Virus record (IMG/VR): IMGVR_UViG_2541047125_000007
Length of the DNA: 4,828 bases
Reading direction: 5' to 3' (one strand)
Source of the DNA: a virus
Lineage: Duplodnaviria > Heunggongvirae > Uroviricota > Caudoviricetes
In this document: positions 1-4,828 of the stretch, piece after piece
Layout of the letters: each line of letters opens with the position of its first letter
How positions within the stretch are numbered: position 1 is the stretch's first letter
Position numbers and translations under genes: made by a program
Notes under the pieces: model-generated
Seen by the model: the letters and a program-made list of their open reading frames with translations, nothing else
What the model was told of the DNA's origin: nothing
The model's database searches: none

Positions 1-1
1 C

Positions 2-53
2 ATTGATGTCACGACGGAAGATTTAGCAAGTGCGCTTGATGTGACGGAAGACG
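2..53. repeat. Two direct iteron-like repeats (TTGATGTCACGACGGAAGA and TTGATGTGACGGAAGACG)
   Basis: Copy 1 is at about 3-21 and copy 2 at about 36-53, differing by a 3-nt indel and one substitution. Both contain the GTCAC/GTGAC core seen in the downstream iterons and encode a repeated DVT(T)ED peptide in the initiator. Confidence 0.4.
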
Positions 54-865
54 TAATTGATTCAATTTTGCATGCAATGCAGGGGCGGGTTCTGGATGGT
101 GACCTTATTTCCGGATGGGAAAAACGTCAGGTGCTGAAAGAGGACAATGGTAATGTTTCGCAAACCGCAAAATCCCCGGCAGAGCGCAAGAGAGCGCAGC
201 GGGAGCGGGAAAGACTGCGGAAGCAGAACACTGATTGTCACGATGAGTCACGACGCGTCACGCATATGTCACGACAAGTCACGACAGATACAGATACAGA
301 TAAAGAATTAAACCCCACACATAACGCGCGCATGCGCGAGAGTGCTCCGACCAGTGAGTCGAATGGCGCGCCGTTGCAGACAGCCGAACCTGAATACCTG
401 GACGGCCTGAGCGAACCGATCGGGAAATTTCCGATGACTGGTGTCTGGCAGCCGTCGCCGGATTTTCGACAGCGGGCAGCAGTGTGGGGTATGGCTCTGC
501 CTGAGCCTGAGTTTACACCTGCTGAGCTTGCCGCATTCCGGGATTACTGGATGGCGGAGGGGAAGGTTTTCACGCAGGTTCAGTGGGAGCAGAAATTTGC
601 CCGTCACGTGCAGCACGTCAGGGCACAGGTAAAACCAGTCAGCAAGGGGGGAAGCCATGCAGCATCAGGTGGCACGGCATCACGGGCAGTTCAGGAAATC
701 CGGGCTGCACGCGAACAGTGGGAACGTGACAACGGATTTATCAGCAACGGAAACGGCCTGGAAGCTGTGGGAGCTCATGGGGGAGGTGTATTCGAACCGC
801 TGGACTCAGAAGAACGGGGCCGCACCTTCGAAGCTCTGGATTGCCCAGATTGGTGCGATGACTGA
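2..865 (+). CDS. Phage replication initiator, 5'-partial, with a DnaT-like C-terminal domain
   Basis: The frame is open from window position 2 with no upstream stop, so the true start lies left of the window (the ORF track's GTG at 41 is internal). Stop is TGA at 863-865. Residues from about nt 410-630 (PIGKFPMTGVWQPSPDF...FTPAELAAFRDYWMAEGKVFTQVQWEQKFARHVQ) closely match my recollection of the C-terminal ssDNA-binding domain of E. coli primosomal protein DnaT. A basic linker (AERKRAQRERERLRKQ) is followed by the iteron-encoded segment, as in lambda O-type initiators with an internal ori. Confidence 0.8.
   Translation: MDVTTEDLASALDVTEDVIDSILHAMQGRVLDGDLISGWEKRQVLKEDNGNVSQTAKSPAERKRAQRERERLRKQNTDCHDESRRVTHMSRQVTTDTDTDKELNPTHNARMRESAPTSESNGAPLQTAEPEYLDGLSEPIGKFPMTGVWQPSPDFRQRAAVWGMALPEPEFTPAELAAFRDYWMAEGKVFTQVQWEQKFARHVQHVRAQVKPVSKGGSHAASGGTASRAVQEIRAAREQWERDNGFISNGNGLEAVGAHGGGVFEPLDSEERGRTFEALDCPDWCDD
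233..340. repeat. Putative replication origin: five helically phased TCACGAC-type iterons, an AT-rich tract, then a 12-bp GC palindrome
   Basis: TCACG cores start at 238, 248, 258, 269 and 279 (spacing 10, 10, 11, 10 bp). They are followed by (GATACA)-like repeats and the AT-rich stretch agatacagatacagataaagaattaaa (about 285-311), then the perfect palindrome CGCGCATGCGCG at 327-338. This is the same order of elements as ori-lambda, which lies inside the O gene. Confidence 0.6.
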
Positions 866-1319
866 ACAGCAAATCCGTCTGGTGTGCCGTCAGTGCATGG
901 ACCGCTGCCGGGCGGGTGAAACGTGGCCCCCGGACCTGGCTGAGTTTGTTGCGCTGATTTCGGAGAGTGGGGCAAATCCATTTGGTCTTACGGTGGATGC
1001 CGTGATGGAAGAGTACCGGCGCTGGCGCAATGAATCCTGGCGATACGACGGGAGTGATAAATACCCGTGGCCACAGCCTGTGCTGTACCACATCTGCCTC
1101 GAAATGCGTACCAGAGGGATTGAGCGCCAGATGACGCAAGGTGAGTTAAAACGACTTGCAGAACGGCAACTGACGAAATGGGCAAAGCAAGTTGGTAACG
1201 GGATGAGTATTCCCCCGATCCGGAGACAACTCGCATCGCCGAAGTGCCCGCAAGGGCCAACGCCAATTGAATTACTGAAACAGGAATACGAGCGCCGGAA
1301 GGCGGCTGGTTTTGTTTGA
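657..1319 (+). CDS. P: Lambda P-like replication protein (DnaB helicase loader family)
   Basis: The C-terminal two thirds align by eye with lambda P (WPPDLAEFVAL ~ FLPSPGQFVAW; YPW; GELKRLAERQL ~ AELRRKAADEL; IPPIRRQL ~ IPEPVKQL). ATG at 657 is preceded by a strong SD (AAGGGGGGAAG at 644-654), and the frame opens just after a TAA at 630-632. Stop is TGA at 1317-1319. Alternative starts are ATG 777 (GGGAG SD) or ATG 858; the N-terminal similarity to lambda P seems to extend upstream of 858, favouring 657 or 777. Confidence 0.75.
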   Translation: MQHQVARHHGQFRKSGLHANSGNVTTDLSATETAWKLWELMGEVYSNRWTQKNGAAPSKLWIAQIGAMTEQQIRLVCRQCMDRCRAGETWPPDLAEFVALISESGANPFGLTVDAVMEEYRRWRNESWRYDGSDKYPWPQPVLYHICLEMRTRGIERQMTQGELKRLAERQLTKWAKQVGNGMSIPPIRRQLASPKCPQGPTPIELLKQEYERRKAAGFV

Positions 1320-1352
1320 ATCTGAGAAACGATTTTGTCGGAGGAAATTTTA

Positions 1353-2069
1353 ATGGAAACCGTATCTGACGCACTGAAAGCACTGAAAAAAGCCTCTTCA
1401 CATGTGGTGGCAGCTCGCCTTGGAATCAGTCGTGAAGAGGCTGTCAACGAACTGTGGAAACTGAAACGCCGTGGAGAAGCGGATAACAAGGGGGCGATAT
1501 GGTGGCTGACTCAGGCTGGTGAAAGTGAACCGGTGTCACCGGTACCGAAAGTGACGGCGCAAATGCTGACAGAGGCGATTGAACAACATGGCCCACAAAC
1601 GGCGGATGAACTGGCATTGATGTTCGGAATTACCTCCCGCCGGGCGAATTCATCGCTGGCAATGGCAATCAGCAAAGGGTGTCTGATTCGCGTGAATCAG
1701 GATGGTAAATTTCGTTACTGCATACCGGGCGTTGATTTACCGGCAGAGCCGAAAGCAGCATCCGTAGCTGAAACGGAGGGTAAAGCCCTTCCTCAGCCAG
1801 CTGGTGTTGCGTTACCAGTCCAGGAAACGGCTGCACAGGAAGAAATTAAAACAGAAGCGGTGGAGGACATTGTGAAGTTGCAGCAATCGTTCACTGAAGC
1901 GAAAGCAGATGACCTGATTCTACCATCGCTGCATGTGGCTAACCGCGAGCTGCGCCGGGCGAAAAGTAATGTTCAGAAGTGGGAGCGAGTCTGTGCTGCG
2001 CTACGGGAACTGAACAAACACAGGGATATTCTCCGGGATATTACCGCCACCAGAGAGCAGCAGCGGTGA
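1353..2069 (+). CDS. Hypothetical protein with two winged-helix-like segments and a C-terminal coiled-coil-like region
   Basis: ATG at 1353 with SD GGAGGAA at 1340-1346 (the ORF track's 1335 start is a TTG in the same frame). Stop is TGA at 2067-2069. The segments [38 protein letters not shown] and [43 protein letters not shown] look like tandem wHTH units; the charged, heptad-like C-terminus suggests oligomerisation. It may belong to a DUF-type phage family, but I cannot confirm this from memory. Confidence 0.7.
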
Positions 2070-2383
2070 GTGGCTGGAAGAAGTGGCGCTGGGCTGAAAT
2101 CCTGATACTCCGGCAGTGTGCGGGAACGATGAGAGTCGAAAGCATCGGTTATCTGATTGGCCGTAGTGAGTCAGCCGTCAGGACGAAAGCGCGGGAACTG
2201 GGTATCAGCATGATGTTACGGGGTGATTATCACCAGTCAGCCAAATGTTCACAGCGTGATATTGAGCTGGCGTGGCAACTGCATCAGCGTGGTGTACCCC
2301 GACGGGAAATTGCCGAAAAGTTTGGGATGAAGTTGGGCGCAGTGAATAACTACGTTTATTTCGACAGGAGGGTTCAGGAGTGA
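2066..2383 (+). CDS. Small helix-turn-helix DNA-binding protein
   Basis: GTG at 2066 overlaps the upstream stop as GTGA (translational coupling); alternative start is ATG 2111. Stop is TGA at 2381-2383. [35 protein letters not shown] is a classic HTH of the resolvase or sigma region-4 type, and the N-terminal half ([10 protein letters not shown]...[24 protein letters not shown]) resembles a second DNA-binding motif. The upstream part of the track ORF (from 1979) lies inside the previous gene. Confidence 0.6.
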
Positions 2384-2682
2384 GGGTGAGGGTTTATATC
2401 GCCGGTCCGATGACGGGATATGAAAATTTTAACCGCGAGGCATTTCACAAAACGGAAGAGGTGCTGAAACGGGAAGGGCATACCGTTTTAAACCCGGCAG
2501 TACTTCCGGACGGGCTGACTCAGCCACACTACATGGATATTTGCATGGCAATGCTCCGTTGCGTGGATGCGGTTTACATGCTGAAAGGCTGGCAGCAGTC
2601 GGCAGGTGCAGGGGCTGAGCTGGCACTGGAGGAGAAACCGGGCCATGCGGTGATTTTTCAGGAGGTGGGCAGTGAATATTGA
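2380..2682 (+). CDS. DUF4406-like protein (nucleoside 2-deoxyribosyltransferase-like fold)
   Basis: GTG at 2380 overlaps the upstream stop (GTGA) with AGGAGG at 2366-2371; alternative GTG at 2386 has AGGAG 5 nt upstream. Stop is TGA at 2680-2682. The motifs VYIAGPMTG near the N-terminus and GW..SAGAGAE.A.A...G..V near the C-terminus fit this superfamily as I recall it. Confidence 0.7.
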   Translation: MRVRVYIAGPMTGYENFNREAFHKTEEVLKREGHTVLNPAVLPDGLTQPHYMDICMAMLRCVDAVYMLKGWQQSAGAGAELALEEKPGHAVIFQEVGSEY

Positions 2683-2989
2683 CCCGGCGATAACGATTGA
2701 TATGGCCCTGAACGCCGGCCTGGCACTTCTTGGTTATTTCTACATTATGTTCTGCAGCGGACGATGGCTGTCACTGTTGTTCATGAAAAAATGGAATAAA
2801 CGCCGTAAGCAGGAGCAACGCCAGAAGGCAATGGATGCATTTTTCGAAGCCTTCGGAATTGACGGCATGGAACCAGGGGATCCAGCTCGCGCAATCAGCA
2901 GAGGGGGTGTAGTAATCCTTGTATATCGGAGTGAAGAGAAAAATGACGATCACAAAACAACGTGTAGAAGAAATCATATCCCGCATTGA
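2672..2989 (+). CDS. Small membrane protein with one predicted TM helix and a basic juxtamembrane segment
   Basis: GTG at 2672 has AGGAGG 6 nt upstream and overlaps the previous gene by 11 nt; alternative start is ATG 2702. Stop is TGA at 2987-2989. The hydrophobic stretch ALNAGLALLGYFYIMFCSGRWLSLLFM is followed by KKWNKRRKQEQRQK. Confidence 0.55.
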   Translation: MNIDPAITIDMALNAGLALLGYFYIMFCSGRWLSLLFMKKWNKRRKQEQRQKAMDAFFEAFGIDGMEPGDPARAISRGGVVILVYRSEEKNDDHKTTCRRNHIPH

Positions 2990-3260
2990 AATGTATGGAC
3001 ATGGTGCAGGGTATATCGCAGACGAGGTTAATGATCTGGCTATACTGGCGCTGAATTTATCAAATATCGCGAACCTGAAGCGATACGAGCTTGATATGGG
3101 AGGTTGCGACTCGTGCGGTCAGGATTGTGGCGCTGATATGACTGAAGATCCTGATGGTGATTATGTCCTGTTTGATGACGTGGTTAAGTTGTTTGAATTT
3201 GATACAACCACTCAAAAGTTAGAAATCCCGGCAAAGGAGGCAGCCAGTGGGCAAGATTGA
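2943..3260 (+). CDS. Small strongly acidic protein with a Cys cluster (CDSCGQDCG)
   Basis: ATG at 2943 is preceded by GGAGTGAAGAG; the ORF track's 2919 start is a TTG in the same frame. Stop is TGA at 3258-3260. By manual count there are about 20 or more Asp/Glu against fewer than 10 Lys/Arg in about 105 aa. The start overlaps the 3' end of the membrane-protein gene by 47 nt, so the start is uncertain (alternative ATG 2991). Confidence 0.55.
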   Translation: MTITKQRVEEIISRIEMYGHGAGYIADEVNDLAILALNLSNIANLKRYELDMGGCDSCGQDCGADMTEDPDGDYVLFDDVVKLFEFDTTTQKLEIPAKEAASGQD

Positions 3261-3684
3261 CTATCAGGCACTGCGTGAGGCAGCACAAAACTATCAATCG
3301 ACGCTGGCGTGGTATCAGGCTACCCCGGACAGCCCAAATGCTGAACGGGATTGTGATGCGGCTCTTGCTGCGTTTAAGCGTCACATCCGTCATCGGGAAG
3401 CGGATATTATCGCTGATTTGCTGGATGGACTGGAAGAAGCAAAATCACAACTCAACGAGCAGCGTGAGTATTACGAAGGCGTTATCTCTGATGGGAGCAA
3501 GCGTATTGCTGAACTGGAAGCGCGGGAAGTTCAATTACCGACTCGCTACGACCTTCGATATGGACACCCGATAAATGCAGATGAGCGACATGTCATGATA
3601 CCTAAAGAAAATGGCAGTTGGCTTTACCTGATTGACCTAGAACACGCATTACGCGTCGCTGGCATTCGCATCAAAGGAGAGTGA
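3247..3684 (+). CDS. Hypothetical protein with an Ea22-like N-terminal motif and a coiled-coil-like middle region
   Basis: GTG at 3247 with SD AAGGAGG at 3232-3238; stop is TGA at 3682-3684. The N-terminus IDYQALREAAQNY resembles the conserved N-terminus I recall for ead/Ea22-like prophage proteins (low-confidence family call). The central EADIIADLLDGLEEAKSQLNEQREYYEG...AELEAREVQ is heptad-like. Confidence 0.6.
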   Translation: MGKIDYQALREAAQNYQSTLAWYQATPDSPNAERDCDAALAAFKRHIRHREADIIADLLDGLEEAKSQLNEQREYYEGVISDGSKRIAELEAREVQLPTRYDLRYGHPINADERHVMIPKENGSWLYLIDLEHALRVAGIRIKGE

Positions 3685-3685
3685 G

Positions 3686-3877
3686 ATGAACGGACAAATA
3701 TCAATTGTTCGACCAGGAGCATGTGACGATCGCGAAATACGAATGATTATTCGTCTGGCGATGGGGAAAACAATAACTGCTCTCATTACTCCAGAAAATC
3801 TCGCATTAGCATTAACAGGAAAGTCAGACATGCCAGTAGAGCTAAAGCTGCGAAATGTTGAGATTAAGGTGAAATAG
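3686..3877 (+). CDS. Small hypothetical protein (63 aa)
   Basis: ATG at 3686 is 2 nt after the upstream stop, with SD AAAGGAGAG at 3672-3680. Stop is TAG at 3875-3877. No recognisable motif. Confidence 0.5.
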   Translation: MNGQISIVRPGACDDREIRMIIRLAMGKTITALITPENLALALTGKSDMPVELKLRNVEIKVK

Positions 3878-3879
3878 CT

Positions 3880-4437
3880 ATGACCACTATTACCAAAGAT
3901 CGACTGCTGACAATCCAGCATTGGCGCGAAACATACGGACCGGGTAGCAACGTTGTGCTTCCAGCAGAAGAAGCGGAAGAGCTGGCACGGATTGCGCTGG
4001 CATCACTGGCAGCAGTATCGGATGAACGAGCAGCCTATGAATTATTTATGGAGAAGCGTTTCGGAGAATCTGTAGATCGCCGCAGAGCAAAAAATGGCGA
4101 TAGAGAATACATGGCATGGGATATGGCGCTTGGCTGGATTATCTGGTGTCACCGCGCCGCCATGCTTCAGGCTGGAAACTTTCGGGAAAATAAGGGTTCG
4201 TCAACCAATAATTTTCGGATAATCTCGGAAACGTCAACCAACTCTCCGGCAATCCCTGATGAGGTGTTGTCCGCAATCCTGAAGGTCGCCAGGCTTCGTG
4301 CAGATTTCGATGCTTCTGAAGTGGACAGGCGAGGTATCGGTAGTTGTCTGGATGAGGCCGAGCAAGAACTTATCGTTACCATTAACGAATACGCCAGTCA
4401 GATCGCAGTAGAAGCGACACAGGGGGAGAACCAATGA
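3880..4437 (+). CDS. Hypothetical phage protein (185 aa)
   Basis: ATG at 3880 is 2 nt after the upstream stop, with a weak SD (AAGGTGA). Stop is TGA at 4435-4437. It is in the same orientation and tightly packed with its neighbours. I do not recognise the family with confidence. Confidence 0.65.
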   Translation: MTTITKDRLLTIQHWRETYGPGSNVVLPAEEAEELARIALASLAAVSDERAAYELFMEKRFGESVDRRRAKNGDREYMAWDMALGWIIWCHRAAMLQAGNFRENKGSSTNNFRIISETSTNSPAIPDEVLSAILKVARLRADFDASEVDRRGIGSCLDEAEQELIVTINEYASQIAVEATQGENQ

Positions 4438-4511
4438 GCCGGCCAGATGCATTTGCAGGCGTTGCTATAGCTATTGCTTTTCTAGTATATGTTATTTGTC
4501 GGTGGGGGTAA
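4434..4511 (+). CDS. Putative 25-aa hydrophobic micro-peptide (MSRPDAFAGVAIAIAFLVYVICRWG)
   Basis: ATG at 4434 overlaps the upstream stop as ATGA and has a strong SD (AGGGGGAG at 4421-4428). Stop is TAA at 4509-4511. It has a single TM-like hydrophobic core and falls below the ORF-track length cutoff. Confidence 0.35.
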   Translation: MSRPDAFAGVAIAIAFLVYVICRWG

Positions 4512-4546
4512 AAACGTTCGCCGGGATTCACACCAAGGGAGGGAAT

Positions 4547-4651
4547 ATGTCGGATGATATTTCACTGGTAATGGAAGGCGCTCTGGCTGTTATTGCTGTT
4601 GTGGGTGTTTACTGCCTGGTTGTGTTTTTGATGGAGCGCCTGGGGAACTGA
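4547..4651 (+). CDS. Putative 34-aa hydrophobic micro-peptide (MSDDISLVMEGALAVIAVVGVYCLVVFLMERLGN)
   Basis: ATG at 4547 has a strong SD (AAGGGAGGG at 4535-4543, 3-4 nt spacing). Stop is TGA at 4649-4651. It has an acidic N-terminus and a TM-like core, and falls below the ORF-track length cutoff. Confidence 0.4.
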   Translation: MSDDISLVMEGALAVIAVVGVYCLVVFLMERLGN

Positions 4652-4661
4652 ATTCATTCCG

Positions 4662-4677
4662 TATGGGAATTCCCATA
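4662..4677. promoter_or_regulatory. 16-bp perfect palindrome TATGGGAATTCCCATA (possible operator or protein-binding site)
   Basis: The perfect dyad sits 11 nt after the last small ORF. No U-tract follows, so it is unlikely to be an intrinsic terminator. Confidence 0.35.
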
Positions 4678-4828
4678 TCGGGCAAAACGGTTTGCTGTAA
4701 AGCGAGAGTTAAGTAGAATTGCTGCGGGTGCTTGAGGCTGTCTGCCTCGGGCATGCCACCGTAAGGTAGACAGAGAAAAGCCCCAGTTAACATTACGCGT
4801 CCTGCAAGACGCCTAACATTAATCTGAG

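Follow-up and report, generated by a model that had tools for sequence, protein, structure and literature searches.

Positions 237–325 of the DNA stretch analyzed here (4,828 nt of virus record IMGVR_UViG_2541047125_000007, hereafter the window) most probably form the origin core of a Rac-like lambdoid prophage, located where the initiator gene codes for a predicted disordered linker between two domains. This core consists of an array of direct repeats (iteron array II, 237–285) and an A-rich tract (284–325), and another repeat array (array I) lies upstream within the same gene. Selection acts at the DNA level on the repeats, on their phasing, and on the AT tract, and the two arrays, which co-vary, travel with the N-terminal domain of the initiator as one module. 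The original prediction had confined the origin to 233–340, an extent that proved too small once the second co-varying array was found upstream.

Bases 1–1320 of the window are 96% identical to a prophage of Escherichia coli O157:H7 strain 493/89 (NZ_CP038412), in which the initiator counterpart is CDS WP_001414697. The O157 gene order runs integrase, excisionase, exonuclease, dicB, racR, an HTH-domain gene, a YdaT-family gene, initiator, loader, and DUF1627; the initiator and P-like loader thus sit downstream of racR, the HTH-domain gene, and the ydaT-family gene, and it is on this order that we call the source a Rac-like lambdoid prophage. The O157 record annotates the initiator as a 345-aa “DnaT-like ssDNA-binding domain-containing protein” and the loader as “replication protein P”, and none of the records examined carried an origin annotation. 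Approximately 1260 of 5426 complete E. coli genomes match the initiator/P-like loader region, 658 of which, O157:H7 among them, have most of the region covered, N-domain and iterons included. The window holds the 3′ part of the initiator gene (2–865, plus strand; 864 nt encoding 287 of 345 aa), the start being 173 nt left of the window, and for this reason array I is mostly cut off and was hidden from the original prediction. Further downstream, the start of the DUF1627 gene contains a perfect tandem duplication of GCACTGAAA (1371–1388, encoding ALKALK), and the last bases of the window (4726–4828) match the Rfam sok antitoxin RNA (61.3 bits, clipped by the window end), marking the start of a hokD/sok toxin–antitoxin locus that the O157 record annotates immediately downstream.

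The initiator is named a replication initiation protein in PHROGs and a “phage replisome organizer” by NCBI. Its C-terminal domain had been predicted to be DnaT-like, and this is borne out by a Pfam DnaT match (E = 1e-17) and by DnaT crystal structures, to which the domain is 58% identical, the ssDNA-binding three-helix domain being encoded at 428–628 (plus strand). For the N-terminal domain, no Pfam match was obtained at E ≤ 0.1, including RepA_N (PF06970) and Phage_rep_org_N (PF09681); a Phage_rep_O match was likewise absent, and the domain is not lambda-O-like. PHROG matches of the initiator were weak (DnaD-like, 5e-8; replisome organizer phrog_4880, 3e-4). In an AlphaFold2 model of a full 345-aa homolog (P0001), the N-domain is a winged-helix domain with a DnaD-NTD-like fold, predicted with confidence over aa ~10–100 as three helices, a beta-hairpin (47–56), two helices, and a wing, followed by a basic helix (117–135), a disordered segment (138–195), and the DnaT-like bundle. 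Residues ~137–165 of 345, encoded by array II plus the AT tract, fall inside this predicted disordered segment, as expected from the earlier claim that the repeats encode an inter-domain linker.

The adjoining lambda-P-like helicase loader ORF extends from 657 to 1319 (plus strand; RefSeq start 858), overlapping the initiator tail out of frame. It matches Pfam Phage_lambda_P (PF06992, E = 8e-16) over residues 58–187 and phrog_109 (“P-like helicase loader”) over residues 18–219 of 220 aa. Since this family homology starts upstream of the RefSeq start at 858, the two genes probably share as much as ~209 nt (657–865) in different frames. Two database proteins, P0048 and P0072 (481 and 496 aa), are initiator–P fusions; in one, the frames join at a G5 run near nt 783, while the other could be explained by a deletion that links the frames between nt ~720 and 770. 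PHROG 15931 is a 482-position profile spanning both replication genes.

Array II, the proposed initiator-binding core, comprises five direct repeats on the plus strand with the core GTCACG. The core starts (237, 247, 257, 268, and 278; spacing 10, 10, 11, and 10) and a TRF analysis of the window (period 10, 4.9 copies, 237–286) agree with the five repeats at ~10–11-bp phase that had been described from the sequence. GTCAC occurs five times within 50 nt, while the maximum across 5000 dinucleotide-preserving shuffles of the window was three, reached seven times. The first G of successive cores falls at codon positions 2, 3, 1, 3, and 1, and such varying codon positions indicate a repeat of DNA rather than of peptide. 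When GTCACGAC was counted with one mismatch across the whole window, seven copies were found against 3.3 expected, which is not significant alone, so that the signal lies in the clustering of copies. Within 50 kb including the prophage, at least three GTCACG per 60 nt were found in arrays I and II only.

The full initiator gene of the O157 locus contains six further cores at 10–11-bp spacing, ~230 (229) bp upstream of array II and inside the coding sequence of the initiator DNA-binding domain. These copies of array I read, in order, GTCACGAAAT GTCACGAAAT GTCACGGCGA GTCACTACGTG GTCACATTGAT GTCACGAC, the last of which falls at 8–15 of the window (plus strand), with the other five left of the window at 3955–4002 of L001. 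Array I has no adjacent AT-rich tract. A single inverted iteron copy is present at 41–46 (minus strand, CGTCAC; top strand GTGACG): in 17 of 24 loci, a GTGAC follows the final array-I copy at a distance of 33 nt, and all 20 sequences use GTG for Val at the inverted copy. In L109 (IMGVR_UViG_2751185961_000003), arrays I and II are directly joined ~90 nt upstream of position 1501, a junction consistent with an inter-array deletion that would drop half of the DNA-binding domain.

A one-genome-per-species scan yielded 38 loci with the same N-terminal domain (48–94% identity), from hosts including Escherichia, Shigella, Rahnella, Serratia, Erwinia, Pantoea, Pseudomonas, Bordetella, Aquitalea, Chromobacterium, Acidovorax, and other Gamma- and Betaproteobacteria; 37 of these were analyzed, the one left out covering only the first 29 residues. 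Both arrays were present in 24 loci at equal gene positions (array I at nt ~128–180 and array II at nt ~378–450), with 3–6 copies per array at 10/11-bp spacing. Neighboring cores within an array were 10 bp apart 100 times and 11 bp apart 31 times, and the hexamer GTCACG was the only conserved part of the iteron, the flanks being degenerate. The comparison of iterons across related prophages that had been proposed as a check thus shows the 10/11-bp phasing to be kept among related loci. We further compared codon choice at alignment columns with a conserved, degenerate amino acid. The fraction of sequences using the top codon was 0.95 in the 14 columns overlapping cores versus 0.53 in the 57 others (Mann–Whitney p = 3.5e-8), in genes spanning 42–68% GC, and the array II codons TCA, GTC, and CAC were used in 100% of sequences. 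The dual constraint suggested for this DNA is seen as synonymous codons frozen over both the cores and the AT tract. A recognizable array I was absent in five related loci, three of which keep a shorter conserved element adjoining the AT tract, and two of which have a GIY-YIG-like insertion in the linker.

Several homologs carry endonuclease-like insertions or fusions. In L039 and L040 (Serratia and Pantoea), a GIY-YIG endonuclease-like insertion (YYVY..GIS.NPW) occupies the array II position in the linker, and in some homologs HNH domains (PF01844 and PF14279) are fused after the N-domain; proteins with such insertions or fusions include P0160, P0184, P0185, P0203, and P0235. Together, the GIY-YIG-like insertions and HNH fusions suggest that homing endonucleases target the origin/linker position. 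Separately, five homologs (L026, L033, L038, L041, and P0141) were attributed to MAGs of Anaerolineaceae, Terracidiphilus, Solirubrobacteraceae, and Collinsella, and to Staphylococcus saprophyticus. These off-clade homologs show as much as 100% identity to proteobacterial versions, and hence probably represent mis-binned or contaminant contigs rather than the true host range.

Directly after the repeats, the A-rich tract at 284–325, a putative DNA-unwinding element, is made of (ACAGAT)3.8 at 284–306 followed by AAAGAATTAAACCCCACACATAA, and encodes TDTDTDKELNPTH; the GATACA-repeat AT-rich tract previously noted after the repeats is thus present. The tract is 67% A+T (A alone makes up 52% of its coding strand), compared to 48% A+T for the whole window, and represents the GC minimum of the gene. 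Of 32 loci, 29 have GATAMA units 3′ of array II, also where the gene is only 32–39% A+T, and mean A+T across the loci compared was 0.67 in the tract versus 0.45 in the genes. Asp in the tract is encoded by GAT in 21/21 sequences, including genes of 65–68% GC, and both Asp and Lys codons (GAT and AAA) are maintained at this gene GC. Among close relatives, the number of GATAMA units ranges from three to nine, and that of iterons is five or six. The tract encodes in-frame TDTDTD/DKDKDK repeats whose number varies in a microsatellite-like way, and this, like the varying iteron number, would be expected if the repeats, devoid of DNA-level function, resulted from the coding of a low-complexity linker or from slippage during its replication. 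Yet the 10/11-bp period does not match the codon frame and uses all three codon phases (69/45/50 across 21 GTCACG-class loci), synonymous positions are frozen across Gamma- and Betaproteobacteria, and GAT and AAA are used for Asp and Lys even in the GC-rich genes. Free variation at the 57 control columns also argues against an artifact of recent common ancestry in the codon test, and we consider such a by-product very improbable.

The last element of the proposed arrangement, a 12-bp GC palindrome, fared differently. The sequence CGCGCATGCGCG at 327–338 is indeed a perfect palindrome, but it belongs to the variable features of the DnaT-like C-module and did not hold up as a conserved origin element, a role rejected after inspection of 80 viral contigs with a 92–98% identical C-module. 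Roughly half of these close relatives have lost or changed it: CGCGCATGCGCG is present in the other half or so, ~24 of the 80 have the same iterons with a 6-bp deletion that removes the palindrome and leaves AACGCGCGCGAG, and 16 DUF1376-type contigs have the non-palindromic AACGTGCGTGAACGCG instead. The palindrome is also absent from PPompW, and nothing comparable was found in loci with other C-modules. E. albertii has a different perfect palindrome, GCGCACGTGCGC, which may be meaningful or may be mere alternating-GC sequence. Judging from these comparisons, the palindrome is probably not an origin element. Terminator-like matches at the palindrome were dismissed for want of a real T run, and a scan of 1–1400 identified no sigma-70-like promoter sites.

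The ability of this palindrome to form a short hairpin speaks for reading the region as an RNA or single-strand DNA structure, e.g., a translational or frameshift signal. Single-strand folding of 225–345 was, however, no better than that of shuffled sequences (z = −0.29, with 83 of 200 shuffles folding as well), the palindrome is not conserved, no conserved compensatory pairing was apparent in homologs, and the sok match at 4726–4828 is the only Rfam match in the window. The probability of such a structure is accordingly close to negligible.

The loci could be divided into core classes, namely GTCACG (24 loci), GTAACG (4 loci), and CGAACGC (4 loci), and in every class the commonest hexamer is identical in arrays I and II. 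These classes disagree with protein relatedness: the N-domain of Erwinia L025 (GTCACG) is 83% identical to that of Enterobacter L027 (GTAACG) and ~70% identical to those of other GTCACG loci, while the GTAACG loci L035 and L036 are nearer to members of other classes. The core has thus switched in both arrays together, and more than once. All 26 GTAACG copies are in codon phases 1 or 2, as phase 3 would read the stop codon TAA, and the two phase-3 copies in GTAACG-class loci (one each in L018 and L027) are both still GTCACG; in the GTCACG class, 50 of 164 copies are in phase 3. This avoidance of phase 3 by GTAACG makes a conflict of coding and binding constraints visible.

Modularity is observed at the 3′ edge of array II. 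Rac-SA53 and PPompW share the DnaT-like C-module, and their match to the window begins at nt 286 and 302, respectively, which places a mosaic joint at the iteron/AT boundary. These two elements have other N-domains (DUF1376 in Rac-SA53 and HTH_36 in PPompW) and other repeats just upstream of the joint, i.e., an inverted TGTTCAAACA pair in Rac-SA53 and six or more ACCCAAA-type repeats in PPompW. Conversely, the N-domain, arrays, and GATAMA tract described here occur with many unrelated C-terminal parts, and isolated phages with the same N-domain and arrays include Escherichia phage Tritos and Pseudomonas phage phi1. The unit of exchange is thus the N-domain plus iterons (plus AT tract). In the record of phage phi1 (KT887557; L124 2501–3397), no annotation is given for the 299-aa initiator ORF, which contains both GTCACG arrays, and several related Pseudomonas phage records have the initiator entered as one or two “hypothetical proteins”.

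This linkage to the N-domain bears on whether the repeats could bind another protein and serve, e.g., in partition as a parC-like centromere, in packaging, or as repressor operators. Plasmid R1 parC has comparable arrays of direct repeats, and two arrays of about five 10–11-bp direct repeats are reminiscent of it. We nevertheless regard binding by another protein as highly unlikely, since the repeat core changes with the N-domain module and other N-domains bring other repeats to the joint, the prophage is devoid of annotated partition genes, the terminase genes are ~15 kb downstream of the arrays, and the layout is kept in integrated prophages of many genera.

Array I encodes the beta-hairpin of the DNA-binding domain (aa ~45–60, ASRNVT..RGH..VT), and within the folded domain, residues distinguishing the GTCACG, GTAACG, and CGAACGC classes are found only in this hairpin, with further ones in the basic helix. 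The hairpin Arg is conserved with all four CGN codons used, so the hairpin is under protein-level selection as well. It is conceivable, although rather doubtful, that the hairpin helps read the core and that array I thus goes beyond an auxiliary role, in which case binding site and specificity determinant would be one DNA stretch and the module would be self-referential. If this were true, a core change would alter its reader simultaneously, which could explain the repeated emergence of new specificities in both arrays.

In the origin reading, the DnaD-NTD-like winged-helix N-domain would bind the GTCACG cores, and, as these are one helical turn apart, bound initiators would share one face of the DNA, possibly allowing cooperative binding and DNA distortion. 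Strand opening would take place at the adjoining A-rich (GATAMA)n tract, and, by analogy to the known roles of DnaT and lambda P, host DnaB helicase would be brought in by the DnaT-like ssDNA-binding C-domain and the P-like protein. Array I and the inverted copy would be auxiliary sites, maybe contributing to initiation enhancement, looping, or copy control. Several features were counted against this reading: the AT tract in E. coli is only ~62–67% A+T, the putative recognition helix (aa 74–84) is acidic and variable inside the GTCACG class, and the five loci noted above have no recognizable array I. Alternatively, the arrays may be initiator sites for control only (roadblock autoregulation, handcuffing, or copy control as for P1 incA/F incC), with opening elsewhere in the prophage. 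In the iteron plasmids P1 and F, the second array is regulatory, and both the presence of two arrays ~230 bp apart with an inverted copy and the lack of an AT-rich tract next to array I resemble such a system. On the other hand, array II is always joined to the A-rich tract, which is kept even in GC-rich genes, other iteron clusters are absent from the 50 kb examined, and lambda, SPP1, and pSK41 all use repeats within a gene as their origin (PMC7466680, PMC6316719, PMC5703833). A purely regulatory role is thus unlikely, and an origin core at 237–325 remains the preferred reading.

We then considered how this candidate origin relates to known ones, and first to ori-lambda, whose order of iterons, AT-rich tract, and palindrome it had been said to reproduce. 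The iterons followed by an AT tract inside the initiator gene stand, whereas the palindrome is not conserved and the likeness is architectural only. Lambda has 4–6 long iterons of ~19 bp with dyad symmetry. The repeats here are instead 6-bp cores repeated directly every 10–11 bp, in two arrays where lambda has one, and the initiator combines a DnaD-NTD-like N-domain lacking a Phage_rep_O match with a DnaT-like C-domain. As both iteron type and N-domain differ, this locus falls outside the lambda O/ori family. Similarities to gene O of lambda and Stx phages include an origin in the middle of the initiator gene, with iterons directly followed by an AT-rich tract, an initiator N-half paired with its iterons, and a C-half working with an adjacently encoded P-type loader (PMC7466680).

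Parallels in protein organization come from the initiators of RepA_N plasmid replicons such as pSK41 Rep, in which the origin DNA encodes a dispensable linker (PMC5703833). As here, pSK41 Rep and the pPR9 chimera have a DnaD-NTD-like winged-helix N-domain (with binding to the repeats presumed in our case), central repeats in their own gene, an origin that codes for the linker, and a C-domain specific to the host machinery (PMC5703833). In pSK41/pPR9, N-domain and origin were swapped as a module, also for one with a pfam13730 HTH domain (compare the window relative L003), and the module exchange described above can be likened to both these plasmids and lambdoid O genes (PMC7466680, PMC5703833). 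RepA_N iterons, by comparison, are usually semi-palindromic around a poly-A tract (PMC7145576), and RepA_N systems belong to Gram-positive plasmids rather than to a Proteobacteria prophage. The initiator here has no Pfam RepA_N match, and its C-domain is DnaT-like and followed by a P-like loader, in place of a DnaG-binding domain. In fold and layout, the locus therefore fits a replisome-organizer/RepA_N organization, whereas in sequence profile it does not.

[quoted passage not shown] However, the second origin of SPP1 is 13 kb away while the second array here is 230 bp away in the same gene, and sequence similarity is marginal (phrog_4880, E = 3e-4, without a Pfam Phage_rep_org_N match). Finally, an active origin, oriJ, has been reported for the E. 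coli K-12 Rac prophage (PMC3945230), which shares with our locus the prophage type and neighborhood (racR, HTH-domain gene, ydaT-family gene, and an initiator with a DnaT-like C-module). The Rac-type relative compared here differs in that the Rac-SA53 ydaU has a DUF1376 N-domain and different repeats, the inverted pair noted above. Our literature search returned mentions of oriJ without coordinates or a sequence-level definition, no description of GTCACG iterons, and nothing usable on the phage D3 origin.

An origin inside a lambdoid initiator gene was to be expected, and the protein family already had a name. New are the bipartite layout, with one array in the coding sequence of the DNA-binding domain, the concerted core switching, and the microsatellite-like, putative unwinding tract. 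While the general picture of phage origin construction stays unaltered, the iterons defined here provide a candidate origin for Rac-like and D3-like phages, and the iteron class offers a rule to predict the compatibility of replication modules between co-resident prophages. These loci also represent a clean natural case of a single DNA stretch under both protein-coding and protein-binding demands, in which stop-codon avoidance limits the sites that can change.

Follow-up and report, generated by a model that had tools for sequence, protein, structure and literature searches.

How does a lambdoid prophage bring the replicative helicase to its origin when its initiator carries a C-terminal domain resembling the host primosomal protein DnaT and the gene that follows resembles the lambda helicase loader P? 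The question is raised by a stretch of 4,828 nucleotides from a Caudoviricetes record (IMG/VR IMGVR_UViG_2541047125_000007), referred to below as the window. A first-pass annotation had read its initiator and the following gene as a mosaic module, in which the DnaT-like domain takes over the P-binding function of the lambda O C-terminal domain and has co-evolved with a divergent P N-terminus.

The window comes from the early-right part of a Rac-like lambdoid Escherichia coli prophage and holds its replication module. Its first 1400 bases are 96% identical to prophages in O157:H7 strains, where the gene order is racR, an HTH gene, a YdaT-family gene, the DnaT-like-domain protein and 'replication protein P', followed by DUF1627, a DNA-binding protein, DUF4406, DUF4752, an Ea22-like gene and DUF551; racR and the YdaS/YdaT-like genes support a prophage setting for the initiator/P-like pair. 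Window-like DNA is present in 1816 of 5426 complete E. coli genomes, with a query coverage of at least 80% in 658. A DnaT-like initiator is indeed paired with a P-like loader, yet annotations and a publication had recorded this before: RefSeq names for both genes are found in hundreds of E. coli genomes, the NCBI name for the exact initiator protein being 'DnaT-like ssDNA-binding domain-containing protein'; the domain occurs in 54 phage records, mostly labelled 'primosomal protein I' or 'replication initiation protein'; and in the phiV10 record gp43 is labelled 'DnaT family' and its neighbour gp44 'lambda P family'. Because both the domain and the pairing can already be found in RefSeq, in the annotation of phages and in one publication, the observation itself adds nothing new. 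The main yield beyond this known feature is a probably mis-called, overlapping P-like gene and a rule linking initiator tails to helicase loaders.

A DnaT-like domain in a mosaic initiator

The initiator gene and its parts are arranged as follows.

2..865, plus strand: replication initiator, the C-terminal 287 of about 345 residues, with the N-terminus beyond the left end of the window
237..284, plus strand: iteron cluster inside the initiator gene, four copies of GTCACGA and a degenerate GTCACGC at a spacing of about 10 nt
284..320, plus strand: A+T-rich stretch (ACAGATACAGATACAGATAAAGAATTAAA...) adjoining the iterons, also the mosaic recombination joint (read from the sequence)
300..427, plus strand: linker from the origin-binding domain to the DnaT-like domain, in which variable sites show no codon periodicity (23/29/20, p 0.42)
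428..628, plus strand: three-helix ssDNA-binding domain like the DnaT C-terminal domain (Pfam, PDB, AF2 model and conservation)
629..862, plus strand: flexible C-terminal tail of 78 residues (AF2 pLDDT below 60), a candidate loader-recruiting element
677..730, plus strand: predicted amphipathic helix TASRAVQEIRAAREQWER within the tail (residues 96-113 of the AF2 model, low confidence)

The initiator ORF lies in frame 2, is open to the left edge and stops at 863-865. A full-length homologue (L001, 5828-6865) has 345 residues, and the PHROG matches are to phrog_1408 'replication initiation protein' (E 1.5e-119) and also to phrog_3729. The presence of a DnaT-like domain in its C-terminal region, as claimed in the first-pass annotation, is borne out by profile, structural and residue-level comparisons. 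Pfam PF17948 'DnaT DNA-binding domain' matches residues 143-209 of the partial initiator, i.e., nucleotides 428-628 (E 1e-17), with 64-67 bits against a gathering cutoff of 25, and the fragment encoded by 410-630 searched alone gives E 1.4e-18. In a phmmer search of the PDB, the only significant matches of the initiator are DnaT C-terminal domains (E 2.6e-20 to 1e-16), among them 6aep (E 2.6e-20), 9zbt (3.6e-19) and 4ou6 (4e-19), and the identity to the solved DnaT structures is 54-58%. The AF2 model of the domain (pLDDT 88-95) superposes in Foldseek on 4ou6_C, the crystal structure of DnaT84-153, with a TM of 0.93, an rmsd of 0.8 Å and 58% identity, which indicates that the three-helix-bundle fold of DnaT 84-153 is very probably kept in the window. 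The six residues that mutagenesis of DnaT found to be required for ssDNA binding—Y127, W128, K133, F135, K143 and R146 (PMC4132743)—are all identical in the window domain and near-invariant among 78 distinct phage copies, from E. coli to Aeromonas.

Variation among 66 distinct relatives follows the same reading, as 40 of the 72 variable sites within 428-628 fall at the third codon position of the initiator frame (p 3e-4), an excess that identifies this frame as the one under purifying selection. A minus-strand ORF of 116 aa at 308-658 was rejected as spurious, the variation pattern fitting plus-strand frame 2. What the initiator has in common with DnaT is the C-terminal domain only: with the NCBIfam model of full-length DnaT (NF002770) it reaches 94 bits, where the cutoff is 201, and aligns over model positions 80-156 of 179, and both the score and the coverage rule out a DnaT orthologue. 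The N- and C-terminal domains of lambda O are absent, the full-length homologue giving only DnaT in Pfam at E up to 0.1 and the PHROG matches belonging to initiator families other than that of lambda O.

Upstream of the domain, exact GTCACGA (repeat family D1) occurs five times in the window against 0.41 expected, a number reached in 0 of 200 shuffles; one copy, at 8-14, stands apart from the cluster. By analogy with ori-lambda, which has the same layout inside gene O, the iterons together with the A+T-rich DNA are the presumed origin, the A+T-rich stretch being a putative unwinding element.

The joint between the two halves of the initiator lies just after the GTCACGA cluster, inside the A+T-rich run. 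Similarity to Rac-SA53 and PPompW phages starts at 286-302 and continues through the P-like gene, and the initiators of the window, Rac-SA53 and K-12 YdaU part ways around DTDTDKELNP (about 286-302 in the window). In the Rac-SA53 'YdaU', a DUF1376 N-terminal domain is joined to a DnaT-like domain and tail of the window type, and the P-like gene comes next; K-12 YdaU has the same DUF1376 domain followed by an O-like C-domain, and its next gene is the DnaC-like YdaV. A mosaic module, also part of the first-pass reading, is borne out to a greater extent than that reading had it by comparison of 163 complete DnaT-domain initiators: their N-termini form 10 clusters, and at least six of these, with unrelated N-terminal domains, include fusions to the window-type C-terminal block just past the in-gene iterons.

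The P-like gene and its start

The features that bear on the gene following the initiator are these.

644..651, plus strand: Shine-Dalgarno-like AAGGGGGG, 5 nt ahead of ATG657 (read from the sequence)
657..1319, plus strand: lambda-P-type helicase loader, proposed product 220 aa (PF06992, phrog_109, frame test and Foldseek)
858..865, plus strand: start of the P-like gene in RefSeq (ATGACTGA), overlapping the initiator stop (RefSeq gene 858-1319, 153 aa)

That this gene is of the lambda P type, as the earlier annotation had it, is supported by matches to PF06992 (E 8e-16, 58-59 bits against a cutoff of 26) and to phrog_109 'P-like helicase loader' (E 6e-54), and by Foldseek, where the top matches of the predicted model are the lambda P chains in 9oa1 (E 5e-6 over 204 columns). 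Taking the limits of the lambda P domains from PMC12661323, domain III of the model superposes on 8v9s with a TM of 0.87 and an rmsd of 1.7 Å, the whole model being of moderate quality (mean pLDDT 67.5), and the protein is predicted to keep the fold of lambda P domains II-IV. The divergence of its N-terminus from lambda P, likewise suspected beforehand, is evident from a 15-residue deletion in domain II and from residues 1-26, where the domain I 'lasso' would be expected, which are non-conserved and predicted to be disordered.

Translation appears to begin well upstream of the RefSeq start, and several lines of evidence point to ATG657. The P frame from this codon is open in 66 of 66 relatives. 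Over about 735-857, the P-frame peptide DLSATETAWKLWELMGEVYSNRWTQKNGAAPSKLWIAQIGAMTEQQIR hardly changes among the relatives, in contrast to the initiator frame, which is variable there; the pattern is the opposite further upstream. The same switch is visible in the counts of variable sites: in 657-776, 15 fall at the third position of the initiator frame against 10 at that of the P frame, whereas in 777-857 the numbers are 3 and 12 (p 0.005); beyond the initiator stop, in 866-1316, 99 of 157 are at the P third position. The P-frame peptide upstream of 858 is also conserved in Klebsiella and distant members, and Klebsiella has GGAGG 8 nt ahead of the ATG equivalent to ATG657. Database gene calls for the P-like protein vary (220-223, 177-181 and 153 aa). 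Position 858 was rejected as the start for the family because of the conserved peptide at about 735-857, the codon itself—Met68 of the 220-aa protein is Leu in many homologues—and the first predicted helix, which begins at residue 27. Judged from the sequences, the gene very probably starts near 657 and not at 858; frame, conservation and start-site evidence together make a product of about 220 aa (657-1319) the likeliest one. The proposed gene overlaps the 3' end of the initiator by 209 nt (its last 69 codons) in another frame, and the 153-residue 'replication protein P' that is widely annotated in E. coli probably lacks its true N-terminus, in which case the overlap with the initiator would amount to about 200 nt. 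A second, shorter product may be made from 858 via translational coupling.

Initiator tails and the loaders that follow them

Between the DnaT-like domain and the stop codon, the initiator gene encodes a tail whose predicted helix is the part conserved in the initiator frame: it is nearly invariant in the 66 relatives and recognisable in Klebsiella, Salmonella and the distant L141, and downstream of it AF2 predicts disorder. The tail ends ...FEALDCPDWCDD, and differs from that of DnaT, which ends ...PDSQIPPGFRG. Compared with an extreme C-terminal peptide of the LDLTNTDWI type, it carries LDCPDW, one residue shorter and only loosely similar to LDLTNTDW, where the overlapping P frame also limits change; between the long tail class of the window and lambda O, no short common motif is secure.

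The DnaT-like domain itself is found with different loaders or with none. It precedes long P-like loaders in phiV10, Tyrion, L004 and L006, a DnaC-like loader in Aeromonas pAEv1818, and no loader gene in epsilon15 and SPN1S; the domain is loader-agnostic. By contrast, across about 170 loci, which come from related phages and are not independent samples, the type of the next gene can be told in every case from the peptide behind the domain.

VPHWNSPEAWEDFL, 38 loci: next gene long P-like
LD[WF][NH]NTDWI, 7 loci: next gene long P-like
Long window-type tail, about 90 loci including the distant L008, L140, L141 and L164: overlapping P-like ORF
...RD[VI]N..PEPD..IP.GFRG, about 40 loci: phage loader absent
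GFRG-type tail of cellular DnaT itself (L125, L127): next gene dnaC

Two of these peptides are known from other proteins, LDxxNTDWI being the extreme C-terminus of lambda O and ...IPPGFRG that of both E. coli DnaT and K-12 YdaU. The association could be mere co-inheritance of adjacent domain, tail and loader. Two IMG/VR scans were anchored on the tail motifs alone, disregarding the domain. IPPGFRG followed by a stop retrieved 120 ORF ends, all initiator-like and representing at least five different C-domains; a DnaC-like gene came next in 56, there was no loader in 52, and 12 lay at a contig edge, so that P-like genes followed in 0 of 108. LDxxNTDWI, again with 120 ends, was followed by a P-like gene in 105 of the 109 that lay off contig edges and by a DnaC-like gene in none, and three of the four exceptions are chance matches in tiny ORFs.

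Natural recombinants separate domain and tail in both directions. The lambda O C-domain with an NTDWI tail is followed by P, whereas behind a lambda-O-like C-domain with a PPGFRG tail the loader is DnaC-like or absent; the two C-domains are 39% identical (E 4e-26), and the homology ends there, the tails being different. Likewise, the DnaT-like domain with an NTDWI tail is followed by P, and with a PPGFRG tail, as in SPN1S, the phage loader is absent. L004 and the window are 74% identical over the DnaT-like domain only, their tails and P types both differing. Loader type thus tracks the C-terminal tail and not the DnaT-like domain. These swaps suggest that the helicase-loading route is selected by the last 10-20 residues of the initiators, and they do not support the idea that the DnaT-like domain replaces the P-binding function of O and has co-evolved with the P N-terminus, with which the first-pass annotation had explained the locus.

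Helicase loading at the prophage origin

The reading that we favour, at a probability of about 0.55, is that the DnaT-like domain holds single-stranded DNA at the melted origin and that the tail of the initiator, not the domain, recruits the P-DnaB complex. The initiator would assemble on the iterons and the adjoining A+T-rich DNA would open; the clustered DnaT-like domains could then bind the exposed single strand and hold it as a short filament, and the tail would bring the P-DnaB complex, allowing DnaB to be placed on the held strand. Such a role may be likened to that of DnaA, which holds a strand at its own unwinding element. It is also in keeping with the behaviour of the DnaT C-terminal domain, which forms a filament around ssDNA, on the lagging strand in the preprimosome (PMC4132743; PMC13377028). 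Because the tail and not the domain would recruit P-DnaB, the domain is proposed to be a generic strand-holding platform, which can be paired with whichever loader-addressing peptide fits.

Three other explanations have to be weighed against this one. The DnaT-like domain might have taken over the job of the lambda O C-domain, binding the divergent P N-terminus directly and co-evolving with it. In lambda, the N-terminus of P is the part that contacts O. The N-terminus of the window's P-like protein differs from that of lambda P, and from about 286-302 onwards domain, tail and P-like gene are passed on together, both of which would suit a direct contact; however, the same domain occurs with long lambda-like P, with DnaC-like loaders or with none, L004 differs from the window in tail and P type despite the close similarity of its domain, and lambda-O-type C-domains show the same tail-dependent switch, so that direct binding appears decidedly unlikely. 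Docking of the domain on host PriA, with loading through the restart machinery in addition to or instead of P, is unlikely too, though slightly less so; access to PriA, PriB and PriC had also been considered in the first-pass annotation. It would agree with the high identity to the DnaT C-terminal domain, which docks on PriA by a conserved hydrophobic surface (PMC13377028), and with the SPN1S-type phages, which carry the domain and DnaT's own tail and lack a loader, as well as with epsilon15, whose domain has neither tail nor loader and may therefore also touch a host factor directly. Yet the prophage has its own P-type loader, and lambda P takes DnaB directly from the host; moreover, unlike DnaT, the window initiator lacks both the N-terminal oligomerisation domain and the acidic PriB-binding linker (D66, D70).

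The least probable alternative makes the domain a structural or oligomerisation module, or else a decaying leftover of a defective prophage, that no longer takes part in DNA binding. In its favour, many Rac-like prophages are defective, some copies are truncated or frameshifted (P0061, P0065), and DnaT depends for its oligomerisation on contacts of its C-terminal domain with itself (PMC13377028), but the strong third-position bias of variation in the initiator frame, the near-invariance of the six ssDNA-contact residues in 78 distinct copies, and the presence of the domain in viable phages such as phiV10, epsilon15 and SPN1S all weigh against it.

A wider and more tentative possibility, to which we give clearly less weight than to the mechanism itself, is that lambdoid initiators end in an interchangeable peptide that serves as the address of a loader, and that DnaT is a domesticated C-terminal half of such an initiator whose tail recruits DnaB-DnaC during restart. 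On this scheme '...PDxxIPPGFRG' would address DnaC-type loaders, of phage or host, and 'LDxxNTDWI', 'HWNSPEAWEDFL' and the long tail of the window would address P-type loaders. The IPPGFRG tail ends many unrelated initiators and never stands before a P-like gene, which suggests that it is an address for the DnaC route. In E. coli DnaT, this DnaC-type peptide follows an ssDNA-binding domain of the same kind, and the gene lies upstream of dnaC, an arrangement which suggests that dnaT-dnaC resembles a domesticated module of initiator half and loader. The 20-residue C-terminal tail of DnaT has been described only as highly flexible, the string PPGFRG has no occurrence in the searchable literature, and the recruitment of DnaB-DnaC by the DnaT-containing preprimosome is stated to be unknown (PMC13377028); for this step, the phage data offer the PPGFRG tail of DnaT as a specific and cheaply testable hypothesis.

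[quoted passage not shown] Unlike in DnaT, however, it forms part of an iteron-binding initiator and has a different tail behind it, and unlike in the dnaT-dnaC operon, the next gene is P-like and the setting is a prophage. The overall design is that of lambda O/P, with in-gene iterons followed by A+T-rich DNA, a modular initiator of N-terminal DNA-binding part and C-terminal effector part, and immediately downstream an overlapping loader gene homologous to P. It departs from lambda in having a DnaT-like domain in place of the O C-domain, a tail of 78 residues versus about 25 in lambda O, a gene overlap of about 209 nt versus 4, and a P-like protein with a deletion in domain II and non-conserved first 26 residues.

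A DnaT_C-bearing initiator next to a P-like protein has a counterpart in Cellvibrionales and Oceanospirillales, where the O-like DopC carries a DnaT C-terminal domain and adjoins the P-like DopE (Brezellec et al. 2017, PMC5509034). The genes of DopCE are residents of the chromosome, lack iterons and are proposed to act at oriC, whereas the pair in the window belongs to a prophage and has iterons; and while the presence of DnaT_C in DopC was read by the authors as a substitution tied to domestication (PMC5509034), the domain is common in phages. The phage pairs phiV10 gp43/gp44 and those of Tyrion, TL-2011b, PPompW and Rac-SA53 ('YdaU/YdaV') are similarly annotated as a 'DnaT family' initiator and then a 'lambda P family' protein, phiV10 and Tyrion with a short tail (VPHWNSPEAWEDFL), a long P of 261 aa and a small overlap, in contrast with the long tail and extensive overlap of the window class. 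Finally, YdaU/YdaV of the K-12 Rac prophage belong to the same prophage family and have the same gene order, the initiator being recombined at the same joint; unlike the window initiator, K-12 YdaU lacks the DnaT-like domain, ends with the tail of DnaT (VNTVSLPDSAIPPGFRG) and has a gene for a DnaC-like ATPase next to it.

C-terminal peptide of the initiator and type of helicase loader

In lambdoid initiators, the type of helicase loader encoded by the next gene can be predicted from the C-terminal peptide. Among the compared IMG/VR loci (L175-L294, L295-L414 and L089-L173), initiators ending in IPPGFRG-stop, the extreme C-terminus of E. coli DnaT, are followed by a DnaC-like gene in 56 cases, by no loader gene in 52 and by a P-like gene in none; those ending in the lambda O-type peptide LDxxNTDWI have a P-like gene next in 105 of 109 cases and a DnaC-like gene in none. 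This match is independent of the type of C-domain that precedes the peptide. The initiators of two IMG/VR loci, L253 and L259, differ in one residue and both combine a lambda-O-like C-domain with a PPGFRG tail; one is followed after 7 nt by a DnaC-like gene, the other lacks a loader gene, so that a phage loader seems to be dispensable for this tail class.

The tail of E. coli DnaT itself (...PDSxIPPGFRG) forms the end of two further initiators, with and without a DnaT-like domain:

L003 4120-4977: E. coli K-12 Rac ydaU; no DnaT-like domain, DnaT tail
L091 1985-2800: SPN1S gp46; DnaT-like domain, DnaT tail, no phage loader

The match of YdaU to the NCBIfam DnaT model is confined to model positions 161-179. 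A further IMG/VR initiator, at L258, shares its N-terminal domain and iteron-encoded linker with the window protein, but carries another C-domain (RATTFFGPDRNFENPW type) and a PPGFRG tail in place of the DnaT-like domain.

Iterons, presumed origin and linker

The initiator gene contains five exact copies of GTCACGA (0.41 expected) at a spacing of about 10 nt, and these iterons, together with the A+T-rich run 3' of them, presumably constitute the origin.

8-14 and 237-284: GTCACGA iterons
284-320: A+T-rich run
327-338 and 362-375: a pair of short palindromes rich in GC, CGCGCATGCGCG and AATGGCGCGCCGTT

The presumed origin doubles as the mosaic's recombination joint. Variation in the linker between iterons and DnaT-like domain (300-427) is without codon-position bias (23/29/20), unlike that in the flanking coding parts, and constraint at the protein level is weak here. 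Both palindromes lie in linker-coding DNA, immediately to the right of the A+T-rich stretch.

Start of the P-like gene and overlap with the initiator

The RefSeq start of the P-like gene at 858 (858-1319, 153 aa) is very probably mis-called. From about 735 onward, the P frame is open and evolves under purifying selection; the frame under selection changes at about 740-776, where that of P takes over from that of the initiator. ATG657 is the likely start, which implies a 209-nt out-of-frame overlap with the 3' end of the initiator (657-865). Conserved Gly-Gly codons of the initiator tail (KGGS, TGGN) also form a Shine-Dalgarno-like run for the overlapping gene:

window 644-651; locus L008 about 713-717: Shine-Dalgarno-like run / Gly-Gly codons

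Odd initiator/P products in databases (phrog_15931, P0065, P0061, P0107, P0196, P0174) probably arose through frameshifts or deletions or are artefacts of gene calling. They include a 482-position PHROG covering initiator plus P (phrog_15931), a deletion product in which the C-terminus of P is fused to the tail of the initiator, frameshifted copies, and gene calls merging P with DUF1627 or DUF1376.

Downstream genes

The genes at 1335-4437 are typical lambdoid 'nin-like' cargo, and a part of this stretch is 96% identical to Stx1a phages:

1335-2069: DUF1627
to 2383: small HTH/sigma-70 region-4-like protein
2380-2682: DUF4406
2672-2989: DUF4752
3247-3684: Ea22-like
3880-4437: DUF551

Follow-up and report, generated by a model that had tools for sequence, protein, structure and literature searches.

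Long overprinted genes on one strand are familiar from phages and viruses, among them genes of phiX174 and the Rz/Rz1 pair of lambda, and such genes are often reported to pair a structured stretch of one protein with disorder in its partner. Among 338 prokaryotic genomes surveyed for overlaps, the longest confirmed co-directional case was holD-rimI, with 32-56 bp, and none of 968 overlaps above 60 bp was a real co-directional one (PMC2478687). In phage lambda, the replication genes O (38686-39585) and P (39582-40283) share only the 4 nt of an ATGA junction, as a sequence-only reading of the locus described here had rightly stated. Lambda P opens with an N-terminal lasso, domain I (residues 1-29), and continues with domain II from about residue 30 (PMC12661323). 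A longer form of O, termed O' (Yates et al. 1977, as cited in PMC3640518), is presented in that account as a minor product that needs UGA read-through; the next in-frame stops of the O frame lie 36 or 63 codons downstream.

The window, the whole 4,828-nt stretch of viral DNA analysed here, shares with the lambda O-P module its gene order and the presence of origin-like iterons inside the initiator gene, and its helicase loader falls into Pfam family Phage_lambda_P, with a match to lambda P in profile and fold. Unlike lambda O and P, however, the two genes overlap by 209 nt in the window and by 149-227 nt across the family, and the initiator is of a DnaT-domain type with an additional C-terminal helix and tail whose coding sequence lies within P; this tail has no similarity to the lambda O C-terminus. 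The closest precedent for such a tail is O', a longer initiator whose additional C-terminal residues are likewise encoded within the 5' part of P, in a frame other than P's own. O' depends on read-through, whereas the window has no intervening stop, so the tail would sit on every initiator molecule; the phase also differs (O position 1 coincides with P position 2, but initiator position 1 with P position 3), and the O' tail is basic and unrelated in sequence. As in overprinted genes, two proteins come from one DNA stretch with structure over disorder, but here the overlap joins the ends of two old, widespread replication genes instead of embedding a new gene in an old one, and for each partner there are homologs in which the corresponding part is encoded free of a long overlap (for example, the lambda P N-terminus). 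Like holD-rimI, the co-directional overlap is backed by conservation across Enterobacteria beyond annotation alone, at 149-227 nt instead of 32-56 bp. Overlapping genes are thus a known kind; this variant of O/P overlap appears undescribed, and a literature search for earlier descriptions of a long initiator/P overlap found none. Comparative evidence leads us to regard it, with a probability of about 0.8, as a genuine, ancient, same-strand overlap with true dual coding, in which P is a 220-residue protein starting at 657 (Table 1).

Table 1. Features of the initiator/P region, in window coordinates (AF2, features taken from AlphaFold2 models).
Feature	Position	Strand	Details
Initiator (replisome organiser, 'O') gene, 3' part	2..865	+	5' end cut off by the window; stop TGA 863-865
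DnaT DNA-binding domain of initiator	428..628	+	Pfam PF17948; E = 9.5e-18, 64.1 bits against a cut-off of 25
Gly-rich initiator linker, predicted disordered	629..679	+	AF2; houses SD and ATG of the P gene
G6 run, SD site for ATG657	646..651	+	Duplex with 16S 3' end, -11.0 kcal/mol
Dual-coding segment, 209 nt	657..865	+	Initiator C-terminal ~68 aa / P N-terminal ~69 aa
P-like helicase-loader gene, proposed full length 220 aa	657..1319	+	Pfam PF06992, lambda P matches, conserved ATG and SD
P residues 1-29, predicted disordered leader	657..743	+	AF2; counterpart of lambda P domain I; initiator frame dominant
Conserved initiator helix (ASRAVQEIRAAREQWER)	680..730	+	AF2 helix, model residues 86-102
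Initiator C-terminal tail, predicted disordered, acidic/Gly-rich	731..862	+	pLDDT <50; frame open in 19/19 lineages
P helices 1-2 (residues 30-66), start of domain II equivalent	744..854	+	AF2 helices 30-53 and 59-66; P frame dominant
ATG777 (Met41), PGAP start in other genera, 180-aa form	777..779	+	ATG in 18/19 lineages
ATG858 (Met68), RefSeq/GenBank P start in E. coli, 153-aa form	858..860	+	ATGACTGA, 8-nt overlap with initiator stop

The sequence-only reading had proposed an out-of-frame overlap of about 200 nt, with an initiator frame open to 865 and a P frame that opens at 633 and offers an ATG at 657 behind a strong Shine-Dalgarno (SD) site, and the sequence bears out each of these points. 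The initiator frame runs uninterrupted from nt 2 to its TGA, and the absence of an earlier stop means that the initiator product must carry the C-terminal ~70 aa encoded at 657-862. RefSeq names this protein 'DnaT-like ssDNA-binding domain-containing protein'; in locus L001 it has 345 aa and ends at the equivalent of 865. The P frame begins just past a TAA at 630-632, with in-frame ATGs at 657, 777 and 858, and is set such that P codon position 3 is initiator codon position 1. The 5' part of the P frame encodes MQHQVAR, SGLHANSGNVTTDLSATETAWK and LWELMGEVYSNR, and the frame of the initiator tail encodes AVQEIR, DNGFISNGNGLEAVGAHGGGVFEPLDSEER and TFEALDCPDWCDD. Taken by itself, the open P frame in the window is within chance expectation (P = 0.36, with initiator amino acids fixed and synonymous codons drawn at random), and longer spurious ORFs occur in the window as well, such as a 199-aa antisense ORF at 890-1489.

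Alignment of orthologous loci, proposed earlier as a check on where the initiator normally stops, gave a uniform answer. In all 43 related loci, which span Escherichia to Yersinia, Serratia, Erwinia and Rouxiella, the initiator ORF extends 149-227 nt into the P frame before it stops, with a constant relative frame (2 mod 3), and the same layout recurs in IMG/VR viral contigs whose P is 41-42% identical. The upstream ORF measures 101-381 aa in these loci, with about 300 aa or more in all extracted but one, and its stop falls 28 to 100 nt past the first base of the codon for an invariant P tryptophan (W49). The region was matched in 1816 of 5426 complete E. coli genomes, 658 of them with the match extending over at least 80% of the query. 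In each of the 43 loci the P frame is open across the entire overlap (P = 0.04-0.6 per locus); its openness at 657-745 by itself was discarded as a sign of translation, being uninformative given the initiator amino acids (P = 0.12-1.0). Among 19 lineages defined by <80% amino-acid identity, the initiator frame is open over P codons -16 to +9 (counted from W49) in every one, compared with 2-6 of 19 in control windows, for a joint chance of 10^-9.4 that is approximate given the mutual relatedness of the lineages. Both frames thus stay open in orthologs more often than codon shuffling would give. Two loci tried as non-overlapping controls, L034 and L044, were set aside as P-gene remnants beside chromosomal genes (ttcA-like, PTS) from which the initiator is deleted. 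The dual-coding option raised at the outset is supported by the orthologs, which range from E. coli to Yersinia, Serratia and Erwinia, and by the distant contigs; the long overlap and conserved residues in both frames were found as a true overlap had been expected to show them, whereas an intact G6, expected alongside, was not, the run varying by substitution.

This run, placed at 645-650 in the earlier reading, actually occupies the positions in Table 1 and is best read as the SD of the P gene, written into initiator Gly codons. Its 5-nt spacer to ATG657 is good SD spacing, and a GGAGG-like site at the equivalent position is present in 19 of 19 lineages, with a mean duplex energy of -8.8 kcal/mol against a background of -2.8 +/- 2.6. 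All 19 also have an ATG 39-50 codons upstream of W49, and in five of them it is the sole in-frame start ahead of helix 1; the P frame of most E. coli relatives opens just one codon before the ATG657 equivalent. The initiator residue lying across the P ATG varies among His, Asn, Tyr and Asp, always with a codon NAT (19/19; background for T-ending codons, 0.42-0.57), so that initiator residues of the linker differ between lineages while the nucleotides GGAG...NAT-G stay constant. Folding of 610-700 gave unremarkable RNA structure around the start site (z = +0.83).

Codon-position variability shows how the two frames divide the segment. In a 25-locus set, diversity at window residues 0/1/2 mod 3 was 0.21/0.49/0.23 in the initiator-only stretch, 0.23/0.39/0.28 at 657-745, 0.14/0.10/0.36 at 746-862 and 0.13/0.11/0.46 in the P-only stretch; the peak of diversity moves from initiator codon position 3 to P codon position 3, and this switch, at about nt 745, coincides with the start of the predicted first P helix and with the start of lambda P domain II. 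These patterns are clear signatures of purifying selection on the initiator at 657-745 and on P at 746-862, and they indicate a split in which the initiator frame dominates from 657 to about 745 and the P frame from about 746 to 862. Signs of selection on the subordinate frame are weak in each half. P residues 1-29 are correspondingly little constrained (24% identity after alignment vs 31% in the initiator frame). Beyond the switch point, the initiator tail is held open as a frame and, judged from the alignments, weakly constrained in sequence. Its signals comprise stop avoidance and two codon choices in P that each give Glu in the initiator frame: AAG for K52 in 16 of 19 (background 0.32, p = 4e-6) and TCG for Ser46 in 6 of 8 (background 0.16, p = 3.5e-4). 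The identity excess of the tail is no greater than that of controls and gives no ground for claiming general amino-acid-level selection on it: identity was 0.337 vs 0.283 in a synonymous-shuffle null, with a similar excess in non-coding control frames. Overall, the overlap showed no extra synonymous constraint (same-codon usage among same-residue pairs, z = 4.5 vs 2.4-9.5 in controls).

Family profiles place the P-like gene among lambda P-type helicase loaders. PF06992 (Phage_lambda_P) scores 58.7 bits against a cut-off of 26, aligning residues 58-187 with profile positions 31-161 of 162; a profile built from 30 homologs retrieved lambda P chains 8v9t (E = 1.7e-6) and 8v9s (E = 2.7e-6) from the PDB; and the best Foldseek matches were lambda P in DnaB-P complexes (9oa1; 194-213 aligned columns, probability 1.0). 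The AF2 models, one for each protein, are of moderate confidence only (mean pLDDT 69 for P and 65 for the initiator). For P, the model predicts no secondary structure over residues 1-29 (pLDDT <50 at residues 1-23 and 25-28) and then helices at 30-53, 59-66, 70-85 and 94-106, at 113-129, 141-157 and 161-180, and at 203-216. The predicted 220-aa form would thus match the four-part architecture of lambda P, with a disordered N-terminus of ~29 aa, helical domains II and III and a C-terminal helix (PMC12661323). The motif AW.LWE.M.EIYSNRW..KNG..PS..W is conserved in the helix 1-2 region, and M41, I44, R48, W49, K52, N53, G54, P57 and W61 are near-invariant within residues 36-66. For the initiator, modelled from nt 425-862, the DnaT domain reaches pLDDT 77-89, and the linker falls below 50 at model residues 71-85, within a non-helical stretch at 69-85. 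Overlaying the models on the two frames pairs the conserved initiator helix with the variable, predicted-disordered P residues 1-29 at 657-745, and the first two P helices of the domain II equivalent with the predicted-disordered acidic initiator tail at 746-862. Ribosomes would then start P independently at 657 while others still translate the initiator, yielding a 220-aa loader with the four-part lambda P layout.

Current annotation disagrees with this start. All annotated RefSeq and GenBank records inspected begin P at 858 or later, with the 858 equivalent used in 8 of 8 RefSeq records and 2 of 3 annotated GenBank phage records. A 153-aa P starting at ATG858 would be coupled to the initiator stop through an ATG/stop overlap typical of translational coupling, with the P frame at 657-857 an untranslated chance ORF, and the openness of the upstream frame in the window alone would allow it. 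This alternative, which the sequence-only reading had also entertained, agrees with RefSeq annotation and conflicts with the conservation data, and we consider it very improbable. Only 11 of 19 lineages have an ATG at Met68, the others encoding Leu, Phe or Cys there, and its SD is weak (mean -4.7 kcal/mol), so that a lambda-style ATGA/ATGnnTGA termination-reinitiation junction, seen here as ATGACTGA at 858-865, is not conserved. P-phase variability and strong P-frame conservation begin about 110 nt upstream of 858. The Pfam domain, starting at residue 58, already reaches upstream of Met68, as do alignments to distant homologs (25-40% identity), which begin at query residues 20-37 and at internal positions of the homologs' own sequences. 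By the model, a product of 153 aa would be missing the counterpart of domain I together with two helices from that of domain II, and in lambda P a deletion of residues 9-86 abolishes function (PMC3640518).

A start at ATG777, giving 180 aa and an 89-nt overlap and leaving ATG657 unused or minor, has more in its favor and is still improbable. PGAP annotates the 777 equivalent in Salmonella, Citrobacter, Klebsiella and Pectobacterium, Met41 is the first residue of many 180-181-aa NCBI proteins, the ATG is nearly universal among lineages, and an SD-like GGGAG precedes it (mean -5.4 kcal/mol). That GGGAG, however, consists of the W-E codons of the conserved LWE motif, leaves a 3-nt spacer and is missing in several lineages; L027 and L030 have CTG in place of the ATG. 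The AW.LW residues and P-phase variability sit upstream of Met41, where ten codons already vary in P phase (0.46/0.40/0.56 across 19 lineages), a start there would halve predicted helix 1 (residues 30-53), and ATG657 with its strong SD is universal among the lineages. Neither the 153-aa nor the 180-aa start is conserved family-wide. Met41 is probably an internal methionine of helix 1 and may additionally start a second, shorter isoform, and we infer that both annotated forms arose when gene callers with a penalty on long overlaps cut off the N-terminus. Least probable of all is that the overlap stems from the G6 run, whether as a frameshift or sequencing error that extended the initiator or as a slippage site producing an initiator-P fusion. 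The run does lie 5 nt before ATG657, and a few database proteins fuse initiator-frame with P-frame sequence (P0173, P0154, P0130). Yet the overlap recurs, in one relative frame, throughout the 43 loci and also in distant viral contigs, which does not fit a lesion, and the run is not kept as a run: 12 Escherichia sequences (the window and 11 loci, a small sample of the 658 genomes), compared for the variation in run length that had been suggested as a check, differ by substitution only (GGGGGG, GGGGGT, AGGGGT, G7) at constant length, and other genera replace it with GGAGGT-type sequences (also GGGAGG, AGGAG). Most E. coli relatives carry a G-to-T change (G5T) that places a TAA in the P frame directly after the run and ahead of ATG657, so ribosomes shifting there would stop immediately. 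The loci compared thus show neither a conserved slippery sequence nor run-length polymorphism, the marks of a programmed frameshift. In the fused proteins the frame switches away from the run or several times, or a deletion joins the frames, as is typical of low-quality assemblies; P0173, P0154, P0130, P0162 and P0098 were all dismissed as slippage evidence, being frameshift-ridden or deletion variants.

With P starting at 657, the overlap also travels as a unit. Initiators ahead of P carry DnaT with or without DUF1376 or HTH_36, Phage_rep_O, HTH_36/DnaD_N, DUF1376 alone or no Pfam domain, and the initiator helix motif ES.A.QQ(I/V)R.AR..WE was found again in 19 lineages with different initiator families. 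Sequence comparison thus indicates that the P SD/ATG and the initiator helix and tail form a single module that moves together, behind at least five initiator architectures that differ by Pfam. Between initiator classes, BLASTP homology often begins -4 to +10 residues from the P ATG; this mapping of mosaic joints is noisy, as low-identity HSPs cross low-complexity linkers, and it was limited to the cleaner pairs. When the initiator C-terminus served as a query for homologs, most hits were partial E. coli proteins, and one DnaT-type protein, P0314, has a different and short tail. We tentatively raise the possibility, which we hold to be rather unlikely as it stands, that the overlap locks a protein-protein interface between the initiator tail and P. 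The C-terminal helix and acidic tail of the initiator could recruit the P-DnaB complex, with the N-terminal lasso and first domain II helices of P as the contact partner. Recombination in mosaic prophages could then not part a loader from its fitting tail, both being written in the same 150-230 bases, and any origin-binding domain recombining upstream of the P SD would gain a matching P-docking tail. Such a lock would account for one tail behind at least five unrelated initiator architectures, for homology between initiators that often begins at the P start site, and for an initiator frame kept open though the tail sequence is barely constrained.

Long co-directional overlaps in bacteria are usually annotation errors (PMC2478687), and an overlap of 149-227 nt backed by conservation in many genera is therefore a rare exception with good support, on which gene callers could usefully be tested. 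If P starts at 657, the loader is short by at least 67 residues in the Escherichia-type RefSeq and phage records inspected, and in PGAP proteins of other genera the first 40 are missing. The shortened forms would be without the counterpart of lambda P's lasso at the N-terminus and a portion of the domain by which the loader ensemble is held together, and homology models, expression constructs and functional predictions drawn from them would be wrong. The frame-shared constraint, with a helix over disorder in each half, would make this locus a clear natural example of how two old genes come to overlap, and its link to module exchange among initiators is directly testable.

A replication module from a Rac-like or lambdoid E. 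coli prophage makes up the window, which shares 96% identity with a prophage in O157:H7 strain 493/89 and has matches in 1816 of 5426 complete E. coli genomes. The initiator gene carries five or six copies of an iteron-like direct repeat, (T/A)GTCACGAC, in a phase of ~10-11 nt, with further occurrences at 8-13 and 603-608; these repeats are probably the replication origin, located in the initiator gene as in lambda. Genes downstream of P abut or overlap their neighbors by a few bases, as is usual, in contrast to the 209-nt overlap upstream. A match to sok RNA points to a toxin-antitoxin locus of the hok/sok type at the edge of the window. Long antisense ORFs lie opposite both P and the initiator, indicating that in a module this G+C-rich the length of an ORF says little by itself; the one opposite P is spurious. 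One phage record (L048; PP818812.1, 'Actinobacillus phage vB_Apl-pPE4') shares 87.5% DNA identity with the window module over 79% of the query, and its attribution to Actinobacillus pleuropneumoniae looks doubtful, unless transfer was very recent.

Features of the window and nucleotide diversity by position class (25 loci, P identity ≥60%)
Feature	Position (nt)	Strand	Basis or diversity (0/1/2 mod 3, window coordinates)
Replication initiator, 3′ part (first ORF)	2 to TGA 863-865	+	Frame open throughout
Iteron-like GTCACGAC repeats	236-285		Inside initiator ORF
DnaT domain of initiator	428-628	+	Pfam
Initiator linker, non-helical, low-confidence, bearing P SD and ATG	629-679	+	Model
Initiator helix	680-730	+	Model
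Initiator tail, predicted disordered	731-862	+	Model
P gene, lambda P-type helicase loader	Next after initiator	+	Pfam PF06992, 58.7 bits (cut-off 26)
DUF1627 gene, 3′ of P	1353-2069
Small HTH or sigma-70 region-4-like protein gene, 3′ of P	2069-2383
DUF4406 gene, 3′ of P	2380-2682
sok antitoxin RNA, clipped by window 3′ end	4726-4828	+	Rfam RF01794, 61.3 bits (gathering score 59)
Antisense ORF opposite P, 199 aa	890-1489	-
Antisense ORF opposite initiator, 116 aa	308-658	-
Initiator phase	446-632		0.21/0.49/0.23
Initiator phase, weaker	657-745		0.23/0.39/0.28
P phase	746-862		0.14/0.10/0.36
P phase	866-1090		0.13/0.11/0.46

A sequence-only reading had singled out the initiator/P junction, and the overlap (657-865) is as it described: the P frame is open from 633 with ATG657 in frame, and the initiator frame continues to 865. 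The G6 run, placed there at 645-650, lies at 646-651 and ends 5 nt before ATG657, and the P frame holds further ATGs at 777 (Met41) and 858 (Met68). On the window sequence alone the second open frame is unremarkable (probability 0.36 that the P frame stays open, given the initiator amino acids). Most long co-directional overlaps annotated in prokaryotes are errors, and a survey of 968 overlaps >60 bp found no real co-directional one, the longest confirmed overlap being 56 bp (PMC2478687).

We rely on comparison of 46 loci: 9 were taken from annotated records of E. coli and phages, and a further 37 from genomes sampled at one per species. In 43 of them an upstream ORF of 101-381 aa ends within P-frame homology; this ORF reaches ~300 aa or more in all extracted loci but one. 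Measured from the conserved ATG equivalent to 657, the overlap spans 149-227 nt and is 2 mod 3 in every case, which keeps the relative frame constant, and viral contigs whose P is 41-42% identical to that of the window have overlaps of 197-227 nt. This persistence excludes a lesion or frameshift that extended the initiator in the window, one of the possibilities raised, and argues that the overlap is real and old. Exceptions are L034 and L044 (P remnants beside chromosomal genes), L046 (in-frame stops) and L042, in which only P from residue 70 on could be matched. L034 (2926-3552) and L044 (2974-3543), from two Erwinia genomes, carry lone, intact-looking P-like ORFs of 208 and 189 aa beside a ttcA-like gene and a PTS transporter; the initiator is gone and the P ATG is retained. 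These ORFs are prophage remnants.

Slippage on the G run, also proposed, was rejected. Among 12 Escherichia sequences (window plus 11 loci) the run changes by substitution only, other genera lack a G run at the equivalent site, and most E. coli relatives carry a G-to-T substitution in the run that puts an in-frame TAA after it, so that the P frame opens one codon before the ATG. The few joined initiator/P proteins in databases switch frame away from the run, switch repeatedly, or are deletion fusions. Two of them, P0098 and P0162, from some E. coli and Salmonella-like records, join the initiator DnaT region in frame to the middle or end of P and are decayed replication modules. No unusual RNA structure was found around the P start site.

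Where P begins was addressed in 19 lineages with <80% amino-acid identity. An ATG lies 39-50 codons upstream of W49, the invariant tryptophan of P, in all 19; it is preceded at 5-10 nt by a GGAGG-like sequence whose duplex with the 16S 3′ end averages -8.8 kcal/mol, against a background of -2.8 ± 2.6 (3% of background positions reach -8). The G6 run, at -11.0 kcal/mol, is the window's version of this conserved SD. In the initiator frame the ATG is spanned by His, Asn, Tyr or Asp, encoded in 19/19 by NAT followed by a G-starting codon (T-ending codons make up 42-57% for these residues elsewhere), and the SD is written in pairs such as Gly-Gly, Gly-Glu and Arg-Glu; because initiator residues vary while NAT-G and SD are kept, the nucleotides are conserved, not the initiator amino acids. 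A start at Met41 (180 aa) fares worse: its codon is ATG in 18/19 lineages, but its SD-like sequence consists of the Trp-Glu codons of a conserved motif, has a 3-nt spacer and is absent in several lineages. Met68 (153 aa), the later start that had been entertained, fares worse too, being ATG in just 11/19, and family homology extends upstream of 858. In five lineages no other ATG, GTG or TTG lies between the conserved start and the first P helix. From these sequence features we infer translation of P from 657, giving 220 aa.

Diversity switches from initiator to P phase at ~nt 745. At 657-745 the initiator frame is 31% identical and the P frame 24%, with a recognizable initiator helix motif, ES.A.QQ(I/V)R.AR..WE; from 746 identity is 50% in the P frame (AW.LWE.M.EIYSNRW..KNG..P) and 32% in the initiator frame. 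Conserved residues occur in each frame over its own segment, with little sign of constraint on the subordinate frame. The ten codons directly upstream of Met41 are in P phase (0.46/0.40/0.56; 19 lineages), and there the initiator third position is the least variable class. In alignments with distant P homologs (25-40% identity) the match starts at query residues 20-37 and, in the homologs, at internal positions, indicating that the segment upstream of both annotated starts belongs to the family's domain.

Structure prediction gave a similar division. The AlphaFold2 model of 220-aa P (mean pLDDT 69; <50 at residues 1-23 and 25-28) has no secondary structure before residue 30 (nt 744, the phase flip point), then helices at 30-53, 59-66, 70-85 and onward. 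On DnaB, lambda P has an N-terminal lasso (domain I, 1-29), thought disordered in solution, then domain II (~30-119), which holds the loader ensemble together, and domains III and IV (PMC12661323); the modeled layout matches that of domains I and II. Foldseek best matches were the lambda P chains of 9oa1 (194-213 aligned columns). Deleting residues 9-86 of lambda P abolishes replication function (PMC3640518). With a model of the C-terminal 146 residues of the initiator (mean pLDDT 65; includes the DnaT domain), the predictions place the ordered part of each protein over the other's disordered part.

Reference annotations probably truncate P. Among the records inspected, all eight from RefSeq and two of three annotated phage records from GenBank place the P start at the 858 equivalent, leaving an 8-nt ATGACTGA overlap with the initiator stop; the third phage record starts even later (140 aa). 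Protein databases hold three length classes, ~216-223 aa (657 equivalent), ~180 aa (777 equivalent; the PGAP start in Salmonella, Citrobacter, Klebsiella and Pectobacterium) and 153 aa, so the long ORF is sometimes called. The literature searched held no discussion of the overlap. Lambda O-P is alike in function and gene order, but its overlap is 4 nt, as the sequence-only reading stated. The nearest precedent is lambda O′, mentioned in PMC3640518 (citing Yates et al. 1977) as a read-through O form ending within the P N-terminal coding region; unlike the initiator tail, it is a minor product, in another relative frame and unrelated in sequence.

The initiator frame is open over P codons -16 to +9 from W49 in 19/19 lineages (joint probability 10^-9.4; 0.16-0.53 per lineage under P protein sequence with random synonymous codons), and in control windows further into P in just 2-6/19, as expected. 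The initiator stop falls 28-100 nt downstream of the W49 codon's first base, never earlier. Tail amino-acid identity and synonymous codon sharing exceeded the null no more than in controls, and part of the apparent motif is a shadow of P: EE(R/W) comes from the KNG codons shifted by one base, the choice of AAC or AAT deciding between R and W. Two codon choices, each giving Glu in the initiator frame, point to selection there: Lys52 is AAG in 16/19 (background 0.32, p = 4e-6) and Ser46 is TCG in 6/8 (background 0.16, p = 3.5e-4). We infer from these patterns that the tail is functional, and conclude that it would be required as an open, acidic extension whose exact sequence is weakly constrained.

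Initiators preceding P are mosaic: DnaT alone, DnaT with DUF1376 or HTH_36, lambda Phage_rep_O, HTH_36/DnaD_N, DUF1376 without DnaT, and proteins without Pfam match. In two of them (L026, L045) the shared tail is directly preceded by a segment (RTNILCPSKLREKWDTLTAKF) similar to the C-terminal region of lambda O (GNVLSPAKLRDKWTQLEINR; L072, lambda, 87-986), so a lambda-O-like C-terminal domain can precede the extra tail. All classes share the same C-terminal helix and tail, and between classes similarity often starts from 4-8 residues before to ~10 after the P ATG, on a noisy mapping (L025/L026, L025/L028, L025/L045, L035/L043 and L045/window). The P SD and ATG, P itself and the initiator C-terminus appear to move as one unit, which would run from the SD through the rest of P and supply the last ~50-70 residues of the initiator in the other frame.

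Follow-up and report, generated by a model that had tools for sequence, protein, structure and literature searches.

What kind of region is the run of ten small genes that follows a helicase-loader gene in this phage DNA? We use gene layout, comparison of related loci and searches with the encoded proteins to study a window of 4,828 nucleotides, in which the ten genes (g1 to g10 in order, all on the + strand, as are the flanking features described here) occupy positions 1353 to 4651. A sequence-only reading had described them as ten small genes downstream of P that replace the canonical nin region, and reading the sequence directly we find all ten open reading frames. The interpretation that we favor, with a probability of roughly 75%, is that the block belongs to the early rightward operon of a Rac-like/lambdoid prophage, where it makes up the proximal part of a region equivalent to nin, with a swappable middle set between frame genes.

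Position and layout of the block

The window is 98% identical to a prophage adjacent to potC in E. coli O157:H7, which is present in 277 of 5,426 complete genomes. In the annotated O157:H7 prophage the order is a RacR-like repressor, YdaS/YdaT, a DnaT-like initiator, P, the block, hokD, DUF968, RusA and lysis genes. P itself (858..1319) encodes a lambda-P-like helicase loader (Pfam Phage_lambda_P, E 7.8e-16; "P-like helicase loader" in PHROG and "replication protein P" in RefSeq). We call the block the proximal part of the region because hokD, DUF968, RusA and Q come downstream of it; the proposed replacement of the nin region is thus only half right. Such early cargo is usual in Rac-like/lambdoid phages, and the block is already annotated in hundreds of genomes. 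In the SS52 prophage, which has this 98% identity, RefSeq annotates nine block genes, all but g9, and their starts, four of which are GTG, agree with those used here.

The genes are tightly packed. Overlaps of 4 nt in the form GTGA join g1 (1353-2069) to g2 (2066-2383) and g2 to g3 (2380-2682). Longer overlaps of 11, 47 and 14 nt link g3 to g4 (2672-2989), g4 to g5 (2943-3260) and g5 to g6 (3247-3684), and gaps of only 1 and 2 nt precede g7 (3686-3877) and g8 (3880-4437), the latter sharing a 4-nt ATGA with g9 (4434-4511). The earlier description of every junction as an overlap or a gap of at most 2 nt therefore holds for eight of ten; it fails between P and g1, where 33 nt separate 1319 from 1353, and between g9 and g10 (4547-4651), where 35 nt precede the ATG start. 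This packing is real but not distinctive, because the lambda nin region overlaps likewise (−4, −4, −4, −34, −4, −11, −4, −23 and −4 nt for P-ren and then ninB to Q) and O and P overlap too, by 8 nt (the DnaT-like initiator gene ends at 865).

We find no + strand promoter-like site in the whole window, and terminator-like sites in it show no excess over chance expectation. Where P ends (1292-1317), a weak hairpin (z = −1.9) followed by a stretch rich in U could limit read-through into the block. The layout suggests co-transcription and translational coupling: lacking promoters of their own, the block genes would depend on transcription that starts at the early right promoter upon infection or induction and also covers the replication genes, and translation would proceed from overlapping or abutting junctions, with most Shine-Dalgarno sequences lying within the preceding gene.

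The lambda nin region (ren and ninB-ninI, from P to Q) offers a comparison by position. It too comes immediately behind the helicase-loader gene of the early rightward operon and is a run of small genes with overlaps of 4 to 34 nt; unlike it, the region here is split by a hok/sok locus, with the recombination functions (RusA, DUF968) beyond the block. In lambda the nin region is dispensable (the classical nin5 deletion). BLASTP and phmmer searches find no similarity between any block product and ren or the Nin proteins encoded in J02459 (ninB-ninI), in agreement with the sequence-only reading.

Conserved ends and a variable middle

How much of the block is variable cargo? Our comparison set consists of loci with at least 86% identity to g1, among them 49 IMG/VR loci with both anchors; because the loci were picked by identity to g1, the set is E. 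coli/Shigella-centered and redundant, and the counts are therefore not frequencies in nature. The right anchor is the 5' part of a hok/sok type I toxin-antitoxin locus (4726..4828), cut by the end of the window and matched by Rfam sok RF01794 (61.3 bits against a gathering score of 59, E 2.6e-12). The hokD coding sequence comes next in SS52 and TR01, and of the 45 related loci with 4 kb or more of downstream sequence, 34 have hok/sok.

Between YdaW, the g1 product, and hok, the interval ranges from 1,256 to 5,754 nt in the 49 related loci, and we count 21 gene orders among 50 loci when the window is included. The ends are the stable part. In 61 of 64 loci g1 lies directly after the helicase loader, whether P-like (29) or DnaC-like (32); g2 directly follows g1 in 45 of 49, and the g8 family is found in 45 of 49 as well. 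The middle turns over: of the 49 loci, 31 have g3, 24 an Ea22-like gene and 11 g7; g4 and g5 each occur in 9. This synteny comparison confines the accessory cargo that had been proposed for the block as a whole to its middle, g3 to g7 (9 to 31 of 49 loci). At the left, g1 and g2 form, with the helicase loader before them, a frame of conserved ends rather than variable cargo; at the right the frame consists of the g8 family, the micro-peptides and hok/sok. The middle genes are poorer in GC (0.41-0.47 in g4, g5 and g7) than O and P (0.56).

A mosaic accessory region set in a conserved frame is, in our view, highly probable. A second O157 prophage has the same frame with four different cargo genes, and recombination between the two O157 prophages has given rise to the window, with the breakpoint inside g8, at about 4253-4409. 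The genes g4, g7 and g8 are 83-97% identical to Stx1a-phage genes that follow exo-orf60a-orf63-orf61 on the PL-transcribed strand. Mosaicism extends into single genes: g5, g8 and Ea22-type proteins have a common leader and exchanged C-terminal modules, and Ea22 variants have been described in published work as modular proteins with variable C-terminal domains. Homologous recombination between prophages resident in one cell, at the conserved frame genes and at the common N-terminal leader modules, may renew the gene set, and one pool of "ea-type" early genes may also supply unrelated phages as well as Stx1 phages, in the latter within the PL exo-xis region.

The intact phage Rac-SA53 shows a related arrangement, with replication genes, YdaW (about 64% identity to g1), small genes that include a DUF4406 gene (rac19, 87% identity to g3) and an Ead/Eae-type gene, and mok/hok. 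It differs in that lygF (with a Ren-like C-terminus), Eae, rac21 and rac22 stand instead of g2 and g4 to g8. The Rac prophage of K-12 differs by a deletion right after its truncated ydaW.

Encoded proteins and candidate roles

The mixture of products noted from the letters alone is borne out: g1 and g2 give weak helix-turn-helix matches, g3 has an enzyme fold, g4 a single hydrophobic segment, g5 a pI of 4.1, and g9 and g10 are hydrophobic micro-peptides. The g1 product (238 aa) is a YdaW/DUF1627 protein (Pfam, E 1.6e-81) with winged-helix-like repeats at its N-terminus and a charged C-terminal region, and is 58% identical to YdaW of K-12 Rac over the first 151 residues (E 2e-53). The basic g2 protein (105 aa) matches Sigma70_r4_2 and other helix-turn-helix families weakly in Pfam and PHROG 323, "transcriptional regulator", at E 1.8e-24; its GTG start lies in the GTGA overlap, and a Shine-Dalgarno sequence of its own is absent.

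In the middle, g3 encodes a 100-aa DUF4406 protein (Pfam, E 2e-33). Its AlphaFold2 model (pLDDT 88) retrieves NDTs, DNPH1 and MilB as the top Foldseek matches in the PDB (probability 1.0, TM about 0.7), and we predict a minimal nucleoside 2-deoxyribosyltransferase/DNPH1-like fold. A sequence search against PDB chains gives no significant match. Residues Y6, D53 and E80 are invariant among 30 homologues and stand where catalytic residues are expected in this superfamily; they may correspond to the NDT/DNPH1 catalytic residues, as judged by motif and fold rather than by significant sequence alignment. The solved enzymes are larger, at 125-165 aa. The g3 protein may be an active N-glycosidase or a transferase acting on a nucleotide.

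The g4 protein (105 aa) belongs to DUF4752 (Pfam, E 7.5e-39, residues 7-90), with its hydrophobic segment at the N-terminus (Kyte-Doolittle maximum 1.54, residues 11-29), and is 91% identical to the product of an exo-xis region gene of an Stx1a phage; its non-conserved tail gives rise to the 47-nt overlap with g5. The acidic g5 protein (105 aa) has no Pfam match and belongs to PHROG 3126 (E 2.5e-66); a conserved CDSCGQDCGADM-E-D-DG core, preceded by an Ea-type N-terminal leader, is nearly invariant across 107 family representatives (50% clustering), and a homologue in the non-lambdoid Buchananvirus Sa179lw is 85% identical. The coiled-coil g6 protein (145 aa) is Ead/Ea22-like (Pfam Ead_Ea22, E 2.2e-13) and 68% identical over 47 aa to residues 72-118 of lambda Ea22 (E 1.6e-15), the product of a PL-operon gene. 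The basic g7 protein (63 aa; PHROG 1222, E 1e-40) is 97% identical to one encoded in the exo-xis region of an Stx1a phage, and its sequence changes fall mostly at third codon positions. The modular g8 protein (185 aa) is built from three parts: a leader of the Ea type at the N-terminus, a core that is invariant (residues 45-125) and a helical module of acidic character. It has no DUF551, which is present in its SS52 orthologue and in most of its more than 7,000 relatives.

What would such proteins do? They could be developmental modulators, a module of the exo-xis kind that has come to lie in the PR operon and biases lysis-lysogeny and prophage induction through host proteins, and this we regard as a tentative possibility. 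The block resembles the exo-xis region of lambda and Stx phages in its Ead/Ea22-family g6, which matches the lambda Ea22 coiled coil, and in g4, g7 and g8, near-identical to Stx1a-phage exo-xis genes; it differs in its position, which is within the PR operon and not the stretch from exo to xis. In published work, the exo-xis region and ea22 alter lysogenization and induction, and Ea22, the characterized relative of g6, is described as a lysis-lysogeny modulator, although the effects are modest and come largely from overexpression. Against this view, the similarity of g6 to Ea22 is confined to the coiled coil, while the C-terminal domain, thought to bear specificity, differs, and lambda orf60a, orf61, orf63 and ea8.5 have no homologue in the block. 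The same published portrayal of Ea22 and the exo-xis region counts against the anti-defence role that the sequence-only reading had raised as a candidate, here taken as a dedicated island in which most of the ten proteins would inhibit host immune systems early in infection; so does the placement of g1, g2 and g8 in the frame, and none of the ten proteins matches a Pfam family that we recognize as anti-restriction or anti-defence. We consider such an island rather unlikely, even though an early-operon position with high turnover between conserved flanks is the signature by which phage accessory regions rich in counter-defence genes have been defined (Silas et al., bioRxiv 10.1101/2023.04.06.535777). 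The block shares with the regions of that survey its conserved flanks, its highly variable small genes and exchange across phage groups; the survey differs in having taken cultured phage genomes and left out prophages. An acidic g5 also fits an island, as does g3, whose fold is shared by a predicted NDT-like domain of the retron toxin RcaT. The one anti-defence lead is YdaW: the truncated K-12 allele of ydaW, the g1 homologue, blocked toxicity of the retron-Sen2 toxin RcaT in an overexpression screen.

Helpers of replication or recombination, with the origin or the loader as the target of YdaW and the helix-turn-helix protein, and with DUF4406 cleaning the nucleotide pool, would account for a g1 that adjoins helicase loaders of either type, for DNA-binding-type folds in g1 and g2, for the resemblance of g3 to dNMP N-hydrolases such as DNPH1 and for RusA and DUF968 further downstream. 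We think this improbable: g3 to g7 are missing from many similar prophages (one in the same genome), Nin protein homology is absent, and the same genes are found elsewhere in a PL operon. Still less probable are genes of lysogenic conversion or superinfection exclusion, expressed by the prophage for the benefit of the host and acting with the adjacent hok/sok toxin-antitoxin locus. The hydrophobic segment of g4 and the two hydrophobic micro-peptides would suit that role, but the window shows no + strand promoter-like site, the layout of the operon suggests silencing by the prophage repressor, and the PADLOC defence models yield nothing among the block proteins beyond a chance-level match of the 34-aa g10 (Cmr5, E 0.027).

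For the mosaic nin-equivalent region that we favor, the block may deliver a burst of small products by which the phage adjusts its early development and the physiology of its host. Within it, g6 and its neighbors may act like exo-xis proteins to bias the lysis-lysogeny decision, and we give about even odds that at least one block gene shifts it. The g1 protein may bind nucleic acid or a host toxin and could blunt retron-type abortive infection; that at least one block gene is a true counter-defence factor we put at somewhat below an even chance.

Micro-peptides at the right end

The 25-aa hydrophobic product of g9 is annotated in some GenBank records and not in RefSeq SS52. A GGGGGAG Shine-Dalgarno sequence belongs to the gene, whose reading frame, with start and stop, survives an in-frame 6-nt indel across variants, and changes favor the third codon position. 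For g10, a TTG at 4496 would be the sole way to overlap g9, and this start is unsupported when set against the ATG at 4547, which a strong AAGGGAGG Shine-Dalgarno sequence precedes, which RefSeq uses (WP_001278450-type CDS) and at which the conserved part of the peptide begins. The g10 product is strongly hydrophobic (Kyte-Doolittle 2.72), and six of seven substitutions lie at third codon positions. A g9-type family of 27 aa, MxWPEAF..VYxICRWG, recurs upstream of hok.

Position and packing of the block

The ten small genes considered here, g1 to g10, occupy 1353-4651 on the plus strand, between the helicase-loader gene P (858-1319) and a hok/sok locus. A prophage of O157:H7 E. coli matches the window at 98.2-98.3% identity over 96% of its length, and at least 80% of the window is found in 277 of 5,426 complete E. 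coli genomes. In strain SS52 the homologous prophage adjoins potC; its left part carries genes for an integrase, an excisionase, a RacR-type repressor, an HTH protein, a YdaT-family protein, a DnaT-like initiator and a lambda-P-like loader, and to the right of the block come hokD, DUF968, RusA and, beyond them, genes for lysis and the head. At its left end the window itself encodes DnaT-like and P-like replication proteins, on which Pfam and PHROGs agree. The locus is already annotated in hundreds of genomes, and all its families except the micro-peptides have entries in Pfam or PHROGs (DUF1627, DUF4406, DUF4752, Ead_Ea22, and PHROGs 3126 and 1222). As a genomic feature, the block is what specialists would expect of lambdoid mosaics.

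The sequence-only reading described ten translationally coupled genes in which every junction is an overlap or a gap of at most 2 nt. The gene calls stand: nine of the ten are in RefSeq with identical starts (four of them GTG), and the tenth, g9, is backed by conservation. When the ORFs are re-derived, the junctions from g1/g2 to g8/g9 measure -4, -4, -11, -47, -14, +1, +2 and -4 nt, and, as described, the 4-nt overlaps read GTGA at 2066 and at 2380 and ATGA at 4434, with the longer overlaps and both short gaps also in place. The rule therefore holds for these eight junctions and fails at P/g1 (33-nt gap) and g9/g10 (35-nt gap). For g10 (4547-4651) we use ATG 4547: a strong Shine-Dalgarno sequence precedes it, RefSeq places the start there, and conservation begins at this codon. 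A TTG start at 4496 was rejected, since it has no Shine-Dalgarno sequence, the extension it would add is poorly conserved, and both RefSeq and the pattern of conservation point to ATG 4547. The tight packing is real, yet not distinctive: in the lambda nin region, from P-ren and then from ninB to Q, the successive junctions measure -4, -4, -4, -34, -4, -11, -4, -23 and -4 nt, and the O/P pair upstream of the block overlaps by 8 nt. Because every start but that of g2 has a Shine-Dalgarno sequence within the preceding gene, translational coupling can reasonably be read from the layout.

How far does this amount to a replacement of the nin region? In position and packing the block is nin-equivalent, lying in the PR operon between P and Q with a P-like gene directly upstream and sharing the short overlapping junctions of lambda. 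In gene content it is unlike the lambda region: BLASTP and phmmer comparisons with lambda Ren and the Nin proteins (ninB-ninI, J02459) give best E-values above 1, which bears out the earlier statement that no product resembles them. By this layout, the block would be read through from the early right promoter and translated from its overlapping junctions, and the resulting small proteins would act early. Consensus scans of the window for promoters and terminators return no excess of sites over shuffled sequence, and no promoter-like site on the plus strand.

Two features upstream of the block deserve mention. Within the DnaT-like initiator gene, at 237-306, there are five GTCACG(A/C) repeats (at 237, 247, 257, 268 and 278, a spacing of about 10-11 nt), followed by ACAGATACAGATACAGATAAAGA; by analogy with lambda O, these probably mark a phage origin with iterons. 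At the extreme end of P, 1292-1317 holds a GC-rich hairpin, GCGCCGGAAGGCGGC, followed by TGGTTTTGTTT (fold z = -1.9), a possible weak terminator, similar to tR2, in front of the block.

A conserved frame around a variable middle

To see which genes stay and which change, we map the genes of the window onto 80 IMG/VR loci that carry a g1 relative at 86-100% identity, a redundant and E. coli-centred sample whose counts are not natural frequencies. Of the 45 loci with at least 4 kb of downstream sequence, 34 have hok/sok, which forms the conserved right anchor of the interval. In the window we find the 5' part of this type I toxin-antitoxin locus at 4726-4828, cut by the window end (Rfam sok, 61.3 bits against a gathering score of 59); a hokD CDS is annotated downstream of sok in homologous prophages, and at permissive E-values Rfam finds no RNA family in the window except sok. 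Between the anchors the loci differ widely. The g1-to-hok distance ranges from 1,256 to 5,754 nt in the 49 loci with both anchors, and these loci together with the window show 21 gene orders among 50. Across the same 49 loci, 45 have g2 and 45 a member of the g8 family, 31 have g3 and 24 an Ea22-like gene, and the number falls to 16 for g10, 11 for g7 and 9 each for g4 and g5; related loci carry DUF4014, DUF7167, DUF977 and ORF6N proteins and several orphans as alternative cargo.

The frame genes are g1-g2 and g8, and the variable cargo is g3 to g7. Counts at 80% coverage or more in complete E. coli genomes (576 for g1-g2, 1,114 for g3, 404 for g4-g5, 282 for g6-g7 and 338 for g8) agree with this division. 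The synteny comparison that the sequence-only reading had proposed for delimiting the cargo thus separates a variable middle from conserved ends, and the label "accessory cargo" suits the former and not g1, g2 and g8. With conserved flanks and variable content between them in related loci, the block behaves as a phage accessory region is defined to behave, and its cargo is found in other contexts as well: the PL exo-xis region of an Stx1a phage, Buchananvirus Sa179lw and a second O157 prophage. What is gained is a mineable interval, anchored by the helicase loader and YdaW on one side and by g8 and hok/sok on the other.

The left frame gene, g1 (1353-2069), is a DUF1627 protein (Pfam E 1.6e-81, 272 bits against a cutoff of 28) whose first 151 residues are 58% identical to YdaW of the K-12 Rac prophage (E 2e-53). 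Among 64 loci, the gene immediately upstream of it encodes a P-like loader in 29 and a DnaC-like one in 32; its place is therefore kept whatever the replication module. The intact Rac phage Rac-SA53 resembles the block in having this scheme with other fillers, in the order YdaW, LygF, DUF4406, Eae, rac21, rac22 and, further on, mok/hok. The second frame gene, g2 (2066-2383), encodes a basic protein with HTH-type matches in Pfam and PHROGs. We do not adopt an analogy between g1 and Ren, for which the support is a faint PHROG match to a "Ren-like exclusion protein" (E 2.7e-4), the sole match of the block to a PHROG of the host-takeover category; BLAST gives no match between g1 and lambda Ren. 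Likewise set aside is a lead from the Pas small RNAs: DUF1627 is a neighbour marker of PasA and PasC, and those RNAs adjoin the holin/lysozyme operon in the late region, outside the window. As a separate observation, a short ORF on the exo-xis side of the Stx1a phage (locus L003, 6038-6439) is similar to g1 in just two parts, the N-terminal 50 residues and the C-terminal 45; shortened YdaW modules therefore exist in the PL region too.

Recombinant origin and module exchange

Comparison with a second O157:H7 prophage (strain TR01, at 2.6 Mb) locates a recombination event within the block. In this prophage the frame is the same from the DnaT-like gene through Q, and four different small genes lie between DUF1627 and g8. 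Downstream, both O157 prophages continue with hokD, DUF968, RusA and the lysis genes; of the two, the one in TR01 alone has an annotated intact antiterminator Q, which lies between RusA and the lysis genes. Up to 4252 the window matches the potC prophage (98.5%), and from within g8 on it matches the second prophage, that of TR01 (99%). It is therefore a recombinant of the two, with the breakpoint inside g8, at 4253-4409. The g8 family comprises more than 7,000 proteins, most with DUF551 at their end; in the g8 of the window (3880-4437), the exchange at the breakpoint swaps this domain for an acidic helical module, leaving a protein made of a leader, an invariant core and that module, without DUF551. 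An AlphaFold2 model of g8 from 22 close homologues is all-helical and unreliable (pLDDT 51.7).

Besides this exchange between co-resident prophages, the mosaicism extends to domains and phage groups and to operons. The proteins g5, g8 and those of Ea22 type have a common N-terminal leader, ITKE...ARIALASL, and exchanged C-terminal modules, which corresponds to the published description of Ea22 variants as mosaic (PMC10834534). Also common to g5, g8 and their relatives is a "W..C.RAAMLQ" linker, to which the interchangeable C-terminal modules are attached; the databases include proteins in which one chain combines the g5 core, this linker and DUF551.

Individual genes of the block are also shared between operons and phages. 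The Stx1a-converting phage carries homologues of g4 (91%), g7 (97%) and g8 (83%) with a different Ea22 variant. These genes follow exo-orf60a-orf63-orf61, which places them in the PL operon's exo-xis region, and they lie on the strand transcribed from PL. The gene content of the block thus overlaps the exo-xis or "ea" gene pool, whereas the block itself sits in the other early operon. A homologue of g5 with 85% amino-acid identity lies beside an eae-like gene, in a small-gene cluster, in Buchananvirus Sa179lw (locus L088, 2501-2848), a non-lambdoid siphovirus. This likeness suggests that phages of different genera have exchanged "ea" genes recently.

Cargo genes, micro-proteins and the anti-defence question

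Within the cargo, g3 (2380-2682) is a DUF4406 protein whose AlphaFold2 model (30 homologues, pLDDT 88) finds nucleoside 2-deoxyribosyltransferases (NDTs), human DNPH1 and MilB in a Foldseek search of the PDB at probability 1.0 and a TM-score of about 0.7, so that the predicted fold is that of an NDT. Tyr6, Asp53 and Glu80 are invariant among the homologues and presumably fall at the positions expected of the superfamily's catalytic Tyr, Asp and Glu; an S-x-G-x-x-x-E motif resembles the NDT/DNPH1 motif. When the g3 alignment is compared by hhalign with human DNPH1, only the N-terminal Tyr motif aligns and the match is not significant, and for this reason we infer, and do not assert, that the catalytic residues are equivalent. 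Sequence searches of the PDB with g1, g3, g5, g6 and g8 and with a g3 profile give no meaningful match.

The product of g4 (2672-2989) is a DUF4752 protein with one hydrophobic segment, and the 47-nt overlap with g5 stems from its non-conserved tail past the Pfam domain. The acidic g5 (2943-3260; pI 4.1) comes from a small family of 107 representatives (50% clustering), in which the core CDSCGQDCGADM-E-D-DG is nearly invariant. Pfam assigns g6 (3247-3684) to Ead_Ea22 (51.4 bits against a cutoff of 27), and its similarity to the coiled coil of lambda Ea22 reaches 68% identity; lambda Ea22 lies between exo and xis, whereas g6 lies in the PR operon. The 63-residue g7 (3686-3877) matches only one PHROG, which has no functional annotation.

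Does the block counter host defence, as the sequence-only reading proposed? In Pfam none of the ten products matches a recognised anti-defence family, and NCBIfam gives no usable match for the block proteins. PADLOC, which is expected to hold retron effector models, gives no hit at E of 0.1 or below for nine of the ten proteins, g3 among them, and one chance-level hit, to Cmr5, for the 34-residue g10 (E 0.027). Our literature search returned no relevant report of an anti-defence role for DUF4406 or NDT-like phage proteins. On the other side, the prophage genes that relieved the toxicity of RcaT, the toxin of retron-Sen2, in an overexpression screen include K-12 ydaW (bioRxiv 10.1101/2020.06.22.160242), and RcaT is predicted to carry an NDT-like domain (PMC8632793). 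That domain is of the fold superfamily of g3, which stands two genes 3' of the YdaW homologue. Since this likeness could be a coincidence and PADLOC, giving no hit for g3, provides no link at sequence level, we keep anti-defence as a live candidate role of one or a few genes and not as an established role of the block. The other lead on function is published work on the exo-xis region and ea22, which describes altered lysogenisation and induction (PMC7093339, PMC3824215, PMC10834534).

A more ambitious reading, which we consider improbable, would make the loader-to-hok interval of Rac-like prophages a counter-defence recombination hot spot, in which YdaW-type proteins neutralise NDT-domain retron toxins, DUF4406, a minimal NDT-like protein on its own, works against such toxins or nucleotide-based immune signals, either as a decoy subunit or as a rival enzyme, and the polymorphic g5/g8/Ea22-type family uses its common leader to present interchangeable C-terminal inhibitor domains. 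Should the middle genes counter immunity or steer the lysis-lysogeny decision, the induction and spread of O157:H7 prophages would be affected, including Stx phages that carry these genes. The candidates of interest are g1 (YdaW), g3 (NDT-like) and g5 (acidic, with a conserved Cys/Asp core).

A further gain is a pair of conserved hydrophobic micro-proteins, g9 and g10, at the right end of the block. The frame, start and stop of g9 (4434-4511; 25 aa) are kept across an in-frame 6-nt indel; the gene is missing from the RefSeq annotation of SS52 and annotated in some GenBank records. Many related loci encode, just 5' of hok, a 27-aa family with the pattern MxWPEAF...VYxICRWG. At 4662-4677, past g10 and before the hok locus, there is a perfect 16-nt palindrome, TATGGGAATTCCCATA, with no T-tract after it. 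The g9 family is conserved and consists of hydrophobic micro-proteins of 25-27 aa, MxWPEAF..VGIAMAVALVVYSICRWG, encoded before hok/sok in many prophages (for example loci L083, L048 and L018).

Follow-up and report, generated by a model that had tools for sequence, protein, structure and literature searches.

A 4,828-nucleotide stretch of viral DNA (Duplodnaviria; Heunggongvirae; Uroviricota; Caudoviricetes; IMG/VR record IMGVR_UViG_2541047125_000007), referred to here in its whole length as the window, carries two overlapping genes directly behind its replication genes. They encode proteins of 238 residues (1353–2069) and 105 residues (2066–2383), both with folds of the DNA-binding type in predicted structures, and they raise the question of whether the pair is a single device and of what either protein does at this position. 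An earlier note on this DNA suggested a regulator of the downstream cargo, an anti-repressor-like module, or a replication or partition accessory. With a probability of about one half, we favor the view that both are accessory DNA-binding proteins expressed early from the rightward operon, independent of each other and neighbors by mosaic history.

The window is 98% identical to E. coli O157:H7 SS52 over 96% of its length, with the same coding sequence calls, and by this sequence match it is part of a common, Rac-like lambdoid prophage of E. coli O157. In the SS52 locus (L001), PGAP annotates the first gene as "DUF1627 domain-containing protein" (10353–11069) and the second as "hypothetical protein" (11066–11383); both reading frames, and the four-nucleotide overlap that the earlier note described, are thus present as coding sequences there. 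All features described here lie on the plus strand. Upstream is a gene for a P-like helicase loader (858–1319; Pfam Phage_lambda_P, 58.7 bits; phrog_109; "replication protein P" in SS52), whose start follows PGAP within a frame that is open from 657. It ends 33 nt before the DUF1627 gene, in agreement with the placement of the pair immediately after P. Downstream, a nucleoside 2-deoxyribosyltransferase-like DUF4406 gene (2380–2682; Pfam DUF4406, 2e-33; phrog_355) has its own Shine-Dalgarno sequence, AGGAGG, at 2366–2371. Of 5426 complete E. coli genomes, 2092 carry part of the 1353–2383 region and 576 carry both genes.

Genes overlap at seven junctions of the SS52 operon, and four-base overlaps of the GTGA/ATGA type are its general pattern. 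Within the operon we found no plus-strand promoter-like site, and terminator-like matches were weak, with hairpins at chance level; the gene pair was therefore rejected as a separate transcription unit. The only repeats in the operon region are the ori iterons at 236–285. An Rfam search of the region returned sok, at the 3′ end of the window, as the sole match to a structured RNA.

The 238-residue protein is a clear member of the DUF1627/YdaW family. It matches Pfam DUF1627 (PF07789) at 1.6e-81 and 272.1 bits (cut-off 28.1), with residues 76–230 covering positions 1–155 of the 155-position model, and phrog_630 at 5.7e-115 and 384 bits over residues 1–237. Homologues form 2290 clusters at 90% identity. 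The ATG start at 1353 is backed by a Shine-Dalgarno sequence, GGAGGA, 7 nt upstream (1340–1345), and by an invariant METV N-terminus; this ribosome-binding site sits in a leader of ∼25 nt that is kept behind P-type and DnaC-type loaders alike. With a dN/dS of ∼0.17–0.36, the gene is, on sequence grounds, under purifying selection. A genome-wide scan with a narrower family alignment found eight distant loci, so that the taxonomic range of the family comprises at least the Enterobacteriaceae and one phage recorded on Actinobacillus. Matches of the representative search to repeat proteins of 458–2196 residues (P0446, P0474 and P0497) were judged to be spurious low-complexity hits. An 11-nt inverted repeat inside the gene (1391–1401/1432–1442) is imperfect in most alleles and probably due to chance. 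No functional study emerged from our literature search on DUF1627, PF07789, YdaW and RcaT blockers, in which YdaW features only as a predicted transcription factor of the MarR type with unknown function (PMC4797297; PMC9308461).

The AlphaFold2 (AF2) model divides the protein into four parts. The first winged-helix-like unit (WH1, residues 1–55; 1353–1517), with the pattern METV.DALKA...W50, shows the strongest conservation within the family. Its helices (4–11, 16–23 and 27–39) are predicted at a pLDDT of 73–83 and its wing at low confidence, and the equivalent region of relatives matches HTH_11, DeoR and TrmB weakly. The second unit (WH2, residues 66–126; 1548–1730) has the helix-helix-helix-strand-strand order of a winged helix. 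Residues 69–123 are predicted at a pLDDT of ∼90 and superpose in Foldseek onto domains of the ArsR, MarR and FeoC types with an rmsd of ∼1–3 Å (1.1–2.7 Å). Arg96, Arg113 and the wing residues Lys119/Arg121 are conserved in WH2, which is present in zero to two copies among relatives. An acidic, Pro/Glu-rich linker follows (residues 127–188; 1731–1916), variable in alignments and predicted to be disordered (pLDDT 26–43). The protein ends in a long basic amphipathic helix (residues 189–238; 1917–2066) with a conserved LPSL... sequence and invariant columns, modeled as helical from 193 to 237 at a pLDDT of ∼88. Averaged over 41 family members, the net charge is −1.8 for WH1, +3.7 for WH2, −6.1 for the linker and +6.8 for the C-terminal helix. 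From the model, this helix is a candidate oligomerization and/or nucleic-acid-binding element. The earlier description of tandem wHTH units with a coiled-coil tail holds with respect to the two units and the helical tail; the wing of WH1 is less certain, and a true coiled coil is not apparent, the best heptad register having hydrophobic residues in just 8 of its 14 a/d positions. Distant DUF1627 relatives score above the Pfam cut-offs for HTH_24, HTH_27, TrmB, MarR and Penicillinase_R, and no named HTH or wHTH family of Pfam reaches threshold for either the 238- or the 105-residue protein itself.

The 105-residue protein starts with GTG and matches phrog_323 in part (1.8e-24); profile searches thus place both proteins in described families. 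Its homologues form 158 clusters at 90% identity under the NCBI name "DNA-binding protein". The start at 2066 is backed by conservation of the protein from Trp7 onwards, upstream of the next methionine (Met22), and relatives begin with M[SNK]KW at the equivalent position. A 134-residue reading from a GTG at 1979 was rejected, because its overlap with the DUF1627 gene would amount to 91 nt and the starts of relatives fall at the equivalent of 2066. The dN/dS of 0.13–0.36 again indicates purifying selection at the sequence level. A single HTH had been anticipated; the AF2 model (mean pLDDT 79) confirms the fold and contains two three-helix bundles. The first (residues 9–45; 2090–2200; pLDDT ∼90; helices 9–18, 24–31 and 35–45) has nearly invariant columns with the motif KW.RAEILI.RQCAGTM.V..IG.LIGR...AVR.KARELGI. 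The second (residues 63–104; 2252–2377; pLDDT ∼83; helices 63–74, 79–86 and 90–104) is the location of all three sub-threshold Pfam matches: Sigma70_r4_2 (21.2 bits, threshold 25.7), HTH_23 (16.2, threshold 24.6) and HTH_7 (16.0, threshold 23.8).

This arrangement of two HTH bundles on a flexible linker, within ∼100 residues, resembles the bipartite domains of Cbp2 (PDB 2lvs), Tc3 (PDB 1u78) and Pax. The best match is 2lvs, with a profile E-value of 2.1e-4 covering both repeats and a Foldseek E-value of 5.9e-3 at a TM-score of 0.30, which is a weak similarity; the second bundle matches both HTH repeats of 2lvs_A weakly. Tc3 is matched with an E-value of 0.14, and TM-scores across the bipartite HTH matches are 0.3–0.37. 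Many phage proteins of ∼100 residues and N-terminal domains of phage endonucleases share the architecture according to Foldseek. Unlike the bipartite-HTH systems, the 105-residue gene is not surrounded by a transposase, nuclease or CRISPR context.

The closest named relative of the 238-residue protein is YdaW (b1361) of the E. coli K-12 Rac prophage, a member of the same family (PF07789/PHROG 630) with 58% identity over residues 1–139, which span both winged-helix units. The K-12 order is ydaU-ydaV-ydaW, with ydaW directly after the helicase-loader gene, as in the window. The replication module preceding it differs: DUF1376 and DnaC-like proteins in Rac, compared to an O-like protein with a DnaT domain and a P-like protein in the window. 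YdaW is a truncation of 186 residues that lacks the conserved C-terminal basic helix, whereas the window protein contains every part of the family architecture (METV unit, winged helix, acidic linker and C-terminal basic helix).

Among proteins of known structure, WH2 superposes onto MarR/ArsR members (ST1710, PDB 3gfi; AntR, 6uvu; a YgaV-like protein, 3cuo) with an rmsd of 1.5–2.7 Å over 53–61 residues (1.5–1.6 Å for ST1710). However, the flanking dimerization helices of these regulators are absent from the AF2 model, which has tandem units, linkers and one distal helix. The MarR_2 score is 15.3 bits against a cut-off of 27, passed by some distant relatives only, and the window showed neither a divergent promoter nor an operator next to the gene. 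The best Foldseek match of the whole model is ScpB (3w6j_E; E-value 3.5e-4), with 148 aligned columns across both units. The TM-score of 0.20–0.29 and the rmsd of 12.7 Å set it apart from ScpB and other "kite" proteins, as do the basic WH2 and the extra C-terminal basic helix, and no kleisin or SMC partner is encoded nearby. On the models, the resemblance may amount to just two winged helices in a row.

The most regular feature of the DUF1627 gene is its position. In each of the 80 close loci it starts 33–46 nt behind the last replication gene, for P-like and DnaC-like loaders alike. The same order is seen in phages 75/02 Stx, PPompW, pPE4 and PhiR5_2, in K-12 Rac and in eight distant loci. 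It persists at 22–35% identity in Citrobacter, Raoultella and Buttiauxella, where the gene accompanies single-protein initiators or DUF1376+DnaC modules. The earlier note had regarded the location as one where lambda carries ren and nin genes rather than regulators. The slot is indeed that of lambda ren, but it is not unusual, since DUF1627/YdaW is standard there in Rac-like and many Stx-type lambdoid prophages.

This fixed position speaks for a DUF1627 protein that serves the replication module as an accessory, modulating initiation or a switch in replication mode through contacts with the origin region, the initiator, the loader or a host replisome protein, with the 105-residue gene as a passenger. 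Winged helices, which are frequent in replication initiators and organizers, would suit such a role. Yet alleles 100% identical to that of the window follow DnaC-like loaders in three loci (L007–L009) and P-like loaders in three others (L010–L012), and the initiators and origins of the two groups differ as well. It is therefore unlikely that the protein makes allele-specific contacts with O, P or the iterons. The palindrome adjacent to the origin is absent from the DnaC-type loci that carry the same DUF1627 allele, and searches linked the protein to no known family of replication proteins. Moreover, lambdoid early operons typically keep their gene order, which may be due to recombination joints alone, and the ∼25-nt leader is conserved. 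We regard a replication accessory as unlikely, if the most serious of the alternatives.

The shared slot also invites comparison with lambda Ren (NP_040633) and with DUF977/LygF (PHROG 142), which likewise follow the loader gene. Ren lets lambda escape Rex exclusion. By analogy, DUF1627 could be a host-takeover or anti-defense protein that uses its winged helices to neutralize Abi toxins or host factors. DUF977, its alternative or adjacent neighbor, is named "Ren-like exclusion protein" in PHROGs, and WH2 shows weak profile matches to phrog_142 (E-value 2.7e-4, with no stretch passing by itself) and to Ren. Variation in modular copy number together with heavy mosaicism, as observed in this family, is usual for genes engaged in an arms race. 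A functional hint comes from K-12, where a genome-wide screen by overexpression identified ydaW, along with other prophage genes, as blocking the RcaT toxin of retron-Sen2 (bioRxiv 10.1101/2020.06.22.160242; cited in PMC11951105); the K-12 frame holds the two winged-helix units only. However, this is one screen hit with an overexpressed, truncated frame, and our literature search found neither a mechanism nor a follow-up on ydaW. Ren itself has 96 residues and one unit, which aligns to WH2 over 58 columns in a winged-helix-like pattern with an hhalign probability of 16%. As this similarity is not significant (BLASTP E-value 1.1), homology is not established and the 238-residue protein was not filed as Ren-like. 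DUF977 has an N-terminal wHTH (HTH_24, 21.1 bits) and often co-occurs with DUF1627 instead of replacing it; it was rejected as a DUF1627 homologue at an hhalign probability of 5%. The eight proteins encoded between 1353 and 4437 gave no match in PADLOC-DB, though that library covers defense rather than anti-defense proteins. Estimates of dN/dS between 0.2 and 0.36 give no sign of positive selection overall. An anti-defense function thus appears quite improbable, despite being the direction in which the one screen points.

The positional and the functional hint can be combined in a more speculative proposal, which we hold to be a long shot. Here, DUF1627/YdaW would be a "replication-module escort" rather than a transcription regulator: a host- or defense-directed early protein, functionally a counterpart of Ren, whose winged-helix units would act against abortive-infection toxins such as RcaT or against a host DNA-transaction factor able to sense phage replication. 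This would account for DUF1627 staying with whichever replication module a lambdoid phage carries.

The junction of the two genes bears on whether they form a pair. The stop codon of DUF1627 and the start codon of the 105-residue gene share the tetranucleotide GTGA at 2066–2069 (GTG at 2066–2068, TGA at 2067–2069). No good Shine-Dalgarno sequence precedes the second start, and coupling by termination and reinitiation is therefore likely. All loci in which the two genes abut retain this joint, and it is invariant in E. coli-type phages, a lineage in which the genes may have a functional link. Similarly, the closest IMG/VR relatives of the 105-residue gene are preceded by DUF1627 in 78 of 78 cases, and one representative frame (P0363) reads through from DUF1627 into the 105-residue gene. 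Wider comparisons weaken the association. Of the 80 close loci, 52 have the 105-residue gene next, 24 have a DUF977/Ren-like gene, and a few have neither; the 105-residue gene abuts DUF1627 in 51 of the 52, and DUF977 separates the two in the remaining one (L078). Among phages and more distant relatives, the gene behind DUF1627 is Ead, Rrf2-like, Lar-like or ParB-like. Conversely, relatives of the 105-residue protein at 60–67% identity are encoded in early-left operons (RecE/RecT ... Xis-Int) or after O-DnaB, with no relative of DUF1627 beside them. A 235-residue protein preceding an Enterobacter relative was considered as a hidden DUF1627 and rejected (hhalign 0.4%, no Pfam hits). Divergence is also uncoupled, the identity of one gene showing no correlation with that of the other across loci: where DUF1627 is at 86–91% identity, the 105-residue gene ranges from 79% to 98%. 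Finally, the same four-nucleotide coupling joins the 105-residue gene to DUF4406 (GTGA at 2380–2383), in keeping with the operon-wide overlaps. Thus, despite DNA-binding-type folds in both products and their constant joint, it is very improbable that the two proteins constitute one dedicated regulatory module for the downstream cargo, for instance a heteromeric regulator or a regulator and anti-regulator, with their ratio set by the coupling.

The more specific functions proposed for the pair fare no better. A regulator of the downstream cargo would find no plus-strand promoter-like site within the operon to act on. As for an anti-repressor-like module, no antirepressor family (Ant, KilA-N/Bro-N, AntA/AntB) was matched in Pfam, PHROGs or NCBIfam. 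A role in partition is not supported: there were no ParB/Srx or ParG/RHH domain hits, the operon has no ATPase gene, and repeats are confined to the ori iterons. The two palindromes put forward as targets, 327–338 and 4662–4677, do not track the genes: they occur in only 10 and 15 of the 80 loci, respectively, the first belongs to a particular type of O gene, and both were rejected as conserved targets. No candidate operator was found for either protein.

Our preferred reading, two independent accessory proteins, accounts for these observations as follows. Each gene would be a separate, non-essential accessory within the delayed-early rightward (pR-type) operon, here that of a Rac-like lambdoid prophage, on a transcript shared with the replication genes and the downstream nin-like genes. 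The 238-residue protein is envisaged to self-associate through its C-terminal helix and to bind nucleic acid, most probably DNA, by means of the basic WH2 and the basic helix, while the slightly acidic, conserved WH1 may be a module for protein contacts. The 105-residue protein would be a small bipartite DNA-binding protein of the Tc3/Pax/Cbp2 type, and its gene, which appears to have no ribosome-binding site of its own, would be translated through reinitiation at the GTGA. Adjacency of the genes would then stem from a mosaic joint that became fixed and is common in E. coli prophages, and not from a two-component system. Several points count against this reading. Winged helices also serve as protein-binding modules, ScpB being one, and WH1 is acidic on average. 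A generic role as an accessory regulator does not account for why DUF1627 so strictly follows replication modules of every kind, and the sole functional hint in the literature, the blocking of a retron toxin, points to a role directed at the host or its defenses.

Both genes are already catalogued, one as DUF1627/YdaW in Pfam and the other as "DNA-binding protein" at NCBI. Hundreds of sequenced E. coli genomes contain exactly this arrangement, with no sign of a novel type of system. What retains interest is DUF1627, for its fixed place after four kinds of replication module and for the one retron-toxin screen hit of ydaW. Carried by at least 2092 of the 5426 complete E. coli genomes, it is among the commonest uncharacterized prophage genes of pathogenic E. 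coli, and its product may act as a regulator, a replication helper or an anti-defense factor.

The two ORFs that an earlier note had described as GTGA-coupled are present at 1353–2069 (ATG start, 238 aa, the DUF1627 or YdaW-family protein) and 2066–2383 (GTG start, 105 aa), with the GTG at 2066–2068 lying on the TGA at 2067–2069. The RefSeq CDS coordinates are exactly those of both ORFs. The 238-aa protein scores 272 bits against Pfam DUF1627 (cut-off 28.1) and 384 bits against phrog_630; homologs form 2290 90%-clusters for this protein and 158 for the 105-aa protein, and dN/dS against other alleles is ∼0.17–0.36 for both genes. Judged from these sequence data, both are real genes. GGAGGA (1340–1345) precedes ATG 1353, and an METV N-terminus is found in all aligned relatives. 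GTG 2066 is assigned as the start of the 105-aa gene because the nearly invariant columns W7 to G20 all precede the next methionine, and relatives from other genera begin M[SNK]KW at the equivalent position. No good Shine-Dalgarno sequence precedes 2066, in contrast to the strong one (AGGAGG, 2366–2371) of the following DUF4406 gene; thus, the 105-aa gene is likely translated by reinitiation after termination at the GTGA.

The window is 98% identical over 96% of its 4828 bases to a prophage adjoining potC in E. coli O157:H7 SS52, which also occurs in many other O157 genomes. In SS52 the stretch belongs to the rightward early operon of a lambdoid prophage resembling Rac, with gene names consistent with Pfam and PHROGs matches. 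The gene order is racR, a ydaS-like HTH gene, a ydaT-like gene, an O-like initiator containing a DnaT domain (41–865) and a P-like helicase loader ending at 1319, directly before the DUF1627 gene. The 105-aa gene is followed by DUF4406 (2380–2682, nucleoside 2-deoxyribosyltransferase-like, phrog_355), DUF4752, a hypothetical gene, Ead/Ea22, a 63-aa gene, DUF551 and hok/sok, and then by DUF968, RusA, lysis genes and terminase. A 34-aa hydrophobic peptide ORF (4547–4651) is annotated as hypothetical in SS52. A sok antitoxin RNA (4726–4828, plus strand; Rfam RF01794, 61.3 bits against a gathering score of 59, E 2.6e-12) runs off the window at its 3′ end; the hokD toxin gene comes next in SS52.

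The AlphaFold2 model of the 238-aa protein, built on a 27-sequence alignment, contains both of the tandem wHTH-like units proposed earlier. The first consists of three helices (residues 4–39, pLDDT 73–83) with a poorly resolved wing near the invariant W50. The second is a confident winged helix (69–123, pLDDT ∼90) that superposes on ArsR/MarR/FeoC/Z-alpha-type winged helices in the PDB at 1.1–2.7 Å (Foldseek). The winged-helix assignment is also sequence-based, since distant family members score above threshold in Pfam for several wHTH families. The top whole-model match is the tandem winged-helix protein ScpB (E 3.5e-4), with a TM of only 0.2–0.29. Residues 130–189 are disordered and 193–237 form a single helix (pLDDT ∼88). 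This C-terminal helix is amphipathic, in agreement with the tail described earlier, but the coiled coil itself stays putative because the best heptad register fills only 8 of its 14 a/d positions with hydrophobic residues. Averaged over 41 family members, net charge is negative in the first unit (−1.8) and the linker (−6.1) and positive in the second unit (+3.7) and the C-terminal helix (+6.8).

The DUF1627 family is narrow (only 145 clusters at 50% clustering, E up to 1e-3), and nearly all of its taxonomically placed members come from Enterobacteriaceae, with one phage recorded on Actinobacillus as the exception. Natural variants carry zero (P0381, P0471) or two (P0452, P0406) copies of the middle winged helix. 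As the N-terminal unit and a C-terminal module (...IP.F...DDLI.P...EIRR.K..L..LE.LR) remain constant, these form the family core. Chimeric ORFs among the representatives (P0365, P0387, P0363), in which an initiator N-terminus is fused to DUF1627 or DUF1627 reads through into the 105-aa gene, probably reflect decayed prophages or frameshifts. An 11-nt perfect inverted repeat within the DUF1627 gene (AGCCTCTTCAC at 1391–1401 and GTGAAGAGGCT at 1432–1442, 30 nt apart) is probably due to chance, since complementarity is only 9/11 in most alleles.

The AlphaFold2 model of the 105-aa protein, built on a 47-sequence alignment, has a mean pLDDT of 79 and comprises two three-helix bundles (9–45 and 63–104). 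The protein is an HTH protein as described, although with two HTH units rather than one. Its best match is 2lvs, a two-HTH CRISPR-repeat-binding protein (profile E 2e-4, fold E 6e-3), and the bipartite domains of Tc3 and Pax are also among the best fold matches. Matches in BFVD include many uncharacterized phage proteins of ∼100 aa, the N-terminal DNA-binding parts of phage endonucleases, and GcrA-, Myb- and Mor-like proteins.

Comparison of 80 IMG/VR loci encoding DUF1627 proteins (76–100% identity) placed the gene 33–46 nt downstream of the loader gene, irrespective of whether the loader is P-like or DnaC-like. The same order is seen in phages 75/02 Stx, PPompW, pPE4 and PhiR5_2, in K-12 Rac (ydaU-ydaV-ydaW) and, at 22–35% identity, in Citrobacter, Raoultella and Buttiauxella, beside single-protein initiators or DUF1376+DnaC modules. 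This synteny indicates that DUF1627 is linked to the replication module and not to the 105-aa gene. Its invariant position would suit an accessory of that module, a role we consider unlikely, as alleles 100% identical to that of the window follow both loader kinds (loci L007–L009 versus L010–L012), with the ∼25-nt leader including GGAGGA retained in either case. Neither protein matches an anti-repressor-like, partition or replication family in Pfam, PHROGs or NCBIfam, contrary to earlier suggestions.

In lambda, the same slot is occupied by Ren, whose similarity to the 238-aa protein is not significant (BLASTP E 1.1; hhalign probability 16%). However, the alignment spans a full winged-helix length, which makes it doubtful that the lambda slot lacks DNA-binding-type proteins, as had been assumed. 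Raoultella and Buttiauxella prophages carry extra single winged-helix genes beside the DUF1627 relative (L090, 4506–4796; L092, 5591–5998), one of them FaeA-like and aligning to the second DUF1627 unit (82% hhalign probability). The post-replication slot thus seems to accumulate winged-helix proteins.

The literature lists YdaW as a predicted transcription factor of the MarR type with unknown function (PMC4797297; PMC9308461), and one study saw less early biofilm formation upon its deletion (PMC3105296). Its overexpression, like that of several other prophage genes, blocked the RcaT toxin of retron-Sen2 (bioRxiv 10.1101/2020.06.22.160242). The ORF in that report, K-12 ydaW, is a truncation (186 aa, 3753–4313 of the K-12 Rac locus) with the two winged-helix units only; the conserved C-terminal helix was lost through the Rac deletion that joins ydaW to rzpR. 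DUF1627 also serves as a marker of Pas sRNA prophage neighborhoods, and our literature searches found no functional study of the DUF1627 or 105-aa families. The retron screen and the slot would fit a Ren-like host- or defense-directed factor, although support is thin and we regard this as quite improbable; neither protein matches a defense family, including those of PADLOC. A replication-linked anti-defense or host-takeover role for DUF1627 is, in our estimate, slightly less probable again.

Regulation of downstream cargo, also proposed earlier, lacks an obvious local target, since no plus-strand promoter-like site was found inside the operon and terminator-like matches do not exceed chance level. 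A weak hairpin with a T-run (1294–1310, plus strand) within the final codons of the P-like gene has a stem of only 5 bp, a chance-frequency match. Lambda has terminators downstream of P, at a roughly matching position. The palindromes at 327–338 (CGCGCATGCGCG) and 4663–4676 (ATGGGAATTCCCAT, 14 bp, following the 34-aa ORF) are perfect; of the 80 loci, only 10 carry the first and 15 the second. The former, downstream of origin-type iterons in the O-like gene (236–285, three overlapping copies of TGTCACGA.(G/A)AGTCACGAC), is specific to one O-gene type and absent from DnaC-type loci with the same DUF1627 allele; the latter tracks neither gene.

Among the 80 loci, the 105-aa gene follows DUF1627 in 52, directly in 51 and after an intervening DUF977 in L078, and a DUF977 (Ren-like/LygF) gene follows in 24. 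Outside this set, Ead, Rrf2-type, Lar-like zinc-finger or ParB-like genes come next. The 78 closest relatives of the 105-aa gene all have DUF1627 upstream, and 77 have DUF4406 downstream. Relatives of 60–67% identity lie in early-left operons (RecE/RecT ... Xis-Int) of Salmonella, Pantoea and Citrobacter, and an Enterobacter relative follows O-DnaB-DUF4406; no DUF1627 relative was found near any of these, indicating that the 105-aa gene moves independently. Divergence is also uncoupled: DUF1627 genes of 86–91% identity neighbor 105-aa genes of 79% to 98%. The GTGA joint is kept wherever the two genes abut, but such coupling is not special by the operon's sequence, which has a second GTGA (2380–2383) joining the 105-aa gene to DUF4406, and 7 overlapping junctions (SS52). 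A dedicated pair is therefore the least probable explanation, and the adjacency is best described as a mosaic joint that is frequent among E. coli prophages, given the replication link, varied neighbors, independent 105-aa gene, uncoupled divergence and common overlaps.

We favor, with a probability of about one half, two independent and presumably dispensable accessory early proteins expressed from a pR-type transcript. The DUF1627 protein would self-associate, probably via its basic C-terminal helix, and bind DNA, probably through the basic winged helix together with that helix, while its conserved first unit may contact a protein. The 105-aa protein, which would be made by reinitiation at the GTGA, would probably place its two HTH bundles on two adjacent half-sites.

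Of 5426 complete E. coli genomes, 2092 contain part of the region and 576 contain both genes. RefSeq, Pfam and PHROGs already include both proteins, whose genes are known but uncharacterized prophage genes with ordinary features. If true, an anti-defense or host-takeover role of DUF1627 would be of moderate interest, given how frequent the family is in pathogenic E. coli.

Follow-up and report, generated by a model that had tools for sequence, protein, structure and literature searches.

This locus raises the question of why two neighbouring genes of a Caudoviricetes phage should share 47 nt of DNA. The initial annotation had described the first of them as encoding a single-pass membrane protein whose 3' end is overlapped by the gene for an acidic protein, and had offered coupled expression or a misplaced start or stop as ways to account for the overlap. 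We analysed the whole 4,828-nt stretch of DNA in which the two genes lie, referred to here as the window, and all positions are those of the window unless another source is named. The genes and signals on which the argument turns are the following.

2661 to 2665, plus strand: GGAGG, the Shine-Dalgarno sequence of the DUF4752 gene as read from the sequence, 6 nt before its GTG.
2672 to 2989, plus strand: DUF4752-family gene, GTG start, 105 aa, TGA stop at 2987-2989; product identical to RefSeq WP_001017965.1.
2943 to 3260, plus strand: acidic-protein gene, 105 aa, net charge -14, phrog_3126, WP_000156547.1.
3247 to 3684, plus strand: Ead/Ea22-like gene, GTG start.

In our judgement the locus is very probably explained by a combination of four elements: a DUF4752 gene, an overlap created at a mosaic junction, a protein tail that is not under selection, and a product that acts as an N-out/C-in early accessory anchor.

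We show that 2672-2989 is a bona fide gene and a member of the uncharacterised family DUF4752. Its product matches Pfam PF15944 (DUF4752) over the whole profile, with protein residues 7-90 aligned to positions 1-84 of 84 (E 7.5e-39; 132.1 bits, against a Pfam gathering threshold of 27), and this is its only Pfam match; residues 1-93 also match phrog_667 (E 4e-41). Among 13 distinct alleles, pN/pS is 0.30 in the gene's own frame versus 1.17 and 1.45 in the shifted frames, and residues 53-88 are the most constrained portion of the gene (pN/pS 0.16). On the strength of the Pfam and phrog_667 matches and the in-frame pN/pS, a chance open reading frame was rejected. The start codon, GTG or ATG, occupies one conserved position in all relatives and contexts; GTG starts are preceded by GGAGG or GAGAGG, and ATG is used elsewhere. 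In the window, the upstream DUF4406 gene (2380-2682) overlaps the DUF4752 gene by 11 nt, and its 3' end contains the GGAGG. Many E. coli O157:H7 chromosomes carry the 881 nt of 2380-3260 at 100% identity, and in them RefSeq/PGAP annotates the same two coding sequences of 318 nt each, WP_001017965.1 as 'DUF4752 family protein' and WP_000156547.1 as 'hypothetical protein'. The reading frame and its 47-nt overlap with the acidic-protein gene are thereby confirmed from both the sequence and the RefSeq annotation. The protein is already catalogued and annotated, its family has no assigned function, and as a finding it is ordinary. As a separate observation, the 5' end of the DUF4752 gene (2672-2690, and the same position in the related loci L002, L003 and L070) is also a mosaic junction, at which the first six or so codons follow the upstream module: MNIDPA behind DUF4406, MNINTT behind a TraR-like gene and MATDSQ in a third context.

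Members of the DUF4752 family are encoded in delayed-early operons of temperate enterobacterial phages and are typically 82-96 aa long. The family occurs in 140 phage records and in more than 1,200 complete E. coli genomes, Stx phages included, with about 290 junctions between a DUF4752 gene and the acidic gene available from complete E. coli genomes, and its carriers comprise Stx phages, the HK106/mEp lambdoids, the P22-like phages L, BTP1 and ST104, and phages of Klebsiella, Erwinia and Hafnia. The genes always lie in early-left (exo-xis) or nin regions and have no constant neighbour. A profile search of 1.84 billion representative proteins returned only 61 relatives, and a scan of genome contigs added only one 41%-identical Pseudocitrobacter copy and two tiny assembly contigs from Xanthomonas and Trinickia, which we took as contamination. 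Long repeat proteins that appeared in the profile search (P0067, P0106 and P0116) were dismissed as repeat-amplified chance matches. Compared with PF15944/PHROG 667 examples such as Stx2II_p077 of the Stx2 II phage, orf78 of VT2-Sakai, gp31 of HK106 and orf90 of phage L/ST64T, the window protein has the same full-length HMM match, the same architecture and the same early-left (exo-xis) or nin location; it differs in being 105 rather than 82-96 aa long, with an extra 14-residue tail read out of frame.

The locus is the early-right operon, with replication and nin-type genes, of a Rac-like lambdoid prophage. Its genes are packed head to tail with overlaps, in the order racR/ydaS-ydaT-like genes, a DnaT-like replication gene, a P-like replication gene, DUF1627, an HTH protein, DUF4406, DUF4752, the acidic protein, the Ead/Ea22-like gene, a 63-aa open reading frame, DUF551 and hokD/sok. 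The placement in an early phage operon proposed by the initial annotation is thus borne out, with the DUF4752 gene among replication and nin-type early genes. A consensus scan, which may miss weak or non-canonical promoters, found no sigma-70-like promoter on the plus strand between 1900 and 3800. In Stx phages, the DUF4752 gene lies between a gene for a TraR/DksA-like zinc-finger protein, described as Orf73 in the matched passages of PMC8614690, and an Ea22-like gene to which it is adjacent, whereas in the window it lies two genes upstream of the Ead/Ea22-like gene. It is absent from the five conserved exo-xis genes given in the matched passages of PMC8614690, which describe no membrane anchor either, and the matched passages of two exo-xis papers do not mention it.

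The protein itself can be divided into four parts.

2690 to 2782, plus strand: hydrophobic, predicted membrane-anchor helix, residues 7-37 (core 11-29), called from hydrophobicity, family conservation and AlphaFold2.
2783 to 2827, plus strand: poly-basic juxtamembrane stretch MKKWNKRRKQEQRQK, residues 38-52, with 8 K/R in 15 residues and net charge +7.
2828 to 2935, plus strand: conserved small C-terminal domain, residues 53-88, consisting of a helix AMDAFFEAFGI and then a beta-hairpin ISRGGVVILVYR.
2945 to 2989, plus strand: read-through tail, residues 92-105 DDHKTTCRRNHIPH and the TGA, an out-of-frame reading of acidic-gene codons 1-16.

On simple scales, the transmembrane call for this protein is marginal: the best 19-residue Kyte-Doolittle window, residues 11-29, scores 1.54, marginally under the classical cut-off of 1.6, and a simple Hessa-scale sum for the helix is about +2.3 kcal/mol. 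The hydrophobic segment is kept in 26 of 29 diverse family members (median Kyte-Doolittle 1.67), and a conserved R31-W32 lies at the predicted cytoplasmic interface of the anchor helix. AlphaFold2 models a continuous helix over residues 5-61 and strands at 72-77 and 80-85 (pLDDT 70.8, pTM 0.34). Based on hydrophobicity, charge distribution and the modelled helix, the product is probably a small, single-pass membrane protein, in keeping with the earlier description of one transmembrane helix followed by a poly-basic region, which the Kyte-Doolittle maximum, the AlphaFold2 helix and the density of basic residues all bear out. The N-terminal ten residues carry a net charge of -2, and across the family the flanks average about -1 on the N side and +4 on the C side. 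Since the C flank is poly-basic and the N flank negative, the positive-inside rule predicts an N-out/C-in topology, and we infer from it that at most about ten residues would be periplasmic while the poly-basic stretch and the conserved domain would be cytoplasmic. An alignment of 29 members displays a single plan: a hydrophobic N-terminus, a basic stretch, a 'QKAxNxFYDAFxL' helix and an 'xTTKGxLxIxxYR' hairpin, with a very short N-terminus before the hydrophobic helix and a very short C-terminus after the hairpin. The window protein shares this architecture with the family and departs from it only in length, at 105 aa against the usual 82-96, since 14 residues are read out of frame from the acidic gene.

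The origin of these residues becomes apparent at the end of the DUF4752 gene, where the overlap with the acidic-protein gene occupies 2943-2989.

2927 to 2946, plus strand: module junction CGGAGTGAAGAGAAAAATGA, encoding R-S-E-E-K-N, with a Shine-Dalgarno-like purine run and the ATG at 2943-2945.
2991 to 2993, plus strand: internal in-frame ATG, encoding Met17 of the acidic protein and separated by 1 nt from the preceding DUF4752 stop (TGAAATG).

In close, E. coli/Shigella-type DUF4752 loci, the junction CGGAGTGAAGAGAAAAATGA is near-identical, the DUF4752 frame has no stop before or within it, and divergence sets in right after its ATGA. The start codon of whichever gene comes next sits within this junction, at codons K90-N91-D/E92. 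We compared tail classes and junction DNA in 86 related loci; CGGAGTGAAGAGAAAAATGA is conserved among them and is followed by four different downstream sequences with four overlap lengths (14, 32, 47 and 89 nt), whose relative frequencies are biased because the loci were ranked by similarity to the query.

Downstream Ea22-like gene beginning MSKIDYQ or MSEINYQ: DUF4752 tail EQD or ERD, then stop; overlap 14 nt.
Downstream MSEINYQ variant with ATC instead of ATT: tail ERDQLSGTA, then stop; overlap 32 nt.
Downstream acidic gene (MTITKQRVE...): tail DDHKTT[CS]R[RK]NHI[PS][HP], then stop; overlap 47 nt.
Acidic-gene variant with TGA changed to TGG (loci L019-L021): tail with 14 further residues (119 aa); overlap 89 nt.

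DUF4752 homologues accordingly vary from 88 to 107 aa, and the differences begin exactly past '...VYRSEEKN'; more distant family members have a plain ATGA overlap or a gap at the gene end (L085, HK106, phage L). Break-points of megablast matches fall at the same place (query 557-567 of 2380-3260, corresponding to 2936-2946), and the Stx2 II record marks a boundary of a mosaic 'arrangement' at the DUF4752 gene end.

These observations show that the 47-nt overlap is a by-product of lambdoid mosaic module swapping at a shared junction and carries no special signal. In this E. coli clade, the DUF4752 gene reaches the junction ...GAA GAG AAA AAT GA... without a stop of its own, and because there is none before the junction, translation runs on, out of frame, into the next module until the first stop there. 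The arrangement resembles the ATGA-type mosaic junctions of lambdoid early operons in that the break-point coincides with a gene boundary and the upstream gene's last codons contain the start codon of the next gene, and the acidic gene also uses ATGA overlaps behind other genes. The DUF4752 frame differs from these by an offset of one base (AAA AAT GAC versus AAA TGA), so its stop is supplied by chance inside the next gene and the overlaps span 14-89 nt instead of 4. What could pass for an unusually long same-strand overlap or an annotation error therefore has an ordinary cause in lambdoid mosaicism, and neither gene call needs changing. The protein tails of two assemblies, P0017 and P0051 (...EKMTITKQRVEK...), would fit a junction A-run shortened by one base (AAAAA to AAAA), a change that would bring the DUF4752 protein into frame with the N-terminus of the acidic protein and yield a fusion. 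A programmed frameshift at the A-run was also considered as a hypothesis; the only A-run variants observed are these putative fusions, each from a single contig, and they may be assembly or sequencing errors or real homopolymer-length variants.

Downstream, the 3' end of the acidic gene extends 14 nt into the Ea22-like gene (3247-3260) and closes with codons CAA GAT TGA; in Stx phages of the VT2-Sakai type, it is the DUF4752 gene that closes with these CAA GAT TGA codons of the Ea22-like gene. This shared ending suggests that the acidic gene entered at AAAAATGA-type junctions, separating the DUF4752 gene from the Ea22-like gene. By the contexts in which it is found, the acidic gene is a separately mobile module. 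In a single observation of another kind, a Logan contig from SRR31943997 (L173, positions 3001-3315 of that contig; protein P0087) carries an Ead/Ea22-like N-terminus fused to a DUF4752 C-terminal domain and has no membrane helix; the fusion directly follows a DUF4406 gene, as the DUF4752 gene does in the window.

Several lines of evidence indicate that the tail is not a selected part of the DUF4752 protein. The tail lies outside the Pfam match, which ends at residue 90, and almost wholly outside the phrog_667 match, which ends at residue 93; the DDHKTTCRRNHIPH type is present only where the acidic gene comes next, and AlphaFold2 models the tail as disordered (pLDDT < 50). The acidic gene is also found behind unrelated genes ending in ...CAAAAATGA (in PhiR12_1, Sf101, IME10 and many viral contigs), which terminate as ...CAA AAA TGA on its ATG, and in three loci with unrelated upstream genes (L123, L110 and L113) the 47-nt stretch is identical to that of the window, which makes the tail sequence independent of the DUF4752 gene. 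Over the 42-nt overlap in 16 haplotypes from all contexts, pN/pS is 0.24 in the acidic-gene frame versus 1.40 in the tail frame, which leads us to reject dual coding under selection in both frames; among unlinked copies of the acidic gene the values are 0.14 versus 2.49. In DUF4752-linked copies, with three haplotypes only, the two frames are inseparable (0.58 versus 0.69), and weak, lineage-specific selection on the tail may operate there. The pN/pS of acidic-gene codons 17-96 was not used, as indels between variants invalidate an ungapped calculation. The TGA that closes the tail is preserved because it lies inside conserved I/H-E codons of the acidic protein; it is equally preserved where the tail frame is unused, and its loss in L019-L021 is tolerated. 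The initial annotation had reasoned that conservation of the downstream frame alone would mean that the tail is not coding. Across all contexts only that frame is indeed under purifying selection, which largely bears out the condition, yet the tail is most likely still translated. The tail is probably a translated but unselected appendage that forms no part of the family, and residues beyond about 91 of DUF4752 proteins can be ignored or trimmed in constructs.

The overlap would disappear altogether if the acidic gene really started at Met17 (2991), in which case the two genes would adjoin and the overlap would be an annotation artefact. Some older annotations do begin there, giving an 89-aa form (cluster member P0135), and the Shine-Dalgarno sequence before 2943 is only moderate, either a GGAG 11 nt upstream or a GAAGAG 4 nt upstream. 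Set against this, acidic-gene codons 1-16 (MTITKQRVEEIISRIE) stay conserved from one context to another, most changes in them being synonymous, as their pN/pS in unlinked copies and overall attests; the acidic protein matches the phrog_3126 profile over residues 1-105; and in other phages, PhiR12_1 and Sf101 included, the acidic gene follows other genes via an ATGA overlap at the ATG matching 2943, where it is preceded by a strong GGAGGTG. The same junction ATG also serves the Ea22-like genes. We consider a start at Met17 extremely improbable. The start and stop calls of both the DUF4752 and the acidic gene are correct, and the suggestion of a misplaced start or stop falls away given the conserved DUF4752 start codon and, for the ATG at 2943, the ATGA junctions and the conserved first 16 codons. 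This settles the start of the acidic gene at 2943, on which public records disagree (105-aa and 89-aa forms among others).

With both genes correctly delimited, the overlap could still be functional, having been selected for coupling or anti-coupling of the two genes or for re-initiation at Met17 (TGAAATG), which would yield a shorter acidic isoform. Ribosomes on the DUF4752 message must traverse the downstream ribosome-binding site and start, an in-frame ATG of the acidic gene follows the DUF4752 stop by 1 nt, and TGAAATG is retained in both main linked haplotypes. However, the I/H-E-M codons, and hence both the TGA and the ATG, are conserved without an upstream DUF4752 gene, and because Met17 is kept in such copies its position provides no evidence of re-initiation. 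The TGA is lost in L019-L021, the overlap is context-dependent in length, from 14 to 89 nt, and there is no structured RNA at the junction for a ribosome to melt, predicted structure being no stronger than background (z = +0.38). Termination-reinitiation is not indicated either, since the stop at 2987-2989 lies 44 nt beyond the ATG at 2943 and adjoins only the Met17 ATG, and this distance makes coupling at 2943 unlikely. We therefore regard a functional overlap as very unlikely, and the earlier proposal of coupled expression fails on the position of the stop, the lack of a standout RNA structure at the junction and the variable overlap length. A search in and adjoining the DUF4752 reading frame found no RNA family or repeat, and no promoter or terminator beyond shuffle expectation. 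Under the mosaic-junction explanation, the acidic gene would most likely be initiated independently at its own A-rich, unstructured start region, and ribosomes completing the DUF4752 gene would cross that start and may transiently occlude it.

What the DUF4752 protein does must be approached from its architecture and context. A literature search by family name found nothing on DUF4752, and searches with guessed O157 locus tags gave nothing relevant. No match was found in PADLOC (at E up to 0.1) or in NCBIfam, and Foldseek with the AlphaFold2 model against BFVD and PDB gave no match with E < 1. A PDB profile search retrieved designed consensus-TPR proteins only, through the basic/helix stretch; we treated these as spurious, no stretch passing alone. 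Membership of Hok/Gef-type or holin-type toxins is not indicated, DUF4752 being the sole Pfam match and the gene being placed in neither a hok/sok locus nor a lysis cassette; the hok/sok locus of this operon is separate, at the 3' end of the window. From its predicted topology, the protein would be a membrane anchor, keeping its small conserved domain at the cytoplasmic side of the inner membrane, and would be made only when the early operon is derepressed. Most likely it would serve early and in an accessory role, binding or sequestering a partner from host or phage at this membrane face.

A different possibility, raised by the initial annotation, is that the protein acts in superinfection exclusion or injection blocking, as an inner-membrane protein that interferes with the entry of incoming phage DNA. 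The protein is small, probably located in the inner membrane and encoded by temperate phages, and DUF4752 genes are both widely distributed and mobile across lambdoid, P22-like and Stx phages, a pattern often seen with accessory exclusion genes. Inner-membrane proteins are also found among the known injection blockers, P22 SieA and HK97 gp15 (the latter cited in PMC10883804). SieA, at 162-164 aa, has three predicted transmembrane segments and is expressed from the prophage (PMC10883804); the DUF4752 protein resembles it as a predicted phage-encoded inner-membrane protein of a temperate enterobacterial phage, but has one helix, is predicted to be mostly cytoplasmic, is encoded in a repressed early operon and has no sequence similarity to it. 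Moreover, the DUF4752 protein shows no homology to a described exclusion or defence protein in PADLOC, NCBIfam or structural searches, no more than about ten of its residues are predicted to be periplasmic, and its gene lies midway in an early operon under repressor control, where the consensus scan detected no separate promoter for it. For the membrane-stress role that the initial annotation also proposed, PADLOC, NCBIfam, structural and literature searches likewise gave no link. The minimal periplasmic exposure and the lack of an own promoter in that consensus scan argue mildly against an exclusion protein that is expressed in lysogens and faces the periplasm. We consider an exclusion function unlikely, and we infer that a lysogen-expressed blocker of DNA injection is less likely than an accessory binder at the cytoplasmic face. 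The protein could reasonably be included in a screen for toxicity or exclusion, though it is not a remarkable target.

Going further along the accessory-binder reading, it is tempting, though rather doubtful at present, to view DUF4752 proteins as unrecognised early effectors that tether a helix/beta-hairpin domain at the cytoplasmic face in order to capture a host or phage factor. Candidate partners could include the Ead/Ea22-type modulators of the lysis-lysogeny decision, whose genes are frequent neighbours and to whose N-terminus the domain is fused in the Logan contig L173. If this were true, the variable read-through tails would amount to noise that is tolerated on an anchor of functional importance.

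The 3' part of the window holds further small features. At 4726-4828 on the plus strand, Rfam identifies a sok antitoxin RNA (RF01794, 61.3 bits) that is truncated by the end of the window; it is part of the hokD-type toxin-antitoxin locus whose annotation in the O157 genome lies immediately beyond. A 34-aa open reading frame at 4547-4651, plus strand (MSDDISLVMEGALAVIAVVGVYCLVVFLMERLGN), has one strongly hydrophobic helix and a GGAGGG ahead of it, and is probably the counterpart of WP_001278450.1, a PGAP 'hypothetical protein' of 105 nt in the genome of strain TR01 (L001). A hydrophobicity scan also picked out an unannotated 25-aa hydrophobic mini-ORF at 4434-4511, plus strand (MSRPDAFAGVAIAIAFLVYVICRWG), which begins at an ATGA shared with the stop codon that closes the DUF551-like gene (3880-4437). 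That gene is 558 nt long in the window versus 588 nt in TR01 (L001 5501-6088), a length difference from which it follows that the window differs from TR01 by an indel outside the compared 881 nt.

Follow-up and report, generated by a model that had tools for sequence, protein, structure and literature searches.

Among the closest described systems are the Ea22 proteins of lambda and its relatives. Goddard et al. (2024) report that Ea22 proteins are mosaic and that their C-terminal domains, however they differ in sequence, are generally acidic and form dimers; a mobile loop that is conserved was proposed as the ligand for a host partner (PMC10834534). Ea22 favours lysogeny, and two-hybrid screens with lambda Ea22 yielded no partner. 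The discussion section of that study also connects oxidative-stress responses with Ea22 and with the DUF551 protein YfdS (PMC10834534).

We analyzed a stretch of phage DNA of 4,828 nucleotides (the window), in which an Ead/Ea22-like gene is preceded by a gene for a small, strongly acidic protein, the target of this study. By sequence, the window matches a Rac-like/lambdoid prophage adjoining potCD in E. coli O157:H7. Positions 2600-3700 are 100% identical to O157:H7 chromosomes, including that of strain TR01, and comparison with TR01 gives 98.5% identity over 1-4255 and divergence at 4256-4447. The TR01 prophage carries an integrase, an excisionase, racR, a YdaT-type protein and DnaT-like and P-like replication genes. 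All genes of the window lie on the + strand and are closely packed, and no sigma-70-like promoter was found on the + strand of the window. The genes are arranged as follows.

..865, + strand, DnaT-like protein.
858-1319, + strand, replication protein P (RefSeq start; the longest ORF runs from 657).
1353-2069, + strand, DUF1627 protein.
2069-2383, + strand, helix-turn-helix protein.
2380-2682, + strand, DUF4406 protein.
2672-2989, + strand, DUF4752 protein; the Pfam domain covers residues 7-90 of 105.
2943..3260, + strand, target gene; 105 aa, pI 4.11, net charge -14, phrog_3126, called from the ORF, RefSeq and dN/dS.
3247-3684, + strand, Ead/Ea22-like gene; Pfam Ead_Ea22 at E 2.2e-13, overlapping the target end by 14 nt.
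3686-3877, + strand, 63-aa protein.
3880-4437, + strand, 185-aa protein, two genes downstream of the target; its N-terminus is a paralogue of the target's N-terminal module.

The target gene starts with the ATG at 2943, stops at 3258-3260 and encodes a product of 105 aa. RefSeq holds a CDS with identical coordinates, WP_000156547.1, annotated as 'hypothetical protein'. The gene is under purifying selection: in comparisons with homologues of E. coli prophages, of P22-like phage Sf101 and of virulent phage Bas80, dN/dS is 0.10-0.15. It is carried by 533 of 5,426 complete E. coli genomes (~10%). Together the RefSeq coordinates, the selection and the carriage show that this frame is a real gene. 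Furthermore, 74 phage records contain it. Close homologues (78-99% identity) are found in prophages of E. coli, Salmonella and Shigella, likewise in the distal PL 'ea' region of P22-like phages, and in virulent siphoviruses of ~47 kb, such as Skatevirus VSt472 and Bas80. No more than 7 plasmid records contain 80% or more of the protein; those for which a size was available are plasmids of ~110 kb, which we take to be phage-plasmids. Most of the 262 records that match the target are non-mobilizable. Given these record counts and mobility classes, a link to the leading regions of conjugative plasmids was dropped.

Database searches assigned the target to phrog_3126, a family with no functional annotation, with residues 1-105 aligned to profile positions 1-105 (E 2.5e-66, 221 bits). 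Pfam gave no family for it at E up to 0.1, an NCBIfam scan gave no match, and at E up to 1 PADLOC matched neither the target nor any of four neighbouring proteins. PDB sequences searched with the target-family profile at E up to 10 yielded no match above chance, and PDB sequence searches with the profile of the cassette described below, with the Ea22-like neighbour and with an Ea22-like cassette protein yielded chance matches only. No literature mention was found for WP_000156547.1, phrog_3126 or the cassette sequence, and the literature on DUF551 and on Ea22-like proteins together with defence contained nothing specific to the target protein.

The protein had been singled out for its strongly negative charge. 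Computation bears this out: 13 Asp and 9 Glu stand against 5 Lys and 3 Arg, giving a net charge of -14 and a pI of 4.11. Such acidity raises the possibility that the surface of the protein imitates DNA and thereby blocks type I restriction-modification, BREX or other DNA-binding defence, in the manner of Ocr and ArdA. The charge densities of small DNA mimics such as Ugi and AcrIIA4 span a range that probably includes that of the target. The surroundings of the gene point in the same direction: it lies in an early accessory operon with Ral and the anti-RecBCD protein Abc2 in a P22-like prophage, and in the virulent Skatevirus VSt472 the third gene upstream of it is a Pfam-confirmed Lar restriction-alleviation gene. 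This context is suggestive but weak, because such operons gather accessory genes of all sorts. Presence in both virulent and temperate phages is also what one would expect of a counter-defence gene that spreads horizontally.

Other results speak against DNA mimicry. The target is one of the two most acidic among the 32 proteins of the matching prophage, and the other, a DUF826 protein, has a pI of 4.06. The acidity is therefore marked, not unique, and taken alone it is weak evidence, because a second protein of the same prophage is equally acidic. The original prediction had seen no sequence similarity to Ocr or ArdA, and the searches agree: the target has no Pfam match at E up to 0.1, so it belongs to neither family, and no PDB sequence match. 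The scarcity of plasmid records holding most of the protein, and the predominance of non-mobilizable records among its matches, likewise count against a mimic. In addition, acidity and dimerization are general features of the published Ea22 C-terminal domains, which come with a pro-lysogenic phenotype (PMC10834534). Beyond charge and a loose operon context nothing was found in favour of DNA mimicry, which these results neither confirm nor refute; we regard it as rather improbable, and the distribution of the charge, described next, bears on it further.

We examined the family at greater depth by searching 1.84 billion cluster representatives exhaustively with a profile, which gave 116 hits. 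Among the 109 cluster representatives outside the close family, 12 contain both parts of the target, 66 contain only its C-terminal cassette and 29 only its N-terminal module. Distant cassette-only proteins match phrog_3126 over profile positions ~40-85. These sequence comparisons demonstrate that the target is composed of two shuffled modules, a predicted helical-hairpin head (residues 1-43) and an acidic cassette (residues 44-86), and that phrog_3126 joins two modules whose evolution and shuffling are independent of each other. Within the target gene the parts are placed as follows.

2943..3071, + strand, N-module, residues 1-43, MTITKQRVEEII...LAILALNL; AlphaFold2 helices 5-22 and 26-39, pLDDT ~70-74.
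3072..3200, + strand, C-module, residues 44-86, acidic Cys-loop cassette LKRYELDMGGCDSCGQDCGADMTEDPDGDYVLFDDVVKLFEF, charge -9; present in at least 66 other representatives.
3105..3128, + strand, CDSCGQDC loop, residues 55-62; the C55/C62 pair is flanked by D56 and D61, according to column counts in 155 distinct cassette sequences.
3201..3260, + strand, tail, residues 87-105, predicted disordered; pLDDT <50 for residues 86-105.

The cassette itself is covered by no Pfam model. Its layout is R-[YF]-x-L, a Cys-pair loop, M-x-E-D-x-[DE]-G-[DE]-[YF]-V and then [DE]-V, with the full consensus [LI][KR]R[YF][DE]L-x(3,4)-C-D-S-[CF]-G-Q-D-C-G-A-[DE]-M-x-E-[DE]-x-[DE]-G-[DE]-[YF]-V-x-[FLW]-x-[DE]-V. It is found at the C-terminus of proteins matching Ead_Ea22, straight after the coiled coil; in P0148, P0160 and P0164 the Ead_Ea22 match extends over the N-terminal two-thirds and the cassette is C-terminal. 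In DUF551 proteins and in one dATP/dGTP (MazG-like) pyrophosphohydrolase it is close to the N-terminus, and it forms the C-terminus of a DUF3850/ASCH protein from a branch found in Aeromonas prophages. Lone small cassette proteins occur in metagenomic phages, where they adjoin Prim-Pol, helicase and nuclease genes, and a homologue search with a 49-residue cassette profile gave 19 hits, all of them short proteins. The N-module travels likewise: it is present on DUF551-type and Eae-annotated proteins and on proteins of P1-like phage-plasmids. In the window itself, target residues 2-80 align with residues 3-83 of the 185-aa protein downstream (hhalign probability 67%, E 5e-5). The 185-aa protein matches phrog_3323 and phrog_60, as does P0142, a cassette-bearing relative.

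The modular layout also locates the charge, since residues 44-86 hold -9 of the net -14 of the target. Across the family the cassette has a mean net charge of -7.9, and its positions 56, 65, 69, 71, 73 and 79 are Asp or Glu in at least 89% of sequences. The Asp-rich stretch that had been pointed out, DMTEDPDGDYVLFDD, is indeed present and occupies residues 65-79, within the cassette. Conservation of these acidic positions, together with a charge of -14 and a pI of 4.11 in only 105 aa, would suit a DNA mimic. However, most of the charge sits in a 43-residue cassette that recurs within many architectures, and a binding or structural module accounts for this better than a DNA-shaped surface formed by the whole protein.

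The complete 100-residue unit also forms the N-terminal part of longer proteins of 148-210 aa with varied C-terminal domains, for example the 205-aa Sf101_0022. One might see the target as a remnant without function: the N-terminal piece of a longer fusion protein, truncated and left behind by mosaic recombination. That 148-278-aa proteins start with the 100 residues of the target fits such an origin, and so does the abundance of recombination junctions in this region (the 47-nt overlap described below and the divergence from TR01 at 4256-4447). Against it, dN/dS stays at 0.10-0.15 across temperate and virulent phages, and conservation extends to the start context of the target and to the coupled start downstream. 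Furthermore, the stand-alone form of 100-105 aa is the commonest one: its cluster, P0002, comprises 562 sequences, found on 628 contigs, and among the 120 cluster representatives listed 57 are 100 aa long, many of them on ~47 kb contigs. We consider it very unlikely that the gene is such a leftover.

A CxxCxxxC cluster was the second feature for which the protein had been noted. The motif CDSCGQDC is present at residues 55-62, as claimed, but a three-Cys cluster is not conserved: position 58 is Cys in 109 of 155 distinct cassette sequences, Phe in 37 and another residue in 9. In the same set C55 is kept in 152 of 155 and C62 in all 155, although C55 is substituted in a few close homologues of the target; D56 is retained in 151 and D61 in 134. 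R47, C55, C62 and G72 are invariant or nearly so across cassettes. Since C58 varies and C55 and C62 are nearly invariant, the feature is an Asp-flanked Cys pair (C-D-x4-D-C) instead of a cluster of three. A conserved CxxCxxxC metal cluster was accordingly ruled out. That the three-Cys motif is not conserved weighs against the DNA-mimic explanation as well.

The conserved pair suggests another possibility, namely that C55 and C62, with D56 and D61, bind a metal such as Zn2+, perhaps at the interface of a dimer, or that they form a reversible disulfide which senses oxidative stress. In the latter variant the disulfide would be tied to H2O2-dependent prophage induction. The retention of all four residues (152, 155, 151 and 134 of 155, in the order C55, C62, D56, D61) speaks for such a role, and distant members of the cassette family retain two or three Cys, sometimes plus His. 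The reported link of Ea22 and YfdS to oxidative stress is consistent with the redox variant; this link, however, is a statement in the discussion section of that paper (PMC10834534). With only C55 and C62 conserved and Phe at position 58 in 37 of 155 sequences, one chain holds no complete Cys3 or Cys4 site. Zinc-finger and zinc-ribbon Pfam families gave no match above noise. We judge a metal or redox role to be unlikely, with the reservation that it overlaps with the explanation we prefer and does not exclude it.

We modeled the target with AlphaFold2 on a 30-sequence alignment that included distant cassette proteins; an earlier AlphaFold model from a shallow alignment (pLDDT 56) was discarded. 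The model is of moderate confidence (mean pLDDT 67.9, pTM 0.42; ~66 in the Cys loop). Its N-module is predicted to form a hairpin of two helices, residues 5-22 and 26-39. In the cassette (pLDDT 66-85), a strand at 47-51 is followed by the Cys loop at 52-64, a strand at 65-68, a turn, a strand at 74-75 and a helix at 77-84, and the tail is disordered from residue 86. Fold searches with this moderate-confidence model (pLDDT 68) matched no solved fold, and neither Ocr nor ArdA was among the matches listed. Zinc-ribbon and treble-clef folds were not matched by the model either, which again disfavours a metal site. The solved C-terminal domain of lambda Ea22 was returned by neither the sequence nor the fold searches with the target.

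The start of the target is overlapped by the preceding gene, as had been remarked. The overlap, confirmed for the DUF4752 ORF at 2672-2989, measures 47 nt, with the last 15 codons of DUF4752 (2942-2986) and its stop crossing the target start. In eight other contexts the stop of the upstream gene forms ATGA with the target start codon, a 4-nt overlap. The DUF4752 frame of the window misses this ATGA stop by one position and continues for 15 codons. Ordinary DUF4752 proteins are 94 aa long, and the tail of the 105-aa version in the window lies beyond the Pfam domain (7-90). The 47-nt junction is also present in one non-O157 strain. A pattern scan of the genome collection found no A-run variants at the DUF4752/target junction. 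These sequences suggest that the 47-nt overlap is incidental, a side effect of a mosaic junction, and was not designed. Upstream neighbours in other phages are also mosaic, and some carry Cys-less versions of the strand-loop-hairpin motif.

At its other end the target is joined to the Ead/Ea22-like gene. Both the Shine-Dalgarno sequence of this gene, AAGGAGG (3234-3240), and its GTG start (3247) lie within the DNA that encodes the target tail, and the gene is probably translationally coupled to the target. The order target then Ead_Ea22 is seen in the window, in 8 of 8 places examined for P0002 (the commonest homologue), in Sf101 and in PhiR12_2, and it recurs in 10 of 12 rows spread over the ranked list of the 533 matching E. 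coli genomes. The 14-nt overlap is found in every temperate-phage context examined, and 8 further loci show this junction. Not all carriers have the coupling: the Pfam-scanned neighbours of the target in virulent Skatevirus-type phages and Bas80 include no Ead_Ea22 gene. Two target-Ea22 fusion ORFs, P0121 and P0244, were considered as a 'Rosetta stone' link and dropped, being rare (clusters of one or two sequences); moreover, loss of one base within the 14-nt overlap could give rise to the P0121 fusion.

Comparison of Ea22-like proteins indicates where the cassette belongs in them. Those that bear the cassette read ...RIAELEAR..LPRYDL-[Cys cassette]-..AAGIK, and the Ea22-like neighbour in the window reads ...RIAELEAREVQLPTRYDL-[other sequence]-..VAGIRIKGE. 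The C-terminal part of the neighbour, LPTRYDLRYGHPINADERHVMIPKENGSWLYLIDLEHALRVAGIRIKGE, thus occupies the slot held by the Cys cassette in other Ea22-like proteins. The shared flanks around either the cassette or the other sequence indicate that the cassette fills the variable slot of the Ea22 C-terminal domain. An hhalign comparison of the cassette with the C-terminus of the neighbour placed the two in the same register, weakly (E 0.066, probability <1%). Homology between the cassette and the C-terminus of the window's own Ea22-like protein was therefore dropped for want of statistical support.

The explanation we favour, to which we give about an even chance, is that the target is a stand-alone, two-module member of the mosaic pool of the lambdoid 'ea/nin-region' (Ead/Ea22, Eae and DUF551 proteins), with an acidic binding module of the Ea22 type. 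The cassette would be a small strand-loop-hairpin-helix unit that displays its conserved acidic Cys/Asp loop for partner binding, and the partner would offer a probably basic surface on a host or phage protein. Accordingly, the loop is most likely a protein-binding element, possibly one that depends on metal or redox state. The 105-aa protein would then represent the minimal form, a head and a binding cassette without an effector domain. Produced together with the Ea22-like protein from the early operon, it may act with this protein in a pathway of host interaction that is not essential, which could be counter-defence or the bias between lysis and lysogeny that has been reported for Ea22.

A related idea is that the cassette is an undescribed portable 'warhead' or targeting module that binds a single shared target in the host, for instance a DNA-binding protein of defence or repair, or a regulator sensitive to redox state. 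In this view phages would have joined it to Ea22 coiled coils, DUF551, MazG-like pyrophosphohydrolase and ASCH proteins, and the 105-aa protein would be the free inhibitor form. We hold this to be doubtful. If true, it would define a new class of counter-defence or lysogeny control in temperate and virulent enterobacterial and Aeromonas phages, and if the partner were a defence protein, the cassette would, speculatively, be a new anti-defence module.

Recognition of a head plus a cassette turns an orphan protein into a handle on the mosaic pool of 'ea-region' proteins of the Ea22, Eae and DUF551 types. The protein is common, occurring in ~10% of complete E. coli genomes, in O157:H7 prophages and in Salmonella and Shigella phages, with both lifestyles represented. 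One partner found for the cassette would annotate dozens of protein families. At stake is a possible role of 'ea-region' proteins in lysogeny control of Shiga-toxin phages.

Set beside known systems, the target resembles T7 Ocr, ArdA, PBS2 Ugi and T4 Arn in being small, with a pI near 4, and in its phage early-gene context. It differs from them in that most of its charge resides in one 43-residue cassette, and no similarity to them was found in sequence or, with the moderate-confidence model, in fold. With DUF551- and Eae-type proteins (E. coli YfdS, the 'ea' genes of P22) it has in common the head MxTITKERL...LARIALASL, which in those proteins is often followed directly by the cassette. Unlike them, it lacks the DUF551 domain, with its THWMPLP-type C-terminus, and ends in a short disordered tail. 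The Ead/Ea22-like proteins (PF13935; lambda Ea22, P22 Ead) differ from the target in their Ead_Ea22 N-terminal region and coiled coil, both absent from the target, which does not match the Pfam model. Yet they occupy the same neighbourhood, where the Ead/Ea22-like gene adjoins the target, and in some bona fide members the C-terminal domain is the very cassette that the target carries.

Homologues of the acidic 105-aa protein are carried by two virulent phages, VSt472, a Skatevirus (locus L020), and Bas80 (locus L002), and we examined the genes beside them.

L020:2043-2501, VSt472 gp78, directly upstream of the homologue
L002:3528-4001, Bas80_0086, directly upstream of the homologue
L020:1623-1808, VSt472 gp76, Lar restriction-alleviation gene (PF14354, 42.9 bits; cut-off 28.6 bits)

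The N-termini of gp78 and Bas80_0086 are Cys-poor versions of the strand-loop-hairpin motif of the 105-aa protein (MSEVKRYDISAFGGMSMDECTDGAYVNYDDY; MSEVKTYAVNCNDAWLNTDGDDISGSYVKYADY), and their C-terminal ends harbor the TPATDAFLAEI...LRKG module common to the mosaic pool of lambdoid ea-region accessory proteins. The Lar gene of VSt472 lies three genes upstream of the homologue.

Within the window, the N-module of the acidic protein is also present in a 185-aa protein (3880-4437, +). Similarity of this gene to its counterpart in TR01, an E. coli O157:H7 strain with a matching prophage, where it is annotated as a DUF551 protein of 195 aa, is gone over 4256-4447. It marks a second intragenic mosaic junction of the window.

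Other features of the window and the prophage are listed next.

2380-2682, +, DUF4406 protein (phrog_355, E 4e-43)
L001:14897-15166, DUF826 protein of 89 aa, same prophage (pI 4.06, net charge -12)
4434-4511, +, hydrophobic ORF of 25 aa, beginning with ATGA where the 185-aa gene stops
4547-4651, +, hydrophobic ORF of 34 aa, preceded by a AAGGGAGGG ribosome-binding site
4726-4828, +, sok antitoxin RNA (Rfam RF01794, 61.3 bits; gathering score 59), truncated by the window end

Since phrog_355 is annotated as nucleoside 2-deoxyribosyltransferase, the DUF4406 gene is possibly a nucleotide-metabolism accessory gene in the operon of the acidic protein. The DUF826 protein equals the acidic protein in acidity, both being encoded by one prophage. 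The 34-aa ORF has its counterpart in a RefSeq hypothetical protein of 34 aa (pI 4.05), and both small ORFs may encode small membrane peptides. In TR01 the hokD toxin gene comes next after the sok position; from this and the sok match we infer that a hok/sok-type toxin-antitoxin locus begins at the window end.

Short direct repeats cluster at 3-51 and 236-306 (+), within the DnaT-like replication gene.

236-285, +, GTCACGAC-type units, spaced by 10-21 nt
3-51, +, TTGATGTCACG/GACGGAAGA pairs
ACAGATA repeats, following these units and pairs

By analogy, the clusters look like origin iterons inside an initiator gene, similarly to lambda O, which likewise carries iterons within the initiator gene.

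Follow-up and report, generated by a model that had tools for sequence, protein, structure and literature searches.

Two probable single-helix micro-protein genes upstream of a hok/sok locus in a lambdoid prophage

Between positions 4434 and 4651 of the window, by which we mean the whole stretch of 4,828 nucleotides analysed here, lie two small open reading frames, ORF1 (25 aa) and ORF2 (34 aa), that are very probably real, translated prophage genes, each coding for a single-helix hydrophobic peptide. We further think it likely, on balance, that both are genes of a lambdoid prophage whose products are micro-proteins of the inner membrane and act there as accessory or modulator proteins. Their existence, conservation, coupling, purifying selection and genomic linkage, together with the published ribosome footprints on ORF2, are directly supported; by analogy with known small proteins, a role as small inner-membrane accessory proteins would be the most likely reading of the two. 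What they represent is a modest annotation gap rather than a new kind of biological system.

Two small reading frames behind ribosome-binding sites

The initial annotation had reported two small ORFs, of 25 and 34 aa, within 4434-4651, and both are found exactly there. Together with the gene that precedes them, they are laid out as follows:

3880..4437, plus strand: upstream 185-aa gene (WP_000137954.1), with its TGA stop (4435-4437) within the ATGA of ORF1
4422..4428, plus strand: SD of ORF1, GGGGGAG, core GGAG, 5 nt ahead of the ATG
4434..4511, plus strand: ORF1, 25-aa single-helix peptide MSRPDAFAGVAIAIAFLVYVICRWG, ATG at 4434, TAA at 4509-4511
4537..4543, plus strand: SD of ORF2, GGGAGGG, core GGAGG (4538-4542), 4 nt ahead of the ATG
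4547..4651, plus strand: ORF2, 34-aa single-helix peptide MSDDISLVMEGALAVIAVVGVYCLVVFLMERLGN, ATG at 4547, TGA at 4649-4651, subtype A

We screened both strands of the window for ORFs of 20-60 aa that pair an SD core of 4 nt or longer with a TM-length run of at least 17 uncharged residues, and ORF1 and ORF2 were the only ones to emerge; in 200 shuffles of the window such ORFs numbered 0.04 on average and never more than 1, which argues against the earlier caveat that the two could be chance ORFs. One TM-like helix in each, as proposed, would be carried by uncharged runs of 17 aa in ORF1 (GRAVY 1.24) and 19 aa in ORF2 (GRAVY 1.40), with a hydropathy of 2.7-3.0 over the best 15 residues. The description of both SDs as near-consensus needs some qualification: GGGGGAG and GGGAGGG are indeed present, but the SD of ORF1 is weaker than that of most members of its family. 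The two genes would belong to the early-right region (post-replication, nin-like) of a lambdoid prophage, and their products would be single-pass inner-membrane micro-proteins if they insert into the membrane as we infer.

The ORF1 family, its coupling and its selection

ORF1 had been described as ATGA-coupled to the gene before it, and its ATG does overlap the TGA (4435-4437) of the ORF at 3880-4437, in whose final codons the SD of ORF1 is embedded. The 185-aa protein encoded by this upstream gene matches phrog_14306, phrog_660 and phrog_60, and its N-terminal half is YfdT-like, judging from the similarity to K-12 YfdT seen in the translation. For the ORF1 family as a whole we assembled 249 copies, representing 59 DNA alleles and 31 peptides; the ATGA overlap is found in 248 of the 249, and an SD core of 4 nt or more in 41 of 43 distinct upstream contexts. 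ORF1 is coupled to upstream C-termini of 7 unrelated classes, on account of which a frameshift that fuses ORF1 with the protein before it, also considered, is unlikely. Behind these unrelated preceding genes a common boundary lies ~20-25 nt 5' of the ATG. We propose that ORF1 moves as a module of ~110 bp that carries its own SD and overlaps, through its ATGA, the stop of whichever gene precedes it; such a module would be translationally coupled, so that its product is made whenever the operon is expressed.

The family has a 27-aa motif, M-x-W-P-[ED]-A-F ... G ... V-Y-x-I-C-R-W-G followed by the stop, in which the N-terminal segment up to A-F and the C-terminal segment from V-Y onward are fixed juxtamembrane ends and the core is rich in small residues (G11, A13, A15, A17). 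ORF1 of the window aligns with the family over its full length (84% identity to the closest 27-aa alleles) and is a derived allele, with W3R, a change that also recurs among other alleles of the family, and a deletion of two codons (residues 9-10, 6 nt in frame). A typical member has the SD AGGAGGT and 19 uncharged residues, the window copy being weaker in the one and shorter in the other; given the change at W3, the two missing residues and a run of 17 aa, which is on the short side for a TM helix, the copy in the window could be an impaired one. Membership was judged by the motif, by the ATGA overlap with its SD, and by purifying selection, each of which we find in the window allele or in the family.

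Members of the family occur in the phages 933W, VT2-Sakai and BP-4795 and in phage-plasmids of E. coli, Salmonella and Klebsiella; overall there are ~99 phage records and ~181 plasmids with ORF1, and 1634 of 5426 complete E. coli genomes (~30%) carry it, in ~3100 copies. When genome contigs were scanned with a degenerate start...CRW pattern, which proved too loose to yield a reliable taxonomic range, most of the 120 matches were chance ones in unrelated phyla, and the real matches were in Escherichia and Shigella only. The K-12 prophage CPS-53 (yfdS-yfdT-ypdJ) has neither ORF1 nor ORF2.

ORF1 is annotated almost never. The earlier remark that gene callers miss such peptides is borne out by 933W, Stx2a_WGPS2, TH18, pPE4, PhiR12_4 and Sakai Sp6, in all of which ORF1 is unannotated because it falls below gene-caller length cut-offs. 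Searches of Pfam, PHROG and NCBIfam yielded no model for ORF1, only insignificant matches for several alleles; a collection of 15 billion proteins does not include the exact allele of the window; and a full-text literature search on diagnostic peptide strings and on hokW/933W returned nothing. One ORF1 allele does cluster at 90% with a 121-aa Shigella DUF551 protein, as ORF2 does with a 789-aa xanthine dehydrogenase. We rejected the corresponding fusions and take the shared clusters to be a clustering artefact of very short sequences, since the peptides are not part of the long proteins.

The conservation of the reading frame in relatives, proposed at the outset as a check, gives a consistent picture, with change that is mostly synonymous (pN/pS of 0.27-0.30 in the frame of ORF1 against 0.9-2.6 out of it). 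In the family set, the frame of ORF1 has a pN/pS of 0.27 and the other frames have values of 1.06 and 2.17, and third codon positions are variable at 23/27 sites against 13/27. In a second sample, of 39 copies located through hok/sok and recognised by their DNA alone, not by peptide, the corresponding values are 0.30 against 0.89 and 2.58; the disruption in relatives that the initial annotation had said would count against the genes is confined here to nonsense mutations in 2 copies, with ORF1 intact in the other 37, and one copy starts with GTG, keeping a GTGA overlap. Frames other than that of ORF1 carry stops in 53-57 of 57 alleles, the sole indel in the family is in frame (6 nt), and the replacements are hydrophobic-for-hydrophobic, so that the helix is preserved, with the end motifs fixed. 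By these substitution patterns, ORF1 is under purifying selection at the protein level.

The same figures bear on the possibility that the ORFs have no peptide function and that the DNA is conserved as a recombination linker, as a promoter or operator, or as a translation stop-restart device. The position of the ORF1 boundary behind unrelated genes is what would be expected of mosaic junctions, and the cassette that carries ORF2, described below, contains a palindrome. ORF2 is also dispensable, and indeed both ORFs are, since ORF2 is lost at 13 of 116 hok loci, where only 3' stubs of it are left, and ORF1 has its 2 nonsense copies among 39. Nevertheless, we hold this explanation to be very improbable, because the third-position excess of substitutions and the low pN/pS are tied to the reading frame, the replacements respect helix and end motifs, the swaps from ATG to GTG leave the ORFs translatable, the only indel spares the frame, the alternative frames of ORF1 are closed by stops in nearly all alleles, and ribosome footprints have been published for ORF2.

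ORF2, its translation and its hok/sok neighbour

The initial annotation had counted both genes as unannotated, which stands for ORF1 and fails for ORF2. ORF2 of the window is an exact match to RefSeq WP_001278460.1, and its allele in Sakai Sp6, which differs at 2 of 34 residues and has the same SD and the same place between ORF1 and hok/sok, is ECs_5710, reported as the translated ORF XECs145 with a predicted inner-membrane location (Hücker et al., 2017; PMC5597208). In LB, XECs145 had a translatome RPKM of 346, an RNA RPKM of 79, an RCV of 4.35 and a coverage of 0.99, with footprints from uninduced, normally growing Sakai lysogens (PMC5597208); these RIBOseq data cover the Sakai Sp6 allele of ORF2 only, and the reads may be multi-mapped because ORF2 is present 1-5 times per genome (the E. 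coli collection has ~1470 ORF2 places in all). That study, which covered ORFs of 30 aa or more, a limit above the length of ORF1, assigned to XECs145 a length of 54 aa from a non-ATG start further upstream, for which it detected no SD (PMC5597208). The 162-bp XECs145 interval covers just the last 22 nt of ORF1. WP_001278460.1/ECs_5710/XECs145 is the closest known counterpart of ORF2 and differs in the assigned start; we put the start at MSDD, giving 34 aa, because the SD and an ATG or GTG codon are conserved there.

The ORF2 family shares the core A-L-A-x-x-A-V-x-x-x-Y-C-L-x-V-x-L-M-[DE]-x-[LF]-x-[ND], followed by the stop, which is also present in the window's ORF2. Three subtypes, A, B and C, with ~50-76% identity, align without gaps and have the same stop position and a start (ATG or GTG) at the same codon; the SD is kept in all alleles of subtypes A and B despite a varying spacer, and in subtype C as well. 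Among 1.84 billion representatives ORF2 has 6 matches, all at least 79% identical. For subtype A alone, the real frame has a pN/pS of 0.21 and the other frames have 1.23 and 3.73; within subtype B the selection signal is weak. Subtype C compared with B gives 0.30, where it must be noted that between subtypes the values for frame +1 (0.47, 0.45 and 0.57) are nearly as low as those for the real frame (0.30, 0.38 and 0.51). The charges of the flanks indicate no consistent topology across the subtypes.

The surroundings of ORF2 comprise the following features:

4517..4689, plus strand: ORF2 cassette, ~173 bp inserted relative to 933W and pPE4, between the ORF1 stop and the hok promoter (by alignment)
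4662..4677, no strand: perfect 16-bp palindrome TATGGGAATTCCCATA, between the ORF2 stop and the hok promoter
4691..4719, plus strand: putative hok promoter, TTTGCT, 17 nt, TAGAAT, aligned to TTGGCG-17-TAGAAT of phage Tritos
4726..4828, plus strand: 5' part of hok/sok (Rfam sok RF01794, 61.3 bits, E 2.6e-12), running past the end of the window

The cassette is flanked by AAAACG direct repeats (4511-4516 and 4684-4689), which leave its boundaries ambiguous by 6 nt, and ORF2 would have arrived here on it, together with its own SD. The palindrome was considered as an intrinsic terminator and rejected; it is not a canonical one, since it has no T-run, and the terminator scan did not flag it. The putative hok promoter forms the right-hand limit of the micro-ORF block; a consensus scan flags the Tritos site and not the window copy, and on the plus strand of 4200-4828 such scans, which are weak evidence, find no promoter-like or terminator-like site at all. 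The start of hok/sok lies 75 nt downstream of ORF2, and in genomes identical to the window the hokD CDS follows downstream.

In all contexts examined, and for all three subtypes, the ORF2 family lies directly 5' of hok/sok or of a decayed remnant: at 75 of 75 loci ascertained through ORF1, in the phage records Tritos and mEp460_ev081 (which were ascertained by the peptide), in 10 of 10 contexts of the exact ORF2 allele, and on Shigella pWR501. Such adjacency brings up the possibility that ORF2 is an accessory of hok/sok, a small membrane protein modulating Hok or shielding against it, or a uORF from which transcription and translation run on into the hok promoter and mRNA and so tune hok/sok expression, with ORF1 as an unrelated passenger. 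In subtypes B and C the ORF2 stop lies ~10 nt from the hok -35 with no terminator between them, ORF2 is intact at 38 of 116 hok-anchored prophage loci, and the adjacency persists although the subtypes (~50% aa identity) are far more diverged than the neighbouring hok 5' region. Yet plain linkage by descent can produce the same adjacency. Many hok/sok loci are without ORF2, ORF1 being directly adjacent to hok/sok in 933W, and plasmid copies of hok/sok begin to match the window at the -10; hok/sok is kept at the 13 of 116 loci that have only a stub of ORF2, and on pWR501 ORF2-C is intact and hok/sok has decayed. ORF2 also has no sequence similarity to Hok or Mok, and we regard a service to hok/sok as rather unlikely. 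A broader combination, in which ORF2 is an unrecognised component of the hok/sok module of prophages and plasmids and ORF1 a 'cap' gene, near-universal in lambdoid accessory operons, that has a specific target in the host membrane, is a tentative thought that we do not favour; if it were true, ORF2 would tune or counteract Hok in the membrane, or its expression would feed hok transcription, and the target of ORF1 might be, for example, superinfection exclusion or the control of a transporter or sensor.

Roles considered for the two peptides

The reading that we prefer, of small accessory proteins of the inner membrane, draws on MgtS, MgrB, AcrZ, KdpF and CydX, proteins of 20-50 aa with one TM helix that bind larger membrane proteins, and that annotation had overlooked until ribosome profiling revealed them. 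ORF1 and ORF2 are like them in size, in their predicted single helix, and in their juxtamembrane residues and small-xxx-small motifs; they differ in being phage-borne and have no homology to them, and the analogy is one of working alike. On this analogy, each peptide might be an accessory or modulator that binds, helix to helix, a larger membrane protein of the host or the phage, and the action of both would be modulation of the bigger protein and not damage to the membrane as by a toxin. The support for a modulator role consists of the conserved juxtamembrane motifs and the small-xxx-small spacing.

The initial annotation had likened the peptides to membrane-targeting toxins. The type I toxins Hok/Gef, TisB, DinQ, ZorO, Ibs, ShoB and Ldr are likewise small, hydrophobic, single-helix peptides and are often prophage-borne, and in size, hydrophobicity and single helix ORF1 and ORF2 resemble TisB, DinQ, ZorO, Ibs and ShoB. 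Considering further that both lie beside a bona fide type I toxin locus and are carried by a prophage, and that prophages often encode toxin peptides, one or both might be membrane-damaging toxins, either type I-like or effectors of lysis or abortive infection. We believe this to be improbable. The hallmarks of type I toxins, namely family homology, an antisense RNA and an SD-sequestering fold, were looked for in ORF1 and ORF2 and none was found: neither peptide is related in sequence to these toxins or matches HOK_GEF or another toxin family in Pfam, PHROG or NCBIfam, Rfam gives no antitoxin RNA of a described family over the two ORFs, its only match being the sok of the downstream hok, and neither mRNA folds more stably than its shuffles (z = -0.22 and +0.96). 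The only antisense promoter-like site (4512-4484) was rejected as an antitoxin promoter; it is a 9/12 match, of which 0.7 are expected by chance, and its -10 relies on CTA-GTA-TAT codons that most alleles do not have. Type I toxins are typically silenced in translation through structured mRNA, to which open, strong SDs and the ATGA coupling are the very opposite, and the ribosome coverage value of 4.35 for ORF2 comes from healthy LB cultures. With no family match, Rfam antitoxin RNA, unusually stable mRNA fold or conserved antisense promoter, we do not retain the toxin-like label; the other likeness drawn in the initial annotation, to regulatory peptides of the membrane, is a plausible one.

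The way in which ORF2 is inserted invites comparison with morons, such as bor and lom of lambda and the morons of HK97. Like these, it is a discrete insertion (~173 bp) between two genes of the 933W-type arrangement and has footprints in uninduced lysogens; unlike these, its cassette is much smaller, is tied to hok/sok, and has no promoter or terminator of its own by the consensus scans, with the weak evidential value already noted. Genome annotation is known to overlook small membrane proteins, and ORF1 shows the scale of this blind spot: the Shiga-toxin reference phages 933W and VT2-Sakai both have it, yet it is essentially unannotated. Adding ORF1 and correcting the start of ORF2/XECs145 would be a concrete improvement of annotation, and the constant adjacency of ORF2 and hok/sok offers a lead on a possible, overlooked protein neighbour of classic toxin-antitoxin loci.

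Two minor observations may be recorded here. The palindrome at 4662-4677 is kept at loci where ORF2 itself has been deleted, and on the Shigella virulence plasmid pWR501 the intact ORF2-C and the decayed hok/sok are located upstream of icsP.

Two small genes and their setting

The window is part of the early-right region of a lambdoid prophage of the O157:H7 type, and positions 4380-4700 match many EHEC chromosomes at 100% identity. In one of these chromosomes the gene order runs from a Cro/CI-type regulator through YdaT family, DnaT-like (O-like), replication protein P, DUF1627 and several hypothetical genes to a 34-aa hypothetical protein, hokD, DUF968, RusA and antiterminator Q. The features considered here are:

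4434-4511: ORF1, encoding MSRPDAFAGVAIAIAFLVYVICRWG
4547-4651: ORF2, encoding MSDDISLVMEGALAVIAVVGVYCLVVFLMERLGN
4662-4677: perfect 16-bp palindrome TATGGGAATTCCCATA, without a T-run, between ORF2 and the hok promoter
4691-4719: putative hok promoter, TTTGCT-17-TAGAAT
4726-4828: 5' part of hok/sok, a type I toxin-antitoxin locus, continuing past the window end (Rfam sok RF01794, 61.3 bits, E 2.6e-12); in identical genomes the hokD CDS comes next

The initial annotation had described ORF1 and ORF2 as two unannotated hydrophobic micro-peptide genes with strong SD sites. Their positions, SD sites and the overlap of ORF1 with the gene before it are confirmed on the sequence: the ORF1 ATG shares ATGA with the TGA stop of a 185-aa ORF (3880-4437), with GGGGGAG 5 nt 5' of the ATG, and ORF2 has GGGAGGG 4 nt 5' of its ATG. 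The uncharged stretch is 17 residues long in ORF1 and 19 in ORF2. Because no other 20-60-aa ORF on either window strand has both an SD core and 17 or more uncharged residues, and shuffled windows (n=200) held a mean of 0.04 such ORFs and never two, the description is correct and does not reflect a chance pattern, the possibility that the initial annotation had left standing. Both ORFs are very probably real genes. "Unannotated" holds for ORF1, which is almost never annotated, and fails for ORF2, which is WP_001278460.1 and, in Sakai, ECs_5710.

Conservation and spread of ORF1

Our survey of ORF1 drew on phage records, IMG/VR contigs and genomes and gathered 249 copies, comprising 59 DNA alleles and 31 peptides, with the ATGA start in 248 of them. 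In divergent E. coli loci homology to the window starts only ~24 nt 5' of the ORF1 ATG, the upstream gene being different (DUF551), and these loci encode a 27-aa version, MNWPEAFAITGVAMAIAFLVYVICRWG, with an in-frame 6-nt indel relative to the window allele; a far more diverged copy, MTWPEAFATVGMVMAVALVVYSICRWG, sits behind a third upstream gene and also has the ATGA overlap. Conservation is complete or nearly so at M1, W3, P4, A6, G11, V20, Y21, C24, R25, W26 and G27, and in the core hydrophobic and small residues replace one another. Third codon positions vary at 23 of 27 codons, the other two at 13 each. In this peptide-ascertained set pN/pS is 0.27 in frame, versus 1.06 and 2.17 in the two alternative frames; stops interrupt those frames in 53-57 of 57 alleles.

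Since these loci had been reached via peptide similarity, a second sample (116 loci) was drawn with the conserved 5' end of hok/sok as its only anchor. ORF1-like DNA is present in 39 of these loci, intact in 37 and with a nonsense codon 3 in two; the intact copies include one GTG start with the overlap preserved as GTGA and three missense-bearing loci (W26C in two, P4S in one). Here pN/pS is 0.30, versus 0.89 and 2.58 in the other frames. The initial annotation had named conservation in relatives as a check, and ORF1 is conserved in both samples. Occasional decay is seen, by TGG>TGA at codon 26, with loss of the last two residues, or by a stop at codon 3 (loci L003, 1525-1602; L473; L404).

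Judged by their C-termini, the genes 5' of ORF1 belong to seven unrelated classes. An SD is present in 41 of 43 distinct 22-nt contexts, in most cases AGGAGGT with a 6-nt spacing; ORF1 is therefore a travelling small module that brings its own SD within the last codons of the preceding gene. The window allele is derived (W3R, two residues missing, hydrophobic stretch cut to 17 aa) and may work less well than the 27-aa form.

By tblastn the peptide occurs in ~99 phage records, among them 933W, VT2-Sakai, BP-4795, Min27 and Stx1/Stx2 phages; in five of five records inspected exactly the first 4 nt of the match belong to the upstream CDS, and ORF1 itself is unannotated. Of 5426 complete E. coli genomes, 1634 carry DNA of the ORF1 family, with up to 7 copies each, and it is also found on ~181 plasmids of E. 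coli, Salmonella and Klebsiella, mostly ~95-100-kb and non-mobilizable, where the gene before it is again DUF551 or eaa. Calls by GenBank submitters are few, scans of Pfam, PHROG and NCBIfam gave no model for the family, and the exact 25-aa allele of the window was not found in a 15-billion-protein collection. ORF1 would be one more of the small phage membrane proteins that annotation misses, and it stands out chiefly by its wide spread and by how consistently it is overlooked.

A few record-level oddities were noted. ORF1 is present in PP818812.1 (L010, "Actinobacillus phage vB_Apl-pPE4"), whose hok/sok region is almost the same as that of E. coli prophages, and in ON075799.1 (L009, TH18), a 134-kb Vequintavirinae phage record holding a lambdoid-type EaA/Ea22 block. 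Both the host assigned to the former and the make-up of the latter look odd, and contamination, mis-assembly or a recent exchange may be the cause. The 90%-identity clusters holding these 27-34-aa peptides (P0001, P0017) have as representatives a 789-aa xanthine dehydrogenase and a 121-aa DUF551 protein, both long and unrelated to the peptides; for micro-proteins, membership of such clusters is not a reliable guide.

ORF2 and the hok/sok locus

The close family of ORF2 is narrow: phmmer, run exhaustively against 1.84 billion representatives, found six proteins, all at least 79% identical to ORF2. The hok promoter directly follows the ORF1 stop in 933W and pPE4; in the window a ~173-bp segment with ORF2 and its SD, flanked by AAAACG repeats, lies between them. 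Two further subtypes accompany that of the window (A). Subtype B, found at the position of ORF2 in the hok-anchored sample and also unannotated in phages Tritos, Evi and mEp460_ev081, has a GTG start followed by LVLKCALAIAAVMAIYCLAVVLMD[HR]LSD and is ~52% identical. Subtype C starts with ATG where B has GTG, continues with LVLKGTLAIAAVMTIYCLIVVLMERFSD and occurs on ~124 Shigella and 17 Escherichia plasmid records, including pWR501:

L501 (S. flexneri pWR501), 1501-1590: intact unannotated ORF2-type gene MLVLKGTLAIAAVMTIYCLIVVLMERFSD, AGGAGG SD, ~290 bp 5' of icsP

There the gene falls within the long regulatory region 5' of icsP. What comes after it is a remnant of hok/sok, decayed, truncated and no longer recognised by Rfam. 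Across the subtypes the SD is kept with a variable spacer, ATG or GTG stands at one codon, indels are absent and the end position is common. Within subtype A pN/pS is 0.21, versus 1.23 and 3.73 in the other frames; between C and B it is 0.30, and because frame +1 is nearly as low between subtypes, pN/pS alone is only moderate evidence for ORF2. One subtype A allele (8 IMG/VR loci) stops two residues early (...FLMDRM*).

ORF2 has an earlier record as a hypothetical protein with ribosome-profiling data, which give independent experimental support. XECs145, a 162-bp Sakai ORF in the list of Hücker et al., 2017 (PMC5597208), contains the Sp6 ORF2 copy as its 3' 105 nt, and its published start codon lies 5' of the conserved SD and ATG. 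In LB, XECs145 has an RNA RPKM of 79, a footprint RPKM of 346, a ribosome coverage value of 4.35 and a coverage of 0.99; in the BHI control the ribosome coverage value is 1.14, and under cold and osmotic stress there are almost no footprints (PMC5597208). With ORF2 at 1-5 copies per genome, these reads are possibly multi-mapped. That study covered ORFs of 30 aa and longer, so ORF1 lies outside its scope.

Hok/sok or its remnant lies 3' of ORF2 relatives in every context examined, which might suggest that ORF2 is functionally tied to it, the most interesting alternative reading. Upstream of the 116 prophage hok/sok loci, intact ORF2 (A or B) occupies the slot in 38, only a 3' stub of it remains in 13, ORF1 is directly adjacent in 20, a different two-helix ORF is found in 20 and something else in 25:

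L005, 1934-2113: ~62-aa unannotated ORF with two hydrophobic segments, MKNALQFLFVAFWLFASCMPIIFTARYMEKIDVLILMFGHINALFLGVFMAVMCIEYWR, directly 5' of hok/sok (20/116 hok-anchored viral contigs, e.g. L370)

By these counts ORF2 is linked to hok/sok yet dispensable for it, and we regard a functional tie as rather unlikely. With ORF2 stubs counted, a small hydrophobic ORF is or once was present upstream in roughly two-thirds of the sampled loci. The palindrome at 4662-4677, extended to 22 bp in relatives (CGATATGGGAATTCCCATATCG), is kept where deletion of ORF2 leaves only its last ~10 nt, and could be a candidate protein-binding site.

Hok/sok lies 3' of ORF1 in 166 of 228 peptide-ascertained loci, the rest having other genes or a terminator hairpin. 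In such contexts (L006, 1894-1935, and several IMG/VR loci) either the ATG of the next gene comes within 4 nt of ORF1 (TAAccacATG...) or a strong terminator-like hairpin follows (aaaaccccggattgatggtccggggttttt), so that ORF1 can be either operon-internal or the last gene.

Likely role, and other features of the window

The toxin-like character proposed by the initial annotation found no support for either ORF. Neither peptide matched a toxin family in Pfam, PHROG or NCBIfam, Rfam gave no antitoxin RNA over ORF1 or ORF2, and the mRNA folds no better than shuffles (z = -0.22 and +0.96). The sole antisense promoter-like site found was rejected, being not conserved among alleles. The control of type I toxins is the opposite of the strong, accessible SDs seen here and of the coupling of ORF1, and published footprints indicate heavy ORF2 translation in healthy cultures (PMC5597208).

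ORF1 has conserved juxtamembrane ends and small-residue spacing, and ORF2 a conserved A-L-A...Y-C-L...L-M core. MgtS, AcrZ, MgrB and similar proteins are small single-pass membrane proteins that bind larger membrane proteins. By analogy, these features of ORF1 and ORF2 fit putative single-pass membrane proteins whose role would be exerted through binding of a larger membrane protein.

Two other features of the window were noted. The N-terminal ~100 residues of the 185-aa protein (3880-4437) are clearly similar to K-12 YfdT (L504, CPS-53, 11874-12179), sharing ...ERAAYELFMEKRFG..VDRRRAKNGD.EYMAWDM.LGWIIW..., and phrog_14306 matches its C-terminal half; the protein looks like a mosaic of two parts. 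The O-like replication gene holds clustered short repeats of the GTCACGAC/GTGACGGAAG type, e.g. tgtcacgatgagtcacgacgcgtcacgcatatgtcacgacaagtcacgaca, at ~8-50 and ~236-292, which look like origin iterons.
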